Shown one piece after another: positions 1-64,000 of a stretch of DNA of 64,000 bases. The position numbers and the translations under genes are program-made. The DNA comes from Selaginella moellendorffii (Eukaryota; Plantae; Lycopodiophyta). Positions within the stretch are counted from its first letter, which is position 1. Each line of letters starts with the position of its first letter. Location of the stretch: positions 3,526,880 through 3,590,879 of the forward strand of contig NW_003314261.1 of assembly GCF_000143415.4 (NCBI RefSeq), given 5' to 3'. Under the pieces are notes generated by a model that saw only the letters and a program-made list of their open reading frames with translations, was not told the origin of the DNA and ran no database searches.

Positions 1-1422
<1,422 letters not shown>

Positions 1423-1535
1423 AAACCACGAATAATTTGAAGCTGACAACATCTCGTTTTCTTCTCAAGCTGAACCTACGAGACTAAATTATTAGAACAG
1501 AAAAGGTATCGTTTCCGCTATATTCCTTATTCCAG

Positions 1536-1700
1536 GTGAAAAGATGGTGTACCTCATAGCTTGTACCATTAGATCACTCTCTTGGTGGAAAGATGGTGTA
1601 CCTTCTAGCTTGTAGATCACTCACCTTGTGTGAGATTCACTGGGCCAAAAAACATTGTCTCCACATATCTCAAGAGAAAATGGTGTACCTGAGAAGTAGC
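1536..1700. repeat. Degenerate tandem repeat of about 48 bp with core ATGGTGTACCT
   Basis: GGTG(A/G)AAAGATGGTGTACCT..TAGCTTGTA..AGATCACTC at ~1536 and ~1584; a third AAAATGGTGTACCT at ~1677. Confidence 0.7.
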
Positions 1701-1702
1701 TC

Positions 1703-3572
1703 TTAGTTTGCGCCATTGTAGACTCGCACGCGCTGCTGGATCCTCGTTCTGCAAGACGGGCACTCGGCCATCCCCTTCCTCTCGTGCAAATCGTTGCACT
1801 TGACGCACACCACCTGGTGAGCACACGGCAAGAACACCACAGAGATCTCCTCGCACAGGCACATGACGCATTCCCTGTCCCTCCGGACGCCCCACGCCAT
1901 CGGCATCGCGTCCTGCTCGCTCAGGTCCAACAAGCTTAGCTCGCTAGCACCGAACTTGAGCTTGCAAACTTCCTGCTCCAGCTTGTGTATCTCGTCCCTG
2001 TGAGCTCGCAGATCCGCCTCGGACTTCCTCTGTATCCTTTCCACTCTTTGCTTGGCTGCCGCTTCGGCTTTCTCCCTGGCTAGTTTCTCGGCCTCCAAAC
2101 GAAAGAGTGCCTCGTCTTTGGCCTTCTTGTCTTGCCTGCTCCTATCCTGTACAGTGTTCATGGAAGTTAACATATGAATACGAGAGGATTGAAGTTCTTA
2201 CCTCGGCTTGGTGCTGGATTTCCTTCGTTTGCGCCATCTGTTCTTGGAGTTTGGAGAGCTTCCGTCTCTCGGTGGAGAGCTCCTCCTGTAGCTTGGCTCG
2301 CTGCTTTTCCCAATTTTGAGCCGTCTTCAGCAGCTTTCGTTCTTGCTTTGAAGCTTTCACGCTGCTCTCGAACGATTCCGAAGCACTCAGCTTGGTCGCC
2401 TCTAGCTCCGCACGTAGCTCTGCGTTTACGGCTTCGACTTTTTGGAAACCGACTTTAGCTTGGTCCAGCTGACTTGTCAACTTCTGAAACGAACTTTCGA
2501 GCTCCAAGTATTTCTTCGTGTTGCTCTCGCTCGCACGGAAGGCCTCCTCGCGTTCCGCCCTCAGCTTCTTCAGCTCGTTGATATCCTTGCTAAGTCGCTG
2601 CGCTGCCTGAAGCACCTTTGCACGCGCCCACTCGGTCCTCTCTTCCAGCTGCCTGTCCAGATCCGTCACCTTCTCCTCAAGCTCCTTTATGGCCTTGCTC
2701 TTGCTATCCAATGACTCGAAAAGTCTGTTCACGACGTCGATGCCCCGGGGTATATCGCTCTCGGATGTCACTGGCTTTAGCTTGAGATACTTTGGATCAG
2801 CAGTTAACGCGAGCGAGAGCTCGGTGCACGCAGACAAGCACTCTGTCCGCAACTCCTCGTTCATATCTAGCTCATCTTCATCGTCGCTGCTGAAATCGCA
2901 AGTCGGTCTTTGAGGCGTGGACGAAAGATGAGGAGACGCCGGATAAGATGACGAAGAACTCAGAGCGTTGTCTATAGACTCCAAATCCTTGATGGCTGCC
3001 ACGACGTCCAGATCCGACACGAGAAGGCACCACAGAGCGTCAGGCCTAGATAAGCTCGGTCGATCGCTTCTCACAGCTCCGATCATCTTCGCCAGAGCAA
3101 GCCTCTCAAACTCCTCCACCGTAAATTCTCCTGCTGGTACTTTCTTCCGTCCACCGCCACCACCACCTTTCTTCAAGTGGCCTTCGGCAATTTCTATGGT
3201 AGCCGAGAACCTCACGTAGTTTCCACTCGTGACGATGGCATCTGTAGCCTCTTCCGTGCTGTAACCCATCGCCACGAGCTTTCTCACGCCGGTCTCGATC
3301 GTTACCTTGATACTCTCCAGAACTAGATTCTCTAGCTGGGCCTCCGTGTACTCCCCCCAGTCACTGGATTCGCGATACTGGCACCAAGAAACCCCATCGA
3401 CACCCCTGGAAATTCCGCCCGCTTCGCCACCGCCACTCCGATCTTCCAGCTCGCGAGAACGATCGTCGCGCTTCCGTAATCTCGTTCCATTTTCGCCTAG
3501 CTTCCATTTCCCCTTGCTTTTCTCGCCGGGAATCGCATCGCAAGAACAGGCAATCCCGGAGGACGACGACAT
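1703..3572 (-). CDS. RF298/RF4/PIR-like E3 ligase (coiled coil + C-terminal C3HC4 RING), 2 exons
   Basis: WGEYTEAQLENLVLE and DALWCLLVSDLDV motifs, long coiled coil, terminal RECVMCLCEEISVVFLPCAHQVVCVKC...CPSCR. Intron 2147-2201; ATG at 3572. Confidence 0.88.
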
Positions 3573-3925
3573 CGCGCGGAGGATCAAAATCTGCAAGAGC
3601 GGCAGCGCGAAATCTTGGCTAATCGAGGAGGAGGCGAATCGCATCGAGCATACCGGAGAGGATCAAGAGAACGATCCATGGGCTCCCGAGCAATCGCTCC
3701 ACGCGCCATAGAAAAAGAGAGAGGAGAAAGAGAACCCTGCGAGCTAGAGTTCCGCCACAGAATCTACGACCTAAAATCTTTTCTAGGGCAACGTGGCAGG
3801 GTTGTGTCTCAACAGAAACGGTTGAAAGGCATATTGGTATATGTAACGTGTTTGTTTTTCCATTGCTCCGGAAGTGTTATAGGGCAAGCAGTGGGGAGGA
3901 GGCGATCGGGCATGGCGCCGGGGCA

Positions 3926-5655
3926 ATGGAGAGCGTCACAGCGGCTATTGAGCTCCAGATCATCGGCGCCGGCTCGCATTTTCCAGGTAGAAGCCGGGAT
4001 TTCGCCGCGCTTGGATTCGTCCCCTTGAGAAGATTTTCGGTGGATTTCGAGCAGGATTCCAGGTGAGAAGAGCTTAAGGCCGCTGAGAATGGAGGCAGCT
4101 GTTCCCGATGCTAGTTATATCCCTCACCCCAGCATCACGATGCCCGATACCCCCAATTCCTCTCCTCCAGACTCGCCGACGGACTCGAGCCTATCGTCGG
4201 ATCCCCCGGCCGTGTTCACTGAGCAGGTTTTTTCTTTCGATTCTTATGGTTTGTTTTGGCCTCGTCAAACTGACAGCAATGTACTTACAAGCTCTTTCTG
4301 CATCTGACTGACATAGCCACCACCAGGAAGATGAAATGCTAAGAGAACTTGTCAAACGCCATGGAACCAAGAAGTACGTATAGTGTTATTTCTTACTTTC
4401 AAGCTTTCCTTTAGTTTTTTCTGAAGTGGTTCGTTTATGCTCAGGTGGCATATCATTTCAGCTAAAATGCAGAACAAAACTCCTCGTGAATGCCGAAGAA
4501 GGTAACACGATGGCGTTGCTCAAGTTTTTCACTTGCGTTGATATGTTCTTCTGATTTAGATGGCGAACGTACCTACACATGTGTATGAATAAGAGCAGCT
4601 GGAGTGCAGAAGAAGATCGGATGTTACTCGAGGTTTGGCGAAATTTTCAAGTTCCCATAACCAATGACACCGCTTCTGCTTCCAGGGACATAATGCATAT
4701 GGTAATCGCTGGACTGAAATTGCAAAAATGGTGCCGGGGAGGTATGAGTTTCATTACCCACTGTTTTGACGCTAGATTGATCAAGCTTAGGCTTGCAGGA
4801 CAGACAACGCTGTCAAGAACCGCTTTAATGCTCTTTGTAAGAAACGGTCGCATCGGGTTAAGCCAGCAAGCCATGTCACAGACTTATTAGTTGATCACGA
4901 GCACCAGGATGACGCAGATTATAGTAAAGAACCCAAAAGACCAAAGAAGATGGTAGAACACAATGACAACAGGTAAATAGTCGCGCTGTCAATGTTGCCG
5001 AGGCTAACTTTTCGTCTGCAGAGAGGATCTATATAATTCTTTCTTCCCTGTAAGCAGAGCATACGTAAAGCAAAGCTTTTCTATCGGGATTCCAGAGAAT
5101 GACTTTCTTCGTAAGTTGCCAAAACTTGAAAGGGGGAAATGGTCCTCCTCACCCTGCAGAAACACACCCAGGAGTCTGGTAATGAATATATTTGGGCAGC
5201 CATGCTCGCTTGTCTTGTGCTGACCAAAACTTCCTGCTGGCATTCAGATACAGGAGGCGTATCGAGATGTTTCGGTATGTTTCCTGTTGCAGACCCATTG
5301 GCAGCACAGCACGAGGTTTGGCTACTCGTTTAACGATCGAGCGCATAGCTAAAGGCTTTTCTCGTTTCAGAGGGAATATGACAACGGCTCTCCAAGGGAT
5401 GGCCAAGTTGATATGGAGGAGGTGATGGGCTGGCTCATCACTCGAACTCCCACGCCGACGTGCAATGGAAGCGTCCACTCGACCGTCACGTCCTCCACCA
5501 CGACTTCTCCCTGCCGGGCAACCGAGAGCGACAACGTGAGCCAGCGCGAGGCCGTCCAGCATCCAGATGATATCGGAGGACTTGCTTTCGAGTTCCCACA
5601 CGGAGATGCACACTTTGGTGAGCGCTTCTCTTCGACCTCCTCGTTGTCTTGCTGA
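3926..5655 (+). CDS. R2R3-MYB transcription factor, FOUR LIPS/MYB88-like; many short exons
   Basis: Spliced exons give EDEMLRELVKRHGTKKWHIISAKMQNKTPRECRRRWRTYL...WSAEEDRMLLE...[35 protein letters not shown].TYL and LCKKR are FLP/MYB88 signatures. ATG 3926 splices in frame to the 4089 ORF. C-terminal exons are less certain. Confidence 0.82.
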
Positions 5656-6031
5656 TCTTCTCGTGGATTTGCGGCCAGGCGATGGACAATTTGTCCCCAA
5701 GGACGTCGAAGAACTGGTTTTAGTGTTAGCAGCGGACGGTAGCTCGAGGCCGGCATGGGGTCCAATGGAACAACAGCACATACCTTGCTTACTCAAGTAG
5801 AGAGGTGATTCGTTTGGTTCTTATATCTGTACAGGAAGCCAAGCAATTTTGATATCCCCCAAGGCTATCCATAGCTTTGTCAAAATTCGTCCTTGATAGA
5901 TTTGAAAGACACGGATATTCCTAGAATATGCTTTCATCTTAAGCTAAACATGTTTATAGCCTTAAACAAAAAGCTTTAATCTGGTTTAACATGAAGTATA
6001 CGATTTAGGGCGCCAGCGCGGGGATAAGGAA

Positions 6032-7400
6032 ATGCGAGCAGTGGTAGCGAAGGGGCTTGGCGGGCCGGAGGTGCTCGAGCTGCGCGAGGTGCCCGATCCT
6101 GATATTGGCGACGACGAGGTGCTCATCAAGGTCGCGGCCGCGGGAGTGAACCGCGCCGACCTCCTGCAGCTCAAAGGCCAGCACCCTCCGCCGCCGGGAG
6201 CCCCGCCCTACCTGGGCCTCGAGTGCTCCGGCGTGATCGAGCGCCTGGGCGCGCGCGTGGATGGATGGAAAGTCGGGGACGAGGTAAAATGCGCTGAGCC
6301 AAGTCCAGGTGAATTGAGCACTAGTGTCCCGCGAGGTTTCTAGGGGATAGAGGATTCCACTCCGGATAGGCGGCGATGGAGCGAATGGGGCTCACACATC
6401 TTAGTTCTTATGCTGTGAGTGTGGTGCTCGCAGGTGTGCGCGCTCCTGGGGGGCGGGGGCTACGCCGAGAAAGTTGCGGTGGCTGCGAGCCAGCTTCTTC
6501 CAATCCCGCGAGGGGTCTCGCTGCGTGATGCCGCGTCCTTGCCCGAGGTTGCGTGCACGGTGTGGTCCACCGTCTTCATGGCGTGCCACCTCTCCGCCGG
6601 GGAGAGCGTCCTCGTAAGTTAGAACTTCTCTAGAGATTCTTCCATCGCTTAACAAACATGCTGTGCTTGGTGCAACCAGATACATGGCGGCAGCAGCGGG
6701 ATTGGCACCTTTGCCATCCAGATGGCGAAGTCGATTGGAGCCCAAGTCCTTGCTACTGCTGGTGAGTCCCCGTGATCACGTCCTTCTAACCAGTGGGGGC
6801 CGGCTCAGGATCGGAGAAAAAGCTCGACTTGTGCAAGCAGCTGGGAGCGGAGGTGGCGATAAACTACAAGGACGATGATTTCGTCGCGCGCGTGAAAGAG
6901 GCCACCCACGGGGAAGGTTAGCCTTTCCGTGATGTTTTGAGTGGCGGAGCTCCAAGATTATCACTGGATGCCTCTCGCAGGTGTGGACGTGATACTGGAC
7001 ATGGTGGGAGCGTCTTATTTCGAGAGGAACCTGGAGGCCCTCGGCATGGATGGGAGGCTGTTCATAATCGGCTTCCAGGGCGGGGCCTCGGGCCAGCTGA
7101 GTTTGCTGCCGATACTGAAGAAACGGCTGATAGTCTCAGGTAATGCGGGAGAGGAGGGTCTTTCGCTTTGGTTGGCTGAGAGTGTTATTTGAGAACCTGG
7201 CAGCCGCGGGATTGCGGACTCGAGCTCCAGAGAGCAAGGCGCAAATCGTAGCGGAGGTGTGGCAGAATGTGTGGCCGGCGGTGGAGGAAGGCAAGGTGAA
7301 GCCGGTGATTTACAGGGTTTTCCCGCTGGAGGAGGCGGCCCAGGCCTTGCAGCTCATGGTCGCCAACCAGCATTTCGGCAAGATCTTGTTGACGCCCTGA
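6032..7400 (+). CDS. NAD(P)H quinone oxidoreductase, PIG3/zeta-crystallin-type (MDR family), multi-exon
   Basis: GVNRADLLQ, YLGLECSG, GGGYAEKV, HGGSSGIG nucleotide-binding motif, GVDVILDMVG, HFGKILL. Confidence 0.92.
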
Positions 7401-7698
7401 CCTCGGCCATCTTTCCATTAGAATTATGTGAAATGTATATATTAGGGTACAATGCAAGATTTTCAAAAATTCTTTCGAGCACGGAAGGTCTCATGGTATT
7501 TTTACTTTCTGAAGTGACTCCTTGTGAAATTACAACATTCTCAGCCTCATCTTCTACTGCTAGCGGAAGAATAAACACGGATTTATGTCAATCCCTGGCA
7601 ACTAAAGGGAAAGCAAGATTCGTCCCAAAGCACTCCTCCACTCAATTGCAATTATAAAAACACTAAGAAAGCCATAAGAGAAATTTAGGACTTGGAGG

Positions 7699-9504
7699 AT
7701 GAAGCGACCATGGCCCCAAGAGCAAGACTTTGTTTTTGGTGAGAGCGTGCAGGAGCGCGATGCGCTCGAATCGAGACTGGAGGCGGTCTACACTCGTCTT
7801 GGTCCATCCGACACCAGGCTTGCCATCGATGCCAACTTCATCTGGGACACGAGCTCGGTGCTGCACCTCGTCCCGCCCACCAGGGACGCCGCTGCCACCT
7901 CCTACAGCTATGTGGGGCGAGCCCTCGGGGAGAAGCTCTACGCGAGAATCCTAGCCCAGGTGCCGCTCCGGCCGATGCAAGTCTTGGGCGCCAAAGGGTC
8001 CGGAAAGAGCAGGGTGGTGAGCACCATCGCGGGCTATCTCATAGCGTCGAGGCAGCGCCGCGTGGTTTACATCCTCGGCAAGCGATTCGTGCTGAATCCA
8101 CATGCTGTGCTCGTGGACGCGCTGCTCCTGGCGTTTGGGAGGGGCGGGAGGGATGGCGAGCTCGCCAAGCTGGAGAATCTGGAGAGTCTTGTTCTCTGGT
8201 GCCGGGCTCAGAAGAGAGGCTCGCTGCTCTTCGTGGTAGACGAGTGGGACATCTTTGAGAAAACTGGATCGCCGCTCAGAGACGCGCTGCAAGAAGCCAC
8301 CATGTTTCAGGTCCTCGTCACGGTCTCGTCCGTCAACAGCAGGCAGAGGCAACTCTGGGAGGACAGTGACAAGGCCGACGAGGAGATGGAAACGTTCCAC
8401 TTTGACGGGCCTTACAACAGCAGCGAGCTCGCGACTTGGATTGCGCAGTCGAGCCTCGACGGGGTCTCGCAGCTTCAGGACTTGGAGCGCTTGACCGGTG
8501 GAATGCCACTGCTGCTGCGTTTCTACGAGGACGTCAAGGGCAACGAGAAAGACTTCGCGGGAAGGATCCAGGCGGCATATACGCACAAGCTCTACAGCAA
8601 GTTCATCGGGAATCTCGTGAACCGGAGGGAGCTATCGGCTGGAATGGCACTGGTCGTTTCTGGAGAGCGCGGGCACTTACTTACGCAAGACAAGGTGGAC
8701 ATGACGTGCTTCTACTACGATGAGAAGGAGCAACAGTTTCACATCCTCAGCTCTTTCCTGCGCTCGCAAGCTGAGAGCTACATCATGGAGCAGCACGAAA
8801 GCTTGCAAAGCTCGCTCCAGCTCTCGGACATCCAGAGGTGGGCTGCGGCTGTCAGGCTCGACTGTGAGCAAGACCAGGGCCCGAGGAACTCGGCGCGTGT
8901 GGGGTGGAACGTCGAGGGGCTGGTCATCGCTGTGGTACGCTTCCAGAAGCGGCTTTTCGGTCTCGACTTCAAGCACTACAGAGTGTACCGTCACGGCTGC
9001 GAGAGGAACGTTGTCTCGGAGCTGACGATGGAGGAGCTTGTCGAAGGCGTTCTTCTCGGCCCTGCGGCTTTTAATGAGAGAGCGGTGGACCTGATCCTTC
9101 TCAAGCTGGAGAGAAATGGCACTCTAAAGATCATAGCGGTGCAGATAACTGTGGCTGGCTGGAAGACCAAGAGCAAGAAACGAACTCATGAGGCCTGGAA
9201 GACGGAGGTGCTACCGAAATGGATTGTCAAAGGCAACCAGGCGATTCAAGATGACTACTTCGACGTCATGCCGGAGAGTGTTGCATCGGATGGCGACCCT
9301 GCGAGCTTGAGGCGGTTTGCCGACGTGGATAAGTGCCTCCAAGAGTTTGATCTGCTGCTGGAACTGGCCGATCCCAACGAGCGTGCCAAGCAGGAGCTTA
9401 AGCGGTGCAAGGGTCTCACTGCCAGCAACCAACCGTGCAAGAATCAAGCTCGCTGCGACACGGCGGATTACTACTGCAAATCCCACCAGAGCCAGAAAAG
9501 CTAG
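7699..9504 (+). CDS. Intronless Crinkler/CR-type protein: P-loop NTPase + PD-(D/E)xK-like nuclease + C-terminal Cys/His motif
   Basis: 601-aa ORF with YVGR, Walker A GAKGSGKS, RVVYI, Walker B LLFVVDEW, LTGGMPLLL, GWNVE...AVDLILL...AVQITV, and terminal CKGLTASNQPCKN...YYCKSH. TATA-like TATAAAAA at ~7653. Confidence 0.72.
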   Translation: MKRPWPQEQDFVFGESVQERDALESRLEAVYTRLGPSDTRLAIDANFIWDTSSVLHLVPPTRDAAATSYSYVGRALGEKLYARILAQVPLRPMQVLGAKGSGKSRVVSTIAGYLIASRQRRVVYILGKRFVLNPHAVLVDALLLAFGRGGRDGELAKLENLESLVLWCRAQKRGSLLFVVDEWDIFEKTGSPLRDALQEATMFQVLVTVSSVNSRQRQLWEDSDKADEEMETFHFDGPYNSSELATWIAQSSLDGVSQLQDLERLTGGMPLLLRFYEDVKGNEKDFAGRIQAAYTHKLYSKFIGNLVNRRELSAGMALVVSGERGHLLTQDKVDMTCFYYDEKEQQFHILSSFLRSQAESYIMEQHESLQSSLQLSDIQRWAAAVRLDCEQDQGPRNSARVGWNVEGLVIAVVRFQKRLFGLDFKHYRVYRHGCERNVVSELTMEELVEGVLLGPAAFNERAVDLILLKLERNGTLKIIAVQITVAGWKTKSKKRTHEAWKTEVLPKWIVKGNQAIQDDYFDVMPESVASDGDPASLRRFADVDKCLQEFDLLLELADPNERAKQELKRCKGLTASNQPCKNQARCDTADYYCKSHQSQKS

Positions 9505-9834
9505 CTTTGAATGCGTGTTTGGATTGTCACACGACTCTTTCAAATACCATGTCGAGAATTCCCAACAATTTTTCCCTCCACAGGGTTGCCACATATGTTT
9601 TTTTTTGGCATGTATTTGTACTATATGATCAGAAAATAGTGTTTTGTATTGTTTGACAATTGTAAATAATCATAGCTGTTTTTCCTGTTCTAAATTCTTG
9701 TTCTTTTTCTTTTGTGTGTAGCAACATTTGTATTGCATTGTTCAGAGGTCTTTACATTCACATATGCAGTTAATCATACATAACCAAATCATGAATCTGA
9801 TACATTTGTACAAACAAATACAGAGAAAGATAGC

Positions 9835-12800
9835 TTAATCACTGAGCTGGAGAAGCATGGCGACCCCTCTTCGTATCCAGTGATCCGGCGGCATGTCCGT
9901 GGGGAGCTCCACATTAAACACAAAGTTGGAAGAATGCCCGGTGGTGGCCAGCACCCCGCGCCTCTCGGCCGTCCTGTAGAGCGGGCAGTGGTAGCACGGG
10001 AACTCCTTCTTCTTGGACACCTCGCACGGCGACAGCCAGATCTTGGGAGCCGGCGAGTACAAAACCTTTGGCAGCGACTCGGCCAGCATCATCTTCTCAA
10101 AGTCCCAGCGCGCGCCCTCGAGGAACATGCCGTAGATGTAGCACCCGTCCTCGGGCTTCTTGTCCTGCTCCAGGCTCGCCGGCAGGCACTTGAACTCGAA
10201 GCACACGTTGTCGATGGGGATCTTGTACTTGCGCGCGTAGTTCTGGAGCACGCCCGTCAGGAATGCGTGCGTGAAGAAGAAGCCGCTGATCCAGAACTGC
10301 GGCGGAGGACCCCGCTCCGACCACACCTGGAGCATGTTGAGGCGCTGCTGGAGGTCGGCCACGTAGCTCGTCAGCGGCTTGAGCGATGGATACGACTTCC
10401 CGGCCCACATCGCCGGGATCTTGCCGATGTACATGCTGTTGGCCAGTTTCTCGATGTCGGAGGACATGGCCACCAGGCCCTTGAGCGTCCGCTGGAGCGT
10501 GTGTAAGCTTGTTCTGATCACCTGGAGACAAAGCTTGCAAGTGTGAGGAAACAATGCTTAGATCAAGGGTACCTCGGTTAAGTTGTTGTAGCGGGTCATC
10601 TCCTGGTGAAGCACAGAGTTCATGCTCTCCTCGTACCTCACCGGGAAGCGGTAGCGAGCCAGCTCTATGTCGAAAGGCTGCGGGATCCTACTGGCCTGGT
10701 CCTTGGCCAGCTCCAGGAGAACTTCCTCCTTGCTCTGGCCACCACCGCTCGAAGTGCTACTCTGCCATCACAAAACGTATACATACGTGTAAGTTTTGTT
10801 TGCAAGGTGTGAATTCCTTGTTACCTGTGTTGAGAGAATTGAGGACAACAGGAGATCAGTTTCTTGCTGATCTTTGGTGATGTCCGCATTCTCGTGCAAA
10901 CCAAAAGCTTCCGGGGATGCTATCAACGGGAACTGCTTTATATGCTCGATGTACTCGTCGTATTCGAAATCCGGGGGCGCATAATAGATACCGGATGGCG
11001 AAAAAGCATAATCGTCTTCCAGGATCTCCGGAGTATACAGAACGGCCAGCAATGACATGAGAGTTCTCCGGTCGTGTGCATCTGTTACTCGACCTCCGTA
11101 GTTGCATTCACCCGTGAGATACACAAGTGCCTGAAAACACATCACAAATGAGTAATCTTGCTGAGGTAAGCTTTTGCTCACCTTAAACGGAACGACGTCC
11201 GGAAACTCGATCAAAAATGCCTGTAACTGTCTCATACTGATCTTGAGATCAGGATCACTGAACTGATAAGGAATGTTCCAGCCAAGCGGCCCAAACTTGA
11301 CACGTTCCTGAACCGACGCATGGAAGAAGCACAGGCCAAACAACATTTTTCTCCACACAGGTCCTTTCTCTCCTTGGAACTCGAAAAAGGCCGGGTCGCT
11401 GATGGGATAGCTCTGGTAACTCTGCATTCCAGCAAAAAGTTGCATTACAGGAAACTGTCGAAAAAGATGGCCAAACCTGGAGCATGTTTGCTCGCAATCC
11501 TTTCGGAGATTCATTAGTCATCTTGATACCACTCTGCAGGATAGCCACCGGGAAGTGTTCAGCTGGATAGCTTGTTAGCCACAGCCGAAATCCCGCATTC
11601 GTGGTATCCGGACTCATGCCTTCAGATATACGCTCTAGCTGTGGCATCCATGAAGCTGCCAAATGACAGTTTTGTAGCACCACCCAGAAACCAAGTTGCA
11701 TTCCCATTTGTATCATCTGAGAAGCTTTTGGGCCTTGGCCTTGTCCAAGTGAAATACTTTGAACCTGTGAGTATCAAGTATACGTGAAAAAGTGGATCAA
11801 AGACAGTAAGAAAGTCCTACCTCCTGTTTGATCTCCTCTGCGAACTTCAGCAAAGCTGCCATTGGATCCGATCCAGGCGACAGTACAAAAATGAGCGGAA
11901 CAACTGGAGTCGAGTCCTTATATGCACCTTCCAAGTCAAATGCTGGAGGTTCAACATACCTCTGACCCATTGTCTCCAGAACAAACGTGTTGATACCCGT
12001 AACAATTTTGTCTGGCCGTATCACTCGCAAGACAAGTAGTTTCTGGAACGGATTGAGGGTTGTACCCCAGTTTCCAGGAAGTGGTTCTTTGTGAGGCTGA
12101 GGACTGTCATAAATATGTCTCCACCTCTCTGAATCTTCTTGAAAGAATTTGCTAAAACCCTGTCAAGGACATGTTAGCCGGCCAAAAGAAGTTCACAAAA
12201 ACGTACCGCAAACGCTGGAAACTTGGAAAGTTGAACCATTTCAAGCCAGAGCTTGTCTGCCAACCATTTCGATGGATTCTTCGGAGGATCTCGCTCCATA
12301 ATTACGGAGCCAGCAATTAGAAACCGGAACTCTTCGGCGTTCAGCTGCTTATCCTTCTCCATGAGAGTGGTACAAATTAAGAAGGACAAAAGTAGTTTAT
12401 CCTTCTCAAAAACGCTTCTTGAGACACTGCAGTAGAGCAAAAACGTGAAGAAGTCATTGAGAATGGTTATCCGTTTGTCAAGCACGTCCGATTTCTCGGA
12501 GTCTTTCATTGCCTGCTGAAAAAGGTTGAGATACCTGCACAGGCAGCAAGAAAATAAGATGCTGCACTGAAAAGAAAGACAGCTTACCAAGTCAGAGAAT
12601 ATTGATACATAGGATCAATATTACACAGGCTCAAGACCGTGAAAAATAGGCACGACACATGCACAGAAACGGGAACATATCCTTTACGGGCTTCATCAAT
12701 CTTTGCTTCTGTTTTTTCTGCCACCTTTTGCTTCTCCGCAATTTCAATGGACAGAACCTTGGACGAAGAAATAATGTTGATAGCAGTTTCATTTTCTAGG

Positions 12801-15800
12801 ATATTGCCTTCGGAGCTTGAAAGCACCTGTAAGGAATTTAGTTGGTTATATCCTCAACAGAGTCACTTCTCCCTCACCTCGATAATTCGATCCTCAATGT
12901 CCTTAAGCTGCCTCTGATTTTCTGCTCCTTGCAGCACAAGCTGTGTTTTCTCTTCCTCAAGATCTGGGCGTTCGTTCTTTACAGCCATGCCGAGAACTTG
13001 ATCTGAAAGCCCTTCAGGAGTAATCATGAAGTTGAGCAGCGTCACCTTGACGGACACCTGCAGTTAAAATCCACATCAGTCAAACTTTGATTCAAGCTGT
13101 ACACTGAGCATACCTCTGGCATATAGTGCGGGTTCCGGAGTTTTGTCGTAATGTAAAACCGGAAACTTTCGTTGTACTCAATTGTGTTGTCACCAATGCG
13201 AATTTGAAGCGAACCTCCCATCTTAAAAACGGCTCTGGTGAGAACTGGCTCCAATGTTGGGTCAAGCTCTTCGCCAACATTTTCCAAGAGAAGAGGATAC
13301 CCAAAGTTGATACAATTTTCCAGCTTTCGTACAAAGTCCGCATCTGCAAGCTTTACCACTTGAAGATTTTTTGCCTTCTCCATCGTCTGCAAAAGGACCC
13401 TGAACTTTAGAACAAGTTTATGAAACAAACTCGTACCTTTATCCATTTATTCGCTTGTCCCTGAGGATCAATCAAAAGCGGCCACCGCTTGGCATTATCC
13501 ATAATGATCCCGTTATCTATCGAAAACCCGTCGTTCGGCAGACCATCTATCACCCAGTCTCTGATTGCCACAGGATTGCCCAGGACTGTGGTCAGCTTGA
13601 AGATCGGAGAACAAGGGATGTTCTTCTCCTTGCACATTGTCACCCAGGAATCCAGTAGTCTCTCCCGATAAGCTAGCGTCACAGCTCCAAGGTAAGCAAT
13701 GTATCCAGATGCAACGAGGACATCTCCAGTTAAATCCAGATAGAGTTTTCCCATTTCCTCTGCCACACTGGTCCATCTTGCCTTCTCCCCTCCAAGACCA
13801 CCTATAAGTTTTTCTGCGCGTGAAAGTTTCTGCATGCAAAACAGAACGATGTTAGTGCTCAAATGCCATCAACAGTAAAATGAAGCCTCTCACCTTTTGA
13901 CAGTTTTGAACGTCCGATTCTAGCTGCGCCTTTTTAGCTTCCATGGCGTCAAGCTGTTTCTGAAGCTTTCCCAGCTTCTCTTCTACCTGCCTCAGCATTT
14001 CCTTCTTTGCTGTCAAAGCTATTTGAAGCTCGTTAAACTCATCAGTGGCTGCTTGCAGCTTCGCCCGCTTTGGCGCCACAACCTGTAAGAAAGAAAAGCA
14101 ATGAGCAAAGAAGCTTGTAAATATACTCCTTGACGTACCTTCGCCACTCTATCATAGCTTTCCATTGCTCGCACCCAACAACAAAGTCCATAGGCAGCTT
14201 TAGATGCTTTTTTCACAACTTCTGGATCAAACTCTGCTCTTTGCAAGTATGGCCGTATCTTATCAATTATTGCCTGAGGGATGTTATCTTTATCATACTC
14301 CTTCAATGACGGAAGGAAAGTTGTGTCCGCAAGCATTTGCTGCGCAGGACCCCAATAGTCCTCAATTTTCTTTCCCGGGCTGTTTGGGTCAGGTATTCTC
14401 CTCGACTTAACCTGTTGGACAAAATCTTCTTAGTTCAGTATGTAAAATTACATCGATTCTTACCCCTTTCATCAAACAACAGGCTTCCATGACAATTTTC
14501 ACAGGTGCCGGTGGATTTTTCATGGCCTTGACTTCTGTAATATCTGCTTTTGTAAGAGTATCCAACGCAGAGAGAGCAGCTTCCAGCATTGGCATAGCCT
14601 ACATGCATCAGATTATAAATCCAAGTGCAAGTAGCAATTGCAGAGTACTTACCACAGCAAGCTCTGATTCACAATCTTCTTTGATTGCTTTCGCCTCTGA
14701 AGCCTTGACATTGGCAATGGCTTCCTCGGCCTCCACAATCTTACGTGTTGCCTCGGCCTCCTTCCGATCTCTATCGATGGTGACAAGAAGTGCATCTGTT
14801 TCTTCGGCAGTTTTGATTAAGATGGGCTGAAGAGCTTCAAGCTCCTTCTTCATTACATTTACTTGGCCTTCGGCACCCAGCAGCTTCTCAAGTCCCATCT
14901 GTGTGACAGTAATAGAATGAATGGGCGTTACAGCAGGATAACTTTACGTGCACGAGCACGTAGTCGGAAACATACCACGTATCTGAATTTGATTGTGTTA
15001 ATCTGCAACCTCTTCTCCCCAAGCAGAGACTTGTATGTGTTGAGGAGCTCCAGAAATGAAGTCGGCGTCACGTAAAAATGTCGTTGCTGCTCTTGCCAGA
15101 AGGTATCAGATAAGTCACTAGCATTCTGATGAAATGCCATGCACATGTCTATGACTCCAGGTAATATATAATCCTCATTAAACTCCAGCTGAAACAGCGA
15201 TAGATTAGCACCGAAGAAAATCAAACTTCGAAAGCAAAACTTACGACTGAGAGGAAACGCGTGCCAACGGATTTAAGAGCCTCTGCAGGCCACTCCGTGA
15301 ACCAGTCAATGGTACAACAGTTGACAAGTGATGGAAACATGCGGAGCCTTGTTCGAAATGACGAACCAAATGGACTCATGCAAATAACCATGTGCAGATT
15401 TCTCTTGCATTGCTCCACAAAAAACATGTAAAGTTCCGACTGTGTGCCTTCTACTCCTGCCTTTTTAGCACGGACCCTCACGGAATCCAAGATAGGCAAA
15501 ATCTCATCTTTCGGGTAAAGATTTGGCACCTGAAAGGAAACCAGAAAAGATTGAGGCTGTCAGGAAACTGGTTACAGCTACTATACCTCTCCAGTGTTCA
15601 AAATATTGTTTATATCTTCGAGAAACCTTTCTTCTTTGAGTTGAGTATCACTGAAGACGAAAACAGTGGCATTGTTATCACCTCCAGACTTCTTCAAAAC
15701 CACCTGCAACATTCATATCTTGTACCAAGAAAGAAAGAGAAAAGAGACAAACCTTCAGGTCTTCTCTCCATTCCATAAAACCATAAAGCTTGCTAATTTG

Positions 15801-18800
15801 TATCTGGAACAGCATATAACTCGCCATGGAAGTGGCCAGTTTGGTGAGAGATTGGCGGCCTACTCCTCCCACTCCTACTAGCAAAGCATTTCCATAAGGT
15901 TGTCGAAGAATTCGACTGATACGCAAAACGTGCTGTGCAGCATACGCAAAAAGAACCAAGACGAGAGGATTTCTCGTTTGAGAGTTGAACTCAGCGAGTT
16001 GCTCCTCCATAAACGTGAGCAGCTTTTTCGCATCATATATTTCTTCATACCTGCGAAACAGTTGCTTAAGCAAAATGCGAAATGCCAGCAAAGATTGCGA
16101 TACATACCTCTTTGGAAAGTTAGTCGTATCTATAACATCGCCAAACATTACGTTTCGGATGGAATTGGCATAATCATAGTTGCCAAAAACGTAGTCACAT
16201 TTAAGCTGCAAACGAGACTCAATCCTGTTTTGCACATACTTGACAAACCAATCGCGGTCCTCGTCACAGATAAGCCTGTCATAGAATACCCGCAGGCATT
16301 CATGAACCCAAAGGCGAACGAGATTCTTTTTCTCTTCCAGAGCAACTCCTATCATTGAAATCCCCTGGAAAACCTTGCACAGATCTCGCATATTATATGT
16401 ATAGTGAGACTTGGGTGGCGTAGGCAGTAGCTCCTTTTGGATAGATCGATAAATGTCGATCGTTGCAAGAACAAGAAGGTTTAAAATGCCGCTTATCTGT
16501 ATGCAGGATGAAGCACAAATCAGTGGCTGCTGGAAAGTAAAAAAGAGGCGACTTACATCAGTCGATAACCGTGACTTCCTTGCCCACCATGCCATGATTG
16601 TGTTAAAGACCGTTGCTAATGTAGCATCGTCGAAGTCAAGGATAGTAAGAACAACATAATGCCTGAGATATCTAGGCGTAACAGGATTACGACCACCTCC
16701 AGGCGGACCCATGGCTGACACAAACTGAATGTCAATCAGCTGGCGGAATGTAAGCTCCGCTCTATCATACCTGTTTCAATGTAATGAGCAAAACGTAAGA
16801 ACAATGAAAAAGATGCAAAAGACAGTTACCATCCACCATGATCCATCCATTGCCGTAATATTTCAATAGGTGGCTGAGCACCATAAACTTCGAGCGCAGG
16901 CATATTTAGATCATCAACAAAAATGACGCATCTCGTTCCATAGGGGGGCCCGTAAATACCTCTCCTCCTTTTGTCCAGTTTTCCATCTATGATATCCTGG
17001 AACAAATTGTAAGCGTAAATATCGTAGAAAAACACGAAACAAAGCACGCACCTGAGTCTGGTTTGCATTTGTTTGCGCGGAGAAAGTCATCATGATATTC
17101 CGATAAACCGCTTTATCAAGTCCGGCAGTAAGCTCGTTCTTGATGTATACGGTCTTACCTGTGAGAACACCAAGAAAAAGAAACTTCAGAAGTTGAAAAA
17201 AATCATGAACGTTGGCAAACCTGTTCCTGTAGGACCCGAAATAAGAACATGCTTCTGATGAGTGACAAGGACTTGCAGCAGATACGAATATCTCCCAGTG
17301 TCAATTGTTTGAACAATGATGTCGTTAAACTCCGCGTCCACAGATGGTGCTCTTGTGTCAATGATGTCCATCCACTGTTTCCAGCAGTTTTCGATCTTCC
17401 AGAATACAAAGTTGTAGCACGGGCCAGTAACCGGAAGAGGCAACGCGACTGCAAAGGACGGTTTCATAATCTCCAGCCCTGCAGCGAGCTGATAGCCAAG
17501 GTCGTCTTCTTTCGCAAGGAGCTTCCGAAAGAACACGTCGAATTTCGCCCGTCCTTCAACGTCAACAGTTGCACCGACTGTCCAAATAAGACTTGTTATG
17601 AAGAGGCACTGCAACCAGTTGACCATGTCGTCGCCGCGAGGCAGTGGAAGAATATGAACCGCAATTGTCGATGCTCTTGGAGCGTTTGGCACCTGCTTGA
17701 ACTCGTCGAGGAAGCTTTCGTACATGTTCATCAGGCTCGCTGCAAGGTTGATTGGAGATGCCGCAACTATTTCTTTGCAGTGCTTCTTGACAAACTGCAG
17801 GCACGGCTCCACCAGCCAATCCAGCATGGCTTCGACGATCTTTATCCCCTCCACGATGCCGGGAAAGTTATCGGTCATTTTCTTCACCCATGATACTTTC
17901 AGAGGCACCCATCCGATCTGGCTTGGTTCAGTATACACCATTCCACAGCGACTAACCGTTGCCGGAGATGCGACTGCAAGGTCTTGCACTTCGAAAATAA
18001 GGTTCATAGAGTTCGTCATTTGAATGATCTCGCCGCTCATAAGGCACAGTTTCTTATTGTCGTCGAGAACCGTGTTCATGTTTTCAATCCAGACCTGCAA
18101 CTTTTTATCAGAAAAAAACAGATGTGCCAGCATACAGTTTCATACCGCGTCAACTGGACCATCAAACAGAATCCACTTGCGATCTGGTGTCGTATCAACT
18201 GCAGCATTGCGAAAGTTCTTTGCGAGAATGCCATCGGTCCACTCGTGAGATACGGGATCAAATTGTCCATAAAGCTGACCAATGTATATAGATTTTGGAT
18301 TGAGGCAGTAGCACTTGGTCACGTTCTCCATGATGCCGCCATTGCAAAGTTCGGTAAGAGCTGCAGCAAGCACTCGATAGCACTCGGTTTTGGCGCCATA
18401 GGAGTATCCGACAATCATGAGCCCATGCCTCACAAGAATCATCTCATACAGTTGAAAAATCTGCGAAACTGAAGAAGTAAAAAAGGTCTCACTGATTACA
18501 ATGAACAACGTACCTTTTCAAAGAAAACAGGGGTCGGCTGAAGATTGCGCTTCTTACACGCATTATGAAGAGCAATCTCCATCAACTTGTAGTCTGGAGA
18601 TGGAAGAACGACTCCAGGAAACAAATCCATGAGAATACCTTCAAATAGAGGAATATCATGCGCAAGAAACTTTGGCAAGTTCACATCTTTTAATGATTTC
18701 AGCATCAAGACCCCTTCGTTCTCATCAGGAAACTTCTGTTTCACATTTCCTGCGGCCCTTAACACGGAAATGACGGCTCTCATACCATAATCGTAGTGAT

Positions 18801-21800
18801 TTTGGCTAGAGAGCTGTTCACTGCAAACAACGTTAATTTAGTTTCAAAGAAAAGTTTGTGCGAGAAAGTAATTGTCTGTACCTACATAGCCGATATGTAG
18901 CAACTAGCTTTCTAGCAAGCTCACGAGCTTGTAGATATCCAAAGGAGTACAGTGTTATCTCCGAGATCAACGCATAATCGGGAACCATCATAGCCACAGT
19001 TCGAAAAAGTGCTTTTAAATTGTCAGGGAGCTCAGAACGCCCAGCGTAACCCGGATTCATGGTGATAAACACAGCGCATGTTGTTTTCAGCGTAAGCTTC
19101 ACACCTTCAAATTCAAACTGCTTTAGACCGGCTGCTTTTGCTCTTTGAATTGTCATAATCTGTTGAGCTATCACGCTGAGCACCTGAACGACACCAAATT
19201 CACTGTAAGTGTAAGTATGCCACGAAAGTTACCTCCAGGTCAATTCGATTGAACTCATCAAAGCAAGCCCAAGCACCGGAGCTAGCTAAACCCTTAAAAA
19301 ACTTTCCCATGGCTAAGTAATCAAGACCATCTGAGCAGTTGAACACAACGCATTGCATTGCAATGGCTTTTGCCAAATCCTTGGTAGTTTCCGTCTTGCC
19401 AGTACCTGCTTATAGTGTTAAGGACAACAATGACAATTCAGTAAAACAAAAAATGCACCTGCCGGTCCCTCAGGAGCACCTCCCAGATTCAAATGCAAGG
19501 CTCCCATAAGTGTTCGATAACACCGATCAGTTAGCGGGGTTATAACCAAGCGACTGCTGTTTCCTAGATATTCATACGCATAAGGTAGCGAGGCATTAAT
19601 CATACGGACAATGACCAGACCATCTTCGTACGTGTACCTGTAAGAAAGACACAGTTGATACTTAGATTTTATCCAAAGAAGAGTGCACCTCAGTTGACTT
19701 GTCCACTCAAAATCAGTTTCCTCGGAAAGGTTGGCGTCAGCAAGATTTTTAACCACATCCCGAGCGTGGACATCAATGACAATAAGAGCTCCGATCGTTT
19801 TCCTTTCTAAGCTGGTTAGCTTACCACGAACCTGTAAGAGACATATGAGCCGTGCTTTATCTGAAAATAGAAGAACCTTATTGACAATAGCTTCGAGTTG
19901 TTGAGTGCACTTCTGCTCATAAGTTTGGAGTGTTCCTTTCCTAATGCTTTCTGCAACTTCAGACGTCCAATAGAGGGATGAAATGCACAAAACGACCTGT
20001 CCAGGCCACACAAGAACCCAATTTAATCTGTCTGACACGGGATATGCCTCATATGATCTTCTTGTGACATCTTGTAAACTCTCTCTCATCGCCATTTCCA
20101 CCTGTTATTTGAAACACTTAGGGAAACCAACAAAACCATAGCCTACCTGTGTCAACCATTTTTCCACCGCACCAGCAGCATCTTTCGGATTAAATTTGGT
20201 AACAAAGCCGACCTTCTCTCCCTCTTCACTGATCATCGCCGTAATTTCAAGGTTCTTTTGAAACTCCAAACGACTTATGCCTTCAAAAATTTTGCGACAG
20301 AAAGGTTGGACTCTTAAAGGGTCTTTTGTCTCGGCCAATATCTCCAAGAGCTCATCATTTGATAGGAAGTAGAACCTACATTCTTTAACAATTAGTGAGT
20401 GAACCATATACGCTTTTCTATCGTACCTGGGGAAGGCTAACCGTTTCGTTTCCAAATACTCATTCAGACCTTTCTGAACCATGTCCAGCTGCTTGTTACC
20501 CTCCTTGAGGCCCTTCAAGATTTCCTCGTCCGTTCCAACAACCAAAGCCTCTGGATTTTTCATCAGCTTGTCCATAATTCTCCTCCAAGACGCATCGGTA
20601 GCCTTAAATCTTCGTCCCTCAACGGGCATTTGCTGCATGATGTCCTCCGACGTGAAGATTGGCTCGAGATAGAGCCACTGCTGCTGGCAAGCCAGCCACT
20701 CATCTAGCGTCTGCAAGCTTCACTAAAACATCGATAACTTAGAAGATTAGACAATGAGAACAGGAACTAAAATTCGCACCTCTTGCACCAGGTTGAGTTT
20801 GGCCAGCCAAAGTTTGACACGATCTTCGAACGGGCCTACATACGGGGACGCCTGCATGGATTGCGTTTTCGCAATATGATCTTCCAGTTGCATTTGAAGA
20901 TCGTCCAGTCCACGCAAAATGCAGGTGCCCGTGTTATGCCACATAACGTAATCAAACTTCATTCCAACCCAATCATTTTGCATTTTGTCGATGGTAACTT
21001 CAACCGAGTACTCCTTGCTTGCGAACTCACTTATCTGTGAGACAATTCCTTGTTATGAGAGTGCTGGTATCGTATGAAGAAGATACTTACATCCTCTATC
21101 ACTGCCATGTACTTCGGAAGTCCCAATTCCAATGCGACAGATACCGTGAAAGTTGGCCCGGGCTTTACTTCAAATCCGAGTTGGTCGCTTAGCTTTTTCC
21201 AATGACGATCTCGCATGCCAGGATTTCGAAGGGCAGTGACCATGGGAATGTTCACCTATAAAACATGACAGTCAGTACAAGTATCTGTCTCAAGCCACAG
21301 ACTCTTACCATAAAGCTTTCAATCTTTTTCTTCAACTGCTCTGCAACGATTTTCACATCCCCTGTGACTTGCTTCACGCTTTTCGCGCAAGCACGGAACC
21401 ACTTATCGACATTTTGCTGCATCTCTTCGGAGTTGATAGAACCAAATGGACCATCCATCCACTGTGGCAAAACTCGAAGGAAGTCCGCGGCAGTATGCCA
21501 GACAACGCCGCACATTTCAAATTGCTTTTCCAGCTGCTCGATTTGCGGGTATTCGGTAACCGTTAGGCCGAAGACCTGTTCCCGACTGTTGTACAGCTCA
21601 GAAAGTTCTCCGTACTTTTTAATCTTGTCCTCAATCTCTTGAACGACAAGTATCCGTTCCTCAAACGAATCGATATCGCCGTACTTCGTAAACCCCTGCA
21701 CTTCCTCTCCCAGTTTCTTAAGATCCGCCTTCAGTTTCAGCTGATCCATTGCTAGTTGCGCGGTGAATTTCATCTGTAATAAAGGAGCACATTTGTCATG

Positions 21801-24716
21801 TTTAAATTGTCGAATACACGTTAACCTTCGACTGTGTTATTTTGCCATCGCAGTCCTCAATCGCAAGCCCGATTCTCTGAGGCCAAGCCTGTGTTGTCCA
21901 AAAGTGGTCCATGTTTTCTTCGGAAACTGTGAATTGTTTCCGGTCGAACATTGCCCAAACCTGAAACTTAACGTTTGTATAACAAATTTGCTAAAAAAGA
22001 ACACAAACCTGAGCGGACTTGGCAACTTCTTCTTCCAGTTGTATGACCTCTTTTTTACTTGAAATAACGTACTTTCTGATGCCATCAAGCTCCTCTGGAT
22101 TCGGAATGTCACTGTTGTTACATGTTTTAGCAGCAGGAAGCAGCAGTCTAAAACAAATTACTTACATCCCAAGCCGTTGATCGATGTCATTATACTTCTG
22201 ACAAAGAACGGTGTTTTTGGCAATTGTGGTTTCAAGAATTTGACAGCTGATTTTGTTCGCTATAGCAGTAGCTTTCTTGTAGAGGAAATCACGTATGGTT
22301 GTGCAATCGATATGAAACATTGGCACTACAACTTCCCTCTCAGATCTCCAAAATGCAGCCTCTGCGACCTGTGAGCAAATCGATCAGCTGCAACGCCTAA
22401 ACTATCATCAAACATACCTCCAAATAAGTCGTGATTGTCTGCTCGTAGTCCTCGAGAGAATGCTTAGCCGCAATATACAACTCCGCAAAAGTCTCAATAT
22501 TCAAATGCGCAAGGTCGTTGTATTCTTGATAATCTTCCTGCAGCTTGCGTGCTGGTTGAAAGTTGTACTCTAGAATTTCCTGCAGATCACAGGGTGTAAG
22601 TATTACGTGAGCAAGAGAATGATAAGAACGAGGAACCTTTATCTTTTTCCGGGATGCGACAAGCCGTATCTCGTCCGGTGGTAGTGTATATATCTCATTG
22701 GAAACGAGAAGATTTGTGACAGTAGTTAACCTTGACTGCAAATCTTCTATCCCTTTGATGGACTGAATAGCGTGGTCATAGATGCCGAGTACCGTGCTTT
22801 CGACTGTTTCTAGAGAAGGCACAAAAACAAACTCATTATCAGCCACCGTCAGCTGGATGGTGAACAACGGCTGCCTGTGTATCCCCTGATGCTCAGGCAC
22901 CTTTTCTTCTGACGGCAAATACTGCTCCCACAGTTTACGGTAACCAGACGTAGATAGCAAAATCACCATCTCCAATTGTTCTCTCATTGTCAGCGACAGT
23001 CGCATCATGTAGTTCATAAGCCTTTCCATCGATCGTTGTGGATATTGAGCGGTTGGGGACACCAACTCGTCAATAATGCCAACGACTTTCGGCACCCACC
23101 TGCACAACAAAATTAGTCTTTTAAACTTGATAGAATGTCGTACGTACTCGTTTCTGAAGTACTCGACAGTTTCCCTGATATACTCTTCTTGGGTTTCACG
23201 AAAATTTTCTAGTAACCATGGTCTCTGATCCCTGTAAAGTTGTGGATCGACTAGAGAAACCTCTGAGATGTCCATCTCCTTGTAATACAGCTGCAAACCA
23301 AGCAGAAAAGCCTCTTCAGCAACACAGAGTGTTCTAGATATGCTTTCCCGTACGAAGAAAAACGGTGTATCAAATACCAAAGGAACACAACCCTGTCTGC
23401 AGCATCCCGACTTAAACAAACATGAGAGAACAAAAACGAGAACTACCTTGGACAAGATGTCTCCTGCTTTAGTTTGGAAAATATTTGAAGAGCGGCAAAT
23501 CGGGGTCGCTCGTCTTCGTTAAGAAGCTGATAATGGTTGAGAATCGAGCTGTTTACACTGAGACGATAGTCACGTTTCATGTCCTCGAAATAGTCAGCAA
23601 CAGTGGCGGTAAACTTTCTAGAAAGCTCCACTCCAGACATGTTTAAAACGCGATTCAAAAGCTGATCGTCAATCACTTCAGGATTTCTGAATGGAAGGTC
23701 CTCAACATACGCGGAATAGCGCTGAACTAGAATTTATTGATTAGGATTATAGAAGAACGACGAGGAGCACATAAAAGATTACCATTTGAGTTTCAACCCT
23801 CGTTCGAAGGTCTTTGGCAGCAAACACTCTGGCGACAAATGCGCGCTCTCTTTCCCTGTCCAATATGAAACTTAGCCTGCATAGACCCCGGTTATCAGTA
23901 TGATCCATAAGCATGAGCAGCTACTACCTCTTTATGACCTTTCTCTTCTCGTTAAACGTAAACTCAACCAAGTAAGTGTCGTTCTTTCTGTCGTACTCGA
24001 GCACGTAACAGGGTACCCATTCACAAAGGCCAGTAGAGGCATAAAACCTTGCTCTTGCCTTGGCTCCTTTCTCACCACGTTCTTGGGCCTGTGCGTTAGA
24101 AGTTAACACACAAATCTAAGAAAGCAACCAGTTATAAGAAAAGTTTTACCTCTTGAATGTCCGTGGAAGGATGCTTGAGATCGATCTCGGGATTGTCGAA
24201 CAAGTCGATCGACAGCGAAATAGCTGGAGGGCCTTTCCCAGCTTCAGGTGGTCGGGGCCGAGAGAACCCCTCAAAGTTCCTCATCTCCTTCTCGGCCAAA
24301 ACTTTGGCATTCTCGTCCTCCTCAATATCCTTCAAGGTGAAACGCTCGCCGCGCCTACGCTTCAAGTCCTGGAACAGCAAAATCTCCTCCGCCCTGGGAG
24401 GATAGCCCCCAATATCCTCCCCCTGGAAACTACACACCTCGGCATCCTGAGCGAAGGTATCAAAATCTCTCTTTTTCGACGGATATGAGCTGATCTCCGC
24501 CGGGGCCGGCTCTGGCTCTGGCTTGTACTTGGCTGTGAACGCCGGAGGAAACCAGATCTTCACGCGAGGGACGATATTCGGCTGATAGGGAGGAACCACG
24601 CCGAATCCCGCCCCAGACGCAGGCTTTGGCTTCCGCTGCATTCTCCAAGAACAAGTACCTGATCGCGATGACGATCGCAATGCCGGTGGCAAACGATCGG
24701 AATCCTCTTCATCCAA
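9835..24716 (-). CDS. Axonemal dynein heavy chain, single-headed inner-arm type (DNAH1-like N-terminus); dozens of short introns
   Basis: AAA1 [47 protein letters not shown]; AAA2 GYSYGAKT; AAA3 GPTGTG; AAA4 [13 protein letters not shown]; stalk; [10 protein letters not shown]; C-terminus [15 protein letters not shown]. Confidence 0.96.
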
Positions 24717-24848
24717 GCACCGGATCGCGATGGCTCCGCCCTCGCCCTAGACGATGGCGCGAGAGATGGAATGGGCTCGCCCTAAGGCCAAAAACCCCCA
24801 AATCCTAACCCTTGTTGCCCGTAACTGCATTCAGCTGAATTTTGTGAG

Positions 24849-24894
24849 CCGTCCACGCGGACGGTATCCACCGTCTACCCGCCAAAAATTTGAA
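24849..24894. promoter_or_regulatory. Short bidirectional promoter with an E2F-like site next to a CHR-like motif, plus two inverted repeats
   Basis: CCCGCCAAAA at 24878-24887 (reverse TTTTGGCGGG), TTTGAA at 24889-24894, and inverted repeats CCGTCC-N4-GGACGG and ACGGT-N4-ACCGT. 194 nt separate the divergent ATGs. Confidence 0.5.
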
Positions 24895-24910
24895 TGCTAG
24901 GGCTCTAGCT

Positions 24911-27185
24911 ATGGCGTCGGGCGAGGGCGAGCCCCGCTACGCGCATCTCCTCCAGCCGTGCAGGGATTTGGGAGAGAACTGGTCTGTGGATGTCGCCCAG
25001 GAGCTGGAGGAGTATCTCTCCCAGCTCCATCTCACACCGCCGTTTCAAGATGGGCAGAGCTGCTTGAATTTCGCAGAAGGTATGTGTCGATCTAGTGAGA
25101 TAGGAAAATCCCTGAGCCAAGTTTTTTTCCAACTCCAGCGGCGCTGCTCATCCAGGGATCGACTCAGGTGTATAGCAAGAAGGTCGAGTACCTGTACGCG
25201 CTTGTTCTCCAGGCCTTGAGCTTCATCAGCCAAAAGAAGTGCGCTTTGCCCGAGAATGGGAGTGCCAAGGAGGCCGAGGTTGTCGAGGAAGAGAAAGAGG
25301 AAGAGTTTCTTAACTTGGATGATGTGCCTGGTATGTACTTCGCGTTATGCTCTTATGTGGTTCGTGACTACTTCTTACAGAGGAAACAAACATCGATCTC
25401 AACGATGGCGAGAGTATCGGCATCACGCCTTCTCTAAACAGGCCTCCTACAAGTCTTCTCGTTGTCGAAGGGGATGCTTTCGAGACGATGAAAAACGGTG
25501 GTGAATTGTCAACTTACCAGGTCAGTGGTTTTTTCTACTTCTGGATTCTCATTGTTTTGGTTTTCCTTTCCAGATTGCAACGAGCTTTCTTTATAGAGAT
25601 TTCCTGCTTCTAGACCCCTGCGATGCCGAGGCCGTTGATAACTACTTATATGTTCCTAGAGCTGAGAGAGCGACTCCTCGTCCTCCAAGCTCATCACGAT
25701 CGAGAAGCCACAGAGCATCAAGTCCGGGTCGTAGAGCCAGCTCTGGCAAAAAAACTCGGCCATCTTATGCGGGAGATGATTTTTGTGAAGGTCCAGAAGA
25801 CGACTTTGAGCCGTGTTCTGCGAGAAACATTAACTTCGATGCACCCCTTGAAGGTGCTAACAACATCCCACACGCGGACGAGCAACAACAGCAAGATGAT
25901 GAGGACGATCCCTGGGCACGGCTCAATCCTCACGAACCGGGAACGCTTCTAGTAAAGCCGTATAAGAGAGGTAAAAGCTATCTTCATTGATCCTTTGTTA
26001 ACTGAGATTTTCCGCAGGTCTTCTGTCTAGGAAAAAGCCTACTAAAGCCCCCGTGGTTGATGTGGAGTTTCCAATGGCTACGAGAAACGGGACTACATTT
26101 TGCGAGTTCTTGGAGGCGCTACAGGATAAGGAAGCTGCTGACCGACTTAAAAGGACGACAAAGACCAACTCTCGAACCGCCGAGAAGGTAATGCCGCTTT
26201 TGGCATTTATATTTTACTTTTAGTTCCCGTTGCCAGGCGAAGCCGGACTTTCAAACAGCTGCAGAACCTCCGGAATCTGATGATGAACCTGACAACGTTG
26301 ACAACTTCGAACCATGGGATAACACTGTTCCAGAAGCTGGCGGAGAAACAGAACCTTTGAATGCTCCAGAGCCGTCTGAGCAGCAGGGGGAAACATCTTT
26401 TGAAAAGCTGTGTCATGCGACAAGGGTAGAAAGTTTTCACCTCCTCGACATCTACTCACCTGGCTGCTCATATATAGGATTCTGTGATGCAAACATTGGT
26501 AGAAGCTGAGCTCCGAGCTGAACTAGCTTCTCGCGTTTCGAACTGGAAGGTGAAGGTAGAAGCGTCATTGGCTGAGCAGGTATGTCCACGCTTCACACTT
26601 CAAACGTTTTGCTGATATTTCTCGTAGGATGCACGTCCTGCATTTGATATACATGTTTATGGGGAGCGTATCATTGAGAGGTGCTTACACGAAGCACCGG
26701 AGCAATCTGATGGGGTCAGCTCCTTTACTCAGATAGTGAAGGGGCAAGACAGCCACGACGTAGCAAGATCTTTCGCTGCTTTACTGCAACTGGTATTTGG
26801 TGATCTACAAACCTGCTGTTTTGTTAACTTCCAAATGCAGGTAAACAATGGAAATGTGCTAATTGAACGGGATGCACCAAGCTGTACAACGGGGTGCTTC
26901 ACGGCGGAGACTCCCTTCAAAGTGAAACTTCTGAGCTCTCAGAAAGTACACGAGGATATGTTACACTACCAAGCGCCATCTCACGCTGCCAGAACAAAGG
27001 AGGCCCACACGCCGCCAAGAGTTAAGAGGCAGGCAACGCGTTTGGATGTTTTGAGCCCTCCTGTCCAGTCCCAGCCCGGTGAGGCATTTACAGGTGTTGA
27101 AAACGCGACTCCGAAGCTTACACCCGTCAGCAAAAGAAGGTGCAAGCGCCGGCCACTCCAGGCGATCAAGAATGCGAACAGGTAA
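24911..27185 (+). CDS. CAP-H2: Condensin II kleisin subunit H2, multi-exon
   Basis: [81 protein letters not shown]. Confidence 0.93.
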
Positions 27186-27199
27186 CGCTCTGCAAAATT

Positions 27200-29401
27200 T
27201 CATCCTCCTTTCGTTCTAAGACTGTGGCCTCTCTCCGACGCAGATAGTGTGTTTGATACTGCTAGATACGGAACAGCATCTTTAAGGTCAAGACGCAAGC
27301 TCTTTTCAGCAGCAAAAAGAACTCGACGACGACCATCTCTCTGTAGCATGCACGCACTAAACAGCGACGTCCATGCCATGGATCCAGGCAAGTAAGGCAT
27401 GCTGTTGACGAGCTCATCAGCTTCTTGCAGATATCCAACGCGTCCCATGAGATCTAGCATGCAATTAAAGTGGTCCATCGTCGGGAGAAGGCCGTGGTCC
27501 TCGCTCATGGACCTGAAGTACTTCCTGCCTTGAGCTAGTAACCCGGCATGGCTACAGGCCGCGAGAATGGTGATAAAGGCAACATCGTCCGGCTTAACAC
27601 CGTCAGCTTCCATTGCAAGAACAAGCTCCAGGGCAGCGTGGTGTGATCCGTTTTGAGCATAAGCCGAGATGATCGCCGTCCAGGAAACCGTCGTGGGCCG
27701 AGGTATGCTGTCGAAAACTCTTCTAGCTCTCTCGACGGCTCCAAGCTTACCATACATATCTACGATGGCATTCAGGACACAGGTTTCTCTATAAGCGATC
27801 TGGCTCAAAACGCTGCGGACGAGCTCCCAGTTAACTCCGGCGGTCACAAGGCTCACACACGCAGCGATGACACTCACGAACGTAACGCTGTCGGGTGACA
27901 CACCCCTGTTCTTCATCTCGCCAAACGCTTGAATGGCTTCCATGCCATGCCCAAGCTGGGCATACGCACCGATCATGGCATTCCAAGGCACGGCATGCTG
28001 GCACGGCAGCTGACACAGCATCTCACGGGCGTAAGCCAGATGCCCAGCTTGGGCATATGCTGCTAGAAGCACTGTCCATGACACTACATTCCACTCCGGC
28101 ATTAGGTCGAAAAGCCACTTCGCGTTTTCTATATGCCCGGCATGGGCATTTGCAAAGACCATAGAGTTCCAAGTAGAAGCGTCACGCTGTGGCATCCGCA
28201 TGAACAAGTTGCTACATTCACTTAACTGCCCATTTGTGGCATATGCGTTGATCATAGCATTCCACGAAACCAAATCCCAGTTAGGCATCTTTTCAAACAA
28301 GAGCCTCGCATCTCCTAGACGGCCGTGGCGAGCATATTCCAGTATCATGATTGTCCAAGAGGCCATGTCCCACTCGGGCATGGTGTCAAAGATTCTCTTT
28401 ACACTACCAAAATCTCCTAACGCGGCATAAGCTTGCGCCATGGCATTCCACGTCACAATGTCCTTGTACGGCATTCTCTCGAAAATATCCTCAAAGTGGC
28501 CCAGGCACGCAATCACCGCATTGCAGGAGACCGTACTCCACTCGGGCATCTTGTGGAACATCAAAAAGGCATCTTCCGTGCATCCGTACTTGGCCGTGGC
28601 CGTGACCATAGCCGTCCAGGAGACGAGGCTCCTCTGGGGCATCTTGTTAAACAAGTCCTTTGCGTGGGAAAGTTGGCCATGCTGGGCGTACCCGCTGATC
28701 ACAGCCGTCCATGTTATCACGTCCGGGAGAGGCATATTCTTGAAAAGATTATATGCCTGGTCTGTATGCCCTTGTTGGGCATACGAGGAGATCATGGCGT
28801 TCCAACATACAACGTCGCGTTCCGGCATTCTATCAAACAAGTATCTTGCCTCGGCAACTTTCCTGCTTTGGGCATATGCTGTGATTAGAGTCGTGTAGCA
28901 AACCATGTCTTTGTTGGACATTTGATCAAACAAAACCCTTGCTTGATCGGCATGCCCGTTACGGGCATATGCCAGGAGCATGGTGGTGATTGAGATTTCA
29001 TCCTTCTGGGCCAGTGCCTCGAAAAAATCCTTCGTTTTATCAAGGTCCCCGCCCTTAGCATACGCCGCAAGCATGGCATTACTAGACACGATGTTTTGCT
29101 CCGGCATAGAATCAAAGATTCTCTTGGATTCTTCCAAATGCCCGTTGTGGGCATAAGCGGCCAGCAAGAGATTCCAGGAGTAGACATTAGGACTACCGAG
29201 TCCATGAAAAACTTGTTTGGCTCCTGCGACATCGCCACACTTCCCATACATCTCTATCACTAAATTGGCCAGAAATCTATTTGCACAATGCAGGCTCTTT
29301 GATAGAGATGCGTGAATGCGTCTGCCTTCAGTCAAATTTCTAGTTTTGCCACACAACTTCAGTCTGGAAACATACTCTTGAATGTCGCTGCCAACTTCCA
29401 T
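27200..29401 (-). CDS. PLS-class PPR protein with E domain and no DYW; intronless
   Basis: Many ~31-aa (D/N)xVSWNAMxxAYAxxG repeats; ends FITILAACSHAG...MLDLMGRVG...AWTSLFSAC. First ATG at 29401. Confidence 0.93.
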   Translation of the reverse strand: MEVGSDIQEYVSRLKLCGKTRNLTEGRRIHASLSKSLHCANRFLANLVIEMYGKCGDVAGAKQVFHGLGSPNVYSWNLLLAAYAHNGHLEESKRIFDSMPEQNIVSSNAMLAAYAKGGDLDKTKDFFEALAQKDEISITTMLLAYARNGHADQARVLFDQMSNKDMVCYTTLITAYAQSRKVAEARYLFDRMPERDVVCWNAMISSYAQQGHTDQAYNLFKNMPLPDVITWTAVISGYAQHGQLSHAKDLFNKMPQRSLVSWTAMVTATAKYGCTEDAFLMFHKMPEWSTVSCNAVIACLGHFEDIFERMPYKDIVTWNAMAQAYAALGDFGSVKRIFDTMPEWDMASWTIMILEYARHGRLGDARLLFEKMPNWDLVSWNAMINAYATNGQLSECSNLFMRMPQRDASTWNSMVFANAHAGHIENAKWLFDLMPEWNVVSWTVLLAAYAQAGHLAYAREMLCQLPCQHAVPWNAMIGAYAQLGHGMEAIQAFGEMKNRGVSPDSVTFVSVIAACVSLVTAGVNWELVRSVLSQIAYRETCVLNAIVDMYGKLGAVERARRVFDSIPRPTTVSWTAIISAYAQNGSHHAALELVLAMEADGVKPDDVAFITILAACSHAGLLAQGRKYFRSMSEDHGLLPTMDHFNCMLDLMGRVGYLQEADELVNSMPYLPGSMAWTSLFSACMLQRDGRRRVLFAAEKSLRLDLKDAVPYLAVSNTLSASERGHSLRTKGG

Positions 29402-29444
29402 TACTTTCGAATGCAAAGTGGCATACCCGTGAAGTATTTTCTAG

Positions 29445-31389
29445 TTAACTCTTGCTCAACTTGGTCACAATTCCAACTCGCAAACACTGATCGAAAGAGC
29501 CCAAAACAGCTAGACCCTCCTTGTCAGGACTCCTGCAACATTTCCATCAGCACCACTAAACCAGATTTTTCTTTTTTTCACGCAAAGACGAACCAGCCGA
29601 ATGCACCTATTGGTTGTGTCGAGAGAACTTTGGACGACAAAAGGTGAACTTGACCCAGAACCTGTCACCAAAAGCAAAGAATTGTGAGACAATTCAGATG
29701 GAAGATGTGAATTGTCCTTACTCCGTAAGATTTCCCATCGACGTCCTTCATCGATCGTTGATCCGGATACGAATACTTGTAGATGCTGACAGAGCCATCA
29801 CCACCTAAAACGGCGAAGATATCTCTGTTTTGTGGGAGGTGCTTCACTCCCCAGATCGTTGTCCCGTGAGATACCTGTGATTCAAATCACAACGCTAAAG
29901 ATAAAAAGTCGAGAAATACCAGCAAAAGCTCACCTTCTCGGTCAGGGACGAGTAGCCATTTTCTGGGTGATGAGTCCTCATGTCATAAACCTGCCAGAAG
30001 CTCTCAGCTTTCTTGAAAGTTAAGGTGGAATGGAATATACTTACATGAAAGGTCGCTTCCAGTGTTGTTGCCACAAGCTTGTTCATTTTGACGTCCTTGC
30101 GATCAAACTCAACACCACAAACCTGCAGCAGTTTATTAGACTTAGAAGCTCAAGCTCAAGTTCACGTTTACGTACTCCATTCCGAACTGTGGTCTGCCAG
30201 CGAACGCTTCCAGTCCTTAGATCAAAAAGCTTTATGTCACCATTATCGTAGCCTTGAAATAAAAGAAACCAGCCACTGCAGCGAACTCAGCACAAGAGGC
30301 AAAAGTGGAAATAGTACCGGCTGCAACACAACGTTCTTCGTCATTGTATGAATTTCCTGCCAATGCCAGAATTTGCCATGGTGAAGGAAAAAACGCGACA
30401 CAGCCATCTTACCAAATGCTACTGTCCAGCAGTCTCTTGCAGCGTCTGCTCGCTCCGGCTCAAACGAAGATACCTAGCACAGCTTATTCGATATAAATTC
30501 TAGAAAGAAAACTATGCCACACGGTACTCACTGGCTCGTCCTTCTGCCGAGGATCCCATACACAAACACGTCCTGAGGAAATGGAGTTCATCAATCAGAA
30601 CATATGCTAAACAGAAGAGTACCATCCCGTGATCCCGTAACAATTTCTGGAGCTCCAAAACCAAGCCCCGAGCCTCCAACGCCATCAATCGCATTGATGA
30701 TTGTTTCATGAGCTGCGGAAGTGTTAAAAACTATGGTTTGTCGGGAAGAACAAAACAGCTATCTACCTTTGCAATGATAGACGGGATAACCAAGTCGTTC
30801 GAGGTCCCAGATTTGCAAGTTTCCCTTAAAATCCCCTGTTGCTAGCTGACGATTCACCTGAAGCAAAAGAAAAAATAATATCCAACTATTTAGCACCAGA
30901 TACAGGGTGCTTACGAGGTCCGAGGCACCAAACGTCCCACACTTGAAACTAAACTGCTTGTCCACCTGAAAACTCGAATTTTTTACGTGATTTCCAGCCA
31001 CAGTACGCATCAAGAACAAACCTCTTCGAGCTTGTTGACATCGTTCCCTTGAAGCTCATAGACCTGAGTTTATGGAAGCAAATAAGAAAGAACTTCTCGT
31101 TTTAAACCAGGAAAGAAGAAAGAAGCCAAGAAAGAAAAGCTGTAAAGTAGAGATCCCTGCATTAATGCGTTTCTAACCTGGATAGTCCCTGTGGAGCGCG
31201 CACTCGATCCCAAGAGAACGAACCGCGCACTGCATCAAAAATTCCCAGTAGCTCGCTGCTAGAGCTAAGTTTTTCCCACGGATTCCACACAGATTACCTG
31301 CTGGGGACCCAGAGCGTGTCGTAGATCGTGCAGGTGAGCGTCTTGGAGACGTGCTGGAGGATCTGTGGAGCATTCCGCGCGTCCGCCAT
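29445..31389 (-). CDS. WDR92: WD40 protein WDR92/DNAAF10 (axonemal dynein assembly factor), multi-exon
   Basis: Spliced translation [31 protein letters not shown]...FKCGTFGAS...[16 protein letters not shown]...[10 protein letters not shown]...[10 protein letters not shown]...[39 protein letters not shown]. Confidence 0.9.
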
Positions 31390-31445
31390 GCTCAAAATTT
31401 AGGGCAAGCTAGGGCTCTTCACACAAGTTTAAATATTTGTTTTTC

Positions 31446-32465
31446 TTATTGCAAAGCCTTTTGGCTCTCGGGAGCTTTCAAAACTTTAAATCCATTGGGA
31501 CTCCAGCGACACAAAAGGCTCATTCTAAAGGGAGCCATTTTCACTCCCAAGAGCCTCTGCAAGGAAAGAAGAAACATTAGAGCGCTAGAAGCGATGGTTT
31601 TTTGTGATGACTCACAAGTATCCGCGATGCTTCTGGCGAGATTGCTTCGCCTTCTCGACACACGGTGTAATCGCCGACCAGCTCCACAACGCCTGCAAGC
31701 CGGAGTTAGTCTAGCTCTCGCTTGATCTTCATACCTCTGTTTAGACGAACAGGCATTCCTTGCTTTCGCAGAAATGGCTCCATCTCGTGCGTGAATTGCT
31801 CCAGTGGGCCTTCGTTGAGTTCCACCTGTGTAGTCACTCACAGTGAGCTACACGAAGAAAACCACGCAAAAGCAAAAGCATTGTCTACACGCACCGTTTC
31901 AGTCGCCGTGCTGCCAGTTCGAGCGAAATCCAGCTCCTCGAAGTCTGTGAAAATCCTGCGATATCATTCCCCTTAGAGCGATGAAGCAAATTTTTTCTTC
32001 AAAACGAACCTGGCCACCTCTTCGTTTGGCAAATTCGTGAAGAGCATTCCCGTGTTCCCGCAAAGGAACTCGCTGGCTTTATGGATCCCTTCCTTCACCT
32101 CGTCGGAAGGGCCCTTTCCAATCGCTATTTGCAGAACCTTGTTCGATCCAAGGAAAAATCTGTGTATAGCCACATTTTGTCACAGATCCAGCAGCGAAGA
32201 ACAAAGAAAGGAATTTAGACCTGGTGCTGGATTTGAGCTCGTCCCGGAGAGCCTTGAACTTCCCATTGCGCATATTTTCGAAGGAGAAGACATAGAGCTC
32301 CCTAAACTCCTCCGAGGCCTTCCTCACGGCGGTAACAATGGATTCCTTGTGCTCCCGGCCCTTCTTCTTCGTCTTGGACAATGTAACTGCGAGAAAATCA
32401 CGATGAGAGCGAGAAAATCGCGCATTCTATCGCTCACCTAGCTTGTTGCGTTTCGACTTCGGCAT
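31446..32465 (-). CDS. MRT4: Ribosome assembly factor MRT4 (RPLP0 paralogue), multi-exon
   Basis: MPKSKRNKL/VTLSKTKKKGREHK, ENMRN, FFLGSNKVLQIAIG, DFARTG, FTHEMEPFLRKQGMPVRLNRG, RLLGVKMA. Confidence 0.93.
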
Positions 32466-32979
32466 TGCGGCTTCCTCTCTCTCCCCCGCTAGAACCCTAA
32501 AAACGCCCTGACGGAATATTCCGCTGGAGGCTTGAAAGATCTATAGACGGAACCGACGTTACCTCCATTTTTTAGGTCAGCCCCGGTGATATTTTGGCTT
32601 CGCCTTTGGGGTAGGGTTTCAAGAGCAAGGCGCGCCGTCGCGGATCGCCGATTTGAAGCAGTACTGGTATCGTATCGTGATTCTTCTCCTCTCGAGCTCA
32701 AAGATCTAGGATTTCTCCGCAAGAAATTTCCTTTTTCTTGTTGCCCTTTGATGCTGATCTTCTGCCGCCTCCACACACACATACCACGCATCAGAAAAAA
32801 AGAGTTCTCTGCCTGTTACTGGGTCGTAATCTCCTTCTTTCGCCTGGCTGCGCTGATTTGTGTCATCGTCCTCTTCCTCGCCAAGCTTGGATCCACTCAT
32901 CTTTGGTACTGAAGCCTCTATTTGGGTCTTCTTTTTCACAGTGGCAACGATCTCGGTCGATCCGTCCAGCTCCTCGGCC

Positions 32980-34025
32980 ATGTCGAACATAGATCAGTCC
33001 TTGGATGATATTATCAAGAGCAACAAGGCCGGGGCTAGAGGCGCCGGCAAGAGGCGGCGGGGGGGCGGCGGTGGTGCCGGCGGTTCTCGGGCCTCGGGCC
33101 CTATCCGTAACGCCCCTAACCGCCTCGGGCCCCGGACGACACCGTCTTCCATTGGAAAGGCAAGCTCTAGGAACCGGCTCTAGAATGGCGCGGTGGTCTC
33201 ATCTTCTTCTTTTTCTCAGCGTTCTCGGCGGAGTGCTCCAGAGGGTGCCGGTGTCGGTGCCGGTGCCGGTGCTTGGCAGCATGACATGTTTGAAGATGGG
33301 TTCGTGGGTGGTGGTGCCCGGACTAAGCCCGTCGGTATTGAGACTGGCACCAAGCTTTTTATCTCTAACCTCGACCACGGCGTCTCCACTGACGATATCA
33401 AGGTTTGTGTTTTTGTCTCGTGATGCTTTTATCTTTTTCTCATGTTGGGTGTTCTCTTCTCTTGGCAGGAGCTCTTCTCCGAGCAGGGAGACTTGAAGCG
33501 GTGCGCAGTCCACTTCGACAGAAGTGGAAGATCAAAGGTATTTCCCTCCAGGATTGTTTTAAAAATTTCTGACTGCTTTTTTGTTTTTGAATTGCAGTGT
33601 ACAGCGGACGTGGTCTTCGCCAGGAAGTACGATGCACTCAAGGCGATGAAGCACTATAACAATGTCCAACTCGATGGAAAGCCCATGAAGATCGAGTGCT
33701 TGGGCACTAACATTGCCACCGCCTTTGCTGCCAGGTACGTCCTCACCGATCGATTGTGCAAGTTCTAAAAACTCGGAGCAGTGTCAACGCTGTGAGCAAC
33801 ACGAACGGCGGCGGCGGCGGCGGCGGCGGCTTACGAACTCCCGGACGAGGCCGGATTGGGAAGCGAATCCGGCGGAAGCCTGCCATCGCCGGGGGACCTA
33901 AAGGTGGTCTGCTGGGCGGCGCCGCCGGCGGTAAAGGCAAGGGAGGAGGAAAGCCCGTAGTGAAGTCGGCCCAAGAGCTGGATGCTGATCTAGAGAACTA
34001 TCACGCAGAGGCAATGCAGACATAA
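32980..34025 (+). CDS. ALY: ALY/REF (THO complex subunit 4) mRNA export adaptor
   Basis: N-terminal box [26 protein letters not shown]...[15 protein letters not shown]-terminal box [14 protein letters not shown]. First intron is GC-AG (33160-33219). Confidence 0.92.
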
Positions 34026-34165
34026 GAAAGCGGACAAAACAACGTAAGCCTCTACTCTCTCTGGGTTCTCTCCTCTCTCTCCAAAATCAAAGGATGGTGG
34101 TGTATAGGCACAGACGAAACTTCTCAGCTGGCAAGAACTGGATGTAAAATTAATTTTGGCTTGGA

Positions 34166-36487
34166 TTAACTTTGAAAGACAATTTGAGGATCCGTTACAA
34201 CGTTTCTCAAGAGCATGAAAGCCGAGCCGACTTGGTCCGAGTCCTCTTGCTCGATCACCACGTCCGCGGCTCGGTTACCTCGGTGCTTGTCACCGTGGAG
34301 CTTACACGCCGATAGCAGAGTCGTCCATGCAACGTCCCCGGGCAAGAAGGGCATGCTCGTGATGAGCTCCTCGGCCTCGAGGAGCCATCCTGCCCGTCCA
34401 AACACGTCGATCATACAGTGGTAGTGGTCCCACGTCACCGCCATCCCGTGGTCGCGGGTGATGGAGTGGACGTAGTCCCGTGCCTGGCGGACCAGTCCCA
34501 AGTGGCTACACGCGGAGAGGATGCTGACGAAGACAACCGAGCACGCGCCCACGCCCTCGGCGTTCATGACGTGGAAGAGCTCAAGCGCCTGGGCGCCATG
34601 GCCGTTCTGGGCATATGCCGCCACCATGGCGGTCCACGTCACCGCGTTCCTTACCTGCTGGGAGTCGAAGAGCCGCCGCGCGGGGCCGAGCTGGCCGCAC
34701 TTGCCGTACATGTTGACCAGCGCTCCCGCCACGACGACGTCGACGTGGACGCCCGCGTGGACGGCGTCGGCGTGCGCGAGGCGGCCCAGGCCCAGCGATC
34801 CAACGCCCGCGCACGCGTCGAGAACGCTGGCGTATGTACTGATGTCCGGGCGAACGCCGTCGAGGTCCATGAGGCGGAAGAGGCGTATCGCCTGCCACCC
34901 ACGGCCGTTCTGGGCGTTCGCGGCGATTATAGCGCTCCACGCCACCACGTCGCGGCGCGGCATTCTTTCAAACAGGTCCCGGGCCTCATCCAGCCGTCCG
35001 TTCTGGGACAACGCCGCGATCGCGGCCGTCCAGGAAACCATGTTCCTCTCGGGCATTTGCTCGAACGCCGCCTTGGCCTCCTCGGCAAGCCCGTTTTGAC
35101 CGAACCCGGAGATGATCGCGTTCCAGGTGACGATGTCGCGGCGGGGGATACGATCGAAGAGCTCCGCGGCCTCGAGGACGAATCCATGCTGCGCGTAAGT
35201 GGCGATCATCGTGTTCCAAGAAACCACATTCCTCTCCGGGATGGATCGGAAGAGACGCTCCGCCTCGCGGAGCTCCCCGAGCTGCGAGAATCCCACCATC
35301 ATCGAGTTCCAGGAGAGGACGTCGTGGTGGGGCATCTGATCGAACAGGCCCTTGGCATCCTGGAAGCGAAGATTATCAATGCACGCCTGGATCATCGCGT
35401 TCCAGGTGACCGTGTCCCTCGCGGGGGCCTCGAGGAAGAACCGGCGCGCCTCGCTCAAGTGCCCGTGGAGGCCATAGCCCGTGATCATCGAGTTCCAGGC
35501 CGAGACCGTCTTCTCCGGCATCTCCGCAAACAATGTTTTCGCGCGCTGGAAGTTCCCGGCCTGCGCATATGCCGCCAGGAGCGACGTCCACGCCACCGTG
35601 TTGCGCTGCTTCATTCCTCTAAAGATCTCGCTGGCCTCTTCCAAATGCCCGGCTTGGGCATATGCCGTCACCATAGCCGAGCACGACACAACGTCCCACT
35701 CGGGCATCCGGTCGTACGTCCGTCGGGCCTCGACCACCTGGCCGTTTTGGACATGTACGGCAAGGACGGCCGTCCACGTCACCACGTTCCGACGTGGCAT
35801 CGTCTCAAACAAGTCTTTGCACTCCCTGTGATGCCCGGCTTGGGCATAAATCGAAATAAGTGTATTCCACGTAATTATGTCCCATTGGGGCATCTTGTGA
35901 AACAAAGCTCGTGCTTTGTCCAAATCTCCATCTTGTGCAAAGCAGGAGATTAGACAGTTCCATGATACCATGTCATGGCAAGGCATATCTCTAAAGAGTT
36001 GCTTAGAGTCTTCCAGAAACCCCTTTTGGGCATTTGCTGAAAGGAGCGTATTCCACGAGATTAGGTCAGGATTGGGCATATCGCGAAAGAGAGCCCTGAC
36101 TTCGTGTAGGTGCCCGGCTTGGGAATATGCCGTGATCATCTCGTTCCACGATACGGTGTCACGCTGCGGCATTTCATCGAAGAACGATCGCGCGCGGTGG
36201 AGGCCGCCACCGCTGCGGGCATGGATCCACGCGGAGAGCATGAGATTCCAGGAGAACTGGTTGGGATCGCGAATGGCGTCGAAGACGCGGCGCGCGTCCT
36301 CCACGCCACCGCATTTGCCATACATCTCCACGAGCAGATTGTTCAGGTAGCGATCCAGCGGGTAATCGGCGGCGATGATCCGGGCATGGATCTGCCTCGC
36401 ACGGTCGAGATTCCTCTCGGATCCACAGCTGCGGATGAGCTGCGCATAGATCGCCGCCTCGGAAATGCCCGATCGAGTTGCGAGCAT
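34166..36487 (-). CDS. PLS-class PPR protein with E domain and no DYW; intronless
   Basis: 773-aa ORF of tandem PPR motifs ending FVSILSACSHLG...MIDVFGRAG...AWTTLLSACKLHGD. Confidence 0.94.
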   Translation of the reverse strand: MLATRSGISEAAIYAQLIRSCGSERNLDRARQIHARIIAADYPLDRYLNNLLVEMYGKCGGVEDARRVFDAIRDPNQFSWNLMLSAWIHARSGGGLHRARSFFDEMPQRDTVSWNEMITAYSQAGHLHEVRALFRDMPNPDLISWNTLLSANAQKGFLEDSKQLFRDMPCHDMVSWNCLISCFAQDGDLDKARALFHKMPQWDIITWNTLISIYAQAGHHRECKDLFETMPRRNVVTWTAVLAVHVQNGQVVEARRTYDRMPEWDVVSCSAMVTAYAQAGHLEEASEIFRGMKQRNTVAWTSLLAAYAQAGNFQRAKTLFAEMPEKTVSAWNSMITGYGLHGHLSEARRFFLEAPARDTVTWNAMIQACIDNLRFQDAKGLFDQMPHHDVLSWNSMMVGFSQLGELREAERLFRSIPERNVVSWNTMIATYAQHGFVLEAAELFDRIPRRDIVTWNAIISGFGQNGLAEEAKAAFEQMPERNMVSWTAAIAALSQNGRLDEARDLFERMPRRDVVAWSAIIAANAQNGRGWQAIRLFRLMDLDGVRPDISTYASVLDACAGVGSLGLGRLAHADAVHAGVHVDVVVAGALVNMYGKCGQLGPARRLFDSQQVRNAVTWTAMVAAYAQNGHGAQALELFHVMNAEGVGACSVVFVSILSACSHLGLVRQARDYVHSITRDHGMAVTWDHYHCMIDVFGRAGWLLEAEELITSMPFLPGDVAWTTLLSACKLHGDKHRGNRAADVVIEQEDSDQVGSAFMLLRNVVTDPQIVFQS

Positions 36488-36530
36488 AGAATTTCATCTC
36501 AATCGACTGTGATAGATCATCACTCTGTTT

Positions 36531-38507
36531 TTAGGGTTCTTGGGAGGAGCGCTTCGAGACTTCCTCGGCAGCGCGACGCCCTCTCCATACATCCGCCTGG
36601 AGATTGCTCGCCCCGAGCAGCGACGACCACGCCACAATCCCAGGTTCGAATGGCATGCTCGCGATAAGCTCCTCGGATCTCCCAAGCTGCCCCGACCGGG
36701 CGAGGAGATCGATCACACACACGTAGTGCGCCCCCCACGGATCCATCCCAAAATCGCTGCTCAGCGATGCGAAGAGGCTCAATCCCTTGTCCAGCAATCC
36801 GCCATGGCTACACGCGTAGAGCGCGGTCACGAACGCGATTGGATCGGCGCCGAATCCCTCCAGCGCCATTCGCCCAAAGATCTCCACCGCCGCCGCGGTG
36901 CCGCCAGCCCCGCTCCTGGCTCTGGCGGCGAGAACAGCACTCCAGGAAACCGTGTTCTTCCGCGGCATCTTCTCGAAGATCGCCATGGCCGTCTCCCACC
37001 GCCCGCATTTGCCATAGAGATCCACAAGCGCGCTCGCCACGATCACATCCCAGGCAAATCCGGCATCGATCGCCATGGAGTGAATGATCTTGCCCAGCGC
37101 GAGCGATGAGAGGGCCGCACAAGCATCGATGGCGCTGGCAAGGCTGGATTGCTCGGGCGGGATGCCCTCCAGATCCATCCGGCAAAACAGCGCCAGCGCC
37201 TCTCTGGAATGCCCATTTCGAGCATACGCAGAGATAATCGCGCTCCAAGCGACGCTGTCCCGGTCTGGGATCAAATCAAACGCGTGCTTGGCCTGGATCA
37301 CATCGCCAAATTCGCCATAGCCGGATATCATCAAGATCCACGACACTGGATCCCAGACGGGCATCGATTCTAGCAGCGATTCCGCGTCCTCCATTCGCCC
37401 CGACTGGCAATACGCCGCGATCATAGTGTTCCACGACACGAGATCGCGCTCGGGCATGCGATCGAACAGTCTCCTGGCGCCGATCGCATCGCCACTCCGC
37501 GAGTGGATCGTCATGATCGTGTTCCAGCTGATGAGATTCTTCTGGGGCATCTCAGCGAAGATCTCCCGCGCACTCTCTTGCCCTACCGCCACCATCGCCG
37601 CGGTGGAAGAAACCACGTCTCTCTCGGGCATGGAGAGGAATATCTCCCGCGCGCTTTCCACGTGGCCTGCCTCCGCGAACGATTGGAGCATCGAGTTCCA
37701 CGTCACGATGTCCCTGTGGGGAATCTCATCGAACACTTGCTTGGCATTTGCCAGATGCCCATTCCGGGCATATGCCACGAGAAGGGCATTCCAGGATTCC
37801 AGGACGAGCGCATTCTGTGAGGATCGATGGAGAGTCTGTGATCGATCGAACAGGCTCTTGACCTCGATGAGATTGCCGATCTGGGCGTAAGCGCTCCCCA
37901 TCGCGATCCAGGAGACAGCATCGCGATCCGGCATTTGATCGAAGATCGCTCTCGCCCGGGAGAGATCTCCGCTCCTCGCGTACGCCGCGACAAGCGCGGT
38001 GGAGGAGATCATGCTGTGCTGCGGCATTCGATCGAATAGCTCCTGCGCTCGATCCAAGCGCCCGTTTAGAGCACAAGCCTGGACAATTGCGTTCCAGGAT
38101 ATCTCGTCGCGCTGCTGATCGGGGATATGGGCGAAGAGATGGCAGGCATCGTCTAATCTACCGTGCTGGGCGTAAGCGGAGATAATCGTGTTCCACGACA
38201 CGGAGTTTCTTTTGGGCATTCGATCGAAGAGGCTACGGGCGTCTTCCAAATGCCCATTCGCGGCATTTGCAGCTATGACAATGTTCCAGGTAAAAGGATT
38301 GGGCCTGTCGATTGCTTGGAACACCAATCTCGCGCCTTGGATGCTTCCGCATTTCCCATACATATCGATGAGAAGATTGCAAAGGTAGCGATTGCGATCG
38401 AGGCGGCTGTGAATGATCCTCTGGTGAATTTGCTTGCCAGTGCTGAGATCCTTCGATTGGGCACACAATTTGAGGACATCAGCGAATATCTGGGCATCAG
38501 TGGGCAT
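36531..38507 (-). CDS. PLS-class PPR protein with a shortened E domain; intronless
   Basis: 658-aa ORF of PPR motifs ending FVTALYACSHGG...VIDLLARSG...AWSSLLGAS; stops soon afterwards. Confidence 0.92.
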   Translation of the reverse strand: MPTDAQIFADVLKLCAQSKDLSTGKQIHQRIIHSRLDRNRYLCNLLIDMYGKCGSIQGARLVFQAIDRPNPFTWNIVIAANAANGHLEDARSLFDRMPKRNSVSWNTIISAYAQHGRLDDACHLFAHIPDQQRDEISWNAIVQACALNGRLDRAQELFDRMPQHSMISSTALVAAYARSGDLSRARAIFDQMPDRDAVSWIAMGSAYAQIGNLIEVKSLFDRSQTLHRSSQNALVLESWNALLVAYARNGHLANAKQVFDEIPHRDIVTWNSMLQSFAEAGHVESAREIFLSMPERDVVSSTAAMVAVGQESAREIFAEMPQKNLISWNTIMTIHSRSGDAIGARRLFDRMPERDLVSWNTMIAAYCQSGRMEDAESLLESMPVWDPVSWILMISGYGEFGDVIQAKHAFDLIPDRDSVAWSAIISAYARNGHSREALALFCRMDLEGIPPEQSSLASAIDACAALSSLALGKIIHSMAIDAGFAWDVIVASALVDLYGKCGRWETAMAIFEKMPRKNTVSWSAVLAARARSGAGGTAAAVEIFGRMALEGFGADPIAFVTALYACSHGGLLDKGLSLFASLSSDFGMDPWGAHYVCVIDLLARSGQLGRSEELIASMPFEPGIVAWSSLLGASNLQADVWRGRRAAEEVSKRSSQEP

Positions 38508-38918
38508 CGCCCAAGAACCCTAGGCTCCAATGGCACCAAAGTCTGTCCAATGGCTGCTAATTCTTCCTTCCAGGAAGAACTTAAACTCTCCCACATTAAA
38601 GAAGAGCGAAGAAGATGCGAAGAAAGAAAGGATATAAAGGGAGAGAACTACCAACACGGGGCAGGCGATGGAGCGATGGATCGATCGATATTTCATTGCT
38701 TTGAAGATCGATCACTACCTATTTCCACCCACCGGTTTTAAATGCAAATAGAAACGCTTCCCTCCTCTCCTTTGTGTGTGTACTCCTCTTCTGCCAGGCC
38801 CAAATGTTCGTATGCCGTCGCGATCGATCGTCAGTTCCTTCCAGCGCGCTGTTAGATTGGATCAAAAGGCACTCCTTTTCTTCTCGCCTTCGATCGATCG
38901 GCGCTCTCGAATCTTGGT
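38035..38918. repeat. Segmental duplication copy A (PPR 5' end + upstream region)
   Basis: Near-identical to 42055-43001; the ORF track shows identical or near-identical peptides at 38188/42271 and 38273/42356. Confidence 0.93.
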
Positions 38919-38924
38919 TGAAAA

Positions 38925-39450
38925 AGTTGCGGACGTTGAAAAAGTCTAGAACCTATGCATCGCCGCATGAAAACGTCAAGCATTGGAGAGCAATTCGACC
39001 AGAAACTCACACTGAATATGTTCTCCAGAAGCTCATAGAAACGAGGATGCTCCTTAAACGGTTGAAACAACTCTTGTCTGTGCAAAAGCGCATACACAAC
39101 CTGGAAACGAAAGCTTAGGATAAGAAGCTCGCTACAAAGAGAATGCTCACCTTCGGTTTTCTAGGAATTAGGATCGTCCCAGAACAATGCGCGAAAAAAT
39201 CGGTGTAGATATGTAGCTCTGTTGGCCGCAAGAAAACTTGCATTATTGAAACATCTGTAGTCAATCCATCATTACCCAACCTTCAGAGGAACCTCTTCCA
39301 CCTGACCGAGCTTCGCAACCGCAACCTTGACGTTGATATTGGCGTCCACGACCTTCTTGTATCTGTATCAAGGAGAAAAGCTCTGAGTGAAAGGGAGTTT
39401 GATTACGACTCTTTGCGAGCATGTCGAAAAGGCTCACGAGCCTTTGTTGC
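38925..39450 (-). pseudogene. Intron-containing internal fragment of a dymeclin gene
   Basis: Exon-sized pieces translate QQRLVSLFDMLAK / YKKVV... / ELHIYTDF...PRKPK / [30 protein letters not shown] / VLDFFN, matching the plant dymeclin C-terminal region as I recall it. No start or proper end. Confidence 0.75.
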
Positions 39451-39702
39451 TTATGGCATCAATAATTAGTCCTATCTATATAATTCTATAGGGCTTCACT
39501 TCCTATTAATAGCAAGTGAAGCCTTCGACCGTGCTGACGTGGCAGTACTTCTTGGGGCGAATCAATTCTAGCGGCAGACTCTCCTACTAGAAAAGGTGTG
39601 CTTCCTTTTGGGTCCCGGTTTGACAGCCTCAGCAAATAGCAGATTAGCCTGGCTTTGAAAGAAATCTCAATTGCAGGGAAACTTCTCTAGCAAAAGCAAA
39701 AC

Positions 39703-41851
39703 TCAAATCCTGGAAGCGCTGCCGAGGCCGAGGAAAACTTCGATCCTTGGTGTACTCTCTGGGCCTGAACGCTTGCGGACAATTGTGGGCAGATCTTCAG
39801 CGGAATAATTTGCGGCATTTTTTAAAGCACCAAAGTGGTGTTCGTGCTGCACATAGGCACGAGCAAGCATGCAAATCCAAATGTTGCCAGTGACACCCAG
39901 CAGCTCTTGCATCCCGGCCCAGAGTTGCTGCCTGTCCTCGTCATACTCCACTCCACCAGCCGAGACGACTGCCTCTCTTATGCCATGACGTATCTCATCC
40001 GAGCTCGCTCCCAAGTCCCTCTGCGTGCTTGGAGACTGGATCCACGCCGCAAACGCCTCACAGATTCCTCTGGTGGAGTTGCTAATCGCAACAAAAACCC
40101 CTTTCCCACTGCGGGACACGCGCTGCCCCCCACGTCTGGTATACAGCAGTGACTTGCCTGTGACGATCCAAGCAAAAAGGATCACGATTGAGCAGAGAGA
40201 AAGGCACTGTATAGACTCACACTCTCGTTTCCACCTCTCACGATCAACGCTGGCGCCCAAGCAGTCCTCGAGGATCAGCTGCAGCAGCAAACTCGTAAGC
40301 GATGGATGGAATCATTCTCATGCTTACGTAAACTATGTAGAGGATCATGTCGGAAATCCGAGGTCTCCATATGCCCTCGTTGCGGCTGCCATCGTCGAAA
40401 CGGTGCCTTCGAAGCGTGTTTTCGGAGCTCGCGGTCCGGAAGAGTCCGTCCCAGGCTGCCGGCTTGATCGCCCCGAATTCTTCTAGAGAGCACGCGGTCA
40501 GGCATGGATCCCACTGCACGTTGGCGCAAATCTCCACGAAAAGGCTACCGTAGTCATTGCCAAAGACGGTGGCAGCCGCGTCACAAAGCTGGCGGCACTC
40601 GTCGCTGCTTCCCCGGCTCATCGTAGCCTGGATGTGCTCCACAATCGACTCCGATGATGTCGCTGCCGAGCACAGGGATTTGAGCTCGGCGTGGTCGCGG
40701 CATCCCTTCCTCGTGTGCATCCATGTAGAGATCAGGCGCGCTATCGGCACGCTCACGTCTGCGTACTCCTGGAAGAGCGGCTCCACGCGGTGGAAGTTGT
40801 AGTGGCCTTGGATCCACTGCTCGAGCCGGGCACGCATCTGGTTGTCCCATTGGATTTCTCCCGCTGCCATCACCTCCTGCCACACAGAAGCTTGAATGCT
40901 CTCTCAAATCAAAACGGTGTCAATCATCATACCTCCAACATCTGGCGCAGAGCGACGGTGATGTCCATGGACTTCCACTCTATCCTGGGCGCGTTCTCGA
41001 TGCAGGAACGTATCCGTTTGAGCTCGTCCAAGGATGCCGGGGAGAACTTTTCATCCTTCGGCGGTGCTTGTTTGCTCAGGAACAGCAGCAAGAGATTTTC
41101 CAGGGGTCCGGCTCCGCCACCGCCACCACGGTCACCTGCTATAGCCTGTGCTTCGAATGCGTCGAGCCATTCCAGCGGCTGCTTGTTGCTCTGCAGCTGG
41201 AGCAACAGCCAGGTGAAGACGACGACACAAACCTTGCCGCTCGCATCGAACAGGAGAGCGGCATCAGCAACGCAAGTGGGCGAGAGAGTGCAAGGAAACA
41301 ATATCGACACGATGGCTGTGGAAAAGGAACCAAGCTCTCAGTTTGAGAGGAATCCAAACAAGAGCTACCTGACACATATTCATCTGTGATGACCAATGGG
41401 AAAGACGATGGCGTCCGACTCCTCGAGCTGCAAAAAAGGAAAAACCATAACACTTTGCCACACGATCCAAACAAGCACTCACAAGGTGGAGGTCGGTCAG
41501 GGCGTACGTGCAGCGGCCTGTGCAGCACTCGGGGCGGGGATGAGGATTTCTAGATTGCTCTTGATGTGGGCTATGGCGCGTGAAGTAGTCGGCCGCGATG
41601 AAGAGGTGCAAGTAGCCATCCGGCACGGTAGCGCCAAGGACGCGTGCGACGGCCACAGTCCAGATCTTCCACTTGAGCTCCGACACAGTGGAAGAGACGG
41701 TGGAGTCGGGCAGGACTTCAAAGAACCACGCACCCGGGGGATGATCCAGCTCCAGCCCAAAGTGAGAGAACGTTGCCCCCACAACCATCAGCAGTCTGGA
41801 GCCTATGCCGCTGCGGAACCATTCGGCCACGCGATCGCCAACGCATGGCAT
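39703..41851 (-). pseudogene. Unknown multi-exon gene or degraded gene; possible ubiquitin-like segment near the 5' end
   Basis: Successive minus-strand ORFs (41264-41851, 40927-41310, 40244-40885, 39703-40290) are flanked by GT/AG sites, but I could not join them into one frame. Contains FEVLPDSTV..TVSELKWKIW...LHLFIAA. Confidence 0.35.
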
Positions 41852-42054
41852 CCACCACCGGAATCTTTCCTTCCATAGCCCTATGCCTAAAATAGGGTTT
41901 TTGCCTTGTAGTGTTTAAAGGTTCCAAGTCGTCTTCCTCGCATCAGCACCCTAACCAGCCGAGAGGAGCAAGTTAGTAGGACTACACGTTTGGTGTAGCA
42001 GCTCCGGCATAGCACAAGAGCTTCACTCCGAACGAGACCTCACCGTATAAAAAA

Positions 42055-43001
42055 AATAGCTCCTGCGCCCGTTTAGAGCACAAGCCTGGACGATTACGTT
42101 CCAGGATATCTGGTTGCACTGCTGATTGAGGATCTGGGCGATGTTAGGAACCTGGAGGTTTGGTGTGCTTGGCTGCTTGTGCCTGCGGGGAGTGTAACCA
42201 AACCTTAAGTCCAGTCTAGAGATGGCAGGCTTCGTCTAATCTGCCGTGTTGGGCGTAAGCTGAGATAATTGTGTTCCACGACACGGAGTTTCTTTTGGGC
42301 ATTCGATCGAAGAGGCTACGGGCCTCTTCCAAATGCCCATTCGCGGCATTTGCAGCTATGACAATGTTCCAGGTAAAAGGATTGGGCCTGTCGATTGCTT
42401 GGAACACCAATCTCGCGCCTTGGATGCTTCCGCATTTCCCATACATATCGATGAGAAGATTGCAAAGGTAGCGATTGCGATCGAGGCGGCTGTGAATGAT
42501 CCTCTGGTGAATTTGCTTGCCAGTGCTGAGATCCTTCGATTGGGCACACAATTTGAGGACATCAGCGAATATCTGGGCATCAGTGGGCATCGCCCAAGAA
42601 CCCTAGGCTCCAATGGCACCAAAGTCTGTCCAATGGCTGCTAATTCTTCCTTCCAGGAAGAACTTAAACTCTCCCACATTAAAGAAGAGCGAAGAAGATG
42701 CGAAGAAAGAAAGGATATAAAGGGAGAGAACTACCAACACGGGGCAGGCGATGGAGCGATGGATCGATCGATATTTCATTGCTTTGAAGATCGATCACTA
42801 CCTATTTCCACCCACCGGTTTTAAATGCAAATAGAAACGCTTCCCTCCTCTCCTTTGTGTGTGTACTCCTCTTCTGCCAAGCCCAAATGTTCGTATGCCG
42901 TCGCGATCGATCGTCAGTTCCTTCCAGCGCGCTGTTAGATTGGATCAAAAGGCACTCCTTTTTTTCTCGCCTTCGATCGATCGGCGCTCTGGAATCTTGG
43001 T
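42055..43001. repeat. Segmental duplication copy B; truncated PPR pseudogene (42216-42590) with a 76-bp insertion
   Basis: Copy of 38035-38918 with a 12-bp deletion and an insertion at 42142-42217 that begins TGTTAGGAA and supplies a stop. Confidence 0.9.
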
Positions 43002-43043
43002 GTTTGGTGGCGCGCAGTTCTCTCCCGCCTGCCTTGCAGTGCA

Positions 43044-46000
43044 ATGCATGAAAGCGCGCAAGAAATCCCCATTCCAGGCTTTCTGCAAGGCTCGATCTTC
43101 ACGCAGGGGGTGCGGAATTCTCAATCCGGCGCTCGCGATTCGCAAATGCCGGCCGGGAAGGATGAGATTTCGAGCGGCAGCGGCAGTGTTCCTGGGGAAA
43201 TTCCTCGCGCGGACGAGCAGGAAGAGGCGGCAAAATATTTCGAGGGATCGCACGAACAGCCGCTGGTGGATCAGCCGGGATTTGTCGAGCTTGTGATCGA
43301 TAGCGAGAGCTCCGGCAGCGCCATGGCTAGGAGCAATGCTCGCGTAATGCCGGTGGTGGAGGACGAGGATGCCAGTGCTGCCAGGAACAATGTGACTAGC
43401 GCGCTGGAGGGCCTCCGCTTTATCGACAAGCGCACGGAGAGCGCTGGGGACGAGGCGGTGTGGCACAGAGTGATGGAGCGATTCGAGAAGCTCTCGAGCA
43501 GCGATGGAAAGCTCCCGCCTGGCCGATTTGGCGCGTGCATTGGTATTTAGAGGACGATTTTCTTGGTTCTTGTGGAGTATTAGGTTTCTTTGATCGCAAT
43601 GCAGGGATGCCGGAGAGCGAGGAGTTTGCCGCGGAGCTCCTGGGCGTCTTGCGGCGCCGGAGAGCGCACTCCCGGGGCGTCACCACCAGCGCCGTCGAGG
43701 ATCGTCACGACATTGGCAAGGATGAGCTCTGGGATCTCTGGATGGATCTCACAGACAAGACGACCGCCTCGAGGATGCAAATCTTCTTCGATCTGTAAGG
43801 ATTTCTTTCTAGAAATGCCCTGTGATCGATCGATCGTGTGCTTCGCAGATGCGATCGAGACCGGGATGGAAAGATCAGTGGGTCGGAGCTAAAAAGTGTA
43901 CGTTCGAGCTAGTTTCGTATTTTCTCCAGGCTTATGGTTGATCACTCTCAGGCCATCCTTCTGAGCGCGTCGGCCAACCGACTCTCGATTCTCGACGAGC
44001 AGGCGGAGGAGTACGCGGCATTGTTGATGGAAGAACTGGATCGTGAGAAGAAAGGCGAAGTTGGCGTAAGTTTTTCTTTCTCGTCTTCGATTACATTCTT
44101 TACTCAAACTCGACTCGATCATCTTCATCACAGATATCACAGCTCGAGAGCTTATTAAGCAAGCGCGCCTTTGAGGCTGATTCGTTCCGGCAGCACTACC
44201 AGAGCCATTACCCGTGTAACGCCGAAAGGCTGGGGAGGCTACAGTTCCTTGCTTGCAGCACCAAGAATGCTTTCCAAGAGGATTGGCGTCGACTCTGGAT
44301 TGTTGGCGTGTGGTTTGGAGCCATGGCCGCGCTGTTTATGTGGAAGTCCATGCAGTACAGCTACCGGTCCGGCTTTGAAGTGATGGGGTATTGCGTGAGC
44401 ATGGCCAAAGGTGCTGCCGAGACACTCAAGCTCAACATGGCACTCATCCTTTTCCCTGTTTGTAGAAACACTATAACGTGGCTCCGCTCTACCAGGCTCG
44501 GCTCAGTGATTCCCTTCGATGACAGCATCAGCTTTCACAAGGTAAAAAAGTCCATTTCTTTTTTTCTGTAAGCTTCTTTGTTTACTGTTTTCATACACAG
44601 ACAGTGGCAGGAGCTATTTGTTTGGGAGTGCTTATTCACGGAGGAGCTCATTTGACCTGTGACTTCCCCCGCATTGCCAATGCAGAGTCGAAGACTTTCA
44701 TGCGTACTCTGGGAAGAGACTTTCACGGCTGCCAGCCTTCTATGCTGGGCATGGTCATGTCCGTCGAAGGCGTGACAGGGATCGCGATGGTTATATTGAT
44801 GGCCGTGTCGTTTCTTCTTGCGACCAACCTCGCGAGGAAGAACAGGCTCAAGCTCCGCCGACCCTTTGACAAACTTACCGGGTTCAACGTGTTCTGGTAT
44901 TCTCACCATCTGTTCGCCATTGTCTACGCTCTCTTGATTGTTCACTCGACATTACTTTTCCTCACGCACAAATGGTCAGAGAAAACGGTATGTGTGTCAG
45001 TATTTGTCAATATACTAATGTTTTTTCTCCATAGACGTGGTTGTACATTCTTGTTCCAACAGTTCTTTACATTGGAGAACGGTTTTTGAGAGTATCTAGA
45101 GCATGCATTTACAAGGTTGACATTGTACAGGTAATTATACTAATTTTTTGTAACTTACCAGATCAATGAACTCGTTTGTTTTCTAGGCTGCCATTTTTCC
45201 CGGAAATGTTTTGTCTCTTCACATGACAAAACCTCCCGGCTTTAAATACCAGAGTGGGATGTACATCTTTATTCAATGCCCCTCAATATCGCCATTCGAA
45301 TGGTAAGACCTTGAAACTTCTCGTATACAATGTTTACATGTATGCGATGTAGGCACCCGTTTTCAATCACGTCAGCACCAGGAGATGAACACCTCAGTGT
45401 TCATGTTCGCAGCTTGGGGGACTGGACGGAAGAGATCATGAGGACATTCGCAAAGGTGCACAATGATTCTCGATTGTGCTCGAGTTCTTACCACAGACAT
45501 TAGGAGATCGAAGCACAAGGAGAAGACAGTGGTGACGAAGGCGCACTCAGAAGGTAATGAGTGAAATTTTCTCAAAAGAAAACCGAAAGGCACAATCAAA
45601 CTGAATGCATGAACAGATTTCCAAAGCTTTACATAGATGGACCTTACGGAGCTGCAGCGCAGGATTACCGCAAATACGACGTGATGCTCCTTGTCGGACT
45701 TGGAATCGGGGCAACGCCGTTTATCAGCATTCTCAGGGACATGCTCAACACTCAGACGGGGAAGCCGGAGTACCAGCAGTCCCCGCGACGCTGTCCAAGC
45801 CACGCTTACTTCTACTGGGTGACCAAAGAACAAGGCTCCTTCCAGTGGTTCAAGGGGGTGATGAACGAGGTGGCCGAGATGGATCACAAGGTACAACACA
45901 ATTTTTTGTCTAAGTCTTCCTGAGCTATGCGTGTACATCCACAGGCAGTGATTGAAATGCACAACTATCTGACGTGCGTTCACGAGGAAGGAGACGCTCG

Positions 46001-46331
46001 CTCGGCCCTGATAACGCTCGTCCAGGCCCTCCATCACGCTAAGAGTGGCGTGGACATTGTCTCAGGAACTCGGGTATAGCCAAACTCTTTTTCTCCTTTT
46101 CGCTCTGAATTTGCCTGGTGCTAACGCGGTCCAGCGAAACAGGTTCGCACGCACTTTGCTCGGCCCAACTGGAACAAAGTTTTCGCGAGGCTGGCCGCAA
46201 ACCATCCCGGTGCCCGTGTCGGCGTGTTCTACTGCGGCATGGCCTCGGCAGCCAAGGAGCTGGAAGGAATCGCCTGGACCTTCTCGCAGAGAACCAGCAC
46301 CAGGTTTGAGTTTCGAAAGGAGAGCTTTTAA
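43044..46331 (+). CDS. RBOH: Respiratory burst oxidase homologue (NADPH oxidase), multi-exon
   Basis: EF-hand [78 protein letters not shown]; ends RFEFRKESF*. Confidence 0.95.
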
Positions 46332-46438
46332 AGGTTGCCACACCACTTATCCAACGTGGCGTTACTGCAGAATGCCACGTCATTGTTAATGTAATGACCG
46401 GGGTTTAAAACTAGGGTAAAATAGGATTAGGGCTTATA

Positions 46439-47017
46439 ATGGGTCAAGAGAACTTGTTGCCACCGCAGGTTGGCGCTCAGGTTGGCCGCCCAACTCTGGT
46501 GCTCGATCTTGACAACACTTTGATCGATGGAAGCGTCTCACGGCCCGGCCTCGATCAATTCCTCCACGCTGTCAAGGATTTGTATGAGGTTGTGCTATTC
46601 ACAGCAGGAACTCGAGAGTGTGCAGAGAAGATCGTGGATGAGATTGATCGAAAGCATGGGAGCATCGCACACCGGTTGTACGGGGATTCATGCGTGGATT
46701 TTGTGATCAAGCCAGCAGCTCTGCTAGGCCGGGACATGAAGAGGGTCGTGGTCGTGGATGACAAGCCCGAGATGTTCAAGAAGAATGTGGAGAATGCATT
46801 GCCCATCAAGCCCTTCTTCTCCAAAGGGAATGGTGACGATGAAGATGAGGAGCTGCTCAAGCTCATCCCTTTTCTCACCTTGCTTGCCAAGATGAATGAT
46901 TTTAGGGCTGCAATCTTCGAATGGAAAAAGCAGAAAACACAAAAGTCTTCTTCATCTGATGGTACAGCTGTGCCTAAGAAAAAAGGAGGAGCAACCACGA
47001 AGAAAAAAAGTCGTTAA
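46439..47017 (+). CDS. SCP/FCP1-like (NIF) HAD phosphatase; intronless, basic C-terminal tail
   Basis: TLVLDLDNTL (DxDxT), RPGLDQFL, LFTAG, HRLYGDSC, LGRDMKRVVVVDD, NALPIKPF. Confidence 0.85.
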   Translation: MGQENLLPPQVGAQVGRPTLVLDLDNTLIDGSVSRPGLDQFLHAVKDLYEVVLFTAGTRECAEKIVDEIDRKHGSIAHRLYGDSCVDFVIKPAALLGRDMKRVVVVDDKPEMFKKNVENALPIKPFFSKGNGDDEDEELLKLIPFLTLLAKMNDFRAAIFEWKKQKTQKSSSSDGTAVPKKKGGATTKKKSR

Positions 47018-47299
47018 TTAGAAATGTTGTCTCCCAAGGAGGATTAAAATTATAGTAAATAGTCTTTGGGCAATCAAGCAAAAGTAATAACACCCTTGTG
47101 TTTAAGTCCTTGTGATTTTATCATTGCCATAGCTGCTTGATGGAAGCTTATTTAAATCCAGCACTTACCCACTTTGCTTTTAAAACATCACCTCTTGAAT
47201 CTTGAAATAACTCTTTCACCAAAGCTCAAGTTTCCATATCTCGATTGTTTTATGATATTGTTTAGCAAATTCACTAATGGACTAATAGAAGCCACAATG

Positions 47300-49560
47300 T
47301 GAAGATTTGACTCTCATTTCATATTTTGATGGAAACCAGTTAATAATTTATGTATATAGAAAACCAAAGGTAAATATATAATACAGAAATAACTTAAATA
47401 AACTCTCCTCAGAGAGTAATGAGTTCAACTTTTAAGAGGAAATTATATTAATAGTTATATTGTAAAATAAAATTATTTTATTCTTACTATCAAAAATTTA
47501 AATAATAAAAAAAATATAATTAAAAGTTTTTATTTATAATATATAATTTATATTATTATCGTTATTATTAGAAAATAATATACAAAATATGATTATATGT
47601 AGCTAAAAGAATAATCTTAATCATAGTGATATAAAACTATACATTAACTGTGTTTATATAAATTTCACGTATAGATTTGTTTAAATAAACATGGTGAGAA
47701 GAAATATATTTTAGAATGAATCATACATGAGAAAAAATTTAAATAAAAAATCAAGTTTATAAATGGAATACACTTTCAAAAATATCTAGAATTATAAAGT
47801 AGCCACATACATAAAGGCACATAAATATTAAATTGAGGTGAAGACTAATCCAAAAATAAGATAAGGTAAATTATTAATCAATCATTAAATTAAAATACAG
47901 AGGTAATAAATTTTATTACTATTTTAAATAGTAAAAATTATTGGATAATTTTATATATTAAAGACTATAAATACTATTAAAGGAATGGTACAATATTTAA
48001 TTGATGTCATAAACAAAACTAATATGCAAAGCACAGGAAAACTTACAAAAAAAACATATTTTATTTAAAATTTATTTTGCAAATAGTTTTATGTTAAATT
48101 TTTATTGAAATATTATATTTTACTCAATTTACATCAAGAAATTTCCAAAATATATTTAGTGATGCAAAGTTTGTTAAAAAATAAATATTTAAATATTTAT
48201 TAATACTACATATATCATTAAAAAATATATGTAAGTTGAAAAATTTATAGATTATTTTGATATATTTATTTAATTTATTTTTATTAGCCAAATTATATTT
48301 ATATAGATAATCTATTCACTATCATCCTAAAAAGAATTTGTAGTTTATTTTTTAAAATTATAATAAATAAAATGCTAAAACACCTTTAATATTAAATTAA
48401 TTGATTTGATAAAATATAGAAATAGACTGGTGTATAAAACAACTTTATAAATTTTATTTTAATAAAAAAGTTATTTTTAATTTAGGATGCCTAAAAATCA
48501 GTTTATTAATATATAAACAAAATACCTTATGCACTAAAGAGGATAAATTAAAATGAATAATATTTTTAAAAAACACATCCATCTATTCATGAATATATAT
48601 TAACATTAAATTCATGTTAAAATATTTACATAGAGAAACTTAAATAAATTTATGAATTTAATAAAAACAATGAAATGTATAAATACCTTAGTAATATTTC
48701 AGTAAATATTTATTATATAATTTCACCTAAATTTATACTATTCGAAATACTTTAGCATAATAAAACATATTTAATTCTTTTAATTACATTAATTTATGAT
48801 TTGCACAACAAATTTAGCACACATAGTTTTAACTATATTTAACTATAAAGTAAATTTTATTTTTAGACATATGTAAAAAAGGAACAAAGGTATTTTTAAA
48901 TACTTGGGTCACTTAATAAAAATATTAAATTTGAATTTTTGAGAACGTCTTAACTGGGGTCTAAATTGAAATAAAATAAAATTTAATACAAATTTATTAT
49001 AGAAATGTTATAATATGAAAGTAAAAGCTTAATGTAATAGTATTTTTAATTTCAAATCAAATCAACAAGGTTGTATTTTTTGTTAATTGAATCAACAATC
49101 AAATCAGAGTATAGAATTAGGGTTTAAAATTAAATAAAGAGCGACACAATATCTTGAATAATTAATCATATTTTTAACCTCATTATCCTTAAAAAATATT
49201 TGATCAATTTTTTTATTAATGTATATAACACTTCTATTAAGCATTAGTTATACAACACATAGAAAATTATTTAATTCATTTATGGCACACACTTTATTCA
49301 TTTTTTAAATCTAAACTATACTAATTATATAATATTCTTTTTTATTATTTATTTGAATTCATAATTTAAGAAGCTAAAGGTGTGAATTCATGGAATATGG
49401 AAAAGGAATACAAGAAATGTACATATCTTTTAACCTCTATTTTATATACAATAATCTGGATTAAAACCAATTTAACAACTACTAAAATCCCATTATGCTA
49501 ATATTAGTATATGGCATCCTCACAAAAGTAGTTATTTGGTGTTTTTCGTCTTAGCACTTA
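47300..49560. other. Extremely AT-rich non-coding block of about 2.2 kb
   Basis: No ORFs in the track; roughly 80% or more A+T by eye and almost no CpG; fairly sharp boundaries. Confidence 0.85.
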
Positions 49561-49589
49561 ATTAATTGCCTCGGAGCAAATTTCACATC

Positions 49590-50110
49590 CCTCATGTTGT
49601 GGCCGACAGATGTTGTTATCAGGTCTTGGGCAGACAGTCCCTTGGCTTGGAACTTTGAGAGGAGCTGCAAGACACCAGATGTTGGCACTGGGATGGCCGT
49701 GAGCTCCACCTCTTTCAATGTGAATCAGGATCATCGCTTGGCACTGGTGGTGCTGTACACGTGACGAGAACTTAGAGGAAGTCCAGAGGTAAGCGAACTC
49801 ACCGTTGTTTGCAGAAAGGCCTGTGGCGGTGATGCTGTCTCTGCATTCCAGAAGCTTTGTAACTATATAAGCAGACCATTCACAAACCATTAGAATTGAG
49901 ATCTATAGTCAAGGAATCTAAAAGATCAAGGAATATCTTAATAGAAATTCAAGGAACACTTGCGGCCTTTAGGAAGAAGTTGGCTCAAAAGAAGAGCTTA
50001 AACGAAAGGAAGAAAGGGAAAGTTCAAACACTGAGCAAGTATGGACCAAGAGCAAGAGGGACACTGGCTCTCCACTGCGGCCTTGATATTGTCAATGACA
50101 TCAACGAACA
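49590..50110 (-). pseudogene. Class III peroxidase remnant
   Basis: Fragments VDVIDNIKAAVESQCP, RDSITATGLSANN and LLSKFQAKGLSAQDLITTSVGH (decayed proximal-His motif); frames are broken. Confidence 0.72.
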
Positions 50111-50375
50111 GCACAGTGTTGCTGATGCACAGGATTCAGCTGACGAGCTTTGAGTTGTGACCATACAGTGTTACACTCCTGAAGCGCTTTGATAATCCGG
50201 CCTCTAGCGCGTCCTGTTGCTCCATCCTGGGGTTTTTGTCCGAGGCAAGCAGAAAAATTGGAGTTTTGGGCGAGGCACAGTGATGCTGGAGAAATACAAC
50301 AAATAATAACTTCTCTTGCAAGCTAAAATTCATTGCAAAAGATTGACAACCAAAACAAAATGAATCCATGGTATA

Positions 50376-51682
50376 TTAGAGCCACCATTGTTTTGCCAGC
50401 CACTGGTTGGGATCCACGGCTTTCCCATTGACAAGGAGGCCCCTGTTTCCAGCAAAAAAGATGAGGATTTGAAAAAATAGTTCCTTCATGCTTCATACCA
50501 GTGCAAATGTGGTCCTGTTGCGAGGCCGGAGTCTCCCACGGCGCCAATGGTATCGCCTTGTTTCACTATCTCTCCTTCACTGTAAGGGAAAAAAAGCTGT
50601 GAGGAATGTCACAGCACAGAAAAGAAAGTCTAGAGCGTGCTTACACGGCGTCTACCGATGAGAGATGCATTAAGATGGAAGTTACACCATGACCATGGTC
50701 CAGGCCAATGCAGTTCCCGTGAAGCTGGAAACCATCAGCTTCCTTACCAACAAGAACCACGCGACCCTTCGCGGGTGCCTTGACAGGAGTCCCCTCTTCG
50801 GCACCATAGTCGATTCCTTGATGATAGTAGCTGTAAAAACAATCTTGATTTTTCTGTCCATGAAAAAAAACTTCTTACTTTTCAGCGAAAACTCCGTTGT
50901 AGAAACGTTGGAGGCCGAATCCAGTAGTGACATCTCCCTGTGCTGGAAGCTTAAAGGGACCGGACCAATGCTGGACAGGTGTTTTGCTAAGTCGCAACAC
51001 CTCCATGGCCGCTTTCTCCTTCCTAGTTCCTGTTGAAAACCCGTGAGACGATGAACTAAATCAAAGGCGAGAGAAAAGCTTACCAAAGTTTACCAGAAAT
51101 GCTAGACTTTGTATCGCTGAGCCAGATCGATTCCACTGGATAGTCCTTGTCAACAATCTGTATGCTTCCACGATAGAGCTTGTGTCGTCCATCTCTTACG
51201 TCCACCTATTAGTTGTAACCATTAGCAAAAGAACCATATGAAAGTAAAAAAAATCCAAGGCTCACTGCGAACGAGCGAGGTCCAGGAACATCGAGAGGCG
51301 TGGACGGCGCCAGTGCTCTCCAGATAGATTTTTCCTCGGTGGTCGGGTACGCTGGAATCTCACTCCCGCCATAAGTAACGCTCACAAAAGAATTTCCCCA
51401 AACAATCTCCCTGACAAGTAGAAAGGATCATCCTTTGGAAAAACTCTTTCTCTCTCTCTCTCACCTGAGAGACAAGTTGAGCTTCTGGAAGAGATCACTG
51501 GGAGGCGGCACCCTGACGACAATCGCAAGCGTATCGCCCTTGGTCGGATTCCAAGAGGATAGCTCAAAATCTACATCCCTCTCACCTCCGCGATCGATCA
51601 CTCCCAAGACCATCCTAGACGCCCGCATTCCACATTCTACGAAGAATCCCTCGATCGGACCCTTCTTCTCGATGGAATCCAT
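50376..51682 (-). CDS. M23 (LytM/MepM-like) zinc metallo-endopeptidase, cyanobacterial type; 7 exons, 309 aa
   Basis: Exons 51682-51465, 51380-51266, 51205-51094, 51029-50879, 50830-50645, 50579-50499 and 50442-50376 join in frame (930 nt, all GT-AG). Product contains YYHQGIDYG (HxxxD), HGNCIGLDHGHG, HLS and TGPHLHWGLLVNGKAVDP (HxH). The true start may lie further upstream. Confidence 0.9.
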
Positions 51683-52843
51683 CCAAACGAGAAAGCCCTA
51701 CGCCAAGAATTTCGAGTACCGGAATCGAACCTTGGATGCACCAACCATATGACATCTAGCGGTCCAGATTCAAATTGAGAAGCCAACGGTTATGATTTCG
51801 TCTTCCTCCTCTGGGTGTGGAAAGCGACCCATAGACAAGAGATCATGTCTTGTACCGTCGAAGAACTGCCAAGTTCAATGGTTCCTCCGATTGCTCCATG
51901 GCTGGAAGCATCAAATCAGCTGTTAATGTCTTTGATACTCATTCATCCTCCTCCGCTCAGGCAGGAAAGCGATCGCTACACTCGCCCAGACCAAAGATCG
52001 TGTGTAGCCCTGCGATTTTCTAATTGCTCCTCTATCCCTTTGCCGTGCATTGGAATTTCGGGCTGGCTACTCAGAGTCTGGGGCCCCATCTTTCCATTCT
52101 CCGTCTATGCATCGTGATTGATCCATCAATCAATGCAACAAGCCAGGCCGAGCAGAGCTCGCCATGAATCGACTTGAATGAAAGCCTCCAATGAGTGCTT
52201 TGCAGGCCAAACAGAATTCTCTTGCTCTTGCACGGCTGGATTGATCTGACCATGGGATGGGCATGGGCTCCCAGCTCGCTCACACGACGTTGACAGCCCA
52301 AAAACCCCAAATTCTACCGCACTGTACCGCGCGGCACCCGCCGCCGGCACCGCGCGGTAGCAGCCCTGGCGGTGGCCGTCAGCACGTGGCGATAACCCGG
52401 TGGCCCACCAGAAATGATTGAATCCGTGGCCCATGCCGCGGGCCCGCCAGCAGAGCGCCAGGCTGGCGAGCTGTCCGCGTGCCACGTCATAGGGCGATGT
52501 CCGCGGACCGGTAGACCCGTCATTCCCTGGAAATTTCCCAATCGTCACTCGTCAACACACACCCAGGCACAGCCTCACTGTACCCAGCGTAGCCCCCATT
52601 AAGCTACTAAACCGATGAGTTTATTAGGCGCTTAAACGCCAGGAGATGGCCAAGTATAAAAACCACGCGGCGCTCCAGAGGTCAAGCAGCAAGGTTTTCA
52701 AGCTCTCCAAGCCTTTCTTCTCTTCCTTCCAAGCTCGCCATTTCGATAGATCGATCGAGCATCTCGCCATTTCGATTCCAGCTGCGAGGATTTGATCGAT
52801 CGAGCATCCTCTTCCTCTAGCATTTCTCTTCTCGAGCTCGAAA

Positions 52844-53779
52844 ATGGCGTCCACGCTTCTCGCAGCACTTGCATTCCTCTCCCTCTTCGCTATGGCCGCT
52901 CAATCCAAGCTCGTCGAGACGCCACCGCTCGTCCTCGACTACCACAACGGCCCCGTTCTCTCCGGCCCGGAGCCGATCAAGATCTACCTCGTCCTCTACG
53001 GCCGCTTCTCCAAGAGCGACAAAGCCACCATCACCGATTTCCTCTCGAGCTTCTCTCCGGCGGCGGCCAAGAGCTCCTCCACCGTCGCCAAATGGTGGTC
53101 GCTCACGCAGAAGTACACCGACTCCAAAGGCCAGGGAGTCGCGCAGAGCCTCGTCCTGGCCAAGCAAGCCACCGATCGCAAGTACTCGCTCGGCAAATCC
53201 CTCAAGAAGTCGGACATCGCCACCCTGGTCGCGAGCTCCATCCGCTCAAAGGCCTTCCCGTCCGACCCCCGCAGCATCTATCTCGTCCTCACCGCCGCCG
53301 ACGTGAGCGTCCAAGGCTTCTGCCAAAACACCTGCGGCGAGCACCTCTACACTTTCCCCGGCTCCTCCACCGGCGGCGCAATGCTTCCATACGCCTGGGT
53401 TGGCAACTCCGAGGCGCAGTGCCCGGGATTCTGCGCCTGGCCATACGCCAAGCCGCAGTTCGGCCCCCAGGAGGTTCTCACCGCTCCAAACGGCGTCGGG
53501 GTGGACGGGATGATCATCACCATCGCCAAAGTTCTCGCTGGAGCCGCCACCAATCCGTTTGGAACCGCGTACTACCAGGGCGAGCAGACGTTTGCGCTCG
53601 AGGCGGCGGGAGCTTGCTCCAGCAGCTATGGGCCGGGGTCGTATCCTGGCTATCCGGGGCAGCTCTCCGTGGATCCCAGCTCCAAGGCGAGCTACAATGT
53701 GGAGGGCGTGAACCAGCGGAAGTTCTTGGTGCCGTGGATATGGAACCCCGCGACTCTCTCTTGCGCTGGACAGCCATGA
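52844..53779 (+). CDS. EXORDIUM/PHI-1 family secreted protein; intronless
   Basis: Signal peptide, YHNGPVLSG, YLVLTAADVSVQGFC, YAWVGNSEAQCPGFCAWPY, PNGVGVDGM, GSYPGYPG, RKFLVPWIWNP. TATAAAA at ~52655. Confidence 0.95.
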   Translation: MASTLLAALAFLSLFAMAAQSKLVETPPLVLDYHNGPVLSGPEPIKIYLVLYGRFSKSDKATITDFLSSFSPAAAKSSSTVAKWWSLTQKYTDSKGQGVAQSLVLAKQATDRKYSLGKSLKKSDIATLVASSIRSKAFPSDPRSIYLVLTAADVSVQGFCQNTCGEHLYTFPGSSTGGAMLPYAWVGNSEAQCPGFCAWPYAKPQFGPQEVLTAPNGVGVDGMIITIAKVLAGAATNPFGTAYYQGEQTFALEAAGACSSSYGPGSYPGYPGQLSVDPSSKASYNVEGVNQRKFLVPWIWNPATLSCAGQP

Positions 53780-54402
53780 GCAAGATCTTCTTCACTGCGA
53801 TCTTCATCGTGTAAGATATTCAAGAGAGTTTAGGGGAAAAAGAAAACAAAAAAAACAGGAGAACTTACGGGAAGTGTTAATCAATCACTGTACATGCCGG
53901 ATGGAACGAACTACTTTTTGGAAATAATGAAGAAAAAGGATGCTTGTCTAACCAGAGCAAGGAGTGTGCTGTCGTCTGGAAGCGTGAGAACTTACAAATT
54001 TCTTACCGGAAATGCCAATTCCAGAGCTCCCAGGATTTTGTTGAAAACGCTAGATAGATCTAGAAATGGAGAGAAATGTTAGAATTCCCTGCCGAAAATC
54101 TACCAGTCACAAGGATTTCGCTAGCTAGAACTAGTAACGGAGAGAAATCTTAGAATGCGGCTGATATCGAGCTGCGCTGATTACAAATCCACCAGTCAGC
54201 CGCGAAGGACATCCAGCGTGAGCGAAGAACCCTAAAAACCCTAACGAACCAGTTTGTGTTCGAATCCCGGGAAGCCAATGGTTTCTTTTAACGGATTTAT
54301 GACGTGCCAGTGTCCGCCCGCGTGACGTGGCGGATCCATGACGCTTGGCTCAGGGTATATGTTTTTTGGCGGGCGGCATTTGAGTTGTGAGAGAGCGAAG
54401 GA

Positions 54403-54608
54403 ATGGCGCCACCGAGACGATCGCCCGCTGCCCCATCGCCCATGCGACGACGACGACGCCGAAGAGGAGTAAGCTCTCCCATCCATCGGATTCTTAGCAC
54501 TTCTAACCTAAGCTCGATCGACTCTTGCCGTGACTTCAGAGACGTAGAAGAAGAAGAGCGAGAAAGAGATCCGCGGCAACAAACTCTGGAATCACCATGG
54601 ACGATTAG
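54403..54608 (+). CDS. Candidate 2-exon Arg-rich micro-gene (protamine-like peptide or uORF), 44 aa
   Basis: Exon 54403-54468, 71-nt intron 54469-54539 (GTAAGC...CTAAC...TTCAG) and exon 54540-54608 give MAPPRRSPAAPSPMRRRRRRRGRRRRRRARKRSAATNSGITMDD*. Confidence 0.5.
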
Positions 54609-54822
54609 AAACCTCTCTCGATCGCCGACATTACCTAGATGAGGAAGAAATCGTCTCCATTTCTCCTCCCATTTGTAAAAACCATGCCCACCGTTCAATT
54701 TGAATCCTATTGTACGATATGGATCTCTCTTAAATCTAGGGTTCTTTTCAAAGTTAGGGTTCTAGCAGCGGCTCGGCTAGGGTGAATTGGCGATCGAATT
54801 GGCGACCGAATTGGCGCTCGGG

Positions 54823-57619
54823 ATGTCGAAATTCTGGGACCAGGTGCGTCGGATTCGTGTTGCTCTTGGTATTGATCTCTTGTTTTCGTGCAGGGAGTTG
54901 ATAGCGACTCGGAGGACGATGTGAAATCGAGCGAGGATGCCGATGACTTCAAGGATATCGTCACGCCCGGTGAGGCGGGGAACAAGTATCTCAACAAAAC
55001 GAGCGATAGCGAGGGGTCGGAGGATGAGAAGCGCGTCGTCCGCTCGGCCAAGGTCAAGAGGTTCGACGAGATGTCGGCAACCATCGACCAGATCCGCAAT
55101 CACATGAAGATCAACGACTGGGTGAGCCTCCAGGAGAGCTTCGACAAGATCAACAAGCAGCTGGAGAAGGTTTTACGCGTCACTGAGACGGCGGCTCCTC
55201 CTCGCATCTACATCAAGGCGCTGGTCATCCTCGAGGATTTCCTGAGCCAGACACTGGGCAACAAGGAGCTGAAGAAGAAGATGAACAGCAGCAACTCCAA
55301 GGCTTTCAACTACATGAAGCAAAAGCTCAAGAAGAACAACAAGATCTACGAGGCCGAGATCGAGCAGTTCCGCAAGAACCCAGAGTCCGAGGCCGAGGAC
55401 GAGGATGACGAGGGCGACATGAGCAGCGAGGAGTCGGAGCCGGACTTTATCGAGGAGGTTCAAGACGTTGCTCCGGTGTCTGAGTCGGATAACGAGGATG
55501 GGTGGCAGAAGTCGGGCAAGGGGCCTAGCTATATCATCAAGAAGGACCCGAGCGAGATAACTTGGGACATGGTGGATAAGAAGCTCAAGGAGGTGATTGC
55601 TGCTCGAGGGAGGAAGGGAACCGATCGAGTGGAACAGGTTGAGCAGCTCACTTATCTCGTTACGATTGCAAAGACCCCGGCGCAGAAGCTCGAGATCCTC
55701 CTCCACGTTGTCTCGGCTCACTTTGACGTGACGACGAGCTTGAACACGCATCTTCCGGTGAACGTGTGGAAGAAGTGTGCGCATAGCATGATGGCCATTC
55801 TGGACATACTAGCGCAGCATCCCAACATTGTCATGAGCGAGAATGCCGAGCCCGAGTCGGAGAACGAGACGCAGAAGGGAGACGACTATCCCGGCCAGAT
55901 TCGCGTCTGGGGGAACATTGTTGGGTTCGTGGAGCGGCTGGACGACGAGCTCTTCAAGAGCTTGCAAGTGATCGATCCGCACACCAAGGACTATGTCGAC
56001 CGCATGAAGGACGAGCCAGCCTTCTTGGTGGTGGCACAGAGTGTTCAGGAGTACGTGGAGCGCATTGGAGATACGAGAGCCGCCGCTCGGGTGGCACTTC
56101 GCAGGCTGGAACACGTCTACTACAAGCCTCAGGAGGTTTACGAGGCCATGAGAAAGCTCGGGGAGAGCCAGAAGACGGCGGAGGCTGGTGCGGAAGACAC
56201 CACGCTGGTTCTGGGAACGCCCGACCTTCCGGAACTCAGTCGGACTATGATGGACGACCTCATAACTCTGATCTACAAGTTTGGAGACGAGCGCACAAAA
56301 GCCAGGGCCATGCTATGCGACATCTATCACTACGCCATCTTCGACGACTTCTACACTGCGAGGGACCTCCTGCTGTCGAGCCGACTGCAAGATGGGATCA
56401 TGAACATGGACATCCTGAGCCAGATCCTGTTCAACAGAGCTATGGCGCAGCTGGGACTGTGTGCCTTCCGGACCGGTCTCATCACTGAAACGCATGCGTG
56501 CCTGTCGGAGTTCTATGCCGGCGGACGGGTGAAAGAGCTCCTTGCACAAGGAGTTCAGCAGAGTCGGTTTTACGACAAGACTCCAGAACAGGTGATTGTT
56601 TTCATAGTTTTGTGTTTCTTCTCAACTTGTGAGGTGGTTTTCTTGTGTAGGAAAAACTCGAACGCCGCCGTCAAATGCCGTTTCACATGCATATCAACCT
56701 GGAGCTACTAGAGGCGGTCCATCTAATCTGTGCAATGCTGCTGGAGGTTCCCAACATGGCCGCCAACGCGCACGACGTGAAGAAGAAAGTTTACAGCAAG
56801 ACGTTCCGCCGTCTCCTGGACATCTACGAGAAGCAGGCCTTCATCGGGCCCCCAGAGAACATCCGTGACAACATCATGGCTGCGAGCCGGGCTCTGATGA
56901 AGGGCGACTGGGAGAAGGCGGTGGCGATCGTCCAGGGCCTGGATATCTGGAAGCTGCTCCGGAAGCGAGAGTTCGCCATGGACATGCTCAAGAGCAAGAT
57001 CCAGGAGGAGGCGCTGCGGACTTATCTCTTCACGTACGCATCGTCCTACGACTCGCTGAGCCTGGACCAGCTCATGGCGATGTTTGATCTCCCGGAGGGG
57101 CTCGTTCACAGCATCGCCAGCCGGCTCATGGCAGCGGAGGAGTTCCACGGCAGCTGGGATCAGCCGACTCGCTGCATCGTCCCACACAACGTGGAGCCGA
57201 CGAGGCTCCAGGCTCTGGCAATCCAGTTCGTGGACAAGCTCTCGACGCTGGTGGAGATGAACGAATTCGCTGACAATGCTCGCACCGGTGGTGGTGGTGG
57301 TGGCACGGACTTCTTCAGCAGGCACAAGGATACGCAGGACTACGTTGGAGCGGTGGCGGGGAAGAGGGAGCGTGGCGGCGAGCGTGGTGGCGGAGGCTAT
57401 GGCAGGGATAAGAACCAGCGCGGCGGCGGCGAGCGTGGTGGCGGTGGCGGTGGTGGAACTGGAGGATCTTACGCCGCTGGCTATCAGAGTACCAGGTACC
57501 AAGATGCTTATAGTAGCGTTGGAAGAACTCCATACCAGAGTGGGCCTAGCGGAAGGGGCGGACAGTCGGATGGTGGTGGTAGAATGGTGAATTTGCTTCG
57601 TGTTGGTGGAAGGTTTTAA
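54823..57619 (+). CDS. eIF3c: Translation initiation factor 3 subunit C, 3 exons
   Basis: [87 protein letters not shown] domain, Gly/Arg tail. Confidence 0.96.
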
Positions 57620-57685
57620 AACATTTTCACTGTTTTTTTGCATTTTTAAAACAATCTTCGACCGTTGGATCGGTTCTTTACGTGC

Positions 57686-57730
57686 ATTTTTAGGGTTCTT
57701 CCGGATATTCAAATTTTTAGGGTTCTTCCG
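57686..57730 (+). promoter_or_regulatory. Duplicated telo-box-like element (18-bp direct repeat)
   Basis: ATTTTTAGGGTTCTTCCG at 57686-57703 and 57713-57730, just upstream of the NEDP1 ATG. Similar TAGGGTT/AACCCTA motifs precede several other genes here. Confidence 0.55.
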
Positions 57731-57741
57731 AAAATTCTGGA

Positions 57742-58395
57742 ATGGAGCGTGTTCTTAGCTATGGCGACGTCCTCCTCCGCCGGCGCGATGTGGAGCTCCT
57801 CCATCCCCCGAATTTCATCAACGACCACATCATCGACTTCTTCTTCTCTTATCTCTCCTCATCGGGAAGCAGCGATGTGCTCTTGGTAAGCCCATCCACG
57901 AGCTTCTGGATCACGAACTGCGCCGACGCGCGAGATCTGGCACCGGCACTGGCGGCGCTCAATCTCCGCGACCGGCAGATGCTGCTCCTCCCGATCAACG
58001 ATAGCGCCGATGTGGAGTATCGCTCCAGCCATGGGAATCTAGAGCGGGGCAGCCACTGGAGCCTCCTGGTCTTCCACAGGCCCAGCAATTCGTGCCTCCA
58101 TTTCGATAGCCTGGACGGCGCCAACGATCGCTACGCCCGATCGCTCCATGCCAGGGTCTCGGAGCTTGTCGGCTCCAAGCCCAGATTCGTGAGCGCCGCC
58201 ACACCACAGCAGGAAAACGGGCATGACTGTGGGGCGTACGTGATGGCCATCGCCGCGGCGGTGAAGAAGGGGTTTGAGAGCGATGTGGAGGAGATTGTGA
58301 AGCGCGAGGTGAGCTCCGAGTCTGTGAGGAGATTGAGGGCGAGCACGCTGGATCTCATCGATTCTCTGTGCCGGGAGGAGGCGATCAAGACATAG
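57742..58395 (+). CDS. DEN1: NEDD8-specific protease 1 (DEN1/SENP8, C48 family); intronless
   Basis: VLSYGDVLL, FINDHIIDFFF, LPIND, GSHWSLLV, HFDS, QQENGHDCGAYV (His-Asp-Cys triad). Confidence 0.93.
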   Translation: MERVLSYGDVLLRRRDVELLHPPNFINDHIIDFFFSYLSSSGSSDVLLVSPSTSFWITNCADARDLAPALAALNLRDRQMLLLPINDSADVEYRSSHGNLERGSHWSLLVFHRPSNSCLHFDSLDGANDRYARSLHARVSELVGSKPRFVSAATPQQENGHDCGAYVMAIAAAVKKGFESDVEEIVKREVSSESVRRLRASTLDLIDSLCREEAIKT

Positions 58396-59459
58396 AGTTT
58401 TAAGTTTGTAGAACTTCCAAGTCTCTCTCTTACACTGGAAAAAGCTGGCTTCTTTCATGGATGGCACTTGAGCGCTCATGCTACTAAGTGCGCTCTTGGC
58501 TTTCTAAAGCTTCTTTGTTTTTCCAGAGTGTTGGTGGGAGAGATTTGGTCGTGCCTGTCACTCCGAGAAGGTCAACACACATATCAACTGCTGATGCTAT
58601 TTACCTGGATTGTTTTGCAGAGATCGATGCTCATCCTGTTGAAAGTGATGCAAGGAGTAAACGATCCCACTGTGAACAGCTTTCGTCCAGTAGAAACAGG
58701 GCAAGCTTGCGTCATTCTTTCCTGCGTAGTGATTGCAAGTGTGATCCTATCGATTTCCCAGTTTTGTGACAAAGCAGTTTGAAGATCTGAAGCATCACAG
58801 TAGAGGAGCAAGAGCAAGAGCTCAAGCAGCTGGAGTGTTCGAGGAGGAACGATCTCGCTCGATTACTTGCTTGTGTTCGTGCGTCTCCTCCACTATCAAG
58901 AACACTATCGAGGATGAGACAGAGTCTCAAAGTGTAGTACGAAAGTGTTTGAAAATGGTAGACGAAGCTCTGGTGGATCCGTGATTGACATCCAAAGTTC
59001 CAAAAGGACTTGGAAGTTGATTGTTCAAACAAGAGCATCTCTGGCTCTAGCACGTTTAATCATTACCAAAGGATCATCTGGCTATAAAAATCGCAGTCCC
59101 TCCCACAAAACTGTATCACCAGTGGCTGGAATCGCTTTAATGTGATGGTCCTGGAGCCTATCCGATCAACAATGAGCTTAGATCATTCCTCCAAGGGAGT
59201 GGAAACTGACTCGGACTTTGATCCGCCAGACTTCCACAGAAGTTTCTGCGATGTGATCCAGGGGAGAGCGCTGGAAGTAGAAGGTTCTGGCACGCAATAG
59301 CGCTAGAATTGCTCAGTCAACCAGGAACGTGAATAGAAAAGGAGAGCTCTCTTTAGCGGCCTTTAAATGGCCGTGATCTATCAATGGTTTCTCCACTCCC
59401 AGATCTCAGGCTTTTTGGATCTCACACACCATACTTTGCATCCACAAGCAAAGAAGAAA

Positions 59460-59774
59460 ATGGAGTGCTACCAGCGATCCCTTCTCGTTGCTCTCATCGT
59501 CTTGATCGTGATCTTCGCTCCATCGTCGCAGGCTAGAAAGCTCACTTTCAGCAAGCTTCCCAAAGGCACCACTTATCCTCCCGCTGGACCGAGCAATCCA
59601 CAAAATCCAGACGGCACCAAGCTGCTCGAGGTCCGGACGCTTCCAAAGTACTCGATCCATCCACCGGCGGGGCCGAATCACGTCCCCCCCTCGACACACA
59701 AAGTTCCAACTTTCCACAAGCTTCCGAAGTCTCAGCACACTCCATCGGCAGGCCCGAGCAAACCAAGAGTCTGA
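59460..59774 (+). CDS. Small secreted peptide precursor with three IDA/EPIP-like motifs
   Basis: Hydrophobic signal ending SQA-RKL, followed by FSKLPKGTTYPPAGPS, VRTLPKYSIHPPAGPN and FHKLPKSQHTPSAGPS. Confidence 0.75.
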   Translation: MECYQRSLLVALIVLIVIFAPSSQARKLTFSKLPKGTTYPPAGPSNPQNPDGTKLLEVRTLPKYSIHPPAGPNHVPPSTHKVPTFHKLPKSQHTPSAGPSKPRV

Positions 59775-60594
59775 CTCGAAAGAGCCACTGGTTTTCTTGT
59801 AACAAAATGTGTATTGCATGGAATGCTGTTAAACCACTTTCCTGTATCTATCGATCTAGTAGTAGAGAGCATTAATCTATGGCGAGAAATGAGAGTACCT
59901 GTGGCTGGAAGGAGGAAAGATCTCTTTCTTTTCAGGCAGCAGCACCACCGAGAGAACGACGAGGCTCAGCATGAAGCACGACTTGATGGCCGGGTCAGCA
60001 AAGTTTCCATCCTTGGTCGAGAAGAACTTATTGTCGGCGAACGATAGGAAGCTGGAGAGAAGCTCAGTGAGTATGCGCTTGACTCGAAGGCTGGAGTAAT
60101 CCAGCGCGTGAGGAAATCCACCAGGTTGGGGTTGCCGTGTGAGATGCAGCACTGGCGAACGAAAAAGTCAAGGAGTTTAAGAAGAAGCTCCAAGAGACTG
60201 GTGCGTGTGTGCGTTTAGGCTTGTTCCACTTTGCTCCACGTAGCGGATCAGCTTCCAGGCCGATCGAGCTTCTATCTTGCAGGATCTTTGTGCTTGTGGC
60301 TCGCATCAGTCTAGTGCCCAGCGCCCAGCGGAAGCGGCATCGTATCTCCCAGCCAGCGCCAAGCACCAGCTGCTAGTTGCCGAATGCAGAGGCCATGGCA
60401 GGGCGACCAGCCATGGTGGTGGCGACGTATTGCTAAGGGAGAGATTACCTGTTGGCAGCTGAGTCCTCCGGGGTGTGCTCATGGTTGTTGTGTGCCTTCT
60501 CCTCCCAAACAGACTCTCTAGCAGAAAAGAGGAAAAACACTATACAGAGCACATTCATTGTACTCCTTTTGCATTGGACGTGGATTGCCACGTG

Positions 60595-61300
60595 TCAGAT
60601 GATCAAGACTGCCATCTCAACAGTCTCGCACAGGCACAGGCTTCCGACTGTGAGCAGCACCGCGGGGATCCCAGCCAGGCCGAGTGAGAGCCGCCAGCTC
60701 CATGGGTGGAGCTTGACGACGAGGTTGGCGATGAGGATGCCGATGGTCACGTTGAGCTGGAAGAGAATGTTGAGGCCGCCCCAGTAACAAGTGGGAGTAA
60801 TCTCGGAGAGGTATAGCGGGACGGCCTGGTTGGCAAAGCCGACGCCACAGCCGAGAAGGATCCGGCCGATGATGAGCATGGCCAGGTTCTCCGCAGCAGC
60901 GTTGAACACCACCCCGGCGATGAAAAACAGTCCCGCGATCACCATGGTTGGCTTCCGACCGAATCTCTGCGTCGTGTACGAGGCTGCAAAGGTGGCGACC
61001 AGACCCGTGAGGTAGAGCGACGACGTGAACGCCTGCACGCCCTGGTCGTCATACTTGCAGTAGTTGCCTTCTTTTCCAACAAGCTGCAGCTTCCTCTGTA
61101 GAACGCTGGGGAAAAACTTTCCCAGGAAATCATCCATGGAGGTGACACCACCTTGACAAAAACCAAAAAAAGAAATTTTATCCATAGGTCACAGTAGAAA
61201 TCTTCGAGTGCTTACTTGAGATCCCAACATCATATCCAAACATGAGTCCTCCCATAGCTGCTAGAAGGTAGGCAATAGCAACGTAGGCGAAGCCGGCCAT
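60595..61300 (-). pseudogene. Truncated STP13-like hexose transporter (MFS)
   Basis: GGLMFGYDVGIS/GVTSMDDFL, NYCKYDDQ, FTSSLY, GRILLGCGVGFANQAVPLYLSE. Similarity ends at CET and a stop follows; the C-terminal half is absent. Confidence 0.8.
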
Positions 61301-62937
61301 AGTTTTGAGCAAGAGCTAGCTGCTTATAAAGCTTAAAGGATCTCTAACGTCAAACAATGGACCCATCTCAAACAGAGAACTTGGTAGATTTCTACAATCT
61401 TTGGTGTTTACAAAGGCAGATACAAACAGATTCTTATTGAATGCACTGAAAAAGGTAGAGTATGGATGTATGCATTTTATGATACATGGTGGATAGCAAC
61501 TAAAAAGAATGAAAGGTTCAGAAAATAAGGCTTATGAATAAAAAGGCATTTTTTTTTCTAAGTCTTGGAATATTACGTTTGAGTGAGCTAAGTGAGAAGT
61601 CTAAATATAAAAACTTAAGAAATGTAAAAAGAGAATTTACACTAAGAGATTTCAGATAAAAAGGGGGCTTAATACTCAATTTTTAGTGAACTTTGAACTA
61701 TTTTTGAACTCTGTTTATTTGTTTATTTTTCAAATTGCTAGATTCTTGCATGAGTGCAATAGAATTCGCAAAACATGTATCTAAATAGCTAGAGGATAGT
61801 TGCAAATTGCAAGTTATGAATAAAGTGCCATTTTTTCTTGGTTAGGAAAAATTTTTAGTGATCAGGATTTCTTAAATCTTGATGTGGAGAGACTGGTGGG
61901 TAGACTCATGTTTTTCCCAATCAGTCCCATTACCACTCACAGTTTCCACTCCTTTCTTTATCTTGTTGGCAATAGATGGTGTTCACATAGAATTTTTTTC
62001 CTGCTAGAGAAAGGATCTCTTTGTCTTCTTTCAGACTTCCATGCCCATTACCTCCCAGCATTTATGGGGAACATGACCACGGCGTCAACAACCACTCTTT
62101 ATCAAAGACCACTCTTTATTTACATGGCATGGAAGATCAAAGGGAAGCCACATGCAACAGAAACATTTAGCAAATTATGGCATGCAATTCATAAAAGGGT
62201 GAGTGTTACTGTGGTAGATTTCACTCACAATACAACATCCATGTGGCAGTTTTCTATTGGTTCAGCATTAAATGTCATTTGGATGCCTCATGGATACCCC
62301 ATGGATGCTGGCCCGATGGGTCAATGATGTCCCCATAATATGAACAATGTGTGATACATAGATGCCACATATCATCAAATTTGACCCCATGACATAGGGA
62401 TTCATTAGGTCATAGGGTGCCTTAGTGCCCTGCTTTAGTGCTATGTTATTCAGCATGTTTCTTGGTAGCAGATATGGAAGGTAACTTGGTTTGCTAGTGA
62501 TTAGTTTCAAATATTTTTGTGGGCAGTGTTGGAAGTGGCTTTGATTTACTACTCAATTGATCTGTATGGACTTTCAAGTTCCTACCATGAGTATAGTTTT
62601 CTCCCTAATTTACTTCAAATTTGTGTCACTGAAACTTTTTCTTCCAGGTTTACTGGAAGACGTGGAGGAAGATGAGGTGGATGGCCTTCCATCCAATTTT
62701 AGTGATTCAGACTATGGTTCCAGTATGGATAGTGATAACAATGCTCTCCCAAAGGTTTGTTTAGTTTCTAGCCTCCTAAATTCATGATTTGCATGTTTCT
62801 AGGCCTTCTATAATTTTTTGCAATCGAGGGGATTCAGTAGTCCAACTGCATTTGGCACTTGGATGCACCTGAAGATCCTCGAGACTAAGATTACTGCTTA
62901 CCTCGCATGCTATCTTAAAATTTCCAAGCCAACACTG

Positions 62938-64000
62938 TGTGAGACACAAAATCCCTAGGCCCCAAAGTGGAGCCGGAAGGGCGCCACATGGTAGTGGCCG
63001 AAGCGAGAGCCAAACGAGCGTAACACGTTTGGACCAAAAGCTCCGACTTGAAAAGTCAAGAGCGGGAGTGGAACTCCCAACGAAGTGCTCGAGGAACGAG
63101 CACGAAGCAAGCAAAAGGCGAGGCTCCAAAAAGGGACCCAAAAGGACCAAAACATGACACGTGGGAGTGTCCAAGATGGACTCGAGTTGGAGTCCGAAGT
63201 GGAGTCCGAGATGGACCCGAGTTGGAGTCCGAAGTGGAGTCCGACATGGACCCGAGTTGGAGTCCGAAGTGGAGTCCGAGATGGACCCGAGTTGGAGTCC
63301 GAAGTGGAGTCCGAGGTGGACCCGAGATGGACCCGAGTTGGAGTCCGAAGTGGAGTCCGAGATGGACCCGAGTTGGAGTCCGAAGTGGAGTCCGAGATGG
63401 ACCCGAGATGGAGTCCGAGATGGAGTCCGAGATGGAGTCCGAGGTGGACCCGAGATGGACCCGAAATGGAGTCCGAGATGGAGTCCGAGATGGACCCGAG
63501 ATGGAGTCCAAGATGGAGTCCGAGATGGAGTCCGAGGTGGACCCGAGATGGACCCGAAATGGAGTCCGAGATGGACCCGAGATGGAGTCCGAGATGGACC
63601 CGAGATGGAGTCCGAGATGGAGTCCGAGATGGAGTCCGAGATGGAGTCCGAAGTCGAGACCGAGACCGGGACCGAGACCGAGACCGAGACCGAGATCGGG
63701 ACCGAGACCGAGACCGAGGCCGAGGCCGAGACCGAGGCCGAGCCCGAGTCCGAGTTCGAATCCGAGTCCGAGTCCGAGTCCGAGTCCGAGTCCGAGTCCG
63801 AGTCCGGAGCCTGAGAGGGTGAAAGCCCAAAGCGTTCGTCTCCCAGACCCTGGGGGGTTTGGTGAGCTCCAAAAGTATAGTAAGGGGGAGGACTGCAGTG
63901 GAGCCAGTTTGGCCAGGAAAGGCCAGTTTGGCCCAGAAAGGCCGGACCCAGTGTTGGGTGATGAGCTGCCCACTGGGAAGTCCAAGACTAGAGTGAACAC
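62938..64000 (-). mobile_element. Probable retrotransposon LTR or other TE terminus, running off the window
   Basis: Abrupt switch to GC-richer sequence at TGTGAGACAC (reads ...GTGTCTCACA on the minus strand, an LTR-like CA end). Contains an internal minisatellite; no transposon ORF is visible. Confidence 0.45.
63172..63810. repeat. Compound minisatellite built on a CCGA core
   Basis: 35-bp higher-order unit GTTGGAGTCCGA+AGTGGAGTCCGA+GATGGACCCGA, then 11/12-bp units, then 6-bp units GACCGA, GGCCGA and GTCCGA. Confidence 0.95.

Follow-up and report, generated by a model that had tools for sequence, protein, structure and literature searches.

The region just upstream of the eIF3c gene of Selaginella moellendorffii gives rise to an unannotated, low-abundance spliced transcript, which probably belongs to the lncRNA/sORF class and owes its poly-arginine open reading frame to triplet repeats, with incidental translation at most (we put this reading at about 60%). 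All coordinates refer to the window, the 64,000-nt stretch of contig NW_003314261.1 that was analysed. A compact bidirectional promoter at 54300-54373 would drive a short RNA polymerase II transcript on the plus strand and, in the opposite direction, a more abundant, non-coding-looking RNA, while (CGA)n and (AGA)n microsatellites within the plus-strand unit would yield the poly-Arg frame. With its 3' end some 75 nt short of the eIF3c start, the small RNA would constitute a separate unit within the eIF3c upstream region.

The two neighbouring genes are readily identified. An exact protein look-up identifies the open reading frame at 52844-53779 as EXORDIUM-like 1 of S. moellendorffii, and the frame from 54894 shows 100% identity to the eIF3c of this species in a protein search. 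Between them, and extending into the first exon of eIF3c, the following features can be distinguished.

53807..54332, minus strand: divergent spliced transcript, with introns at 53948-54006 and 53802-53868
54300..54373, no strand assigned: candidate compact bidirectional promoter region, situated between the end of the minus-strand contigs (54332) and the plus-strand starts (54374/54377)
54374..54468, plus strand: first exon of the small transcript, its left limit being the 5'-most base in the contigs rather than a mapped transcription start site
54403..54608, plus strand: poly-Arg small ORF (54403-54468 joined to 54540-54608), 44 codons and a stop
54469..54539, plus strand: intron of 71 nt, GT..AG (77 nt in haplotype B)
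54540..54689, plus strand: exon 2 and 3' end; the stop codon TAG (54606-54608) is followed by an 81-nt trailer
54690..54764, plus strand: gap free of RNA contigs, taken as the eIF3c core promoter; depth 0 in X1, X6 and X8
54765..54843, plus strand: eIF3c exon 1, with a 5' UTR of at least 58 nt, then ATG 54823 and 7 codons

The transcript itself was traced in Logan contigs of four sequencing runs (X1, X6, X8 and X15), which were compared with 53500-55700 and whose ends, strand and level are to be read as indicative only. Three of these runs, X1, X6 and X8, behave as RNA, since the eIF3c intron between 54843 and 54894 is gone and a minus-strand transcript shows two CT..AC joints. A first-pass annotation, made from the sequence without database searches, had proposed a small spliced transcription unit at this position, and contigs from these three unrelated studies do cover 54374-54689. 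It had also named reads over 54468/54540 as the check to be made. A 245-nt contig of X8 (record 19) runs from 54374 to 54468 and then from 54540 to 54689, making this joint exactly with a side of 95 nt. In X1, record 4 starts at 54377 and makes the same exact joint on the haplotype B allele, with three additional bases in the (CGA/GAC) repeat; the contigs of this run indicate that both alleles of the small transcript are expressed and spliced. X6 contributes a contig over 54540-54689. No RNA-like contig of X1, X6 or X8 retains 54469-54539, a segment present in the DNA-like X15 contig and in both assembled haplotypes (haplotype B being contig L001). The 71-nt intron is real and efficiently removed, and the GTAAGC donor, the CTAAC sequence 33 nt before the acceptor and the TTCAG acceptor from which it had been predicted are all found within 54469-54539. 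In haplotype B, a 6-nt insertion lies inside this intron.

The 3' end is equally consistent between runs. Both X6 and X8 have contigs that stop at 54689, and the allelic contigs of X1 stop at 54683, where an allele bubble closes. It is likely that polyadenylation takes place at C54689/A54690, with UGUAAAAA 14 nt upstream in a plant-like arrangement, the contigs themselves carrying no tail. The mature RNA thus defined measures at least 245 nt (54374-54689 minus the 71-nt intron), and it is scarce, with a word depth of 3-11 compared to 500-650 for eIF3c in X6 and X8. Rfam (E<=1) gives no family anywhere between 52500 and 57000 and a tRNA scan yielded no tRNA at the locus, while the fold of the small RNA is not unusual (z=+0.74 against shuffles). 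Lacking both an Rfam family and an unusual fold, it does not appear to be a structured RNA. A start site near 54374 and a non-coding status would both fit these contigs.

The ORF within this RNA has several of the attributes of a coding sequence. As had been predicted, ATG 54403 lies in a good context (GGAATGGCG) and is preceded by an in-frame stop (TGA 54388-54390). No AUG precedes it in the observed RNA, and with G at -3 and G at +4 its context is a strong one for plants. Splicing gives, again as predicted, a 44-aa peptide that contains 17 Arg residues out of 44 and two SP sites and ends at TAG 54606-54608. The two Arg runs remain in phase across the splice, a 1-in-3 coincidence, and the frame stays open in each of the three alleles seen, those of haplotype A, haplotype B and X8. 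The favoured reading of the ORF as a repeat by-product has to accommodate these observations. Given the good context of its first AUG, the RNA could plausibly undergo some incidental translation.

Other properties of the ORF point to the repeats. When the mature RNA is shuffled by dinucleotides, 17% of the shuffles contain a first-ATG ORF of 44 codons or more (P=0.17) and 31% contain any ORF of this size (P=0.31), and the length of the poly-Arg ORF is within chance. The two Arg runs consist of (CGA)n and (AGA)n, purine-rich triplet microsatellites that encode Arg in one frame and Asp/Glu in the following one, and the Arg clusters of the peptide are explained by these repeats. Such clusters are not confined to this place, as the six-frame translation of the 64-kb window contains 16 Arg-rich 8-mers (>=6 R), one of them on the minus strand opposite the (CGA/GAC)n repeat of the ORF itself. 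Moreover, the codons are atypical: AGA and CGA account for 15/17 of the Arg codons in the poly-Arg ORF, compared to 6/32 (19%) in eIF3c and EXORDIUM-like, and GC3 is 0.44 compared to 0.79 in these two neighbouring genes.

The peptide has no visible relatives. At E<=10, Pfam contains no match for the spliced Arg ORF, the acidic ORF or the unspliced ORF. A word search with the 44-aa peptide among predicted proteins of 24-77 aa returned three candidates, none of which scored. When nine ORF variants were looked up exactly in a collection of 15 billion proteins, the EXORDIUM-like neighbour alone was on record, and none of the frames of the poly-Arg ORF carries an annotation. In a synteny approach through eIF3c, no other Selaginella is among the hits of the protein search, the next-best matches after S. 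moellendorffii being at 62-64% identity (ferns, bryophytes and Diphasiastrum), and the transcript contig of an eIF3c relative (L002) is 5'-truncated and without its 5' UTR.

Comparison of the two haplotypes gives a limited view of selection on the ORF. In haplotype B it is intact and codes for 45 aa, with one additional Arg codon from repeat slippage. Both substitutions between the haplotypes are non-synonymous (R>S and A>V), although with n=2 this comparison has almost no power. Divergence over the ORF (2/135) is no lower than over the whole aligned stretch (13/650), again with very low power. Nothing indicates that the peptide is under selection.

These data bear directly on whether the locus is a genuine, lineage-specific micro-protein gene, coding for a nucleic-acid-binding peptide of 44-45 aa destined for the nucleus or nucleolus. 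A capped-type, spliced, short RNA in which the first AUG opens the ORF is what such a gene would produce. The peptide is 39% Arg and has two SP sites, neither haplotype nor the X8 allele breaks the frame, and the repeat indel that separates the haplotypes is in frame. However, an in-frame indel is to be expected from a triplet repeat anyway, the length of the ORF requires no selection, its Arg codons are precisely those which the neighbouring genes avoid, with a GC3 far below theirs, and one of the two haplotype substitutions actually removes an Arg. Neither Pfam, nor the proteins of 24-77 aa, nor the exact look-up provides a family, a relative or an annotation, and the RNA is found at low level in the runs of all three studies. 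On balance we consider such a gene unlikely. Its more specific version, in which a young, Selaginella-specific gene was born from triplet microsatellites upstream of eIF3c and its poly-Arg peptide is indeed made, for example as a nucleolar, chromatin-binding or male-germline basic protein, is in our estimation quite unlikely.

A protamine would account for only a small part of the probability given to a micro-protein. The resemblance to protamines and other sperm nuclear basic proteins lies in the small size, the Arg clusters and the SP sites near the N-terminus, and it had led the first-pass annotation to propose a sperm nuclear basic protein. This proposal has not fared well, given that the peptide is without a Pfam match and without a related protein of 24-77 aa, that its codons are atypical and that both substitutions change a residue. 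The Arg content of true protamines is typically more than half, well above that of this peptide, where the Arg residues fall into two runs written in rare Arg codons and are followed by a neutral to acidic C-terminal tail (…NSGITMDD). In Marchantia, to our knowledge the one plant in which a protamine set has been worked out, the protamines derive from histone H1 and not from a micro-gene, so that the plant precedent also argues against this identity. Protamine-like proteins have been described in Marchantia sperm (PMC12851517), and in the literature we found nothing on protamines of Selaginella or on a poly-Arg locus upstream of eIF3c.

A second family of tiny basic proteins comes to mind. The ribosomal protein eL41, of 25 aa, is highly basic, often missed by annotation and nearly invariant across eukaryotes. 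The present ORF is likewise tiny and extremely basic, and it lies close to a gene of the translation machinery that has telo-box motifs in its promoter. However, its peptide shows no ordered similarity to eL41, and the Pfam result, which includes Ribosomal_L41, argues against this assignment as well.

The position of the ORF raises the alternative that it acts as a stalling uORF, the second function that had been suggested for it. In that case, a minor long-leader isoform of the eIF3c mRNA would start around 54374, and the poly-Arg/CGA run would tune eIF3c synthesis. CGA and poly-basic runs are able to slow ribosomes in yeast and mammals, and the ATG of eIF3c (54823) is on the same strand, 214 nt downstream of the poly-Arg stop. 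As in the plant uORFs that act through stalling or a conserved peptide, a short ORF with a poly-basic CGA run thus precedes the main ORF. However, unlike in those systems, the poly-Arg ORF has not been seen on the main-ORF RNA, and its transcript apparently ends 75 nt before eIF3c begins. In X6, the small RNA is represented by a contig of depth 3.2 that stops at 54689 and eIF3c by one of depth 650 that sets in at 54765, and no contig of X1, X6 or X8 covers 54690-54764 or links the small RNA to the eIF3c mRNA. These are contigs and not raw reads, and X1 and X8 lack coverage even of eIF3c exon 1, so that the holes would be compatible with rare read-through. Still, the break is not due to an allele bubble, since both haplotypes are identical between 54690 and 54764, and the 3' ends of the small RNA agree between X6 and X8 and lie within 6 nt of them in X1. 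Any read-through would make up far less than 1% of eIF3c mRNA, not enough to govern its output, and the peptide gives no sign of conservation. Control of eIF3c by this ORF is therefore very unlikely.

On the eIF3c side of the gap, record 13 of X6 starts at 54765 and makes the joint 54843/54894 across a 50-nt GT..AG intron. This first intron of eIF3c (54844-54893) is inserted after only 7 codons, its junction being confirmed by the RNA contig. A 12-nt unit, GAATTGGCGATC, is repeated three times in tandem at 54784-54820 in the eIF3c 5' UTR, immediately 5' of the start codon, and the tandem copies are kept in both haplotypes. The 128 nt from 54655 to 54782, which span the eIF3c core promoter, show zero haplotype differences, unlike the poly-Arg ORF. 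Reverse telo-boxes (TAGGGTT) occur at 54737 and 54755, within 54690-54764 and immediately ahead of the eIF3c contig. Telo-boxes are established plant promoter elements of the 5' regions of genes for the translation apparatus (PMC3022908, PMC3212954).

The repeats of the small RNA are also open in the +1 frame, where after splicing they would encode an Asp/Glu-rich protein of 70-77 aa starting from ATG 54338 or ATG 54359. The first-pass annotation had raised this frame as a caveat. It does remain open over the splice in haplotype A, where it forms the longer ORF; otherwise the evidence largely disfavours it. Both ATGs are in a weak context and lie upstream of the furthest 5' RNA bases (54374/54377). 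In haplotype B, ATG 54338 is lost through a 10-nt insertion and a TGA appears in frame after the E-run. There is no Pfam match for the acidic product, and its sequence is absent from the protein collection. Of all the candidates, coding in the acidic frame is the least likely, and we regard it as extremely improbable.

The small RNA is accompanied by a divergent transcript on the minus strand. CT..AC joints at 53947/54007 and 53801/53869 define a spliced RNA whose contigs reach from 54332 to at least 53807 in X1 and X8. Its depth exceeds that of the small RNA in both runs, and no contigs of it occur in X6. It is directed antisense towards the 3' end of EXORDIUM-like. This transcript contains no ORF of more than 42 aa, and its fold is no better than that of shuffles (z 0.31). 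Its sequence includes two direct repeats of 38 nt, separated by 71 nt, as well as a double telo-box (54228-54244). Two classes of small RNA were considered for it and rejected. A C/D snoRNA made from the repeated units would require a C box, of which there is none on either strand between 53780 and 54720, and ARAGORN finds no tRNA to go with the T-arm-like sequence GTTCGAATCC at ~54258 (GTTCGAATCCCGG, 54258-54270).

Because the 5' ends of the two RNAs are only about 40 nt apart and flank TGACG/ACGT and E2F-like motifs, a compact bidirectional promoter offers a straightforward explanation for both. The three TGACG motifs (54300, 54323 and 54339), the GTATAT (54355) and the TTTTGGCGGG (54364-54373) reported by the first-pass annotation are all located where the promoter would be. 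At 54300 and 54323 the motif reads TGACGTG and thus has an ACGT core, the GTATAT at 54355 is TATA-like, and an E2F-like TTTGGCGG lies at 54365. By their resemblance to known elements, the TGACG/ACGT, TATA-like and E2F-like motifs may well contribute to transcription in the two directions. The 10-nt insertion of haplotype B (AGGGTCACGG, at 54338; L001 ~7520) falls within this region, between the second and the third TGACG. X15 and its sister runs, which stem from one sample and have 3-4 million contig letters each, cover only 54169-55055, unspliced. Rather than RNA, they seem to represent a DNA assay of chromatin or open promoters, in which case 54169-55055 would be marked as active promoter.

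Taken as an lncRNA/sORF-class transcript, the small RNA resembles many others. It is transcribed and spliced, and the contig ends suggest a promoter and a 3' end of its own. Its ORF combines atypical codons and GC3 with a length expected by chance, is without relatives and shows no signs of selection, the haplotype test being of low power. Like the sORF-bearing lncRNAs of plants, the RNA is short, spliced, low in abundance and unannotated, with an ORF below 100 codons and neither relatives nor an RNA family. It differs from them in its tandem position just 5' of the core promoter of a housekeeping gene, in the bidirectional promoter of about 40 nt that it would share with its divergent partner, and in the extreme poly-Arg tract. 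Such lncRNAs with sORFs and short, spliced intergenic transcripts have been surveyed in moss (Fesenko et al. 2019, PMC6724668) and in 26 plants including S. moellendorffii (PMC9673970).

For S. moellendorffii, a spliced transcription unit and its divergent partner are thus new to the annotation, and the intron of the former could be called correctly from the sequence alone. This is ordinary biology: plants commonly produce short, weakly expressed RNAs with sORFs, and a genome as GC-rich as this one readily gives rise to Arg runs. Nevertheless, if the peptide were made and active, the locus would represent either the de novo birth of a gene from microsatellites or the first sperm basic protein of a lycophyte.
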